Shown here: positions 1 through 64,000 of the stretch, piece by piece
Position numbering within the stretch: the stretch's first letter is position 1
How the letters are laid out: each line of letters starts with the position of its first letter
NCBI RefSeq assembly: GCF_963921235.1
Contig: NC_086097.1
Coordinates: 78,928,001-78,992,000, forward strand
Origin: Mobula hypostoma
Taxonomy: Eukaryota
Direction: 5' to 3'
DNA length: 64,000 nt
Notes under the pieces: generated by a model
Database searches by the model: none
Told to the model about the DNA's origin: nothing
The model's input: the letters and a program-made list of their open reading frames with translations, nothing else
Made by a program: the position numbers and the translations under genes

Positions 1-263
1 AATTGGAGGAAAAAAAGATGCTGGAAATCTGAAACAAAATCAAAAGCGTACTGGAAAAATACTGTGGGAAAAGAACCAGAGATGATTTTTCAGATTAAAA
101 CCCCTTAATCAGAACTGGAAAACTGAGCAAACAATTGAGTTTGCAAGTGTGTAAAGTACACGAGCAACCTTTGTGATAACGTAAGAAGTTGCTAAGTAAC
201 CATTACTTTAACTTCCAGTGGTTGTTGACAGAAAACTAACTGGCAGAAAAACAGGAAAAACTC

Positions 264-266
<3 letters not shown>

Positions 267-305
<39 letters not shown>
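267..305. repeat. (CA)n microsatellite
   Basis: Direct reading. Confidence 0.95.
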
Positions 306-307
<2 letters not shown>

Positions 308-426
308 GCATCAAGTCTGAATTCATGAAAATAAATTGAATGAATTTGGATCAAATAGAGAAGAATATTTTATAAAAATATAAAATTGGTATTCATTTTC
401 AGCAGGTGTATCCAAGAAAAGAAAAA

Positions 427-572
427 GGGTCTGACGAAGACCCTGACGAAAGGTCTCGGCCTGAAACATGGACTGTACCTCTTCCTATAGATACTGCCTG
501 GCCTGCTGTGTTCTACCAGCACTTTATGTGTGTTGCTTGAATTTCTAGCATCTGCAGATTTTCTCATGTTTG
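427..572 (+). mobile_element. Short Penelope-like pseudo-LTR remnant with a decayed hammerhead motif
   Basis: ctgacgaaaggtctcggcctgaaac followed by the terminus shared with PLE copies at 26401-26533 and 30018-30150. Confidence 0.8.
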
Positions 573-1064
573 CGCTTTCAAAGGAAAAAATGTTTTTTTT
601 AAGTGCCAATGTTGGAAATCTGAAAAACAGAAATGAGTGTGAACACTCAGTAAGCGTGGAAAGAGAAACAGTTAACTTTTCGGTTAAGACCCTTTATTGG
701 AATTGGGAAAGAGAGAAAACAAAGTCAGTAGCAGAGAAGGAGAGCTGTGCAGAATGAAGGGATTGTCTCTGACAGGTTAAACCAAATAAGACTGCGTGGA
801 TTATACTGTCTTGCAGATCCCGTCAGACCTGATTGTACTAATGGTACCAGAAAAACTAGGCCGAATTCACAGATGGGCAACTGGCAGAAATAGTTAGTTC
901 TAATATAGACAGAAAGTAAGAGTGAGTCATGTAAAATTGGAGAATTCAATATAGAATCTAGAAGGCTTCAGTGTATCTTGGCGGTGAAGAGAGGTTGTTC
1001 CTTAAGTTTCCATTGAGAGTTCTTATAACTTTCTTATTAATGCTTCTGTTTTAATTATCCTCAG

Positions 1065-1183
1065 GAGGTGTGCTGCTGGTGGTGTGTGTACATCTAATGC
1101 AAGGCTACATGGGAAAACTGTGGTGATTACAGGGGCAAACACTGGCATTGGAAAGGAAACTGCCAGAGATCTGGCACAGCGAG
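1065..1183 (+). CDS. RDH12: Retinol dehydrogenase 12/11-like SDR, first coding exon seen in window (RRCAAGGVC...TGANTGIGKETARDLAQR)
   Basis: tcag acceptor at 1061-1064 and gtgagg donor at 1184; Rossmann TGxxxGIG motif; phase joins the next exon. The N-terminal exon is not found in the window. RDH12 is preferred over RDH11 because of adjacency to ZFYVE26. Confidence 0.9.
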
Positions 1184-1322
1184 GTGAGGTATCAGTGTAT
1201 GAATTTAAATCTATTGTCAAATATAGCTTCGAAGTAAACCATTTACTACATTCAGCCAAATCTTTACAGAAACAATGTCTCTAAACAGGAAAATAGCAGT
1301 ACAAAATAGGTAATCATAACTA

Positions 1323-2222
1323 CAGTCGGCCCTCCTTATCCGCGAGGGATTGGTTCCGGGACCCCTCGCGGATACCAAAAAAGCGCCAGTGCTCAAGTCC
1401 CTTATTCAACCTGTCTCAATGTGGTAGACCTTAGGACCCAGTGGAACCCTGAACCTTATTTAACCTGTCTCAGTGCGGTGGACATTAGGACCTGGCGGCG
1501 GATCTCTGAATCCGCAGTTTCTGTTCGCGAAAATAATCACGACCGTGATTGAAAATAAAGTGAAAATAATAAAGCGATCGGAAAGAGGTGAAACGCCATC
1601 AGTCATTGGGAAAGCTTTCGGCTACAGTCGGTCAACGATCGGAACAATTTTAAAGGATAAAGTGAGAAAGGCCCTGCCCTGATGAAAGCTACAATTATTA
1701 CTAAGCAACGCAGTGGTTTAATTATTGAGTTTTTGATCCTCCACATCAACCCGGCACGGATGGAGAGCGCGCTCGTGAGCGATCTGTCACTGGATCGAAC
1801 TCGGGAGCTTATGTTCCCGAGCCCAGTGCTGAAACATACATTTCTTAAGTGTTTTGAATGCATAGAAAGGTAAAATATATACTAAGATAAACGTTTGACT
1901 AATTGATGTTAAATAATGTCGGATGTACCTGTTCCGACTTACTGGGTAAGAGAACATCCGGTTTTTTTCCATCCCGGTCGAGAATAACCTACGCACATCC
2001 TCCCGTATACTTTAAATCATCTCTAGATTACTTATAATACCTAATACAATGTAAATGCTATGTAAAATAGTTGTTATACTATATTGTTTAGGGAATAATG
2101 ACAAGAAAAAAAAGTCTGTACATGCTCGAACAACAAGTACTGGAAGAGCACTTCTAGGTTTTCTGGGTTTGAGGTTGGTTGAATTCGCACATGTGGAACT
2201 TGCGGATAAGGAGGGCCGACTG
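1323..2222 (+). mobile_element. Non-autonomous Tigger/pogo DNA transposon (internally deleted)
   Basis: Perfect 21 bp TIRs cagtcggccctccttatccgc, TA at both flanks, CENP-B-like HTH fragment (IENKVKIIKRSERGETPSVIGKAFGYSRSTIGTILK). Confidence 0.9.
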
Positions 2223-2249
2223 TATAAGTTATTATATCATAGGGGCTTA

Positions 2250-2822
2250 ATTGTCAAAGCCTGTGGGGGGGAGGAAGGTAATGGGGATAAGTTCCCACGA
2301 CCTATTAAACGCTCCCTATGGTTGTGTCTCAAATAGCATCTGACAACCAAGTCCAGCTCCTAGCCTTCATGCTTGGCTTATCTACTAAACCCAGCAGAAC
2401 TGTTTCTACTGACAGGAGAAAGGGAAGGTGGGTTACTGGCACCTTAAAACCAGTCGCATCAGGCAGAGCAGGCTCGCCGACCATGGTTGGCAGCTCACCT
2501 AGGAGAAGGAAAACTCTGATCTCAAACCTCCGCTGCCTTGTGACTATATCCACACATGAAGAAGGCTTTAGGAGTAAAGTCTGGGGTAAAATCTAGAGCC
2601 CTAGGCCCTGAGGCAGTCCAACACTGAGTGGCAACTCCTGTGATGCTGCTGGTTCCAAACTGTATCGGTTTCTGCTGTTCCTTTGGGTACGTCATTTGCA
2701 TGGCGAGGAGGAGCCTGCAACATGGGCAACAGCTTGCTCTCTGTATTGTACTGCCGTGGCTTGTGGATCACATAGAGAGCTAGGATGCAATATCCTTGGT
2801 CGATCCTGACCAATTGAGGGCC
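2250..2822 (+). mobile_element. Non-coding interspersed retroelement, possibly RTE-related non-autonomous
   Basis: GC-richer block flanked by a near-identical direct repeat tca(t/c)aggggctta (2237-2249 / 2823-2835); the family call is inference. Confidence 0.5.
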
Positions 2823-3780
2823 TCACAGGGGCTTATCATCATAAGCACTTTGTTCTTATCTCTGCCCTCTCCCTCTCCACATATTGTGAAGGCTCAAGAT
2901 AATAATGAGCCCCATTCATGCATAACCTCCTTTCAACCCTGATGATTCTATATGACCAGATACCTCTGCAATCAAGACATGAGGTGGTTCCCAAAAAAAT
3001 ACCAGACAGTATTTGTTGTCATTTTGGACGCTGTCCCATATCCTAACTTGGCCTTCTTATTTCACAATGCAAAGTCAAAATCAAACACACATAAATCACT
3101 GACTTGTTTGTATCTGCAGCATAAATCCACATGTCAACCAAAAGTTTATAGAAAATAATGGCTCGAACCATTTGAAGTTATCCAAAGGGTTTCCTTGCTC
3201 ATAGACATATCAGAACATTATCTTATATCACTTTAAAGAAGGATAGCTATTCTTGCCTCTAATATGACTGCAAAAAAAAATTCCCATGCAGCATTTGAAA
3301 TTATGGCTACAAAAAAAGATAATATTTGTAGGTCATTTGTTTCATTGTTATTTGTACTTTGCTGTGTGCAAGATCACTCCAAAAAAACACTTAATTTCTC
3401 CAAAACACATTACACTGGTTGCATATGTGAAATATGTATATTTTAGGTTATAAAATACTTTGTGATATTCATATGTTATGAAGGAATATGCATAGATTTT
3501 GAGAACTATGAAGTTATATTTATGAAAGGGATAATTCAGATAGAGAGGGTAATGTACCTAACTGGTTTATTTACCAGTAAGTTGTTCACTTCAATTGGAA
3601 GCTGTCTTCCAGGGCATGAAGATGTTAATAGATTGGTTGGACTTCAAGTAAAGTCTTACTAAAAAGCAGAAAATAAACAGAAACACTGTATATTGTGCCA
3701 ACATTAAATAAATGCATGATTATGAATTAAAATAATAAAGAAATTAAAACCAAAAGTACTGACAAACAGGCTTTTTGCAG

Positions 3781-3936
3781 GTGCTCGAGTAATATTAGCC
3801 TGCAGAGATTTGACCAAAGCAGAAGCTGCAGCCCAAGATATTCGTGAAGACACTGGAAATAAACAAGTCATTGTTCGAGAACTGGATTTAGCCAACACCA
3901 GATCCATATACCAGTTTGCTGAAAATATCGTTAAAG
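3781..3936 (+). CDS. RDH12: RDH12-like coding exon (GARVILACRDLTKAEAAAQDI...)
   Basis: ttttgcag acceptor, gtaatt donor, 156 bp; contains the ACRD motif typical of NADP(H)-preferring RDH11/12. Confidence 0.92.
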
Positions 3937-4499
3937 GTAATTCAGTCCTACAAGGAATATTTTCATTTTGTTGATACCTAACAGTTATGATTACTTAAAC
4001 TTATCAAGGAATGCAAAATGTAAAAGTATTCCACAAACATACACTTGGAATAGGGATTGGTCCACTAATTTAAAGTACCAGTTGATGCAGAAATGTGGCA
4101 ATAACTAATTGAGGAGTTACTATACTTGGATATTTGCCAGCAAGACTAACAGAGCAGATAAACCATAAACCATTAATAAAACAAACAAACATAAATGGAT
4201 AAGACCTGGTAGATTGCATCTCAAAGAAGCCAATGAAGTAACTTTGAATAAGGTTATGGTCAATTTATTAGAACAAAAGATTACAGAGGTACAGGATGTG
4301 GTCGGAAAAAGATGCCCAAGAGCTATGCCAAAAGTGAGATTAAGTCTATTAAGAGGAACTGAGCAAGCTCGCCTTTGTTCCATAGAAAGGAAAGTGAAGA
4401 GCAACTCGGTAGAGTTCATTACAGTGTAAGGGTGTAACAGGGCATATGCAAAGTTTCTGCTTGTAGTCAAGACGAGAAGTGGGAAACATAAAATATTGC

Positions 4500-6836
4500 A
4501 ATATTGGATCTCCTGTTAGGAAACGAGTTAGGACAAGTGACAGAAGTGTGTGTAGGGGAGCACTTTGGTTCCAGTGATCATAACACCATTAGTTTCAACT
4601 TGATCATGGACAAGGATAGATCTGGTCCGAGGGTTGAGGTTCTTAACTGGAAGAAGGCCAAATTTGAAGAAATGAGAAAGGATCTAAAAAGCATGGATTG
4701 GGACAGGTTGTTCTCTGGCAAGGATGTGATCGGTAAGTGGGAAGCCTTCAAAGGAGAAATTTTGAGAGTGCAGAGCTTGTATGTTCCTGTCAGGATTAAA
4801 GGCAAAGTGAATAGGAATAAGGAACCTTGGTTCTCAAGGGATATTGGAACTCTGATAAAGAAGAAGAGAGAGTTGTATGACATGTATAGGAAACAGGGAG
4901 TAAATAAGGTGCTTGAGGAGTATAAAAAGTGCAAGAAAATACTTAAGAAGGAAATCAGGAGGGCTAAAAGAAGACATGAGGTTGCCTTGGCAGTCAAAGT
5001 GAAGGATAATCCAAAGAGCTTTTACAGGTATATTAAGAGTAAAAGGATTGTAAGGGATAAAATTGGCCCTCTTGAAGATCAGAGTGGTCGGCTATATGCA
5101 GAACCAAAAGAAATGGGGGAGATCTTAAATGGGTTTTTTGCGTCTGTATTTACTAAGGAAACTGGCATGAAGTCTATGGAATTAAGGGAAACAAGTAGTG
5201 AGATCATGGAAACTGTACAGGTTGAAAAGGAGGAGGTGCTTGCTATCTTGAGGCAAATTAAAGTGGATAAATCCCCAGGACCTGACAGGGTATTCCCTCG
5301 GACCTTGAAGGAGACTAGTGTTGAAATTGCAGGGGCCCTGGCAGATATATTTTAAATGTCGGTGTCTACGGGTGAGATGCCGGAGGATTGGAGAGTAGCT
5401 CATGTTGTTCCGTTGTTTAAAAAAGAATCGATAAGTAATCCAGGAAATTATAGGCCGGTAAATTTGACGGCGGTAGTGGGTAAGTTATTGGAGGGAGTAC
5501 TAAGAGACAGAATCTACAAGCATTTGGATAGATAGGGACTTATTAGGGAGAGTCAACATGGCTTTGTGCGTGGTAGGTCATGTTTAACCAATCTATTGGA
5601 ATTTTTTGAGGAGGTTACCAGGAAAGTGGATGAAGGGAAGGCAGTGGATGTTGTCTACATGGACTTCAGTAAGGCCTTTGACAAGGTCCCGCATGGGAGA
5701 TTAGTTAGGAAATCGCAGTCGCTAGGTATACATGGAGAGGTGGTAAATTGGGTTAGACATTGGCTCAATGGAAGAAGCCAAAGAGTGGTAGTAGAGAATT
5801 GCTTCTCAGAATGGAGGCCTGTGACCAGTGGTGTGCCACAGGGATCAGTGCTAGGTCCATTGTTATTTGTCATCTATATCAATGATCTGGATGATAATGT
5901 GGTAAATTGGATCAGCAAATTTGCTGATGATACAAAGATTGGAGGTATAGTGGACAATGAGGAAGGTTTTCAAAGCTTGCAGAGGGACTTGGACCAGCTG
6001 GAAAAATGGGCTGAAAAATGGCAGATGGAGTTTAATACAGGCAAGTGTGAGGTATTGCACTTTGGAAGGACAAACCAAGGTAGAACATACAGAGTAAATG
6101 GTAAGGCACAGAGGAGTGCTGTAGAACAGAAGGATCTGGGAATACAGATACAAAATTCCCTAAAAGTGGCGTCACAGGTAGATAGGGTCGTAAAGAGAGC
6201 TTTTGGTACATTGGCCTTTATTAATCAAAGTATTGAGTATAAGAGCTGGAATGTTATGATGAGGTTGTATAAGGCATTGGTGAGGCCGAATCTGGAGTAT
6301 TGTGTTCAGTTTTGGTCACCAAACTACAGGAAGGATATTAATAAGGTTGAAAGAGTGCAGAGAAGGTTTACAAGGATGTTGCCGGGACTTGAGAAACTCA
6401 GTTACAGAGAAAGGTTGAATAGGTTAGGACTTTATTCCCTGGAGCGTAGAAGAATGAGGGGAGATTTGATAGAGGTATATGGAATTATGATGGGTATAGA
6501 TAGAGTGAATGCAAGCAGACTTTTTCCACTGAGGCAAGGGGAGAAAAAAACCAGAGGACATGGGTTAAGGGTGAGGGGGGAAAAGTTTAAAGGGAACATT
6601 AGGGGGAGCTTCTTCACACAGAGAGTGGTGGGAGTATGGAATGAGCTGCCAGATGAGGTGGTAAATGTGGGTTCTTTTTTAACATTTAAGAATAAATTGG
6701 ACAGATACATGGATGGGAGGTGTATGGAGGGATATGGTCCGTGTGCAGGTCAGTGGGGCTAGGCAGAAAATGGTTCAGCACAGCCAAGAAGGGCCAAAAG
6801 GCCTGATTCTGTGCTGTAGTTTTTCTATGGTTTCTA
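4500..6836 (+). mobile_element. CR1-clade LINE, 5'-truncated ORF2 (endonuclease end and RT) with a frameshift near 5353
   Basis: SDH, DFSKAFD, GVPQGSVLGP and FADD motifs; ttctatg-type 3' repeats. Confidence 0.93.
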
Positions 6837-7336
6837 TTTACTAATATTTACCAATAAGGATCTCAGGAGGAACTACTTTAGCCAACAAGCTGTTAAGGCA
6901 AATAGCTTGGTATTTATGGGGATGAAGAAGAGAGGAATAAAAAGAAATATACTGATAGTGTTGTATGAGCAGTTGTGGAATTGGAGAGTTTAGCTGAATG
7001 ACCCCTTTTTGGTATTCAATTTATTGCGTTATTTACTTTTTATATGTTCCTTCACATCATTGGTTGCTTTCAGGTGCCACCTCCTGGTGTAGCAAAGCAT
7101 CACAAAGCAAGGGTGATTAATTGAGACCAATTATTTGTACTATATTATGTTTAAACATTCATCACAGGGTCATGAAAATTTATGGAATAAAACAAAGCTA
7201 TTCAGCCTATCATGTCAGTGTTAGCAAGAAGTGGAACTGTTTAGGTTACTATCGGTTCATTTTCAGCCCGTTGTGAGTTCTCATCTTCTACTAAACAAGT
7301 AGACCATTAGACACTGAAGTTGGAATTTCTCACTGC

Positions 7337-7394
7337 AGTCCCAAAGCACATGATCTCCTGTTCCTAGTCCCAAAGCACATGATCTCCTGTTCCT
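7337..7394. repeat. Perfect 2 x 29 bp tandem duplication
   Basis: agtcccaaagcacatgatctcctgttcct twice. Confidence 0.95.
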
Positions 7395-8131
7395 GTTGAA
7401 GTCAACAAGCTTGATTGCCAGGAAGTCAACCAATTTTTCCCACTGTGTCATGATCTACAGTCTTAGGTTACGGAGAGATGTGCAGTCATTAAAGCAGGCA
7501 GCACGCCTTTATTGCTAGTGTTTCCTTCACTGCAGATAAGTACTGGTAACAGACTGTGCACATTGGCTTTGAAATATCCAGGCACAAGAGAGCCACCAGT
7601 GATCACCAATGTGCTGTGTGCATGTTGACTTTTCCCTTTCCGCTTCCTCACATTCAAGATGAATTTCTCTACCAACTCCACTTTCCTACCCAGTCTCCAT
7701 AATCTGTAACTTGCTTGCTGTCCAAAATAAATTATCCACAGCCCCACAGAGCGGAGCAACCCAGAGATTCACATCCTCTTTGGAAGCAATTTTGTTTCAG
7801 TCTTGGACGCCACTTATTGAATTTAAAAGATTCTCATAGTTAAATATCAAAATCAAGTCCTGAGCCCATACCTTTACTTCCAGCTGTCCACCCAGATCAA
7901 ATAGCCTCTTAACAAAGTTATAAAGGCTTTTTCATGGGTCGGGGAGATCACTTCTAATTCTAAAGTCTACAGAAGCAAGATCTAGTTTGAAACTGGGCAA
8001 AAATGCTGAATAGAAATCTAGCCAGAAAGGTATACACCTTTATAGCGTGGCAGTGTTATAAGAAGGGCAAAAACATTTAGCATGCTTCCAATTTGAATTA
8101 TTTTGTTTTGCCTAATTCTGTTTAATGACAG

Positions 8132-8236
8132 AGGAAAAGGTGCTCAACATTTTAATCAACAACGCTGGAGTGATGATGTGCCCCTTCATGAAGACGTCTG
8201 ATGGGTTTGAGATGCAGTTTGGTGTAAATCACCTTG
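8132..8236 (+). CDS. RDH12: RDH12-like coding exon ([35 protein letters not shown])
   Basis: gacag acceptor, gtaagt donor, 105 bp; SDR NNAG motif. Confidence 0.93.
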
Positions 8237-8277
8237 GTAAGTTACTAAGAAGTTGAACTTGTGGACCATCTAACATG

Positions 8278-8519
8278 ACTTGCAGCTCCCTACAGACCGT
8301 GTTAGGGAACAGGAGCTGGCGATGGATGACCTACGGCTCACTCAGGAGATAGGAGCCACAGGGAGGCTTTCACACCCAAGCTGCAGGAGGCAGGTAGCTG
8401 GATGACTGGCAGGAGAGGAAAAGGGAACAGCAGATAGTGAGGAGCTCCCCCTGTGGCCATTCCCTCAGTAACAGTGGGCCGAAGGTCCTCTCTGTGTTGT
8501 ACTGTTCTGTGTTCTATGT
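8278..8519 (+). mobile_element. Internally deleted CR1 fragment (5'/ORF1-region piece joined to a 3' tail)
   Basis: Similar to the reverse complement of CR1 5' sequence at 26960-27060; ends in tgttctgtgttctatg. Confidence 0.55.
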
Positions 8520-10379
8520 AAGCTTGCAATGGGCAAACTGGCAGATGGATTCACCTATATCCCAACAGTGCCAACACTTCAAAAGTAATTAATTCAGGGA
8601 GTGAAACACATCAAGTGAAGACTTTGGATTTGCTTTTTTGTTTACCTTTCTTTTTCTGTTTGGAAGTGGTTATTTTTTACTGGATTATAAGGAAATCAGC
8701 AAAAACAAGTTATTTAACTGCAAAATATACATTAGAGCAGAGTCCAATTGAACCCTTCTTGATTGATCAGGCTCAGTCCTACTCCCACCCTCTCCTACTT
8801 TAAGAAGCTAATAATCTTTATTATCTCTATGTGAGGCAAATGCCTATAGTTTCAGCAGGATTGAAGATGATGGTGCCCTTTTTTCTCTCTGTCTCCCTCT
8901 CTTTCTCCATTTCTGTTCTCACTGTCTCTCTCTTTCTTTCTGTTTTACTCCCCTTCTGATACACTCATTTTTGTCCTCTTCCCTGAACCTTCATCCTACC
9001 TCCCAGCATCCCAGTTCTATCCACTCTCTACACACACAGTTAACCCACAGGTGACCCCCTCCCTCCTTTTCCCTCAACTACCTTGTACTTACACTTCCTC
9101 CACCAGTAGCTCACTCCCCTTTCACTCTCATCTCCCTTGCTCTTTTCTCTCTTTCTTTTTTCCTTTCTCTTCTCCTGACCTCAACCACCGTCCCATTTTC
9201 TAGCTGTTGGTCGCCCACCAACCTTTCACCCTTTTCCAGACCATTCTCTGATTGCAGTGGTCCTCCTTGTCCCAGTAACCATGACATCAGAGCCTGCAGA
9301 CCAGGCCAGAGCCCCGGACCTCTTTTCAGGGAACTCGCGGGGAACTTTCAGCTGTCTGTTCACTGCTGCCTGGTCTTGTCATATTGCAGTAAATCAGCCC
9401 GCCTGCAGTTTCCTGATCAATGATGCAGAAGCATCTTAATCAGCTGCTATCATTAAGAGTATGGCTGGTGGAGTGGTTTAGGAGGCACTGCTTTGATTCA
9501 CAGACACTGGCATTGAGGGACTTGTTTTATTTAAACTGAATTGTGACCTTTGAATCAATAAGTAGTAAGTTATGTTTAAAAGTAAATTTACAGATCTGAA
9601 GAGAAAAGTCCAGGGCGTAGAGCAGAATGATATCAGAAGAGGTAAGAGATTAACAACTATAAAAGGTCAAAGAAGATGGAAAGAGGAAAAAAGGGTTTGC
9701 TGGCATATCCTTCTTTTAATGTCACGGTTGCTATTATGGTATCTTAAAACAATTCTTGACAATACGTGTTTTAACTCCATTTTTCCTGATTTTACAACCT
9801 ATTTTCCAGGGTTGAGATCATTTTCTCTTTTAGTAATAAAATAACGAGATAAAAGAGAGAAATTGTCTTCCCAGCACATATCTTTCAATGTCCCTTTGTT
9901 CCCCAAATTCATTTTCTTTGTTCTACATGGTTTGTGCTTTTAGAGTGCGGCATTTTCAATTGTACCTATTTTATCTCCTTTTGTGCCTTTACTATCACTA
10001 AACTCTTTGATGCTTCCTAATAATTGCTTGATTTTATCCAAAATTACTACTCTGCTATGTAGATTTAACTTTTCCTTTATTATTTCTAATATTTTTGAAA
10101 ACATGAAATGTTCCTCACATTCAGTTTAAAACTCTCTTTAACCAAAATATATAGGAAAATTCTCCCTTTTACATTTCCATTTTGTCCACTATGAAACTTG
10201 TAGTTAATAAAACCAAAATCATACATGGAATTGATTTGAAAGTCTGATTTTGTAATACCCAAGTAAGTTGATGTCTTGACACCTTTCATGAATTCCAAGT
10301 TTTTCCTGAATTACAAAATGATTCTTGAAATAATCATAACAGCAATCCAGCAACAACATCTAAGTGTGAAATTTAACTC

Positions 10380-11195
10380 CAGCATGAATTGTTCTCCTAT
10401 CCATTCCACCCCTTCTCTTTGCCTTCCCCACTCACTAGATCTGCCCATCACCCACACATTCCTTCCACTGATTCCCCTCCTCACCTTCTTCCCTTTATTC
10501 CACAGTCCAATGTCCTCTCCTGTCATATTCCATCTTCTTCAGCCCTTTATCACTTCTCAGCTTCTTACATCATTCCCATTCTCCCCCACCTGCTTATCAA
10601 CACCCCCCTTACCTGGATCTACCTGTCACCTGCCAGCTCTTACAACAACCTCTCCCGTCACCTTTTTATACCAGTTTTCTCCCCTCTTTCTTTCCTGATG
10701 TAGGGTCTCAGCCCAAAACGTTGACTGTTTACTCTTTTCCATAGATGCTGTGTGTTGCTTTGGATTTCCAGCATCTGCAGACGTTCTGTTGTTTGTGATC
10801 TGCCCCTCTTTCTCTTCAGACCTGATGAAGGGTCCAAACAGCACACACAAAGCGCTGGAGGAACTCAGCAGGCCAGGCAGCATCTATGGAAAGAGAGTAC
10901 AGTCAACGTTACGGGCCAAGATCCTTCAGCAGGACTGGAGAGAAAAGATGAGGAGTCAGAGTTATGAGGTGGAGGGAGGGGAGGGAGAAACACAAGGTGA
11001 TAGGTGAAACCGGGATGGGGGTGGGGTGAAGTAAAGAGTGGGGAAGTCCATTGGTGAAAGAGATACAGGGCTGGAGAAGGGGGTATCTGACATGAGAGGA
11101 CGGAAGGCCATGGAAGAAAGGGAAGGGGGAGGGGCACCAGGGGGAATTGTCAACTATCCACTTCCTTACATAGATGCTGTTTGACCCGCTGAGTT
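10380..11195. mobile_element. Cluster of Penelope-like 3' regions/pseudo-LTRs in both orientations
   Basis: Pyrimidine-rich PLE 3' region ending ctgatgtagggtctcagcccaaaacgttgac...tttccagcatctgcaga (+); inverted copy at about 10840-11145 (-). Confidence 0.7.
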
Positions 11196-12682
11196 GGCCA
11201 GCTGGCGGCACAATGGCATCAGCGCTGGACTCCGGACCGAAGGCTCTCGAGTTCGAATCCAAGTCGGGCCACCCCCCGAGCACGCTTTCCATCCGTGCCG
11301 GGTTGAGCATCGAGCTAGCCACGCAGCCTCGTTAAAAAAAAGGGTCAAGTCAGGAACGTTCATATCGTGAACTGGCTAATCCGAAAGGAGACCAATCCTG
11401 ACACCACGCACCGGACAAGAATGGCTGATTTAAACACGAGGAATTCTGCAGATGCTGGAAATTCAAGCAACACACATCAAAGTTGCTGGTGAACGCAGCA
11501 GGCCAGGCAGCATCTCTAGGAAGAGGTACAGTCGACGTTTCGGGCCAAGACCCCCTCCACCATCAACTCTGCTCTCAATTGCATCTCCCCCATTTCACGC
11601 ACATCTGCTCTCACTCCATCCTTCCATCACCCCACTAGGAATAGGGTTCCCCTGGTCCTCACCTACCACCCCACCAGCCTCCGGGTCCAAAATATTATTC
11701 TCCGTAACTTCCGCCACCTCCAACAGGATCCCACCACTAAGCATATCTTTCCCTCCCGCCCCCCGCCGCTTTCTGCAGGGATCGCTCCCTACGCGACTCC
11801 CTTGTCCATTCTTCCCCCCCATCCCTCCCCACTGATCTCCCTCCTGGCACTTATCTTTGTAAGTGGAACAAGTGCTACACATGCCCTTACACTTCCTCCC
11901 TTACCACCATTCAGGGCCCCAGACAGTCCTTCCAGGTGAGGCGACACTTCACCTGTGAGTCGGCTGGGGTGATATACTGCGTCCGGTGCTCCCGATGTGG
12001 CCTTCTATATATTGGTGAGACCCGACCCAGATTGGGAGATCATTTTGCTGAACACCTACGCTCTGTCCGCCAGAGAAAGTGGGATCTCCCAGTGGCCACA
12101 CATTTCAATTTCACATCCCATTCCCATTCTGATATGTCTACCCACGGCTTCCTCTACTGTCAAGATGAAGCCACACTCAGGTTAGAGGAACAACACCTTA
12201 TATTCCGTCTGGGTAGCCTCCAACCTGATGGCATGAACATTGACTTCTCTAACTTCCGCTAATTCCCCACCTCCCCCACGTACCCCATCCGTTATTTATT
12301 TATATACACACATTCTTTCTCTCTCTCTCCTTTTTCTCCCTCTGTCCCTCTGACTATACCCCTTGCCCATCCTCTGGGTTCCCCCCCCCCCTTTCCTTCT
12401 CCCTAGGCCTCCTGTCCCATGATCCTCTCATATCCCTTTTGCCAATCACCTGTCCATCTCTTGGCTCCATCCCTCCCCCTCCTGTCTTCTCCTATCATTT
12501 CGGATCTCCCCCTCCCCCTCCCACTTTCAAATTTCTTACTAGCTCTTCTTTCAGTTAGTCCTGATGGAGGGTCTTGGCCCGAAATGTCGACTGTACCTCT
12601 TCCTAGAGATGCTGCCTGGCCTGCTGCGTTCACCAGCAACTTTGAAGAATGGCTGACTGTCTGGTGTGACATGCTAAAAAAA
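11196..12682 (+). mobile_element. tRNA-headed SINE (about 270 bp) split by a PLE insertion
   Basis: A-box-like tggcggcacaatgg (11203-11216), B-box gagttcgaatcc (11249-11260), A-tail, TSD acccgctgagtt (11184-11195 / 12683-12694). Confidence 0.8.
11429..12644 (+). mobile_element. Penelope-like element, GIY-YIG endonuclease portion with inverted terminal arm
   Basis: ORF 11936..12262 VIYCVRCSRCGLLYIGET (GIY-YIG); inverted arm 11432-11552; TSD aagaatggctga (11417-11428 / 12645-12656). Confidence 0.9.
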
Positions 12683-13176
12683 ACCCGCTGAGTTACTTCA
12701 ACATTTTGTGTGTTGACCCCAAATCCATTTCAATCTTCTTTCTCATTGAAATCAACAAAGTCAGTTTTCACCTGCATTTTCCATCTGAATGCTTTGTGGA
12801 CAAGTTCCACTCTTGAATATAAAGCCTTTCAAATGAGATGCTAAATAAAGCCCCTTTCATGGCACACAAAGTTTACAAGGAAACAGGCTAATGTTTCTGT
12901 CTTGGCAACTACCACAAAAGGGATAAAAAGCAGATTAACATCATTTATCCCATTAGTTCTTCAACCCATTCCATTCACACCTAAATTATATTTGCTTCAT
13001 AGATTATACTAGTTACACGGATAATGAAATTTATTGTGAAATACTTTAAGTAATAAGGTACTTGCTAACTTCAAGTTCTTTAAAAGTTTTAACATAGAAT
13101 AGTACAGTACAGTACAGGCCCTTCAGCCCACAATGTTGTGCTGACTTTTTAACCTAATCCAAGATCAGTATAGCAC

Positions 13177-13319
13177 TACACACAAAATGCTGGAGGAACT
13201 CAGCGGGCCTATCGTCGACTGTACTCTTTTCCATAGGTGCTGCCTGGCCTGCTGAGTTCCTCCAGCATTTTGTGTGTGTTGCTTCGATTTTCAGCGTCTG
13301 CAGATTTTCTCTTGTTTGT
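13177..13319. mobile_element. Mini hairpin PLE-derived element
   Basis: acacacaaaatgctggaggaactcagc inverted against gctgagttcctccagcattttgtgtgt, plus a one-sided ~35 nt tail. Confidence 0.8.
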
Positions 13320-14995
13320 TTTCAGTATTGCACTTCTCTCCCACATAGCCCTCCATTTTTCTCTCATCCATGATTGCAGTAAATGTGCCTACTGTATCAG
13401 TGTCCATCACCTGCCCTGGCAGCGCATTCCACGCACCCACCACTCTGTTTAAAATAAACTGCCTCTGACACCCGCCACTGCACCCCCCCCCCCGAAACTT
13501 TCCTGCAATCACCTTAAAATTATGCCCTCTCATATTAGCCATTTTCACCCTGAGAAAAAGTTGTGGTCTGTCCAGTCTCTTATCGTCTTATATACCTGTA
13601 TTGTCACCTCTCTTCCTCCCTCGCTGCAAAGGGAAAAGCCCTGGCTTGCTCAGCATTTCCTCATCAGGCACACTCTGTAATCCAGGCAGCATCCTGGTAA
13701 ATCTCCTCTGCACCCTTTCTAAAGCTTCCACATCCATATTATAACAAGGCATCTGGAACTGAATACAATTCCCAGATAAGGTCTAACCAGAGTTTCATAG
13801 AGCTGCAACATTACCTCATGGTTCTTGAACTCAGTCCCCGCACTAATAAAGGCCAACACACCATGTGCCTTCTTAGCCCACCCTATCAACTTGCACTGCA
13901 GTTTTGAGGGATCCAACAGCCCTTTGTTCCTCCACACTGCTAAAAATCCTTTCATTTCATTAACCCTGTACTCTGCCTTCAGGTTTGGCCTTCCAAAGGG
14001 TATCACTTCACACTTTTCCAGATTGAACTCCATCTGTCTCCTATCAGCCCAGCTCTGCATCCTGTCAATGTCTAGTTGTAACCTACAGTACATAAACCCT
14101 CCACACTATCCACAATTCCACCAACCTTTCATGTCATCTGTAAACTTGCTAACCCACCCTTCCTCTTCCTTGTCCAAGTCACTTATAAAAATCACAAAGA
14201 ACAGTTTTCCCAAAACTGACCTCTTGCATACTACTAGTCACTGACCTCTAAGCAGAGTAGGATTCATCTACAAACATTTGTCTTCAAGGCAATCCTGAAT
14301 CCATGCAGCCAAGTTTTCCGATCCCATGCCTCATGGTTTTCTGAGTGAGCTACCATTGGGAACTTTGCCAAATGCCTTACTAAAATCCGTATACACCAGA
14401 TCCATTGCTCTACGTTTACCAATTTGCTATGTCACTTCCTGGAAGAATTCATACAGGCTCACGATGCATGACCTGCCCTTCACAAAACCATGCTGACTAT
14501 CCCTTATCAGACTATGCTACTCCAATTGCTTGCAAATCCTGTCTCTGAGAAACTTCTCCAATATTTTGTGCAGCATTGGTGAAAGGCTCACTGGGCTATA
14601 ATTCCCAGGGTTATCTCTGTTACCTTTCTTGAACAAAACAATAGTATTTGTCTCCCTCCAATCTTCTGGTACTATTGCTGTGGCCCTTGGGGACTCCGGG
14701 ATCATTGCCAAAGGTACAACAATCTCTTCCCTCACTTCCTGTGGTAACCTGGGGACTTATCTAACCTAAAGTTTTTCAAAAGTTCCAGCACATCCTCTTT
14801 CTTAACATTAACATGTTTCAGCAAATAGAACTGTTCTACACCGTCCTCACATTCGTCAAGTCTCTCTCACTGGTGAATACTGAAGCAAAGTACTCATTAT
14901 GGACGATTCTTGTCTTCTCTGACTTTAGGTACACGGTCCCTCTTTTAACTCTGATTGGTCCTATGCTCACTCTGGTCATCCTCCTGCTCTTCAGA

Positions 14996-15009
14996 TACAC
15001 ACACACACG

Positions 15010-15073
<64 letters not shown>
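14996..15073. repeat. Compound (CA)n(CG)n(CA)n(TA)n microsatellite
   Basis: Direct reading. Confidence 0.95.
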
Positions 15074-15074
<1 letters not shown>

Positions 15075-16139
15075 CTATAAAAAAACACCTTGGAGTTTTC
15101 TTTAATCTTCCTCACTAAGGTAGTCTCATGTTCTCTTCTAGCTCTCCTAAGTCCTTTCTTAAGCTCCTTTCCGGCTACCTTATAACTCTCAAGAGCCCTA
15201 TCTGATCCTTGTTTCCTAAACCTTAAGCACACTTCTTTCTTCCCCTTGACTAGATGATCCATTTCTCTTGTCAACCATGGTTCCTTCACCCTACTATTCT
15301 TTCCCTAGGTCAATGGAACAAGCCTGTCCAGAACCCCATACAAGTGTTCCCTAATCACTCTTCCCATTTCCATTGTGCATTTCCCCGAGTCCATCTGTTC
15401 CCAATTTACACTCCCAACATCATAATTTGCCCTCCCTCAATTTTCCCAATCCTATCCTTGCCCAAGGTCAGGGACTTGTGATCACCATCTCCAAAATGCT
15501 CACCGTGAAGAGATCTGTCACCTGACCAGGTTCATGACCCGGTACTAGATCCAGTATGGCTTCCCCTCTAGTCAGCCTGTCTGCATATTGGTCACACCTA
15601 ACAAATTCTGCTCCATCTGAACTTTTTGTCAAAGGAGGAGCCAATCAATATTAGGGAAGTTGAAATCCCCCATGTCAACAATCCTGTTAATTTTGTATTT
15701 TTTCACCTTTCCAAATCTGCCTCCCAATCTGTTCCTCCATATTTCTGCTGCTATTGGGTGGGTGGGGGGTGGTGGAGGTCTATAGAATATGCCAATAAAA
15801 TAATTGTTCACTTCCTGATTTTGTCGTCCACCCACACTGACTCAGTAGACAATCCCTCCACAAAGTTCCCTCTTTCTGTAGCTGTGATACTATCCCTGAT
15901 CAGCAATGCCTTTCGACCACTTATTTTTACCTCCCTCTCTGTTCCTTTTGAAATATCTGAACCCTAGAACATTCAGCAGCCATTCCTGTATCTCTGACAG
16001 CCGAGACTCCGTAAAGGCCACAACTTCGTGGTTCCACGTACTGACCCATGCTCGAAGTTCATCACCCTTGTTCCTGATACTTCTCACACTAAAGTAGATG
16101 CATTTCAACCCATCTAACTGACTGCATTTATGCCCATTC

Positions 16140-19100
16140 TGTATCGTGTGGGATCAGTTGCAAGGATGTGATGAGTGCGCACTCGGTTGGTCAATCAGGC
16201 ATTAAATCGTTTGGGCCCTCTACGCACAGAGGGCACTCTCTTTTGGGCGCAGGCTTTTGAGTGCACGTCTTTCATCTCGGGCATGGCTCATAGCTCACAC
16301 ACTGTAAGGTACCCAGTGTGTACCGTCAGTAACATGACTGAGTGAAAACGTTTAATCGTACTTCATCATTGTCATTCTTGCCCCGTGGATACATAACATT
16401 TTGGTGACAAGGATCAAAACAAGCATGAGCTCTCTATTCCAAACATCCAATCTATTTTGGGCTGCAGCTGTGGGAAAACTGACTCCCGGAATCTCGCTGC
16501 AATGGAAGACAACCTTCCTGGACTACAAACGTACATCAAACTCCTACTAATTTTAATACCATCGGCAAAGCTGGAGGAAGCAGTGAAATTCAAGCTGCTC
16601 CGCGTGCACTTGTGAAAACCCGGGCAGAAATACTTTGATCCTGTAAACTTATAGAACAAGTCAGACACTTCTGAGGCTTTAGACAATGTTTGGGTGAAGC
16701 AGGACAATATCTTTATAGTATGCTTCACATTCTTTCAGGTACGACAGACCCCAGGCCCGTATGTGGATGATTTCATCACAAGACTAACCCTAGCAGTGCA
16801 GGAATGCATATATAAAGATATTCCCCTGAGCAAATTCGAAGAAGCGATGCTCAGCCAAGTGTTTATTATCGGAGTCCAAGGTTGGAGGACACAGGAGAAC
16901 CTCCTGTCTGGGACAGAGTGTGCTCTAAAGCTTGCCACTGGGAGGCAGTCAAGTGAGGCCTTACACAGATCAGAATCAGAAATCAGGTTTAATATCACTG
17001 GCACGTGTCGTGAAATTTGTTAATTTAGAGCAGCAGTACAATGCAATACGTAATAATATAGATAAGTAAGTAAATCAATTACAGCAAATACATTAAACAG
17101 TTAAAGACAGGAATCAGATGGCAGAGAGGAAGAAGCTGTTCCTGAATCGCTGAGTGTGTGCCTTCAGGCTTCTGTACCTCCTACCTGATGGTAACAATGA
17201 GTAGAGGGCATGTCCTGGGTGATGGGGGTCCTTAATAATGGACACCGCTTTTCTGAGGCACCACTCCTTGAAGATATCTATGGACTATGGAGGCTAGTAC
17301 CTAATACGGAACTAACTAATTTTACAACTTTCTGTAGCTTCTTTCGACCCTGTGCAGTGGCCCTCCCCCATACCAGACAGTGATGCAGCTTGTCAGAATG
17401 CTTCACAGTACATCTAATTTTCAAGTGTTTAGGTGATAAATCAAATCTCCTCAAACTTCTAATGAAATATAGCCACTGTCTTGCCTTCTTTATAGCTGCA
17501 TTGATATGTTGGGACCGGGTTAGATCCTCAGAGATCTTGACACCCAGGATCTTCAAATTGCTCACTCTCTCCACTTCTGATCCCTCTTATGAGGATTAGT
17601 TTGTGTTCCCTCGTCCTATCCTTTCTGAAGTCAGCAATCAGCTCTTTGGCCTTATTGACATTGAGTGCAAGATTGTTGCTGTGACACCACTCAACTAGCT
17701 GGTATATCTCACTCCTGTATGCCCTCACAGATTCAGCCTCCTCCCAAAAAGGCCCGTATCTGCCAGCAATACTGACCCGCAACCTAGAGTCTCCAGAGAG
17801 ATCACTTCCACAAATATGCCTTTGTTGTGGGAAAAGTCATGCCGAATGGTCCAATTGCATGCATCAAAAGGCAGTCTGCCGGTTCTGTCACAAGGTAGGG
17901 CACCTCAAAAAGGTGTGCTTCACCAAGCAGTGCACCATGAGAAAATGGCGGAATTCAACCATCGTCTCTGTGCAAGGAGATGGCCGGAGCGAAGAAGTGG
18001 ACTCTATTTTCCAAACCCATGATATGGGCCACCAAAACCAGCCTCCTGACTTGGTTACACTCACAGTGGACAACCAGCCCATGAAATTTGATCTGGATAC
18101 TGGGTGAGCCCTCACCCTGGTAAGCGCCAGATTCCAAAATTACGACCGCCGAGCTTAGTGCCTTGCAGCTACTTTGGAGATGGCGTGGATACGCATGGTG
18201 TCTTCACAGCAAAAGTGGCTCACTAGGGGGACCCGTTTCATTTACTCATGCATGTGGTCAGGGGGAGGGGCGATGGGCAGAAATTGGATTAAGTAGCTGC
18301 CGTTGGTGTTGCCCTGCATCAATTGTATTGCGGGGGGTGGGGAGGGTCACGGCATTGAAATTGAATTCACAATTACAAAAGCACCAGCGGGTTTTCCAAG
18401 CTGACATTTCAGGTCAATACCATGATGGAGCAGCTAAGTTCGAGTTTAAAAAGAACTGCCAGCCGAAGTTTTACGAGGCCCACCCAGTGCCATATGTGGT
18501 GGATCCAAAGAGAACTTGATGTTGAACTTGCATGCAGAGAGCAGCCATGATACAGCCAGCCTTCACAAGTGCAGTATCTAAGGCATTTGTCATGAAGAAT
18601 GGTACTGGGCACCTGACAAGAGTTCCACATTACTACACAGCATCATATGGCCTGGCAGAGAAATGAGGCTTTTCCAAACAAACACAATTTAAGACATTTC
18701 CTTTTCCATTACTTTTGTTCAGTTGTTAAGTTGAGTCTGACTCTTCCATAGGGTCTATAGGATTTTCATGGCAAGATATGGAAATAGATATGGGTTTGAA
18801 TTCAGGACCATCTGCCTTGAAGTCCAGTGCTGATGCCACTACACCACCAGCCAGCTAGGTGACTCCAAATGAACTTTCAGATGCATTACCTGCAGAAGGA
18901 ATGTTTAGGCGAACCTTATGCACCAGATTAGACCTCCTACAGCTGGCCATCCAGGAGCAAATTTGCAGCAAGCAAGAGGCCAGGAAACAAAAATACAAAA
19001 AGCACGCCAGACCGAGACTGTTTGGTGCCAGGGACAATATCTACATGCACATCTCACAGGAAGAAAGCTGGCTACCAGCTGTCACCCGGGATCGTCATGG

Positions 19101-19677
19101 TCAAATAGCAGACCTGAGCAGCCAGACAGGCAAATTTTCAGGTGAGATCTGGATCATACACGCCAGTGGACTGGGTGGGGACCCAGGGTAGCTACAGGAA
19201 GTGCCCTCTGCTGATGCAGCCAGTGTTCCAGCAGATGAAGCAATAGATGTTTCATCAAGAGGGGATTCACAACCTACTGTCCTCAGCATCAGATAACCAG
19301 GAGAGCGCGGAGAGAGAAGCTGTGGAGGTCCACGTGCGTGTGCTGGCCAGTTGACCGTGACCAGGTGAGATAGATATTTCATCATTCTTCTCGGTGTACC
19401 TCGCTTATTCCCTTCCTCCGTGGTTCCCATCTGTGGGGCTGGGGGATGTACCACATCAGATCTACTGCGAGAATGTGCTGGCGGCCGATTGATTGGGCCT
19501 CCTATGAGCAGAGGGCTCTCTTTTTTGGGTGGGGGCTTTTGAGAGCACATCTTTTATCTCAGGATTGCGATTTGTAGCTCCCACACTCTAAAGTTGCCTG
19601 GCATATATCATTACCAGCATACTCAAAAAAATGTTTAATCATGCTATTTGATTGTTATTTTTGCCCCACAGTTAACA
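16140..19677 (+). mobile_element. Degenerate Gypsy LTR retrotransposon with large internal deletion
   Basis: LTR ending ataaca at 16398 then PBS-like tggtgacaagga; gag, CxxC knuckle and protease DLDTG remnants; purine tract then a related LTR at about 19321-19677. Confidence 0.75.
16971..17725 (-). mobile_element. Rex/Babar-type LINE 3' fragment inside the Gypsy element
   Basis: ORF 17278..17574 (LGVKISEDLT...KKARQWLYFIRSLRRF); gaatca-type tail repeats; cacagat at both flanks. Confidence 0.75.
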
Positions 19678-22600
19678 CTTTCCACTGTCTATCTTTTCTC
19701 ACAGTCTCTGTACACATTGCATCTACCTTTACAATAACTATTCTATCCTCTGACCTAACACGCCTGTTTCCATCCCCCGTCGGTCTAGTTTAAGCCCTCC
19801 CCAACAGCTCTAGCAAACCTGCCCTCAAGGATACTGGTCAAAGATATCCCAGTGATCCACAGATCTGAAACCTTGCCCTCTGTACCAATTCGGCAGCCAC
19901 ACAAATTAGATTCAGTTTCATTTATTCATCACATGTGCAGCAAAGCATACAGTGAAATGCATTGTTTGCATTAACAACAAACACAGCCTAAAGATGTGCT
20001 GGAAGCAGCAAGTGTCACGACACATTTTGGCACCAACATGGCATGTCCACCATGTTCCCAGACCACACAGGCAAGAGCAATAGAACAGCAACTAAAGAAA
20101 AGGAGCAAAACGAGTCCCTTACCGCCCGAACACCCATGCGTGCACCCACACAAATAGTCCTCTAACCCCAGGACAGGCTGTCTTCAGCCTCCAGTCTCTG
20201 GTGGCCTCACAGACATTGGGCCTTTGACTTCCCCAGTGGTCTTACAGACCCAGAATTTCAACCATCGGGCCTTGACTCCTAATCAATCATTGGGCTTAGA
20301 TCTTCGACATCGACCCAGTTCTCATTGATGGCAATGAATGATGAGCCTAGAAAGGGATTCCAAACACCTGGACTTGAACTCTGGCTTTGCCAATGATGGG
20401 ACCCTGAACACTAGGCCTGTAACTCTGGTCTCGCCGACTGGCGTACCTGGGAGGTCACCTCCTGCCCATATGGAACTCCAATCTTGGAACCCGCTGACAA
20501 CTCACTGACTTGGGTGGAGGTACCACCAGCACTCATCTGCGCTGGAATGTTGTCCCAATATCCAACAACGGATGTCCTTCATCACATGTCTACTTCACTG
20601 GCCTTTGAGCCCAGAGCGAAGGCTTAGCCTCCGGCCTAACTGCTAATTCCCCCAGTTTTACAACTCCTCCCTTGGAGGGTCAGACACCCTGAGCCAATAG
20701 GCTAGTCCTGGACTTATTTCCTGGCATAACTTACATATTACTATTTAATTATTTATGGTTTTATTACTATTTATTATTTATGGTGCAACTGTAACGAAAA
20801 CCAATTTCCCTCGGGATCAATAAAGTATGACTATGACTATAACTATCCTTGTCCCTAAACTCTAACCTAACCCCTAACTCCCCCTTCCTATTCTTATCCT
20901 CACTAGCACGTGGCATAAGCAGCAATCCAGAAATTACTACCCAGGAGGTCCTACTTTTCAGCTTCCTCACCAGCTCCCTGTATCTGCTCATCGGGACCTC
21001 ATCCCTTTTCTCATTTCTGTCATTAGAGTATCACGACATCTGGCTGCTTATCATCCCCCTTCATGCTCTGCACACAATCTGAGACATCCCTGATCCTGGC
21101 AGCTACAAGGCAACATACCAGCTGGTGAACCTTTCACGTCCATAGAGTCTCCTGTCTCTTCCCCGAATTATTGAATCACTTATTACCACCGCTCTGGTTT
21201 TTCCGCTTCCGTTGTTCAGAGTAAGTTTATTATCAAAGTACATACGTATCAACATATACAACCCTGAGATTCATTGTCTTGTGAGCATATGCAATAAATC
21301 CAGTAAGCATAATAGAATGAATAAAGACCGTCCCTAAAGGGCAGACAACCAGTGTGGAAAAGACAACAAACACATGCAAATACACAAAGAAAAGAAAGAA
21401 AAAGGCAATAATTAATAAAAACATGAAATGAAGAGTCCTTGAATCAGTGCCAGACACTCGATTATTGCAGCTCTCCCTGGTAGGTTGTCCTTATCAATAG
21501 TATCCAAAGTGGTAAACTTATTGTTGTGTATGTGGCCTGTTTACACAACTATGTTATTAATAAAAATGCTGGAGACGGGAACTAAGTTTCATGGTTCTTT
21601 ACTGGCAGAATCTGAACTCGACACACACGTACGGATCAATATGCGCCTAATAGCCCATGCAATGACGTGTCACTAAAACATAAAGTAGTCCCTTATTATA
21701 ATATAGGCTATACGGTACACTCCTCCCCTTTTATTTTAATAGTGTATCAACCGTTTTTTTTACTGGGGCACTATGCTAAACAAATATGTTTACCCTTAAC
21801 ATACAAACGCCTACCATTTGTTTACAAATTATAACAAAGTAGCTTAATAATATCAAATTATAACAAGCCTTTTTTTTTCTTTTTTTTTACTTTTGGTCTA
21901 AGACCCATTTAGAACTCAAGTCTCTGGGGAGGTCTTCTCTGTTTCTCTGGGTAACGTCTGTCCTGAAACGTTTGCTTCAGGGAATGTGTCTCCACAGGTA
22001 CATCAGCTGGGTCATCAGCCCTGATGATAGGCTTATTTGTAGATGAGGCTGATGTGGTCACATCAGGAGTGTTTGCTTCTATGTCAGGGAGTCCGGGCAA
22101 GGTGTTATTGTGTTTTTCACCTGAGCATCCAGGATTTGGTCCACATGACGTCTCCATACATTCTCTCCCACCTCCACTGTGTACATCAGTGGCCTGTCTA
22201 TGGCCGAAATTGTACCCGGCTGCCACTTTTCAGTCTGGTAATCACATGCAAGAACTGACTGTCCCACACTGAAGCTCCGTGTTGACTTAGCATTCAAGTG
22301 TTTGAACTGTCTGTTCTCCACATCACGCCGTACATCTGGTTTGAGAAGATCCATGCGAGACCTCAGGTTCCTGTTCAGAAACATCATCGGTGGAGTCTGA
22401 TTAGTGGTTGCATGTACTGCATTACAATAGGCAAGGAGGAAGTTGTCTACCTTGTGTTGCAGTGGTTGATTTTAGCTGTCCATTGCCTTGATGGCTTTCT
22501 TGAATGTCTGCACAAATCCTTCTGCCAAGCCATTTGTGGATGGATGGTAAGGGGCCGATGTAAAGTGCTTGATTTCATTGTTCTTCATAAAACTTTAGAA

Positions 22601-25600
22601 TTCTTCAGAGACAAATTGTCGTCCATTGTCTGTGCAGATTTGTTCTGGTATGCCATTCCCAGCGAAAATGGCCCTCAGAACTGTAATGGTCTTTTCTGAT
22701 GTGTTTGTCTTCATTTTGATGACCTCTGCCGAATTGGAATGTGCATTGACGGCGATTAAAGAGAGAGTCCATGAATAGTCCAGCAAAGTCAATGTGCACT
22801 TGTCGCCATGGTGATGAGGGCCACTCCCATGGATGGAGAGGGGCTTGTGGTGGTGTGTTCTGGATAGTTTGACATCCAGAGCAGTTCTTGGTCAAGTCCT
22901 CAATCTGTTTATCGATTCCTGGCCAACACACATAGGCACAGGCAAGACCTTTCATCTTCAGGGTACCCAGGAGCCCCTCGTGCAGTTCCTCCAGCACTCT
23001 GGTGCGTAGCTTGGGAGGGACCACAACTCGTGAGCCATACATTAATGTTCCCCGACACACTGACAACTGCTCCTTCCTCGCTGAGAAGGCTGGAAACAGT
23101 GTGTTACCCCACGCTGGCCATCCCTTTACCGTGATGTCATACACTTCTGACAACATAGGGTCGTTGCGTGTTTCCCTTTCAATGAGGCTGTTTGTTACTG
23201 GTAATTGTTCAACTATTGTCGTGTGAACAACCTCTGCTGAATCCATTTGTGTAGTTATCTCTGAAGTCAGCAGTGGTAAACGTGACAAACCATCTGCATT
23301 ACCATGTTGCTTGGTCCCCTTGTCCCAATGTCATACATGTGACCTCCTAAGAACAGAGACCATCGCTGCAGCCTTTGTGCTCTCATCACTACAACGCCTT
23401 TTCTTGGGTTGAAGATTGACATGAGAGGCTGATGGTCAGTCAACAGGGCAAACTTTTGACCATACAGGTAGTGACTGAATTTCTTGACTCCCCACACGAG
23501 GCTTAGGGCCTCTCTGTCAATCTGTGCGTAGTTGCATTCAGCTGAAGTTAGCGTTCTTGAGGCAAAGGCTACTGGTCTTTCTGAGCCATCTGGAAACGTG
23601 CGATAACACAGCTTTTACCCCATGGGGTGAGGCATCATAAGCTAGTCGGATAGGTAAGGAGGGGTCAAAGTGTGTGAGCACCCCTTCTGAAGTTATGAGT
23701 CTTTTAGTTTCTTGAAACGCTTTCTCACAGCTCTCAGCCCACTTCCATTGTGTCCCTGTCTGTAACAGTGCATTTAGTGGGTGTAGGACTGTGGATAGGT
23801 TAGGCAAGAACTTGTGGTAGTAGTTCACTAGTCCAAGGTATGCTCTCAGCTGAGACACATTTTCGGGTGGTGATGCCTTAAGCACCACTTCTGTCTTGTC
23901 TTGAGACATGTGTAAGCCATCCTTGTTGATCATATGCCCACAGTATGAATTTCCTTTTTGAAAAACTCACATTTCTGTCGATTAGCTCTGAGCCCATATT
24001 CTCGTAACCTGGTGAGCACTTGTTCAAGGTTAGAAAGATGTTTGTTGTCATCTTTGCCAGTAACGATGATGTCATCCAGGTAACACTGAGTCCCTGGAAT
24101 CCCCTGCAGGATCTGGTCCATTGCCCTTTGCCAGACTGCAGGAGCTGATGCTATCCCAAACACCAACCTGTTGTACTGGTAAAGTCCTTTGTGTGTACTT
24201 ATTGTCAAGTATTTCTTGGATGCTTCATCAATTTCCATTTAGAGATAAGCCTGGGCCAAATCGATTTTTGTGAAATGTTCCCCTCCTGAAAGGGAAGCAA
24301 AGATAGAGGATACTGTACTGTGCGGGGAACTGGGTTAACAGTCACTTTGAAGTCTCCACATATGTGCTCCTTGCTTGGTTTTCTTGGTTTTGTGCTGGAG
24401 GTTTTCTTCATCACTGGAACAATAAGCATGGCCCATTCACTCCAATCCACCTTTGACAGGACCCCAGTCTGCTCCAGATTTTTCGGCTCTGCCTCTACTG
24501 TAGAATGGATTGCATATGGCACTGGTTTGGCTTTGTAAACTTTTGGACATGCATTTTCCTCAATCTGAGTCTTTGCCTTCATGCCCTGAAGTGTTCCTAT
24601 TCCTTTCATGAACGCTTCCTCAGAGTCAGCAAGTATTTGTGACAGTCTCTCAGATGTAGCCTTGCTGCCCTCCTTTGCTGACACATCTAGTGGCTTGATG
24701 GTGTGCCAATCCAACTGGATTTTCCTGAGCCATTCATGTCCCAGCAACAGTGGTCCTCCATTTTTCAGTACATAGAGGTTCAGCTGCTGGGTTTTGTCTC
24801 TGGGGGTCACTGTCACTTTAATTTTGGCTTTGGGACGCACTCTCTGTCCTGTGTAAGTCTTTAGCAGTAGTTTAGTTCGTTTCGGAGGTATATGAGAAAA
24901 CAGTCATTTGTAGTCATGTACAGAGATCACTGTTAAAGCTGAGCCTGTGTCCAACTCCATTTTCAGTCTCACGCCTGCCACTTGTGGAGTGATCCATATT
25001 ACTCTTTGATCATCTGTCTCTTTCACGCTGTGAAGTTGCAGACAAAACAATTCACTTTTGTCTGAGTCATTGTCATCAGAACTGCTTTCTTTCATTTTGT
25101 GCACATTGTTGTATTTTCTTTTCTGGGGTTTCTTGTTTCTTTGTAATTTGTCCTTTTTCTGTTGTTTACTAGCTTTGCATACTCTGCCAATGTGGCCCTG
25201 TTTGCCACAGTTTCTGCATTCTTTGTCTTTAAACCAATAGTCCTCAGGGTCATGTGACATGTTCCCACCACGGTAACATTTCTTTCCTTCATTCCTGTTC
25301 AGTGATATTTTATTCATAGCATATTCCAGAGATTTTTCTTGTATCTCTGAAGCACCTCGTGCTGCTGTTTCCAATGATATTGCAATGTTCAGTGCCTTCT
25401 CTAATGTAAGGTCTTTTTCACACAGGAGCTTATTCTGTATGGTTTCACAGTGTATGCCACACACTAACCTGTCCCTCACTGCGTCCGATAGACCAGCTCC
25501 AAATTCACAATGTCCTGATAATTTGCGCAATTCAGCACAGTATTCAAAAATGTTTCCATTTTTGCTCCGATTCCATTTGTGAAATTTAAATCTTTCAGCA

Positions 25601-25887
25601 ATGACCAGTGGTTTAGGCTTTAAATGCTGTTGGAGAGTGTCTACTATTTGCTTGAATGTTTTGTCAGCTGGCTTTTCAGGGGTTAACAAGCTCCATTGCA
25701 GGCCATATGTTTTTGCTCCCATAATACTGAGTAAGACGCTGGCTTCCTTTTCATCATTAACACCACTAGCATCACAATATAACTCCACTCTCTCAATGTA
25801 AGTTACCCAGTTTTCAATGCCACTATCAAATGCTGTAATAGTTCCAATCATTGCCATCTTTGTTATGTTATTTTAGTACCATTTTTC

Positions 25888-26533
25888 TGCGTCCGGTGCT
25901 CCCAATGCGGTCTTCTATATACTGGCAAGACCCGACGCAGGCTGGGAGACAGTTTCGCTGAACACCTATGCTCTGTCCGCCAGAGAAAGCAGGATCTCCC
26001 AGTGGCCACACCTTTTAATTCCACATCTAATTCCCATTCTGATATGTCTGTCCACGGCCTCCTCTACTGTAAAGATGAAGCCACACTCAGGTTGGAGGAA
26101 CAACACCTTATATTCCGTCTGGGTAGCCTCCAACCTGATGGCATGAACATTGACTTCTCTAACTTCCGCTAATGCCCCACCTCCCCTTCATACGTCATCC
26201 ATTATTTATTTATCTTTTATTATTATATATTTTTTTCTTTCTCCCTAGGCCTCCCGTCCGTCCCATGATCCTCTCATATCCCTTTTGCCAATCAACTTTC
26301 CAGCTCTTGGCTTCATCCCTCCCCCTCCTGTCTTCTCCTATCATTTTGGATCTCCCTTCCCCCTCCCACTTTCAAATCTCTTACTATCTCTTCTTTCAGT
26401 TAGTCCTGACGAAGGGTCTCGGCCGGAAACGTCAACTGTACCTCTTCATATAGATGCTGCCTGGCCTGCTGCGTTCACCAGCAATTTTTATGTGTGTTGC
26501 TTGAAATTCCAGCATCCGCAGATTTCCTCACGT
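25888..26533 (+). mobile_element. 5'-truncated Penelope-like element inserted in the Gypsy 5' leader
   Basis: GIY-YIG C-terminal coding sequence, 3' region, hammerhead motif and full tail; TSD tacc(a/g)tttttc. Confidence 0.88.
26403..26436 (+). ncRNA. Minimal hammerhead ribozyme motif in PLE pseudo-LTR
   Basis: gtc-CTGACGA-agggtctcggccg-GAAAC-GTC-aac: intact CUGANGA, GAAA and NUH core; activity not tested. Confidence 0.7.
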
Positions 26534-27104
26534 TACCGTTTTTCCTTGTTTTCTTTTTAGCTAGCTCCTTGCAGTCACTGCACGTTCCACTTGACTCGCA
26601 CGTCCTTTTTGCTAGTGCAACGAGCGCACTCTGTCTAGATGCATGTGTCGCTCCTTTTCATCTCCCTTCTCTCTATTCTCCTCCAAGTGTCATTATTAAT
26701 TAAAACAGGCGTTCCGATAAGATGTCGGTTCATAATTCTTGTTGCCAATTTGTTGTGTATGTGGCCTGTTGACACAACTATGTTATTAATAAAAACGCTG
26801 GAGATGGGAACTAAGTTTCATGGTTCTTTACTGGTAGAGTCTGAACTTGACACACATGTACAGATCAATACGCGCCTAACAGCACATGCAACGACGTGTT
26901 ACTAAAACATAAAGTAGTCCCTTACTATAATGTAGGCTATACGGTACACTTATTATTAAGGAAAATGGCCACGGGGGTTACTCTGCACTACCTATTCCTT
27001 TTCCCTTTCCTGACAGTCACCCAACTACCTGCCTCTTGCAACTTCAGAGTGACAGACTCCCTGTACTGTAGCCTCTATCTATTTTGGGTATAAAAACCCT
27101 CCAG

Positions 27105-27692
27105 GATACAAGAGTATTAGAAGCAAATATTTGAGGCCCTATTGAAGGTTAGAAAGGTTCAAATAATACCAGACCCCATTTTAATAATTTTTGGAACTCC
27201 TGTGAGGTCAAATACATTCCAGGCTACCCAGCAACAACTACTGACCTATGGTATACTTAATGGAAAGAAACTCATACTAATTCTGGAAAAAGGAGGAAAC
27301 TCCATCACTCTGACAATGGCTGGCTGTATTAATGGATACTCTGCATCTAGAGAGGATAAGATACGTTATCAAGGACAGACTCAAGGAATTTGAAAAAATC
27401 TGGCAACCATTACTGTTGTATTTAGAAGAGACCGACAGCTGAATAAAGTGTCGGGGGGAGGGAGGCGGTAGGACCTAAACAGCACATACGGGAGGGGTGA
27501 GGGGAGGGCTGGGAAGGGGAAAGGAGACGGGGTGGTAGGGTTTCCTTTGCTTTTTGCTTGTTTACTATACATACATACATTTGACTTTCATTATGTTGTT
27601 AGAAGAAAGAAAAAAAAAGAAGCCTTGTACTTCAGGACATTGTCGGTTGTGGTTAAGCTGATGTTGCTTCACAATAAAAACATTTGAAAACA
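27105..27692 (+). mobile_element. 5'-truncated L1-like LINE 3' end
   Basis: 15 bp TSD ataaaaaccctccag (27090-27104 / 27693-27707); AATAAA with A-rich end; decayed ORF2 C-terminal-like sequence. Confidence 0.7.
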
Positions 27693-27813
27693 ATAAAAAC
27701 CCTCCAGATTTTAATTACTGATGTATAGTGATTCCAGTGTTGCTTCACTTTGTCAGAATGTTTAATTTGGATTTATGATTGGTGACTGTGTTGATTTTTT
27801 TGTATTCCTTTAG

Positions 27814-28023
27814 GACATTTCTTATTGACCTTCCTGCTTCTCGATCTCCTTAAAAACTCATCACCTGCTCGTATTATTAACGTTTCATCCTTGGCTCATT
27901 TCCTTGGCCGAATCAATTTTAAGGATTTGCAGAGTGAAAACAGTTATGATGGGGGTCTGGCCTACTGCCAGAGTAAACTAGCCAACATACTGTTCACCCG
28001 GGAACTGGCCAAGCATCTGAAAG
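27814..28023 (+). CDS. RDH12: RDH12-like coding exon with catalytic Ser and YxxxK (NVSS...YCQSKLAN)
   Basis: cctttag acceptor, gtatgc donor, 210 bp; overlaps ORF 27825..28058. Confidence 0.93.
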
Positions 28024-30017
28024 GTATGCTGCAATTTTTAACTCCAGCATGCCACTAAAATAGTGGCAGAAAAATGTCTTTCTATTGTTTGATTGGTTCA
28101 TTTTTTTTGTAATTTATTTTTTATTGAGGTTCATCATCAAACAAACATTTCCATAAGATGTATTTCAGGTATTGTACATAAATATCATATAGTCATATAA
28201 GCCACAAATCACATAATATTTATCTGAGGTATACACCTATAGAAAAGAGAGGAAAGAAAGAACAAGCAAAAGGAGAAAACTATGTACAAGTAGGGAGTGA
28301 TTTTTTTTTTACAACATATTCATTGATTTGTGAGAATAAAATCAGGTCTTTGAGGTGTTATGCAGTTGAACCATTTTTCCCAGTATGAATCAAATTGTTC
28401 CAACTTATGATTAACAGATGCTGTTATCTTCTTCATTTTGTAAATGTCCATTGTAATTTCCATCCATGCATTTAAAGTTGGGCTGTCCTGTGATAACCAT
28501 TTCCTGGTAAGGGTCTTTTTACCAGCCATCAGCAGTATATTCATTAAATATTTATCTCTTTTCAACCATTCTTGAGGTATATACCCAAAATATATGGTCT
28601 TACTTTCTAAGGGTATTCCACATTTAAAGATGTCTTGTAAGGCATTGTGTATCCCACTCCAATAGTCTTTGATAACGGAGCATTCCCAGAAAATATGATA
28701 ACTGTTTGCATTTTGATGTCCACAATTTCTCCAGCAAACAGGGAGATTACTATCATAATGGGATTTCTGAGAGGGTGTAATAAAATATCGTATCAAGTTT
28801 TTCCATCTGAACTCCCCCCATTTCTGTGAACTGGTACACTTCCATTGATACCTCCATATTATTGTCCATTCTTCCTCAGATATAATTATCCCTCCTTCCT
28901 TCTCCCATTTTGTTTTAATGTATGAAGTCGAATGTGTTTTAAGATTTGACAAACCCTTATACACACTTGAAATGATTCTACTACCATTATCTGAATTATA
29001 TGCCTTTCTAAATAGCTCTATCAAACATGTACTTGCCTTGGTTACATTTTTAACCGTCCTATATGTCGCATCTGTAAATACCGATAAAAGTCTTGTTTTT
29101 CTAATAAGTGTTTCCCTTTAAGCATTTCTAAATGGAACAGTGTTCCTTCTTTCATTATATTGCAAAGAACTGTTATTCCTTTCACTGTCCAGCCCTTAAA
29201 TCTAGCATCCAGTTTATCTGGCATAAAATCCGAGTCATATGCACACCATTTAAGAATTGCAATGTCTCTCTCTAGTTTATATTCTTTTATAATTTTCCAT
29301 ATTTTAAGAGTCCATTTCACCCATAGGTTATCAATAGTATTTATGTAACTTTGTAGGTTGTTATCAGCCAAGATTGCCTGTATGGGGATGGGAAGTATCC
29401 CCTCCTCAATGTTTTTCCATTGAGCGTCATATGATGGGTTGCACCAGCATATCACGGCTCTCAACTGTACTGCAAAATAATAATCTCTCAGAGAAGGTAG
29501 GCCCCATCCCCCCTTTTCCTTGGCTAATTGCAAAGTTTTGAGATGAACTCTAGGCCTTTTACCTTGCCATATATATCTTGATAACATTTTGTTCCATTCA
29601 TTGAATTGATTCTGATTAACCTCTGTTGGTAGGGTCTGAAAGAGATATAATAGTCTGAGCAGTATATTCATTTTAATAGATTCAATCCTTGAACTGAGAC
29701 CAAGAAAAGGAATTCGGTTCCATCTTGTTATATCTTCCTTAATTCTTTTATATGTAGGCTGATAATTGCATTCTGATAATTTTGCGAAATCTTTTGGCAT
29801 AATGATGCCCAAATATTTGAAAGACTCTGTTTGCCATGCCCGGGGATATCTGCTTTCAATTTATCTTAGTAGGCTATAGTTATATGGAAGTAATTGGGTT
29901 TTATCTATGTTGATCTTGTATCCTGATAATTGACCATAGTGTTCAAAGGTTTGCATCAATTTGGCTAAATATTATATTGGTTGCCCTAGATAGATCAAAA
30001 TGTCATCTGCGTAACAG

Positions 30018-32292
30018 AAACAACAGGAATTCTGCAGATGCTGGAAATTCAAGCAACACACATCAAAGTTGCTGGTGAACGCAGCAGGCCAGGCAGCATC
30101 TCTAGGAAGAGGTGCAGTCAACGTTTCAGGCCGAGACCCTTTGTCAGGACTAACTGAAGGAAGAGTGAGTAAGAGATTTGAAAGTTGGAGGGGGAGGGGG
30201 AGATCCAAAATGATAGGAGAAGACAGGAGGGGGAGGGATGGAGCCAAGAGCTGGACAGGTGATTGGCAAAAGGGATACGAGAAGATCAGGGGACAGGAGG
30301 TCTGGGAAGAAGACAAGGGGCGGGGGGAACCCAGAGGATGGGCAAGGAGTATATTCAGAGGGACAGAGGGAGAAAAAGGAGAGTGAGAGAAAGAATGTGT
30401 GTATAAAAATAAGTAACAGATGGGGTACGAGGGGGAGGTGGGGCATTAGCGGAAGTTAGAGAAGTCGATGTTCATGCCATCAGGTTGGAGGCTACCCAGA
30501 CGGAATATAAGGTGTTGTTCCTCCAACCTGAGTGTGGCTTCATCTTTACAGTAGAGAAGGCCGTGGATAGACATGTCAGAATGGGAATGGGATGTGGAGT
30601 TAAAATGTGTAGCCACTGGGAGATCCTGCTTTCTCTGGCGGACAGAGCATAGGTGTTCAGCAAAGCGGTCTCCCAGTCTGCGTCGGGTCTCGCCAATATA
30701 TAAAAGGCCACATCGGGAGCACCGGACGCAGTATATCACCCCAGCCGACTCACAGGTGAAGTGTCGCCTCACCTGGAAGGACTGTTTGGGGCCCTGAATG
30801 GTGGTAAGGGAGGAAGTGTAAGGGCATGTGTAGCACTTGTTCCGCTTACACGGATAAGTGCCAGGAGGGAGATCAGTGGGGGGACGAATGGACAAGGGAG
30901 TCGTGTAGGGAGCGATCCCTGCGGAAAGCAGAGAGAGAGGGGGAGGGAAAGATGTGCTTAGTGGTGGGATCCCGTTGGAGGTGGCGGAAGTTACGGAGAA
31001 TAATATGTTGGACCCAGAGGCTGGTGGGGTGGTAGGTGAGGACCAGGGGAACCCTATTCCTACTGGGGTGGCGGGAGGATGGAGTGAGAGCAGATGTACG
31101 TGAAATGGGGGAGATGTTTAAGAGCAGAGTTGATAGTGGAGGAAGGGAAGCCCCTTTCTTTAAAAAAGGAAAACATCTCCTTTTGGCTTCCCTTCCTTCA
31201 CTATCAACTCTGCTTTTAAACACATCTCCCCCATTTCACGTACATCTGCTCTCACTCCATCCTCCCGCCACCCCAGTAGGAATAGGGTTCCCCTGGTCGT
31301 CACCTACCACCCCACCAGCCTCCGGGTCCAACATATTATTCTCCGTAACTTCCGCCACCTCCAACGGGATCCCACCACTAAGCACATCTTTCCCTCCCCC
31401 TCTCTCTCTGCTTTCCGCAGGGATCGCTCCCTACACGACTCCCTTGTCCATTCGTCCCCCCACTGATCTCCCTCCTGGCACTTATCCGTGTAAGCGGAAC
31501 AAGTGCTACACATGCCCTTACACTTCCTCCCTTACCACCATTCAGGGCCCCAAACAGTCCTTCCAGGTGAGGCGACACTTCACCTGTGAGTCGGCTGGGG
31601 TGATATACTGCGTCCGGTGCTCCCGATGTGGCCTTTTATATATTGGCGAGACCCGACGCAGACTGGGAGACCGCTTTGCTGAACACCTACGCTCTGTCCG
31701 CCAGAGAAAGCAGGATCTCCCAGTGGCCACACATTTTAACCCCACATCCCATTCCCATTCTGACATGTCTATCCACGGCCTTCTCTACTGTAAAGATGAA
31801 GCCACACTCAGGCTGGAGGAACAACACCTTATATTCCGTCTGGGTAGCCTCCAACCTGATGGCATGAACATCGACTTCTCTAACTTCCGCTAATGCCCCA
31901 CCTCCTCCTCGTACCCCATCTGTTACTTATTTTTATACACACATTCTTTCTCTCACTCTCCTTTTTCTCCCTCTGTCCCTCTAAATATACTCCTTGCCCA
32001 GCCTCTGGGTTCCCCCCGCCCCTTGTCTTCTTCCCAGACCTCCTGTCCCCTGATCTTCTCGTATCCCTTTTGCCAATCACCTGTCCAGCTCTTGGCTCCA
32101 TCCCTCCCCCGCCCCCCCCCCCGTCTTCTCCTATCATTTTGGATCTCCCCCTCCCCCTCCAACTTTCAAATCTCTTACTCACTCTTCCTTCAGTTAGTCC
32201 TGACGAAGGGTTTCGGCCTGAAACGTCAACTGCACCTCTTCCTAGAGATGCTGCCTGGCCTGTTGTGTTCACCAGCAACTTTGATGTGTGTT
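30018..32292. mobile_element. 2.3 kb palindromic Penelope-like insertion (two inverted GIY-YIG arms)
   Basis: GIY-YIG ORFs 30446..30895(-) and up to 31893(+) are mirror images; centre about 31153-31184; 13 bp TSD atctgcgtaacag (30005-30017 / 32293-32305). Confidence 0.93.
32197..32230 (+). ncRNA. Minimal hammerhead ribozyme motif in PLE pseudo-LTR
   Basis: gtc-CTGACGA-agggtttcggcct-GAAAC-GTC-aac; the mirror copy at 30117-30150(-) has CTGACAA. Confidence 0.7.
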
Positions 32293-33286
32293 ATCTGCGT
32301 AACAGGCCAATTTATGCTCTGTCCCTTTAATAGTAATTCCCCTGATATCTTCATTTTGTCTGATGTATTAAGCTAATGGTTCCAGATATAATGCGAAGAG
32401 TAGCGGTGACCATGCACAACCCTGTCTCATGCCCCTTTCTAGGCTAAAACTATTTGATAAATATCCATTGATTTTAATCCTAGCAGTAGGATTGTCATAT
32501 CGTGCCTGTATAATTTTAATAATTGTGTCATGGAAACCAAATCTATGTAAAACTCTCTAAATTCCAATTAACCGAATCAAATGCCTTTTCAGCGTCCATG
32601 CTTCGATTTTATTTTTTTGTATATGATCCATAATGTGAAGTGTCCTTCGTATATTGTCTTGTGTTTGGCATTGTTGTATAAAACCTGTCTGATCCTCATG
32701 TATCAGTATGGGTAGAAACTCTTCTAATCGTTTGGCCATGATGGAGGTAAACAATCTATAATCTATATTAAGAATGGATATTGGTCTAAATGACCCCTAT
32801 TCCATTTTACCCTTGCCTTCTTTCAGTACAGCTGAGATTATCGCCTCCTTCCAGCTGGTGGCATTTGTGCCTTTTTTAGAGCCCAGTTCAGTGTGGGGAG
32901 TAAGACAGGAATCAACTCATTTTTTAAATTCTTTGTTCCACTCTGCCGTATACCCATCTGAACCTGGTGACTTGCTTAATTTAAGCCTACTAATTGCAGC
33001 TTTTAGTTCAACTTCAGTTATGTCAGCAGTCATCGTTCTATTTTGTTCTTTGCTTGAAGTGGGTAACTCTAGAGAATTCAGGAAGGTGTCAATTTGGGTT
33101 ATGCTTCCCCCGGAACTTTGGAATATAGAGTTTTGTAAAACACTTCAAAAGCTTCTTGAATTTCACTTAGCTTATTTTTTATCTTTTATGTTCTTGGATC
33201 CCTAATTCTATGAATTGTGTTTTCTGCTATCTTTTTCTCCAGTTTCCACACCAGTATTTTCATAGACTTAGATCCACTTTCATAAT

Positions 33287-33486
33287 CGCAAACGCAAGGA
33301 AATCTGCAGATGCTGCAATTTCAAGCAACACACATAAAACTTGCTGGTGAACGCAACAAATCTCTTACTAGCTCTTCTTTGTCAGTCCTGACGAAGGGTC
33401 TCGGCCCGATACGTCGACTGTACCTCTTCCTAAAGATGCTGCCTGGCCTGCTGCGTTCACCAGCAGGTTTTATGTGTGTTGCTCTG
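33287..33486. mobile_element. Mini hairpin PLE with a mutated hammerhead motif (GAAA to GATA)
   Basis: Inverted arms; gtcctgacgaagggtctcggcccgatacgtcgac at 33385-33418; 10 bp TSD ctttcataat. Confidence 0.88.
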
Positions 33487-35662
33487 CTTTCATAATGTCT
33501 GTTTCAGAAACATTAAATTTTTCCTGATTTCTTGCGTAGCCAAACTATTCATTTCATTCCTAATTTTTAAAATTTCCTCTAATGTATCCTGTGCCAAATT
33601 CAATTTGTGTTTTTTTTTAGTTCCTTCAGCCTATTTTGTAATATCTCTAATGTTTTATTCCTTATTTTTTTCTTAAATGAAGATATCGCTATAATTTTCC
33701 CTCTTAAGACAGCCTTCAGAGTATCCTATAGAATGGGAGGTGAAACCTCTCCATTATCATTGAATTCTAAGTAAAGACTAATTTCTTTTTTAATTTGTTC
33801 CTTAAAATAGAGATCATTGAGTAGACTTGAATTTAGTTTCCAAATAGTATTCTTTCGTTGTAGGTCAAAATCAAAAGATAAATATATAGGTGCATGGTCA
33901 CTTACATCTATTGTCCCAATTCCACAGGTGTTTATTTTGTCTTTTTCTTTTCCAAATGTTATTCTTGTATATACAGAATGGGGGGCAGAATAATGAGTGT
34001 AATCCCTTCTGTCGAGGAAAAGGTCCCTCCATATATCAGTTAAACCAACATTCTCAAAAAGTGTATTAACTTTCTTATGTAAGGATTTTGTTTCATAGGT
34101 TTTTCTATTGGAAGAGTCTAACTTTGGTTGTAATTGTAAGTTTAAGTCTCCCCCACATATCAGGAGACCTGTTTCCATTACCATAATATTAGTAATTTTC
34201 TGAAAGAAACTAATATCACTTTTTGGGGGTGCGTATATATTCAATAAAGTAACTGAACTTCCACCTATATTCCCCCTTACCAGAATATATCTGCCCTCCT
34301 TATCTCCCATTTCGAATACTTTATCAAAATTTAGCTTGATTGAGATAAGAATAGCAACTCCTCTCCTATGTCCTGATTTATATGAGGAGAAAAACAAATT
34401 AGTGAAGCCCATTCTCGTTAGTTTTCCATGCTCATTATCACTTAAGTGAGTTTCCTGTAAATATACTACGTGGGCTTGTTCTTTTTTCATTTTGGATAGA
34501 ATTTTACTGCGTTTGATTGGATTTAACAGCCCATTGACATTAAAAGAAATGAATTTTACTTTGTCCTTAGCCATGTGTATTTATCTATCAATATATCATT
34601 GAAATTAGCAGAATAAAACTTAATCGATCTACTCCCTGCACAAATAAGAAACAAGAAACACAAATAATTAAAAAAAGGCAATGAAGTTGTGATTCCAAGG
34701 CTGAGGCCTCTGGTAGTTGACCCTGGGTTCAGCTAGAGGAAACGTCTAGCCGTGGGGGATAGCCCCTCCTACCTGTGAGTTGGTGGCCCCCATTGCAGTG
34801 CCCATAAAAGTAAGTGAACAAATCTATGTCCATTACACAGAAAAGATCTCCCTGTGTATTCCTCCCATATATATATTCTCATTTAAGTGGAGAAAAAGGA
34901 GTGAACGAATGAATTTTTTAAAAATTGAGTAATATAAAATCCATATTATAATTAGTATTTCTTGAGATAGGTATAGCACCGTCTATTTTTGCTTCCGTTT
35001 AGCTTATCAACACTTTTAAAGCTAGCCAAACCTTGTGGCTCTTCTGGAGGGGATGAGGGCTGTCTTCGGAAAACTCACAGTCTCTTCCTGACATTCTTCT
35101 CTCGCCCTCCTCCCGTCCCCTGCTTTCTCGGTTTTCTGTTTCCCAAGCAGTCGGGATAACTGCTCAGCCAGGCTTTCCCTCGGTTTGACCACGCTAACGG
35201 GCAGCCCTCTGTTCCTCATGTCTGTAGTTGATTGGTTCATTTCAAAGGTACAGCTAATAAAGGAGGGTTTAATTGGCTTTTTCAGTATCAATGTGCGATG
35301 TTACTGTATCTTTGATGAAACAATGTCAATAGGGTAACTGAGCAATACTGATCAATAGAATCCTAAAACTCAAGCTCTGGCACATAGTCTTGGCTTTCTT
35401 GATGGCAGGAAGCTCTGGCCCAGGGTAGAAATAGAGAGATACAATTTCTAATTACAAAATGCTGCTACCGGTAAAAGTACATACAAGACTCACAGACGTT
35501 ACTGATAAGGCACACAGACCCTTGGGGAAAGTCATTAAGCACTCTGCCATTCAGTTAGTTCGAGAGGTGGTTGGCTGAGATGCATGCATTTTGAAGGCTC
35601 CAGGTCTGACTGAGACAGAAGCTTGCAAACTGGAGTGATACTCCGTTTTATTTTCTTAATAG

Positions 35663-35852
35663 ACACCAAAGTCACAGTGAACTCTGTGCATCCAGGCTGT
35701 GTCAGATCAGAACTAACCAGACACTCCAGCTGTTTGGCTGTGGTATGGAAGATTCTCACTTTTCTCATCAAAACACCTAAAGAAGGTGCTCAGACCAGCA
35801 TATACTGTGCAGTCACTGAAGAACTGGATGAGGTTTCTGGCAAACATTTCAG
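35663..35852 (+). CDS. RDH12: RDH12-like coding exon (TKVTVNSVHPGCVRSELTRH...GAQTSIYCAV...GKHF)
   Basis: taatag acceptor, gtttgt donor, 190 bp; VHPG and GAQT motifs. Confidence 0.92.
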
Positions 35853-38095
35853 GTTTGTAACTTGCCTTTTCTATTTAATTAAGAAACTAATATGTAGGAA
35901 AAAGGGCTCAAGTATACAGAAAACTTCAGTGAATTCAATAATACCAGACAGCTGGCTATTCCAGTCTTGCATCTCATTTTTCCGTCACTACTTTCTTCCT
36001 GCCTTCTCTCTCGTGATATTTACACCTCCTGTAGATGTATCCTTACCTCATCGTACCAGGGGGTACCACCACAGCCTATATCACCCAGTTCCACCTGGTC
36101 TCCATTCCCTCACATCTTTTATTTTCCTCCTCCCTTTTCTCTGCAATCTTTGATTGAATGATCACCGACTTAAACCACTGACAACTTCTGTCTCCAAAGC
36201 TGCAAGCTAACCTGCCATACGTCTGACATTTTTGATTTGTATTTCTATTTTATTGCAGTATTGGATCCGTGACCTCATCACACACCCCCACCCTTATCAT
36301 ATATTTCCATTGGATGGGAGAAACTCTCATATTCCCATCTCATGATTTTGCAATTAAAAGTTCACAGTAATTCCAGTGGTTAAGTAGCCGAGATGCCAAA
36401 ACATTTAGGTGCCAGTAGAAATGGGACTAGTACTAGAAAGTGGCACTGAGATGAGAGGAGGGGTACTAACTAAAGAATCACAACAGGTGTGTCTGGGGGA
36501 TGTGTGGATAAAAGGGAATAAATCACCTTAAATTATCATGAGAAAGTAACTGAATGTTAGAAACAGGCTATTATAAGCCCGTGCTGTGCTTCTCTGCAAG
36601 TGGGGAAAGCCAAAAAGCAAGAGGTTAGAAATATGTATGTGGTGGAGAATTAAGATGATCAGCATTTGCAAATTATTTGGATTGAACATTGGTCACCCAG
36701 TCAGTGTTTTCTTTCCGTAATGTGGAGAAGATCAAAGATTGAAGATTCAAAGTACATTGATTATCAAAGTACGTATGCAGTATACAACCCTGAGATTCGT
36801 TCTTCTACAGGCGGCCACAAAACAAAGAAAACCATGGAACCTGTTCCAATGCACAATGAAGAAATCATGCAAATGGTACAGAAAAGCATGTGAAAAAACA
36901 GAATATAAAACACCAAAGCGCGTCATTGAAACAGTCCAGGAATATTCAGTTCAATCCAATCCAGCCAGATAGCAGGAAACAGCTCCACATGAGAAAGGAT
37001 GCTGTAATCTGTACCTTATTAGTCTGTTTAGATCACATGTAATTATCTAAACTGGAAGTGTAAGTGAACTGTTGATTCACCTAGGATGAGATAAAAGGGG
37101 AAGTGGAAATTACCTTAAGAAGGGGTGTTGGTGGGGATACAAGAGTGAATCACACTGAACCAGAGGCAACAGTCCCACGAGGATCTTAGCAGTCTGTGAA
37201 AGTTACCTATAAGAAATCTGTTGAACGTGAAGTCTGCTGCGGTGGAAAGTGAAAAACGATTTCCCCTGTTCTGGGTGGGAGGAAATGGGGTGAGACTAGA
37301 AGCTGGTGAGTAGTACATAATTTGAAAGCCTTATGAATGAAATTGAAAGCAAAACTGAGGTTAAAGGAAAAGCATACTTATCTAAAGCACCAGCGTTGTC
37401 CAGAAGGAACCAGGAGAATGAATGAAGTGCAGAAAGCAAACTGCGAGGTGGTGTAAAACTATAAGATATAGGAGCAGAACTAGGCCATTGGAGTCTCCTC
37501 TGACATTTGATCATGGCTGATTTATTATCCCTCTCAACTCTATTCTCCTACCTTTTCCCCATAACTCATCAGTAACCTATCAACGTTTGCTTTAAATATA
37601 GCCATTGACTTGGCCCAACACCCTCAGCACCCTCATAGATTCAACACTCTCTGGTTAAAGAAATACCTCCTCTGTTCTGAAAGGATTTTTTTTTAATTTA
37701 GTGAGGCTGTGTACCTCTTGTCCTAGACTCTCCCACTACTGGATGCATCCTTTCCACATCCACTCTATCCAGCTCTGTCAGAATTTTATGACTGTCAATT
37801 AGATGGCCTACCACAGATCTGAGCTTTGATAAATAGAAAGCTAGTTGCCTCATCTCTTCTCATGTGGAGCTGTTTCCTGCTATCTGGCTGGAAACAGCAC
37901 CAATACATTCAGCAATATACCAGAGGCAAAATGAAGAAGGAGGGCCTGTTTAAAATTAATTTTACCCTGTTAAGGATGGCCATCAACACTTTAGACCATT
38001 TGCCAATGTTCTTAAGGTAATGACTGACAAGGTAACAATATGCACATCCTTCTGCAACTTAATGATTCCATTTTCATATTTGATTTTCTTTACAG

Positions 38096-38198
38096 TGATT
38101 GCCAACCGGCATCTGTGGCTCCACAGGGTAAAAATGACGAAACCGCCAAAAAATTATGGGATGTCAGTTGCAAGCTTCTTGGAATTCAGTGGGACTGA
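38096..38198 (+). CDS. RDH12: RDH12-like last coding exon (DCQPASVAPQGKNDETAKKLWDVSCKLLGIQWD*)
   Basis: ctttacag acceptor, in frame with the previous exon, TGA at 38196-38198; typical RDH11/12 C-terminus; candidate AATAAA near 38646. Confidence 0.92.
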
Positions 38199-41100
38199 AT
38201 TCTCAAAAGATGAAAACGGAAGGAAGCCAAGAACGAGGTTGATTCTTTCTGACTCTGAGTGAACTTTAATCAAGTTGACATGTATCATTTAGTGTAACCT
38301 TCAGCAGCCATATCTTTGATAGTTTGCCAAAACAGTTAAATGGAATCATGACACTTATCCACTTAGGTGACAATCAATTTGGAGACCGTCACACTGAAAT
38401 TTCAGACAGATTCAAAGCACCAAATTTGCTAGTTTGCTCTGTTTCTTGGTTTCACATGCAGAATGTGAGACTTCAATAAGTTTTATCATTCATCGAGTGA
38501 ATTTATAGATTGCCAGCTAATGTACTGTTTACTTAGGGACACTGGAGATAGAAAGCTTGGAGATTGGAGCAATTCACAACATGCTTGGAACTCCATGGTG
38601 CTCCATGTCATTTGACAAGGATGACTTTTTTTTTTAAAAAAGTCAAATAAAAATGCTAAATGTTTGGGCAACATTAGTTTTAATACTTAAATTTAAAATC
38701 ACTACAATGACATGATAAAAATTAAACTCTTCAGAGGGGAGGGGAAAATGTATTTGATGCACTTCAAAATAAAAATAATGAACTTTGACCCAGTGTGGTG
38801 TTTAGTGACAAGCATGCGTTATTTTGCAGTGTTTCAAGATGGCAATTAACATTGTTCACATTATATCCATTTATCAGTGTTAACAGACGAATCAGTATAG
38901 GATTTAAACTTACTACTGTAGCTGTCAAAAACAATTAGATAAATACTTGAAGGGGGAAAAAGGCTGTAGTGACATGGGGTGGAAGTGGAACTAAGTCTAT
39001 TCCTTGTTGAAAGTATTGTCACTGATCAACCCAACTCCTACTTCCGAAAGAAATCTACTATTCTGCAAGATCATTTTTTCAATTATTATAATACAAGTGA
39101 CAAAGAATTAAGTTCTGCACAATAAATAAAAATCGGAGGAAATAAATCACAACCATTTAGACAATCATAAAAGGTGATGTGTAATTCCAAAAACAGAAAT
39201 ATTGATACATAAAAGTTGTAAATTTGGTTGACAAATTTTACTGGTGTAGGAAAAATTAATAAAATATTCACAAGTTAGATGCTGTTTTAGCTCTAGATTA
39301 CAAAATATTCTCAAAGGTTTGTCAAGAGTTACTTTTAAAGTGGTCAAGTCACAGTCTGCTAGTTTAATAGAAAGTTAGACAAACAATCGCACCTTATTTG
39401 GCATTTAACATTAATTCCCATGGTAAAGCTAAGTGGATTCCATGTTAAAAGTGCTTTTTACAGTGCAATTGAAACACAGCTCATACAATTGGAACGTGCA
39501 GTTTGTTCAGATATTACGTTATAATAGTAGACATATAAACAATAAACATCCTCTTCATTTTTCACACTTACAGCCCTCATTGGATTAATAGGTCTCATGC
39601 TTCATTTAGAGTTGTCAGTATAAAACGTGTGGAACCTCTGAAGCAAGCATTTTTGTTAGCTATAAGTTTAATATGCAAGTTCTTTAACTGCACAATTGTT
39701 TAGGTAAGATCTATGACACAAAAGCTCTTGTTATAATTGATCTAAAATTGTTAAATCATTTTTTTCTTGTTTGCATCATAGACAATAGCAAACGGGAGAG
39801 TGCTATGCAAATTTTATTTTTAAATGTTGTTATGATAAAGGAGGAAATGAGGAGAGTTAAAATTGTGATTATATAGGTCAAATATTCTAATATCCAAGTC
39901 CAGCTTTATTTTCTAATGACATACCTATGAAATCTGGAACCAAAATGATTGCGTATTTATAACAGAAAGAAAACTTTTAGGTATTAAGCGTTAAAGGCTT
40001 CAAATAGAGGACGACTCATTTTCTTGGGGAGGAAGTACCAGTCTATCAAATCTTGTTTGCAAAAGCAGCAGTAAAGTCCACCATCGGCGAAGAGCTGAGA
40101 TAGGTAGGGAATGAGAAGTATACAATTCACTGCCTGCCATTACAATGCCATTCAAAACTTGCCAAAATTCAAAAATTATTCTGAAGCAGGAAACTATTTG
40201 TTAATAGGCATGAAAAAAATACTTTTCTACCACCATCATTCCAATTGGGTTTTAATGGATGCTCAAATTAACATTTGATCTAACCTATATTTCAATAGAA
40301 TTAGATGTGGAAAACCTGCACAAATAAACTAAACTTTAGAATAATGGCATGGTGAAATCTATAGGAGTCATCTAGTGTATTAAATCACTCGAGCAGTCCT
40401 ACTATCTAAACAACATGATTTCTTTCTATTAAATGCATACAAATTGCATTAATTCTAACTTCAAAATCTGTTGCACTTGAATGCTTCTTCTGTGGAATTT
40501 GCTCCTTTTTTTATTAGAATTACAGGTTTGTTTTAGATTTTTTTGTGATATGCTTATTTCCCCAAAGGGAATTAGATTGGGCAAATATAAATACTCCATT
40601 GAATAAAGAATCGCACTGCACAGCTATAAGAAGTAGTATGCAGTATAATGTACCTTTTTAAAAAAATGGCATTAAAACATTACAGCACTTACAACATTAC
40701 AGTTGTGTTACAACTTTTCAAGAGGAATAGCATTTACAAGGTTGTTAAACTAGTAATACATTCTGTGTCATTGAATGTGGTGTGAATACTGCTTTGTAAT
40801 CACACTACATTCAATGTGACACAGCATGAGGTACTAGTTTATGTTAGTCTTCATGAAACCTTCAATATTACCTATATGGTTGTCATTTTACATATTTATA
40901 CTCCTGCATCATGATGTGAAATATACTATTTGCATAAAATAGTATACATCAAGGAATGCTAATTTTGTCAATCATCGGCATAATTTTCTTGCAAAACAGT
41001 TCAGTTATTAGTTTAATATCCATTTGAGAGATCCTAAGAATTAAAAATTCTCAAATAAAAATCTAACTTGCCCATCTTAGAAAAATATTGGGGGGCGGGG

Positions 41101-43182
41101 GGTAAAAAAACATTACATTAGCAAAAGAGAGTATACCAGAATGAAGTAGAGTGTACAGTAATTTGGAACTAACAGATATACAGTATTCGGTCATCTCCTT
41201 TCCTGCTATTTTCATAGATATTCTCTGTCCAAGACAGGACAGGCATGACAGTTTTTGTTTGTGGCATTGGGACACAAACAACAGTTTTCTAACATATTTC
41301 ATCAGTGCTTAGTCAAACAGACCAAAAGTATTCTAATATTCAAAATAAGCAACCTAAAAACTCATTCATGAAAATTTGAAGATGCACATTCACAAAATAT
41401 TACTACTGCTCATGAAGTAATTGCATTCAGTATTGAAGGTCACTTATTAATCCTCTATCATAATATATTAATAATTTAAAGTGAGCACTGATGATAATCA
41501 CAAAATGTACTTAATTATTTCTCCAACTGCTGACAAGAAAAACCAATGTAAATGTAAATATTTGGACACTGCTGCTACTATCAGCCATGCACATTTGTGC
41601 AATTTGTTGTGACAACTGACATCTGTGAACCAGATCACCCTGATAGACTTATCATAATTGAGTTTGTTTCATGAACATGTCATGCAAATGGCTACAGTTT
41701 CATCCTTTATCCAGTTACATCCAATTATAAGGTACAAATAGTAAAATAAAATACAGTAATAGGAAAACTGAGGTTAGTACTAAAAAATATTTCTTCATTT
41801 CAATAAGAATATATGTACATATTTGTAATAAAAATTCTTTTGTTTCTCTATGTACATAGTATTTTAGCTGGTTACTTAAAATACAAAGGAATTATATATT
41901 TTTTTCCAATTTCAGAAGTACATTTCAATGAAATTAATAGCTATACTACTACACATACTTTTATTCTCAAATTATTTCCAAAAATACTGTAACTCCAGTT
42001 TAAAGTTGAGGACAACATTCTTCACAATGATCTAATGACAAATATTGATGTGTTATTTCTTTGCACAGGAGAATCTTCTCTACATTTTGCGCTGAATTAG
42101 AAGGCTAGCCACATTTATTTCCAGTGCCATAGGGCTGTAGTGAGCAGGACACATTTGCGTGCTAACAAGGCTGATTTTCAGTGCACCCATATTAGACAGA
42201 TACAGTAGAATTCTCTGCTGGCATTCACCTCACAGCATATTGCAGAAGGCTACAGGCTCACACAGAATTGTAAAGAAACAGCCATAAGAAAAGCAATGTG
42301 GATGAAGAGAAATTGATGGAGGGTGAAGGGGGGAGAATGTAATTTAACTTGCTCATCACTGGAACAGTCAAGCATGAAAGTATCAGAAGAATTCACAATC
42401 CACCAATTGATGCCTGCAGGAATATCAATCATTTTGGATACAGAGTAAGTGAGATAATTTACTCTGAAATTTGTAAATCTCGGTAATTTTTAAGGAATGG
42501 AGCAGGCAAGTGATTCGGGTTCATAAAGGAAAACAGATCTGTTCTGATGGCACAATCTTTTCTCAAAAGTAAATTACAAAGGAGACTGCTTTGGAAGTAA
42601 TACATGCCAATTCTGCCATGTTTAGGTTTTCTGCTAACATGATTGAATCAAATAGGTACCACTCGATGAATGAAGACATCCAGAAAGGTTTTGTGACTGT
42701 AACCTGTAACCTCAGAAGAAAAACAATATGGAAATGTGTTCAACGCGAGTCCAACTTTTAACCTGAATAATCCACCCTTGAATTAAATCATAGTTCACAA
42801 TGCAATTGTGTCAAAAGCACACACTTGTTTGAATTGTTGCTGACACTGAACCAGCTATTATGGGTTTATTTATTAATCACTAGCCAATTCCTACTTCAAG
42901 GGAGTTAATTTGTAGTTATTTTAAACATATCGGAATCTGAACTGGAATAGATGGGGAGAAGAAACCACAGTCATATCCAAGTGCAACAGTATCCTTTTAA
43001 ATTTTAAGCAAAAAAACCAAAAATTGCATTAAGAATATGTGACAAAGTGATACTGCTAATTCCATGATTGTCCAAATAACTTTGGGACATTATTCCCATA
43101 CTTTTCGATGAATCTAATATAATTTCATGACAAATGTTCTTGAGGTAGCAATTAAGATCTTGTACAGCTTCAGTCTCGTACG

Positions 43183-43386
43183 TTAGTTGTTGTGGGTTTT
43201 TTGTGTCACTGTCTTAGGCTGATGTGATTTCAGCCAGTCCCTACAGATCTTCGATATGATTTCCTCCTGTGCTCTTTCAGCAGCCTCCAGCACTTCCTGT
43301 ACCCTGTGCACAGCCTGCATGATGTCAAGCTTCACAGCAACCAAATAGGCTGAGCGGTATTTATTACATAACAAGAAAGCTTTCAT
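43183..43386 (-). CDS. ZFYVE26: ZFYVE26 last coding exon (MKAFLLCNKYRSAYLVAVK...ICRDWL...*)
   Basis: ctgcag acceptor, TAA stop at 43185-43183; matches ORF 43183..43386. Confidence 0.9.
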   Translation of the reverse strand: MKAFLLCNKYRSAYLVAVKLDIMQAVHRVQEVLEAAERAQEEIISKICRDWLKSHQPKTVTQKTHNN

Positions 43387-43652
43387 CTGCAGGTATAATC
43401 AAAATTTTAAGTTACCAGATATCCATGGGAATGCACAGATCAGTATACTGAATTTCAGACCATGGTCCGCATGATCATAGGCACAGCTGCCAATGGCAAA
43501 ACAAGTGGAAGAGTTTGAACAAAAGCCAAAATCTCATGCTATTTTAATGAGTGACCCCAGAGAGAGCGACTGTAAATTCATAAGCTTTAAGAAGAGAAAT
43601 TTAAATTAGCACCGTGGATAGCAGAAGGATTCCATAGGTCAGCAGGAATGAG

Positions 43653-43685
43653 CGCTGAGTAGGTACAAACGCTGAGTAGGTACAA
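43653..43685. repeat. 17 bp tandem duplication
   Basis: cgctgagtaggtacaa(a) twice. Confidence 0.85.
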
Positions 43686-44988
43686 GTACTATAGATAGGG
43701 TTTGTTGAACCTTAGAAAGGAGAATGAAAAACTGAGCAAGATACCATTTGGTCTTGTACCAAGGTAGAAGAAAACAGTCTTTCTGATGGAGGGGATTTTA
43801 GGTCAGAAATGCAATTTATAGTCAATATAGATACAAATAGTCTGGCTAAAGTAGAAATAATGACCAGGGAAACAAATTAAATGAATGGTGAAGCCACTAT
43901 GAATAGATTTGATCCTCAAGTGGAGAAAAGTGCAGTTCATTAGAATGGATACTGGTCAAACATGGCTGTGTAAGAGAGCGAGAGCATGTGTGTGTAAGTA
44001 TGTGAGGGAGAGAGAGGAGTGATGTGTGTGTGTATATATATATATATATGGAAGATGTTAAATTCATTTATAATGAGTGCATAGATGAAAATTCAACAGT
44101 GAGGTTAATAGGAGATTTGGCCAATCATTTTAACGAAGAGGGTAAAGGATTAAGGGAACATGTTCCAGAGCATCGGACTTGTGTGACTGTTGATGGGAGG
44201 GCACAGGCTTAAGAGGGTAAAAAGCCAGAGAGTTCAGAGGAGAACTGTGGTTTGCAGCTTTGAAGGATGTAAAACAGAAAGGTAGCAAATTAAAGGCAAA
44301 ATATGAAAACTGAATTTGAAATGTACAATAGTTTTGATCATCTCACCAGTTATGTGGAGAAAATCTCAGCTCAAGTTCGCATGCTAGGAACTGGTGACAG
44401 TGAGGGAAAAATAATTAAGTGCTGGGTATTACCACTTATGACAAAGAATGAACTGAATTGGGGATTCTCGATATATTGCACAACTAACAGGCGGGCCAAT
44501 GGGATCATGGAGTGAAGCTGCAGTAACTAAGGTTGTAATTTGTGACCCTTTTGGTTAGAACTGTTGCAATACTGTCACAGGACAGGTGGCTAACTGGATA
44601 AAATATATTTAGTTGTATGGTGTAAGACAAAGGTGCCTGGAAAAAGAGTTCACCAGGTGGGAGGGGTGGAGATGGGGAGGCAAGAGGATCTCAGCAGAGA
44701 AAAATATTAAACTTAGAGTTTGTTTCTCATCCTGTAAGTTTTGGGGCACTATGTACAGTTCAAATTTGATACAGTACTTGCTCGTATTGCACACATACTT
44801 AAGCTAAACACTATTTGAAGTTCTGAATACTGCTGTTGTGACTTAAGTAGTTTGGCTACTGAACCTGTAATTTCCAAGTCTGAACAATTCTGCTGACCTG
44901 AGGATTAACCTGCCTCCCAATGTCAAAGTCAGCAGGAGTCTCAAATGTTTGTTTCTGAAGTAAAATGTACTGTCAACTTATTGCTTAC

Positions 44989-45039
44989 CTTGTTATCATC
45001 TTTCTTCATTTCAAGAATCAGATTCTCTAGCTCTTTTGA
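44989..45039 (-). CDS. ZFYVE26: ZFYVE26 small coding exon (SKELENLILEMKKDDNK)
   Basis: ttttcag acceptor, gtaagc donor, 51 bp in frame. Confidence 0.85.
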
Positions 45040-45574
45040 CTGAAAATAAAGATAAGTGTCTTAATCAATTTTGGAAATACTACTGATAATTAATTGCCCT
45101 ATATTAATAGATTAATTAGATTCAACAACACAAAAATCGGTGGCATTATTTCAAATAAATGTAACAGATAGTAGAATATTCCAAATCTGTTTATTCTACA
45201 TCTCTGTGCTTTCCATGGAATAAACCTAGTCAAGAAGTTACCACGAGGGCAACATCTGAGTGGTTCACACAAGTACTGATGTCTAAAAATGGATTATTGA
45301 AAATAATTGACGTTATGTCAAAATGGCCATGGAGTATCTTGTAATCACACTCGTGAGAGGTTCTTGGTCTAAAGATGCAACATCCAGAGCTTCTCCAAAA
45401 TAGCAGAATAGAGCAGTTCACATTTCTGCACATAATTTACCATGAGGTACAAAAGGAAGGTGAGGAAAACAAATTCATTACTTTAATAAGTGGCTCATAA
45501 TTACTCCCGCTTCTTATGAGGTTAAAGAGATGAAATTCAACGGCCAAAAGTTATAGCTCAAAACAGTTTTGAGA

Positions 45575-45790
45575 CGATTGGCAGAGACTGCAGATGCTGG
45601 AATCGGGAGCAACAAGCGACCTGCCAGACGAACTCCGCAGGTCGAGCATCATCCGTGGAGGTGTGGGGGAGAGGAGTTGTTTACATTTCAGTTCAAAATA
45701 TTTCCATCGATCCTGAAATGTTGACAATCGTTCCCCCATCTCACTGCTGCTGCACAACCTGCTGAGTTCTTCCAACAAGTTGCTTACTGT
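45575..45790. mobile_element. Older hairpin PLE-derived remnant from a diverged family
   Basis: ctgcagatgctggaatc...gaactccgcaggtcgagc arm against cctgctgagttcttcc arm, with a gaaatgttgac motif. Confidence 0.6.
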
Positions 45791-45911
45791 TCAAAATACT
45801 TGACCTAACTACAACCAATTTTTAAATGCAACTCCATGTTGGAAGATGAATGTGATTTGATGCCTTTCAAAAACAACCGTCATTTGGTAGTTAAATTTAT
45901 GTCGTTCTCAC

Positions 45912-46094
45912 CTGTGAAAGCTGCTGATCACCACCTTCAATAAATCGGATGAGAAGATTATCAGTCTCATCGCCACTAGCTACTCCCGACTCACTAACAC
46001 ATTTCAGCAGCTGTCTGACTTGGGAAATTTTGTGCTGTTGCAGAAGATGTTTGGCAGCTTTATCATACACAGCAGCTGCATCCAACTGAAAATC
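45912..46094 (-). CDS. ZFYVE26: ZFYVE26 coding exon (DFQLDAAAVY...QLLKCVSESG...QLSQ)
   Basis: cccag acceptor, gtgaga donor, 183 bp. Confidence 0.9.
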
Positions 46095-47167
46095 CTGGGT
46101 TGGAGATAAAATAAATGGACATTAAGGAATTAAAACAAATAGAACAGGTAAATCTTTTGTGAAATAGAGGTAGAAAAATATTGACAACTAGAACTATAAG
46201 ATCATTCTGAAGAACTTCAATGGGAGTAGGTGACATTGGGAAATAAGTGACGTAGAGACATCACTTTGAAAATGTCAGCACAAGAGCAAGGGAAAGGGTT
46301 ATTATAAATTCTTTTTTCACAGATGGTGGAATATGCAATGTTTCCAAGAGTGTGTAGCTGAGTTAGAGATCATAATGAAAAGAATACACTTCGGAAAGAA
46401 AACAGGATAATGATGGTGGTTTTCTATTGTAGTTTTGAGTCAGGCTAGACACTGTGGCTTAAAAGGTTATAACTCCATAGCCCATCATATTTCACAATTC
46501 TCTCTATAATTGATACTTATATGCCCAACTTAATTTACTTTATCTTCCTACACTTCTTAATAATGTGGGTGCACGCTTGTCGACTCCCACAACTTGGTAG
46601 CACCTGGATCTGATCAGTTGGTTTGCAAATGTCCAGGTTCGTACATAGGACAAAGCCATTAATGTCCCCACATCTTTCTAATACAATCTACTTCTTAATC
46701 TTGGGATAGAAATTGTTTACAGAAAATCCACATTAATAATATCAGGAACATTTTGTTTATTTACCCCCTCTTTTTGCATAACATTGGCGGATTTGGTGTT
46801 CTTTGTGGACTTGCCCCAATTTAAATTTCCTTTTGCTCTTAAGAATGTCAACCTGTGTTGAAGGTTCTAATGATTATTCCTATGTTACTCATCTGTGTCA
46901 TATTTGCATCTTTGCAATTTTTTTGAAAATCAGTTTCCAGTATTTCCTACCAGCTTCCTTCGGAATCATCTCATCTCAGTGATTAGGCTGGATTTTTTTA
47001 AGCATCTATTTCTTTTGAATAATAATCCTCACTGCACCTGGCAATTATACAATCTTCGTAGCAGCACCTCTGGGCAAGCAGACAGCATGACACTATCAAG
47101 ATTATCTTACATTTCTCTTTATTGGTAGTTTCTCTTTATTATTCCTTAACAGTTCTACCTTGATTGT

Positions 47168-48435
47168 CCTCTCCACCTACTTCAAAAGAGTGGCAATCAC
47201 ACCAGTGTCTAAGAAGAGCAAGGTGAACCGCCTCAACGACCATCCCCCAGTTGCACTCACATCTACTGTGATGAAGTGCTTTGAGGCGTTGGCCATGGCC
47301 AGAATCAACTCCTGCAAGGACCTGGACCTGCTGCAATTTGCCTATTGCCACAATAGGTTTACACCAGATGCTAGCTGTCCACTCAGCCTTCGATCACCTG
47401 AACAACAGTAATATTTATATCAGACTGTTGTTTATTGATTACAGCTCACCATTCAACATCAGTACTAATCAACAAGCTCCCAAACCTGAATCCCTCTACC
47501 TCCCTCTGCAACTGGATTCTTGGTTTCCTTATCAGGAGACCACAGTCAGTGTGGATTGGAAATAACATGTCCTCAACACTGGCATGCCTCAAGGATTTGT
47601 GCTTAGCCTACTGCTCTACTTTCTCTACACCCACAACTGTGCAGTTCGGCACAGCTTAAAACACCATCTATAAATTTGCTAATGATACAACTATTATTCA
47701 TAGAATTTCAGATGGTATTGAGGAGGCATACAGGTACAAGATACATCAGCTGGTTGAGTGGTATCAAAACAACGGCGTTGCACTCAACGTCAGTAAGACC
47801 ACAGAATTGACTCTGGACTTCATGAGGGGGAAGCCAAGGGAACACACATCAGTCCTTATTGATTATCAGCAGTGGAAAGGGTGAGCAGTTTCAAGTTCCT
47901 GGGTGTCAACATCTCTGAAGATCTATCCTGGGCCCAACGTATTGATGCAATTACAAAAGGAGGCACAACAGTGGCTATATTTCATTAGGAGGTTGTGGAG
48001 ACTTGGTCTGTCACCAAAGACATGTTCTATTTCTACAGGTGTACCACAGACAGCATTCTAACTGGCTCATCACCATCTGATGCGGAGGGGCTCTGCACAG
48101 GATCAGAAAAAGCTGCAGGAAGTTGCAAACTCAGCCAGCTCCATGGTGGGAACCAGCTTCCCCCAGTACCCAGGACATCTTCAAAAGGCAATGCCTCAAA
48201 AAGGCAGCATCCGTCATTAAGCACCCCTATCACTCAGAACATGCCCTCTTCTCACAGCTACCATCAAGGGAGTGGTGGAGCCCTGAAACAACACACTCAA
48301 CGTTTCAGGAACAGATTCTTCCCCACCGCCATCAGATTTCCGAATGGACAATGAACCCACGCAAACTATGTACTGCTATCACAAAACAACATATTTCACA
48401 ACTTATGCCAGTGATAGTAAATCTGAATCTGATTC
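47168..48435 (+). mobile_element. Degenerate Rex/Babar-type LINE fragment
   Basis: PVALTSTVMKCFE, DLLQFAY, LFIDYSS and RFRNRFFPTAIR remnants; tctgaatctga tail. Confidence 0.8.
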
Positions 48436-49826
48436 ACTATACACGTGCCTTTTCACTTTCTTTGTTAATTTTCTCTTTTATTTCATTTTTTGCTTTTCTT
48501 TTCTATAATTTTTTTGGTTTCCTTTTATTAAGATTTCTTCTTCAATTTTCAAATTTGTTTATATCTCCTGGTTCAACCACCAGACCAAAGATATCCTCCT
48601 GTATTTTTAGGCATCGATGAATTTAAAGATGTGCCTTTTCACAGATGACACTATCCCAAGTCTTGGTTACATAAACTTCAAGGCACATAAACAGGCATTT
48701 GACCAAACAGTGTGCAACTCCATCTTGGCTCTAATCCATTCTCATACGTTTCTTCAGCCTCCTTTTAAATGTTATCTATACCATACATTTCAATCATTCC
48801 TTGTAGTAGGAGTTCCACTTTATCACTACTCTTTAGAATAGGGATTCCCAACCTTTCTTATGCCATGAAGTTTTGCTCTTAACCGAGGAGTCCGTGGACC
48901 CCAAGTTGAGAACCACTGTTTAAGTTTCTTCTGAAACTCTCACTGGATTTTTTTTGATGATAATTAATTGTTGACTATTAATGCCATTAATCTCTATGCT
49001 CTTCCCTACAAGTGAAACACTCTCTGTATCCACTCTATTAAAAAGCTTACACCATTTTAATCAGGTCACACCTCCTCCCAGCCTACTCATGCACTCACAA
49101 TTCCAAATATTCCCTGAAATTCCTCAGATCTTATTTCTTATATATCTTTTTTTATAATATGACCAACAGAAATCTATGTAGTGCTCCAACTCTGATCTAA
49201 CCAAAGTTTGATGCACGCTACGCATAACCAGCATATTTTTTTTCGATTTTATTCCACTGGAAATAAATCTTGTTTGGTTTGCTTATTTTGAGGATTTACC
49301 AATCTATGACACAGTTTACACTAATAGTGATAGAGATAATCTAAGATTCATTTCTCTTACATTCCACCTAGACTCGTGCATTGCGAGCAATAAGTGATCT
49401 TTCTGTTCTTCTCACCTCATTTATCTGTACTGAACTCGATTTGCCGATTGTTTATCCAATTCTAAAAGTTATTAACAGCTTCTTTGTAACTTGTTGATGA
49501 TCTGCAAACTGTCATCAAATCCTCCCCCACAACGCCAAAGTTTGTATCACCAAGCCTCTTGCCTTCCAGCAGAATCCAATAACGGATTCTCAGTGGAAGG
49601 TTACACATGGCAGCAAAACTCCATCCTGCCCTCATCTAACACCCACACACAAATACACTTTAGCAGAGACAACATAAGCAGGTTTAAGATTGGATTTCTT
49701 ATTTTCACAGCACAGCACAGGGTTAATTACTGGTACTACAGCATCAGCAGAAACTTTAAAAATACAGAGTGTTCGGTCAGGTGATCAGAGGAACTATAAA
49801 CTTACGTTAAAGAATGTTTTCGTTAC

Positions 49827-49886
49827 CTGAATAACTCGGAAAGAAATCCCAAAACCTTCTTCAATATTTTTGCCTCCAAGTAGAAC
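49827..49886 (-). CDS. ZFYVE26: ZFYVE26 coding exon (VLLGGKNIEEGFGISFRVIQ)
   Basis: ttccag acceptor, gtaacg donor, 60 bp. Confidence 0.9.
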
Positions 49887-50003
49887 CTGGAATAAGGACA
49901 GCAATGACATTATTGGCAACTTCATACAAAAATGCTTTCTGGATATTGGCTTCTTCATGAATGGTTTTATGAATAATGTTGAAAATTACAATACAGGACA
50001 CAC

Positions 50004-50142
50004 CTTGCATGCAACCTCTATCTTCATTTTGTTATTGCCAAAGAGATTGGCAGGAGGTCCACTGATCCTTGAACTCCCTGAGATCTCACATCGTTGCAAA
50101 AACTTTGTTACTTCAATCTGTAGTTCAATTGTATTAATGTAC
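50004..50142 (-). CDS. ZFYVE26: ZFYVE26 coding exon (YINTIELQIEVTKFLQRC...NLFGNNKMKIEVACK)
   Basis: atcag acceptor, gtgtgt donor, 139 bp, in phase. Confidence 0.88.
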
Positions 50143-51051
50143 CTGATAATAAATATGCAAACAGATTTTGCACATGATCAATTGAAATGACAAAAACAAC
50201 TTCTGAGTTATCATTGGTACATTTCTGTTAATGTACCTTCCATGTGGTCCATAGAGCTTTGTATGACAGCTCTCTCTTACAGCAGTGCATCAAAACAAAC
50301 TACTGAACTTTATGCTGAAACAAGATGGAAAAACTGAAATACTTCTTTTTAAATCAAAGCCGCATTTAAAAATATTCAACAAAATAGTGAGGAAGCAGGC
50401 TGGCACAAAAAACCCTAAATGACTCCTTTGGTGTTGTACCGTCACACACGTTAGCTGTAAGGAACCATACAGTTTCCATTAATTCAGTAGTTCTCAGGTG
50501 AGTCTTTGGCAGATATGCTGAAAAGCTCTCATTATTGCAATGCTTGCAAACCCATACAATTAGATGGGGAATTCTAAGATATTGATTCAACAATCGTAGT
50601 AACTGAAACAACTGCCCCCTTTTCCTCAACTGTTAACTTTTGGTAAGGTGTTAATCTGTAAACTTTTGTAAAGTTGGGAAAGTCAGAAATGTTTTCTGTA
50701 CTTCTCAATGCCTCAGTAAATCAGCCAGTGTAATCAAAGACCCCACTCACCCTGAACGTTCTCTCTTCTCCCCTTTTCTATTAGGCAGAAGGTACAAAAG
50801 CATGAAATCAAGTACCACCAGGCTCAAGGACAATTTCTACCCTGCTCTCATAAGACTATTAAATAATTCCCTGGTACAATAATTCGGACTCTTGTCCTCA
50901 CAATCATCACATTATGATCTTTCATCTTATTGTTTTCCTGCACTGTATTTTCTATGTAGCTACTGCACTTTATTCTGCATTGTTTCATCTTGTTCCACCT
51001 CAGTGCACTGTGTAATACTCTGAACTGTAGGAATAGTATTCCGGTAATGGG

Positions 51052-51260
51052 CACAAAATGCTGCAGGAACTCAGCAGGCCATGCAGCGTCTATAGAAAAA
51101 AAGTACAGTCGATGTTTCGGGCCGAAACCTTGCCGAAGGGTTTTGGCCCGAAACGTCGACTGTACTTTTTTCCATAGATCCTGCCTGGCTTGCTGAGTTC
51201 CTCCAGCATTTTGTGTGTGTTGCTGGGATTTCCAGCATCCGCAGATTTTCTCTTGTTTGT
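51052..51260. mobile_element. Mini hairpin PLE with head-to-head hammerhead-derived arms, inside an older LINE tail
   Basis: Inverted arms of about 75 bp centred on ccttgccgaaggg, plus a one-sided tail. Confidence 0.85.
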
Positions 51261-51852
51261 GAACAGTATTCAGGATAAGCTTTTCAATGTGTCTTGGCAT
51301 ATGTAACAATAATAAACCAATTCCAATTTTTTTCTTCCCACCTTTCAAAAGAATTAATGGTACACACATCTGCTCTTTCACCCTGCTCTCAGAATTTCAC
51401 TGCTAGAATAAAACCATGTTGTAATCTAGACAGAAAATATGATGGGACTAAATCACCTCCATTATCTAGCTCAAATTTTCTGTCCTATAAGGCTAGAAAG
51501 AAAATGAGGGATGGACAAAAATTAATTATGGCAAAGTCCATCTCTTCTCAACCAAAACCACAATTGTCAGTACACTTTAACTGCAGCAATTAGAAAGTTT
51601 TGGAAGTTTCCAAGCAAAATGGAAAACATTAATATAATATTTAAAATATGTAAAATTCTTATTAATATATATGCACCTCTCAGAAGCTAATTTCTACTCC
51701 ATTGGTGAGAGCCCACAATCAACATATTAGCACAATTTTAAAGTCACGTAAATTATTAAACAATGCCTGTTGTTTGTTTTTATCTACATATGGAAAATAT
51801 TTTCAATATTTTATTACCATATTATTAAAGCCGACAGATCTAATCCAATTAC

Positions 51853-52058
51853 CTTGAGACATCTGCTGCAGACATTTTCTTGCGCAAAGTGCTGGTATTT
51901 CTTTTTCTGAATGAGCTACGACTGGATAATTCCTGTAAATATGTTTTCAGGTGACCTTTGGCTTCTACCAACCACCCTTGTTGAGCTCCCAAGGTGCTAT
52001 ATGATTCTGCTTTGTGACTGAAAAACCTGATGCAAGTCATAGCTGCTCGCATATGATC
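51853..52058 (-). CDS. ZFYVE26: ZFYVE26 coding exon (DHMRAAMTCIRFF...KKMSAADVS)
   Basis: ttcag acceptor, gtaatt donor, 206 bp; preceded by an 87 bp intron. Confidence 0.9.
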
Positions 52059-52145
52059 CTGAAATGAAGATATTGCGAAATATCAATTTACTTATCTGGT
52101 CTACTTGAACAGAGTTTATACAACCAAGTCAAAAAATGCAACTAC

Positions 52146-52343
52146 CTTCATGAAGCACTGCAGATCATATAGAATGTTGAAGAAACCCTGTTTCTGCAGA
52201 TGCTTGCAGGATGCAAAGAGGTGGCGACTCCACGTCTCCAGGCTTGGATCCAGATCTTCCATCAAATTTTCTAAATCATGCAGTTTTCCAGTTTTATAAC
52301 TTGGGATGAAAATCCCTCGGATGAACACTTCTTCAGGACAATC
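52146..52343 (-). CDS. ZFYVE26: ZFYVE26 coding exon (DCPEEVFIRGIFIPSYKTGKLH...LQCFMK)
   Basis: ttttag acceptor, gtagtt donor, 198 bp. Confidence 0.9.
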
Positions 52344-53121
52344 CTAAAAGTGGGAAATAGAAATTGTTTAAAATTGAAATACTGCACCTTGATCAAAACA
52401 GCAAGTTCCACATGCAAAATTCTAAATAAAAATACAGCAGGCCTTTAAATAATGGAAATGGAAATTTAGTTCTGTAACACCAAACTACTAATCTCCTTTT
52501 GATTTCATTAAATAAATGTAATATTATTCAATTTTTAAATTCATTTTTCTATTTTAGTTTAATCCTGACAAACAATAAGTGGCCATCAGGTTTGTGTTGG
52601 CAACAATACAAAGAAGCATCTTCTCACCCTTGTTCAGTTAACCAGTATAACCCACAGGGTTCCACATTCAAATTACGTTCTTATAGGTTTCTTCTGATTT
52701 GCCAGTGAATTAATTGGCACACATCAAGTGTTTGTGGCCTCTAGCTTTGAACTAGCTTCCGAGTAGATTATGTACTTTAGCTAATACCATAAACTACAAG
52801 TTTGGGAATAACTGAGTTCAGAAGTTGGCCTGCCAGAATTTACCGAAGAATTCATGTAAAATAAAACACTCTGCATCTCTTTCTAAATTCAATTAATTTC
52901 CCTTACTCAAAGATATCCTAATATTCCCCCAGCTACAAAAACAGGGAGGTAACCTGTATTCTGTCTCCTTCTTTGACTGCCAATTCCTGCATCTGAGTCT
53001 ATCGCATTGATGTTCATGAGGCATAACTACACCACCTTACTAGTCATCCTTCTGTGTCACAGCAATAATAGATAAATCTATCACTGACAGGTTGTAAAAG
53101 ACAGCAAGTACAATGCCTTAC

Positions 53122-53340
53122 TTTATTCAGCAGATGCTCCAGTGCTTCTCTTGTACAGTTGTGTCTCATATAAAAACTAATAATGGCCAGGTTGGAGCCA
53201 TAGCTTTGTAAGTAGAACAGGCATTCGTCGTAAAAGACTTGCTGCTTGACCGTTCCGTCTCCTTTAATTTCAGGGGCTGCACCATTGACCTTCAGCATAG
53301 TCTCTAGCTCTCTCAATGAAGCAAGGATGTCATCACCCTG
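53122..53340 (-). CDS. ZFYVE26: ZFYVE26 coding exon (QGDDILASLRELE...ECLFYLQSYGSNLAIISFYMRH...)
   Basis: Tandem cagCAG acceptor, gtaagg donor, 219 bp (216 bp with the other AG). Confidence 0.88.
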
Positions 53341-54829
53341 CTGTTTATGGAAAAATAAACATAATCAAAACACACTTTATTAAATAATGTCAGGGTAATT
53401 TGCTGTAAATTGAGAATGCACAAAACACCAAAAATATTCACATTACTGACCCAGGAAATAAAGCTTTGCAACTTTTTACAAGAAATTAAAACAACTGGTG
53501 TGCTCCTAAACTGAATGAATCCACTAAATATATGATGTCCAAGGCCAAAGGCACCAACAGTGACTATTTTTTTTAAATTCAGCTTTTAGATATTACAGGA
53601 AAAGAACAAATTGACAACGGGATGTCAATAAACCCAAGCAAATTCTAAGAATTTCAAAATACATTCTCTGATAATAAATGGAACCATTTGAAATAGTTAT
53701 TTAGGTATTTAATATTGCCAAGACACATTGCAAGTTTTTTCTAAATCTATACTAAAAATCACTCTAGGTTTATTCTAATCAGATGATCATGTTTTAATCT
53801 GGGGTTACAAAAGTAATTATGTCCCACTGCACTGGTTCATAGAGTAAAAGAATCCTGAGTTTCAGTAAAGCCTGAATCGTAACTTTAAATGGCAGGTGTT
53901 GGCTGAAAGCGATGTGTTATGATAGCTGCATATCATCAGTTTTCACTAACATTCAGGAGAATCTCAATACGAGTGTCTATAATGATCAAGTGCATCCTTA
54001 TTCACTGAGAGCTCCTCTGCATTAAAATCTCATTCAGACTTTCTTGATGCAGGTGTTTCTCTTTCAGAGAGGATTAATGTACAAGGCATGTTGTAAAAAT
54101 GCAAAGCTCCATCCACTCAGCTGTTTCAAGACAAAGTTCAGACATCTAACCTCATAGCTTAATCTTAATAATGTGCCCTATATAATTCAACTTTAATAGG
54201 ATCCCTGACATGCTTTAAATATGCTTGTGATTCTTCTCCCTTTATTAATTTTGTTTTTAGTTTTTCATCACTTAATTATGCTTTTAAGCATATTTACTGT
54301 TTGTTTTATTTACAAATTTTTTTTAGTTTTTAATTATTTAAAGCCTTTCAGACTAACTCTTCTGTTCATCAGAGATAATTAAAAGTAGTTCCATAATGCA
54401 GGGAGCCGTCAGGGTGGTCTGGAAGCAAGGCCTCAGAATCTCCATTTTATGGGCTGTTCTCTGGGGAAGCCGTTACAGCAATGAAGTTTGGTGATGAGAT
54501 TCCAATCTCTGTCCCATAAGAGGTTAGTAAGGCTGAAGATATCGCACAGGAGAGGGGGCAGAGGTGTTTACAAGGTACAAGGCCAGATAGGGCTTCAACC
54601 TACTTGTTTCTATTTCCATGGATGCTACCTGACCTGCTCAGTATTGCCAGCATTTTCAGAGTGTTTTTAAAAATTCAGATACACAGAATTTAGTTTTTGT
54701 TATGCCAAATAGCTGGAAGTGCAGAGTATTTATGAAAACCAAATGAGTAATTAAAGTGACAAAACTTGTACCACCAGAGTTAGCATTTTTTAATTCCTGC
54801 TGGGATTACTTTATTTTTAAGCTCATTAC

Positions 54830-55039
54830 CGTAGACAAAGCAGGTTTTACAGAAGTCTCCAAGTGCTGGACTATTTCTTGCAGGAGTGAAGAGCCGAGAT
54901 GTAGCTGATTTCGATCAAAAGGTGGATTTAAGCAGCGAGAAAATTTCTCTCGAGCTCCAGATAGGTTCCCTACTTTGAGGCAGGCTAATCCCCAAGCATG
55001 CCAGACCCCAGTTGGATCCAAGCCACTCTTGGTTGAAAC
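54830..55039 (-). CDS. ZFYVE26: ZFYVE26 coding exon (VSTKSGLDPTGVWHAWGLACLK...)
   Basis: ttttccag acceptor, gtaatg donor, 210 bp. Confidence 0.9.
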
Positions 55040-55057
55040 CTGGAAAATAAAAGCATT

Positions 55058-56522
55058 GATTGGAGGGTGGCTAATGTAACTCCACTTTTTAAAAAAGGAG
55101 GGAGAGAGAAACCGGGGAATTATGGACCGGTTAGCCTAACGTCGGTGGTGGGGAAAATGCTAGAGTCAGTTATCAAAGATGTGATAACAGCACATTTGGA
55201 AAGCGGTGAAATCATCGGACAAAGTCAGCATGGATTTGTGAAAGGAAAATCATGTCTGACGCATCTCATAGAATTTTTTGAGGATGTAACTAGTAGAGTG
55301 GATAGGGGAGAACCAGTGGATGTGCTATATTTGGATTTTCAAAAGGCTTTTGCCAAGGTCCCACACAGGAGATTAGTGTGCAAACTTAAAGCACACGTTA
55401 TTGGGGGTAAGGTATTGATGTGGATACAGAATTGGTTAGCAGACAGGAAGCAAAGAGTGGGAATAAACGGGACCTTTTCAGAATGGCAGGCAGTGACTAG
55501 TGGGGTACCGCAAGGCACAGTGCTGGGACCCCAGTTGTTTACAATATATATTAATGACTTGGATGAGGGAATTAAATGCAGCATCTCCAAGTTTGCGGAT
55601 GACACAAAGCTGGGTGGCAGTGTTAGCTGTGAGGAGGATGCTAAGAGGATGCAGGGTGACTTGGATAGGTTGGGTGAGTGGGCAAATTCATGGCAGATGC
55701 AATTTAATGTGGATAAATGTGAAGTTATCCACTTTGGTGGCAAAAATAGGAAAACAGATTATTATCTGAATGGTGGCCGATTAGGAAAAGGGGAGGTGCA
55801 ACGAGACCTGGGTGTCATTATACACCAGTCATTGAAAGTGGGCATGCAGGTACAGCAGGCGGTGAAAAAGGCGAATGGTATGCTGGCATTTATAGCGAGA
55901 GGATTCGAGTACAGGAGCAGGGAGGTACTACTGCAGTTGTACAAGGCCTTGGTGAGACCACACCTGGAGTATTGTGTGCAGTTTTGGTCCCCTAATCTGA
56001 GGAAAGACATCCTTGCCTTAGAGGGAGTACAAAGAAGGTTCACCAGATTGATTCCTGGGATGGCAGGACTTTCATATGAAGAAAGACTGGATGAACTGGG
56101 CTTGTACTCGTTGGAATTTAGAAGATTGAGGGGGGATCTGATTGAAACGTATAAGATCCTAAAGGGATTGGACAGGCTAGATGCAGGAAGATTGTTCCCG
56201 ATGTTGGGGAAGTCCAGAACGAGGGGCCACAGTCTGAGGATAGAGGGGAAGCCTTTTAGGACCGAGATGAGGAAAAACTTCTTCACACAGAGAGTGGTGA
56301 ATCTGTGGAATTCTCTGCCACAGGAAACAGTTGAGGCCAGTTCATTGGCTATATTTAAGAGGGAGTTAGATATGGCCCTTGTGGCTACGGGGGTCAGGGG
56401 GTATGGAGGGAAGGCTGGGGCGGGGTTCTGAGTTGGATGATCAGCCATGATCATAATAAATGGCGGTGCAGGCTCGAAGGGCTGAATGGCCTACTCCTGC
56501 ACCTATTTTCTATGTTTCTATG
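55058..56522 (+). mobile_element. 5'-truncated CR1 LINE with uninterrupted RT frame
   Basis: ORF 55067..56431 (DFQKAF, GVPQGTVLGP, FADD); tttctatg 3' repeats. Confidence 0.93.
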
Positions 56523-57699
56523 ACATCAATTCACCTTGTGACCCGATACAAAATAAGCAACAGAAGTAATCAAATAATGTATAGAAAATTAAAATGCTTA
56601 AAATAATACCCTCAATGCCTAAAACGGCTCTCCAGATATTACTGTGGAAATTCATCTCAAAAAGCAAATAGAGCAAGTTATTTGTAATATCAGGAGATCT
56701 TATAAATAGAAGATTTAAGAACTTGGTCTGGTTATTAACCATAAGGGCCATTAACCCATTGGATCTACAAGAACGTCAGCAGAGTAATCCCATCAACCCA
56801 ATTTTCCTCATCTACTTCCCCCTGTAGCCCTTCAATTTATCTCCTCCAACATGCACATTAATTTCCACTGTGATTCCTTTGTGTGTCACTTAGCTGAACT
56901 AAATGGTAATTGACAGTAGCCAATTAACCTACTAGTACATCTTTAGAATGTGGGAGGAATCCAGAACATTTGGAGAAAACCAAAGCATGCTCACACAGAG
57001 AATACGTGCAAACTCTGTCAAACATCAGAATCAAACTTGCATCCTAGCAGCTGTGAGATAGAAGCACAAACTGCTCTGCCACCAAAGCACTCTTTCAAGT
57101 TCAGGCTGCATTGACAAGATCTAGATTAATAAACTAAGTTCAAAAGCTAGACTAACACTTTCCCAATAGCAATTGCCTAGTATGCCATTAACACGGTGAT
57201 TTAGTTGGCAGCTTGCTCCATTTCCAATTAGAACTCTGCTAACTCGGACATCAAAACTGCCCTAATATTTGGTCAACATCATTCCAACAAATACCAGCCA
57301 AATTATACTAAATAGCTACGTTTCCAAATTCTCACTGCTCATTCTTGGTTGATCAGACAGGTTAATGATTATGGAGAGAAGATGGGAGAAATGGGCAGAG
57401 AACAGTAGATAAAAATCAAACAGGATTGTAAAATGGAGCAGACTTAATAAGTTGAATAGCGTAGATCTGCTCCTTAAGACTTCTATATATGCATATTGGC
57501 CTCCATCATTCCTTACAATAATAATGGACACTACAATTCTAAAGTCATTGACCAGATGTGCAGCTTTAAAATAATATTGAAAGAATTTCATCATCCAGAG
57601 CCAATTCCCTGGTATTTCAATATTACCATACCATTACTGTTATGCCAGATACTAATCCCAACCCTGATTGCATGAATCTAAATAAAAATATTCACTTAC

Positions 57700-57847
57700 C
57701 TCAACAGCTAGTGCATAGTATTCAGTTTCTAAAAGCTTATTTCTCAACCTTGTGATGGCTGCTGGTTTAAGGATTTGTTCAAGGGAAGGTACATCCTGGT
57801 AGTTGGCAGCAACTAAAATCTTCATTACATCCACCTTGCTGATGTAA
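57700..57847 (-). CDS. ZFYVE26: ZFYVE26 coding exon (YISKVDVMKILVAANY...YYALAVE)
   Basis: tgcag acceptor, gtaagt donor, 148 bp, phase-compatible with neighbours. Confidence 0.9.
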
Positions 57848-58263
57848 CTGCATGAAGTGACAGAAACCATGAAACAAAGCTTGAAAAAGAAATTCTATAA
57901 GAAATACAATAGAGGTCTTGTTTAATTTAAATTTCTCTGAGGTAAATTATACCCACAGATACCCTTCACACTCATGCAGATACAGTAGCAGTCATTCAAG
58001 AACTTCAGGGTCACCAGGTATTGACACCTGGTGAAAATGCATCAGGAACTGTGTATAGATCAACACACAGAGGGATACACTTGAAGAGGAAGTGGAGCAA
58101 ATGTTGACCAGATGAACTCTTGGGTTGGCTGGATTATCATACAGGAGATTACACAGAGTGAGTCCATATTTTCTTTCGTCAGAGGAACAAGATGTGAATA
58201 GTGCCATTTTCTTATAGGGCTTCAAGGAGTAAATGCTGAGTTGATATTTACCCATCTCATGTG

Positions 58264-59900
58264 TCAGAATCAGAATCAGATTTAATATCACTGGCATATG
58301 TCATGCAACTTGTTTTCCAGCAGCAGTACATTGCAATAAATAATAATTAACACTATAAATTAAAGAATATATAGGTAGTGCAAAAAGAGAGGGAAACAAG
58401 TGGGATAGTGTTCATGGGTTCATTGTCCATTCAGAAATCTGACGGCGGTAAGGAAGAAGCTGTTCCCGTAACGTTGAATGTGCGTTTTCAGGCTCCTGTA
58501 CCTCCCCTTTGATAGTAGCATTGAGTAAAGGGCATGTCCTGAGTGATGGGGTCCTTAATGATGGATGCCACCTTTTAAAAGTGTACTCAATGCTAGGAAG
58601 GCTAGTCCCCATGATGGAGCTGGCTGGGTGGCACCTCCATACCAGGGACGATATACCCAGTTAGAATGCTCTCCACTGTACATCTGTAGAAATTTATGAG
58701 CGTCTTTGGTGACATACCAATTTTCCTCGAATTCCTAATGAAATACAGCTGCTGTCATATCTTCTTTGTAACTGCATCAGTATGTTGGGCCCAGAATAGT
58801 TCTTCAGAGATGTTGACCACCAGGAACTTGAAACCGCTCAGACTTTCCACTGCTGACCTGTCAATGAGGACTGGTGTGTCTTCTCTCAACTTTCCCTTCC
58901 TGAAGTCCACAATCAATTCCTTGGTCTTACTGATGTCGAGTTCAAGATTGTTGCTGCGACACCACTGAATCAGCTGATCTATCTTGTTCATGTACACCTT
59001 CTTGTCACATGTTGAAATTCTGCCATCAATAGTTGTGTCGGCGGCAAATTTATAGATGGTGCTTGAGTTGTGCTTAACCACACAGTCACAGAGAGTAGGC
59101 AGTGGGCTAAGCACACTTCCTTAAGGTGCGCCAGTGTTAACTGTCAGTGAGGAGGAGATGTTACTTCAGATCTGCACACTGTGGTCTCCTGGTGAGGAAA
59201 TCGAGGATCCAGTTGCAGAGGGAGGTACGGAGGCCCAGGTTTTGGAGATTGTTGATTAGAACTGAAGGTATGATTGTGTTAAATGCTAAGCTGCATCATG
59301 ACTCTTGCCCAGGTGATCCAAGGCCAAAGGGAGAGCCAATGAGTATTGCATCACTGTAGATCTATAGTGGCAAGAGGCAAATCTTGCTGGGACAGGAGTT
59401 GATTCTAGCTATGAACAACCTCTGAAAGTGCTTCATTACAGTAAATACAATCGTCATTGAGGCAGCTCACCTTTCTTGGGCACTGGTATGACTATCATCC
59501 CTATGAAACAGGTGGGAATGTCTGACTGCAGCAGAAGGTGTATCAGAATTGTTTTCTTTTCACTCTTAAAATAGTTTTCTTTGAGTTGTACCTGGATTTC
59601 TTATATAGTTCTGGAACACTGGTCTTGAAAGCCACAGACCTAGCTCTCAGCAGACTATGACTCCCCTGGTTCATCAAAGGCTTTTGGTTTGGGTATGTCA
59701 GGTATGTTCTTGAAGGCACACACTCATCCACACAGGTCTTGAAGAAGTCAGTGACAACTGTGGTGTATTCATTCAGACTCGAAGATTATTGTCTAGTCCA
59801 CTGACTCAAAACAGTCCCGTAAGTGCTCCTCTACCTCCCTTGACCATTCCTCCTTGGTCCTTGACACTGGTGTTACAATCTTTAGTCTTTACTTATTTGC
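58264..59900 (-). mobile_element. Degenerate Rex/Babar-type LINE fragment
   Basis: ORF 58755..59114 (YKFAADTTI...KTKELIVDFRK); cagaat tail repeats shared with 16971-17725; the 5' boundary is approximate. Confidence 0.75.
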
Positions 59901-60397
59901 TGGGAACAGTACAGCCACGTGATCAGAATTTCCAAAATGTGAGCATGGGACGACAAGGTAAGTGTTGTTGATGGTGGTACAACAGTGATCAAATACGTTG
60001 GCTCCTCTGGTTCCACAGGTGATATGTTGGTAGTAGTTGTTCAGAAACTTCAAGCTGGCCTAGTTGAAATCTCCCACGATGATAGGGAAGGCACAAGGGT
60101 GTGCACTTCCTTGCCTGCTGATTACATTGCTTAGCTCCTTCAGTGCCTACCTGACATTGGCCTGAGGTGGAATGTGCACCACTACCAGGAACCATGGATC
60201 ACAGTCTTAAAATACATAAAGTCTCACAATCAAGACAGAGAAAAGGTGAAGTAGTAGAATTCCCTTTTCCAGAGGTATAAAGATAAAGTGCTGTGATTTT
60301 GGGGTATGAAGGGAATCAAGAGATAAAAGATTCAGTGTCACTTAAGAATGATTTGGCCAAAGGGATATCTTGGCATCCATTGTCTGCATAAAAGCTG

Positions 60398-61301
60398 TAT
60401 TAGGTACATCTGCACCTCTGCTCATTAATGCAAATATTAATCACACAATCATGTGGCAGCAACTCAATGGATAAAAGTACGCAGACAAGGTCAAGAGGTT
60501 CAGTTGCCATTCAGACCAAACATGAGAATGGGGAAGAAATGTACCCAGCTAACACACTTTTTGTCCCTCTTCCCTCCAGGAGAAGGCTCAGGAGCTTGAA
60601 GACTCGTACGGCCAGAATTGGGAACAGCTTCTTTCCAACTGTGATAAGACTGCTGAACGGATCCTGACCCGGATCTGGGCTGTACTCTCTAAATATCCGG
60701 ACCTGCCTCTCGGTTTTTTTGCACTACCTTACTTCCCATTTTTCTATTTTCTACTTATGATTTGTAATTTAAATTTTTAATATTTACTATTGATTTGTAA
60801 TCCAGGGAGCGGGAAGCGCAGAATCAAATATCGCTGTGATGATTGTACGTTCTAGTATCAATTGTTTGGCGACAATAAAGTATAAAGTATAAATGTGACC
60901 TAAGTGACCATGGAAAGATTGTTGGTGCCAGACAGGATAGTTTGAGTATCTCAGAAACTGCTGATCTCTTGGGATTTTTACACACAACAGTCTCTAGAGT
61001 TTACAGAGAATGGTGCGAAAAACAAACAAAAAAAAAATCCAGTGAGTGGCAGCCCCTTTGTGCAAAAACGCCTTGTTAACGAGAGAGGTCAGAGAAGAAT
61101 GGCCATGACTGGTTCAAGCTGACAGGAAGCGACAGCAATTTTTAAAAAAATACACATTGCAGCAGTGGTATGCAGAAGAGCATCTCTGAATGTACAACAT
61201 GTCAATCCATGAAGTGGATGGGCTACATACAGCAGCAGAAGACCACTAACACACACTTTTTTTGAAGTACAGGAGGTACCTAATAAAGTGTCCGCTGAGT
61301 G
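60398..61301 (+). mobile_element. Tc1/mariner-like non-autonomous element interrupted by a Rex-like 3' fragment (60543-60890)
   Basis: tattaggtac / gtacctaata terminal inverted motifs, terminal TA, transposase HTH-like remnant; insert flanked by TSD aaatgt with a tataaag tail. Confidence 0.7.
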
Positions 61302-61549
61302 TACCATCCAAGAAGATTATGAGGGGTGATAGAATGTGCTAACACTGCAAATATTAAGACCAAATAATATTATGAATGCACTATTTCTTGTAGACACATT
61401 TTATGAAAATCTGCTTATTTTCAAGTAAACAAGGTTGCTACATGAGAACATAAATCACTGACATCAGACATAAAAGATCATTATTTTTATCTGAGGTAAA
61501 ATTCTTTTAAGAGAAAAACCAGTACCAGAATAGTGACAATGCACCTCAC

Positions 61550-61770
61550 CTGTCACAAAGTGCTAGGTCCTGGCTCCTTCCTGCTTTAACAAACATCATT
61601 TTAGCACTGAAGAGGAGTTGCTTCATGATGTCCATTAAGAGGCAAGCGTCCACTTCTGGGTTTGTTAATGCTTGTGACAGTTTGCTGCAATGGTCTATCA
61701 GCTGATGGCCACACACCATGCTATTGCTGTGTAAGTTCAGTATAGCAATACACAGAGAAGCACTGGGAGC
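61550..61770 (-). CDS. ZFYVE26: ZFYVE26 (spastizin) coding exon (APSASLCIAILNLH...DLALCD)
   Basis: Minus-strand cag acceptor and gtgag donor, 221 bp; recognisable spastizin C-terminal region. Confidence 0.9.
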
Positions 61771-64000
61771 CTGTAAAACATACAGCACTTTTTCCACAAT
61801 TCCATTGTTTTCATTCTATACATTTCCTCCTAGTCTTCACCACTTAAATTTCCCAAGTCTTTTTAACAGCAACAAGGCAACAGGTAGTGAAATTACTTCA
61901 GGATCTGCTTCTCTTCCATTTTATGTGCCTCCCTTCACTGTGAAGAAATTGCTGAAGGCCATGACAGAAGAGAGAGCCTAAGCTACAAGCAAGGATTTTT
62001 TAAGGAAGATCACAACAGTAGCCAAGAACCACACTGGATCTTGAGAATAATTGCACTGCGTTAACTGCAACCCCTGTTGAGGTACCTACAGTATCTGCAA
62101 AGACCAGCAATTATTTTTGGAACTAGGGACATGGATGGATTTAATGTTACTTAATCCATTGGCATTATTGTAAGGAGCCTTTGAATGGCTTTTATCTTAC
62201 AACATACGGAAATTCACAGAGAGCTTAACTGGTTCTTTTCTCAGAAAAAGAATCCATTAAATTCTATCATGATTTATGTTCCAACTCAGTGGTAATATTT
62301 TAATTCTTGACTCAGATGGTTTTAGATATAAACCAGATTCCAAGAACTGGGCACATAACTTAGGCTGGCATTTCAATGCAGCACCAAATATTTTACAGTG
62401 TTGGAGGTGAAGCTGAAATAATAAAACAAACATCAGGAGTACTGGCTATCTGAAATAAACACAGAAAATGCAGGAGTTGCTCAATAGGTCAGTAGAATCT
62501 GTGAAGAGAGAAACAGAACTAATGATGCATTCAAAACATCTGTTTCCATACTTGTAAATATGACCCAAAGGTACCACAAAAAAAGGCAGCAATGCATTCA
62601 CTTAATGAGCTAGCAAGAAACCGATATGCAAACAGTGCCAGCTTCTACAAGTATACTTACAGTGTTGGACCCCTAGAGGAATTAACTGGGTAATTAATAA
62701 TAGGAACTATAACAGTAGAGACTTCCACAAGGGAGGAAGACGCTCCCTTGAAAAAGTCTCTTAGTAAACTAACAGGAATGAAAGTTGAAGAATTCTATTT
62801 CATGTGAAATATCAAAAATTGCCTGGTTGGGTACAATTCAGAAGAAGCTATTTTTTTTAAATTACAGGATTTGAGATTCATGCCACTCTCGAATTTTGGA
62901 GGCACAGTGTGAAAGGAGCTCACTAACAATCCTTTTTGTAGCCACACTCCAAAAGATGAGAACCAAGAATCTTGAGAGAGGAAATAGGGATAACATGGCT
63001 GGATGAGAAACAAATGTCACATCCATGGTTATGCAAGTCCTTTCTGGGACTTCTGGCTGCATTAATGACTGCCAAACCAGAAGGAATTAACAGGGCCAGT
63101 TAGAGACAGCCTCTAACAATCTTAAGCTATAATGTATCACTTGTACAGCTGAGATTGAGAAAAGATCAACACCAGTTACCTGACTACCTTGGAAAAATGA
63201 TAGCATGCATTTTTGTGAATGTCCACTACAAGTACATTGTGTCACGCCAGACTGTTGACCACAATAAATGAAGTGCTTTGCAAAACAGATACATGCATAT
63301 CTGTTTACACCGTCTGCAAGAAGTTTTTGAGAAAGGTGTGCTATTTTGTTTACTCTGAAGCCACCTACAGCTTGTTATGGCTGCAACTCTATCTATGTGC
63401 AACAAACAGAAATTCTAACTTATTATGCATGATTCTAACTTATCATGCAAAAAGACGGCGGAGCTCAGGAGGGTTAATGGCGCCTAATGGCAACTCCTTT
63501 GCTTGCATCTTCGGAAATAGCTCTATTTCCATCTTTAATATCTCTATTTTCCCCTTTCAGGGTTCTTTTGAAGACCCTGACTTGGATTTGCACACTGACT
63601 TCAGTTCTTTGCAGGAATGGGACCCACTCTCAGGGTTTCACAACTGGCCGTTGTTCGGCATGCCAGGGGCTCAGCCTAAGAGCTCTGCTCACCTTCGGAG
63701 GACCAAGATTCCGTGGCTCCGGAGACGGGGGGGTGGGGGGGGGATGTCGGAGGTTGGTGTACGAGCTGAAGACCAGTGTGTTGCGGGAGATGGAAGATCT
63801 AAGGCTGTGTATCCAGAGACCTGAGATCTTTGGGCACAGAGCTCGGAAAAAGCGATGCAACGGACTTTTAACATCGTAAACCAGCAAGTTGTTTGTTATT
63901 TCTCCCCTCTCGCTATGAATAGAAGACATCTCTTTCTCCCTTATTTGGGAGAGAGAGAGCCTGTGGTATGTCGAATGCTGGGTGAACAATGTAGCCTTTG

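What the first reader, a model, noticed from the sequence alone, without database searches (positions are those of the whole stretch)
30005..32305. 2.3 kb palindromic, endonuclease-only Penelope insertion placed on the YADD active site of an L1 reverse transcriptase
Seen: two ~1.1 kb inverted arms, each encoding a GIY-YIG endonuclease with a Cys-rich insert and ending in a hammerhead motif. No RT is present. The 13 bp TSD atctgcgtaacag reads C-Y-A-D on the minus strand, so the L1 motif appears as LACYAD[insert]CYADDILIYL. The arms differ at scattered sites (ctgacga/ctgacaa, NPT/NST, HLR/HLC), which argues against a read fold-back artefact. Established: PLEs encode GIY-YIG plus RT and often form inverted pseudo-LTR structures. 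Inference: one event inactivated the L1 and created a ~1.1 kb dsRNA-forming hairpin in RDH12 pre-mRNA, a possible ADAR substrate or endo-siRNA source. The YADD hit may be chance.
Basis: partly seen in the sequence, partly recalled or inferred. Interest (0 to 1): 0.75.

Follow-up and report, generated by a model that had tools for sequence, protein, structure and literature searches.

The report
Two-armed Penelope insertion on L1 YADD
This mirror-image insertion is real but is the routine landing pattern of a very abundant jumping gene that hit an L1 element which was probably already dead; the same active-site spot was hit in three other L1 copies, most likely because it happens to match a symmetric DNA pattern that the element's cutting enzyme appears to prefer.

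Summary
The structure is confirmed: two 5'-truncated arms (1163 and 1108 bp, 98.3% identical) of a Neptune/Nematis-type Penelope-like element, head to head, with a 13-bp target duplication on the L1 codons C-Y-A-D. It is not an endonuclease-only element; a full RT+EN copy exists in the genome. The layout is routine here: at least 74,399 element ends genome-wide, and 41 of 84 sampled insertions are two-armed. In 40 of those 41, exactly one arm has the 37-nt tail. The L1 was probably dead first: 6 other frameshifting indels, stops, an older Penelope stub, and about 2.7 times the arms' private divergence. No evidence was obtained for a dsRNA role. The YADD hit is not uniform chance. Target sites show a two-fold symmetric preference (A at -8, -7, -3 outside each nick). 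Three other L1 copies, from two further families, are cut in the same register, against 0.05-0.16 expected (post hoc site class). Still, only 4 of about 1,290 such sites are hit, and element ends near all YADD 11-mers are not in excess. The scan has reported two-armed Penelope insertions many times on other DNA; look-ups found no note on the target preference or YADD register.

The parts
30005..30017 (.). Left copy of the 13-bp target-site duplication (L1 codons C-Y-A-D on the minus strand)
   Evidence: single copy in 29 of 29 L1 relatives
30018..30054 (-). 37-nt Penelope tail, on this arm only
   Evidence: one-sided in 40 of 41 two-armed inserts
30018..31180 (-). Left arm: 5'-truncated Penelope-like copy from about residue 769 of the RT+EN frame through EN, 3' UTR, hammerhead and tail
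30115..30152 (-). Minimal hammerhead motif, left arm; two core positions changed by CpG decay (CUGACAA; GUU at the cut site)
   Evidence: read from the alignment; motif definition PMC4209133 passages; no Rfam hit
30446..30899 (-). GIY-YIG endonuclease frame of the left arm with CX4CX2C linker and CxxC between GIY and YIG
31181..31184 (.). Junction filler TTTT between the two inner ends; junction 19-mer occurs once in the genome
31185..32292 (+). Right arm: 5'-truncated copy from about residue 778, ending at the untailed end
31440..31893 (+). GIY-YIG endonuclease frame of the right arm
32195..32232 (+). Minimal hammerhead motif, right arm; core intact, first stem-I pair broken
   Evidence: read
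32293..32305 (.). Right copy of the target-site duplication
28130..30017 (-). Host L1 ORF2, part downstream of YADD (left limit approximate); stops and a 7-bp deletion
32293..34580 (-). Host L1 ORF2, part upstream of YADD including the AP endonuclease; 5 frameshifting indels in 32306-33270
33287..33482 (.). Second, older two-armed Penelope stub in the same L1 (14-bp duplication with 2 mismatches at 33273-33286 and 33483-33496)
28024..35662 (+). Intron (GT...AG, phase 1) of a short-chain dehydrogenase gene that holds the L1 and both Penelope inserts; further exon motifs at about 1129 and 8158

Best explanation
This is a two-armed insertion of an abundant Neptune/Nematis-type Penelope-like retroelement, likely made when a dimeric endonuclease cut both strands 13 bases apart and each cut end primed its own reverse transcript, inside an L1 copy that was probably already dead. 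Shown: the 13-bp duplication, two head-to-head truncated arms from the same source lineage, a tail on one arm only, the same layout in about half of sampled insertions, and a two-fold symmetric base preference outside the duplication. Inferred: 3'-overhang ends prime at two paired start sites 37 nt apart (one tailed, one not); both cDNAs stop early and are joined end to end with a short filler; later mutation made the arms differ. The YADD codons are likely hit more often than an average base because the flanking codons (K three residues before Y; I/V-L after DD) put AA and TT at the preferred distances, not because the element seeks out reverse-transcriptase genes. The hairpin would form in pre-mRNA but is likely a by-product.
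For: Family size: 74,399 exact 3'-end 25-mers, 142,627 tail 14-mers. Of the first 100 ends on contig C1, 84 distinct insertions, 41 two-armed, 40 of 41 with exactly one tail (P 2e-11 against independent choice); duplication 13-15 bp in 30 of 41. Full 1016-aa RT(YIDD)+EN frame in L081. Both window arms share an 11-bp deletion seen in 0 of 46 other arms and agree at 10 of 10 diagnostic sites. Target sites (57 used of 61 harvested, both half-sites): A at -8 in 66, -7 in 76, -3 in 67 of 114, background 30%, P 1e-9 to 1e-15, on both the tailed and untailed side. The register used ranks first of 15 offsets in 3 of 4 L1 YADD sites with the outer columns. L1 age: 5.1-5.3% from the majority of relatives, 2.3-2.4% private, against 0.87% per arm; 6 frameshifting indels in 2.45 kb; stop 10 codons after YADD. 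In vitro precedent: PMC11167929 reports cutting and extension of both strands, two RT start sites bounding the tail, and a predicted dimer.
Against: The matrix explains only part of the in-register excess: it predicts 0.7- to 21-fold for these sites depending on the columns used, against 19- to 57-fold observed; with all columns the window's site is only at the 71st percentile of positions in an L1 relative, and L199's site ranks 5th to 7th of 15. Across 24 long arm pairs, 37 of 259 diagnostic sites are discordant (14%, against 44% between loci), so many inserts seem to draw on two different templates and the number of RNAs per event is unresolved. PMC11167929 saw no difference in start site between strands in vitro. 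Dating by arm divergence would be too young if the arms were homogenised later; no gradient from the centre was seen, but that does not exclude it. The sample is the first 3.6 Mb of one contig.
Confidence: 0.8

Rival explanations
1. The Penelope endonuclease has evolved a preference for the conserved L1 RT active-site codons, in the way homing GIY-YIG nucleases use conserved codons (analogy recalled), and so knocks out competing retroelements.
For: Four hits share one register in three L1 families: window, L104 and L199 have the same 13-bp duplication start, L102 the same nick on one strand. Leaving out the window, 3 hits against 0.053 (exact) or 0.16 (plus or minus 1) expected among 1,287 sites of this class, P 2e-5 to 6e-4. 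L102 and L104 lie in a family with only 13 exact intact sites and share no flanks beyond about 520 bp of L1.
Against: The site class was defined after seeing the hits; against all 14,998 YADD 11-mers the excess is 1.6- to 4.9-fold, P 0.28 to 0.025. Element ends near the 11-mer in any register number 4+3+1 = 8, against about 4.3 expected for each tailed search and a similar, uncounted figure for the untailed one. About 99.7% of such sites are intact. None of the 57 matrix sites was picked for YADD, and the preference is generic A/T phasing. The host of L102 shows no upstream ORF2 match in the stretch fetched. Other positions near L1 copies are hit too: 6 tail motifs in 96 kb against 3.9 expected.
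Confidence: 0.07
2. The insertion killed an active L1 and was kept for that, or for a regulatory double-stranded RNA in the host gene's pre-mRNA.
For: The insert lies in an intron of a + strand dehydrogenase gene; a read-through RNA is predicted to pair 2204 of 2275 bases; arms 98% alike are long enough for ADAR or Dicer (established knowledge).
Against: The L1 carries many other lesions and about 2.7 times the private divergence. About 30,000 two-armed inserts, of which roughly 1,500-3,000 long, are extrapolated, so hairpins are common. The arms decay like neighbours in the family (0.3-4.3% between arms). Both hammerheads are damaged.
Confidence: 0.07
3. One cDNA folded back on itself and was copied to make the second arm (snap-back), rather than two primed cDNAs.
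For: The inner ends are only 28 nt apart and both arms come from one source lineage; inner ends lie within 40 nt in 24 of 41 two-armed inserts, mostly short ones. PMC3846280 suggests self-priming for head-to-head junctions.
Against: It does not explain why the outer ends fall at two fixed, paired positions in 40 of 41 inserts, nor arm pairs with linked discordant alleles such as L081, L142 and L168, nor the symmetric site preference.
Confidence: 0.05
4. Assembly fold-back artefact.
For: No contig in 4 public runs bridged the central junction.
Against: 19 substitutions, 17 of them transitions; exact 13-bp duplication matching the empty site in 29 relatives; one-sided tail as in 40 of 41 family members; in public contigs loose ends pile up at both 30018 and 30052-30054, the two family end points.
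Confidence: 0.01

Closest known systems
EN+ Penelope-like elements, Neptune/Nematis type (PMC8557442, passages read)
   Same: C-terminal GIY-YIG with CxxC between GIY and YIG, CX2-5CxxC linker, strong 5' truncation, inverted 5'-truncated copy, 30-40 nt tail at one end, hammerhead in the terminal repeat
   Different: No microsatellite bias seen in 57 sites; instead a symmetric A/T-phased preference. The passages say the tail is often at only one end; here the pairing is counted (40 of 41).
Adineta vaga Pen2a-type insertions (PMC3846280, passages read)
   Same: Head-to-head inverted ends, tail on one of them, short duplication, insertion into a non-LTR element
   Different: There the inverted part is a ~200-bp pLTR with 8-10 bp duplications; here both arms are 1.1 kb and include EN, with 13 bp.
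Anolis Poseidon PAc in vitro (PMC11167929, parts 1-2 of 4 read)
   Same: Both strands cut and extended; two RT start sites that bound the tail; dimer predicted; hammerhead not needed for insertion
   Different: Different clade (no linker Zn finger in Penelope/Poseidon per PMC8557442); preferred cut was ATT on one substrate; no pairing of start sites between strands reported.
L1 twin priming (recalled, not read)
   Same: Two primers from the target give an inverted segment and a duplication
   Different: In L1 the inverted piece is an upstream, non-overlapping part of the RNA; here both arms are the same 3' end, giving a palindrome.

Membership tests
EN+ Penelope-like element | C-terminal GIY-YIG endonuclease with two cysteines between GIY and YIG | tested here: met
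   Pfam PF01541 in both arms; VIYCVRCSRCGLLYIG
EN+ Penelope-like element | Single frame with RT followed by EN in the parent family | tested here: met
   L081: 1016 aa, YIDD at 662, linker at 883; 94% identical to the arms
EN+ Penelope-like element | 30-40 nt tail at one end; inverted 5'-truncated copy; short duplication | tested here: met
   37-nt tail, 13-bp duplication; 40 of 41 in sample
EN+ Penelope-like element | Minimal hammerhead in the terminal repeat | tested here: inconclusive
   Core motif read by eye; no Rfam hit; single-strand folds do not give the hammerhead, as expected for a motif thought to work as a dimer (PMC4209133 passages); cleavage not testable
Neptune/Nematis clades | CX2-5CxxC motif between RT and EN | tested here: met
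   CKRNKCYTC; definition in PMC8557442
Neptune (as against Nematis) | Placement in an RT tree | not tested
   No reference sequences were in hand; no tree built
Non-autonomous endonuclease-only element family | Fixed inner end or junction shared by many copies | tested here: not met
   Junction 19-mer occurs once; inner ends of long arms are scattered
Site-specific (targeted) retroelement | Most insertions at one target sequence | tested here: not met
   57 sites are diverse; 4 in-register YADD hits among 142,627 tail motifs
L1-clade non-LTR element (host) | AP endonuclease followed by RT with YADD | tested here: met
   PF03372 and PF00078; relatives; clade name from recall of the motifs, no tree

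The most novel reading that the evidence does not exclude
The Penelope integration complex is a two-fold symmetric dimer that reads A/T phasing 3 and 7-8 bases outside a 13-14 base staggered cut and assigns a different RT start site to each cut strand; the conserved K-x-x-x-Y-A-D-D-I/V-L codons of L1 reverse transcriptases form a true hotspot for it, 20-60 times background, which in the strongest form is an evolved bias against competing retroelements.
Probability: 0.2. Interest if true: 0.65.

Novelty: new member of a known kind. Interest (0 to 1): 0.36.

Why it matters
The locus itself is ordinary for this genome. Its value is as a pointer: how Penelope-like elements make inverted structures and one-sided tails is described as unresolved in the papers read (PMC8557442, PMC11167929). 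This genome holds tens of thousands of insertions from which a symmetric target preference, a 13-14 base stagger and a near-strict one-tail rule can be read. These give concrete predictions for the existing in vitro system. The repeated in-register hits on L1 YADD codons give a ready test substrate.

Tried and rejected
Rfam scan: only hairpin-type miRNA models far below gathering score at the palindrome centre, no hammerhead. Single-strand folds of the hammerhead region were no better than shuffles. Sequencing runs: no RNA holder listed; all runs are short contigs. Laying 4 runs on 27700-30250 was swamped by repeat copies and showed neither a filled nor a locus-specific empty site; run X1 matched the unique intron part with no differences. 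Laying 4 runs on 31135-31240 gave no listed piece bridging the junction, which proves nothing. Host gene naming: the atlas gave only weak adh_short leads and the PDB one unnamed SDR; RDH11 versus RDH12 is unresolved. A hotspot of inner ends near 1.1 kb was considered and not supported by the unbiased sample. Centre-biased homogenisation of arms was not seen. The stub-arm count printed (27 of 36) is off by one base; read in register it is 2 of 35. Rows dropped: 1 tandem duplicate end before the count of 84; 4 of 61 target sites with doubtful pairing, and all YADD-selected loci, before the matrix. A control search at a non-catalytic L1 site was not run. Paper searches: (Penelope, twin priming, inverted, head-to-head, hammerhead; 4 of 5 terms) found 0 papers; searches listed none whose title or abstract start reports a symmetric target matrix or L1 active-site hits; most subscription papers, including the original Drosophila virilis endonuclease work, are not in the library, and supplements were not read. 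PMC12910113 passages held nothing relevant.
Full report
Observation. The insert runs from 30018 to 32292 between two exact copies of ATCTGCGTAACAG. On the minus strand these are the codons C-Y-A-D of an L1-type reverse transcriptase. The 29 closest L1 relatives fetched all carry the 13-mer position once and uninterrupted. The left arm (30018-31180, minus strand) and right arm (31185-32292) align over 1098 columns with 19 substitutions and 2 indels; 17 substitutions are transitions and 7 are in CpG context. Both arms hold an open GIY-YIG frame. The left arm has a 37-nt tail that the right lacks and 28 extra bases at its inner end; four T's fill the junction, whose 19-mer is unique in the 3.48-Gb genome.

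What the element is. A copy with a full 1016-aa frame (RT with YIDD, CX4CX2C linker, GIY-YIG) lies in L081, 94% identical to the arms, which start at about residues 769 and 778. [quoted passage not shown] So the arms are truncated copies, not an endonuclease-only element. Both come from one source lineage: they share an 11-bp deletion absent from 46 other arms and agree at 10 of 10 diagnostic sites. The hammerheads are of the minimal type described in PMC4209133 (passages); by eye the left has lost two core bases and the right a stem pair.

How common the layout is. The family has 74,399 exact copies of a 3'-end 25-mer and 142,627 of a tail 14-mer. The first 100 ends on contig C1 resolve into 84 insertions; 41 are two-armed and head to head, 30 of them with 13-15 bp duplications, and 40 of the 41 carry exactly one tail (P 2e-11 against independent choice). 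Two of 84 have both arms over 1 kb and four over 900 bp, which extrapolates to roughly 1,500-3,000 long palindromes with wide intervals. Inverted copies and a one-sided tail are described in PMC3846280 and PMC8557442 (passages). PMC11167929 (parts 1-2 of 4 read) shows both strands cut and extended and two RT start sites bounding the tail. Earlier notes of this scan reached the same general reading on other DNA.

Mechanism. The simplest account is a staggered cut by a dimer, each 3' end priming one cDNA, one from the tailed and one from the untailed start, with the two short cDNAs joined end to end. The geometry is inferred; the end positions and duplication lengths are shown. Whether one or two RNAs are used is open: across 24 long arm pairs, 37 of 259 diagnostic sites differ (14%), fewer than between loci (44%) but more than background (0.2-4%), and often in linked runs.

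Did it kill the L1? Probably not. The L1 differs from the majority of its relatives by 5.1-5.3%, with 2.3-2.4% private changes, against 0.87% per arm since insertion. It has 6 frameshifting indels in the 2.45 kb around the insert, a stop 10 codons after YADD, and a second Penelope stub at 33287-33482 whose duplication has 2 mismatches in 14. Later homogenisation of the arms would make them look young; no gradient pointed to it.

Is the YADD hit chance? In bulk, element ends next to the 11-mer TCATCYGCRTA (14,998 copies) are not in excess: 4, 3 and 1 in three searches, against about 4.3 expected per tailed search. But the L1-type hits share a register. L104 and L199 have 13-bp duplications starting at the same base as the window's, and L102 has the same nick on one strand, in three L1 families in all. 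A CR1-type hit (L196) uses another register; L103 and L197 show no RT context and L198 was not resolved. From 57 target sites not selected for YADD, both half-sites show A at -8 (66 of 114), -7 (76) and -3 (67) outside the duplication, on both the tailed and untailed side. All four YADD sites have TTT at +6 to +8 from the Lys codon and A-rich bases on the other side; the register used ranks first of 15 in three of the four. Among 1,287 intact sites of that class, 0.05-0.16 in-register hits are expected and 3 are seen besides the window (P 2e-5 to 6e-4; class chosen post hoc; against all 11-mers P 0.025-0.28). The matrix predicts 0.7- to 21-fold, the count says 19- to 57-fold; imprecise registration of the duplications probably blunts the matrix, but that is not shown. 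Only about 0.3% of such sites are hit. The best reading is a sequence-driven local hotspot with no function; evolved targeting is not excluded.

Double-stranded RNA. The insert lies in a GT-AG intron (28024-35662) of a + strand short-chain dehydrogenase gene, RDH11/12-like by recall. A read-through RNA is predicted to pair almost wholly. No RNA run was listed and contigs could not test editing, so nothing supports or refutes a role, and thousands of similar hairpins probably exist.

Verdict. A real, well-formed member of a known kind. The symmetric target preference, the one-tail rule and the repeated YADD register are the parts worth following; my paper searches and look-ups did not find the first and last reported, within a library that lacks most subscription papers.

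Noticed in passing
L190 (G000:C1:397-401 kb) and L144 (G000:C1:1.82 Mb): Two insertions with different flanks share the same inverted junction and are 97% identical over 3.6 kb, so a palindromic copy seems to have been re-copied as a unit.
   Followed up: partly
window 11432-12645: Another two-armed insertion of the family: 122-nt tailed inverted arm, 1.1-kb untailed arm, 12-bp duplication.
   Followed up: yes
window 21521-26950: Decayed Gypsy-like LTR element (201-nt direct repeats, 93% alike; RT match) with a Penelope copy at about 25887-26541 inside it.
   Followed up: no
window 31105-31893 (+): A fortuitous 262-codon frame starts at a Met in the antisense left arm, crosses the junction and, through the shared 11-bp deletion, ends in the intact EN frame; intronic, so unlikely to be translated.
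   Followed up: partly
short two-armed stubs on contig C1: Inner ends cluster about 100 nt from the untailed end, at the 5' edge of the hammerhead and about 30 nt upstream of its predicted cut site.
   Followed up: no
L081: Partial tandem plus inverted arm with an uninterrupted 1016-aa RT+EN frame; the tail encodes sequence upstream of that frame's likely start.
   Followed up: partly
L092: Near-perfect 3.8-kb palindrome with arms 0.27% apart, so the family was active recently.
   Followed up: no
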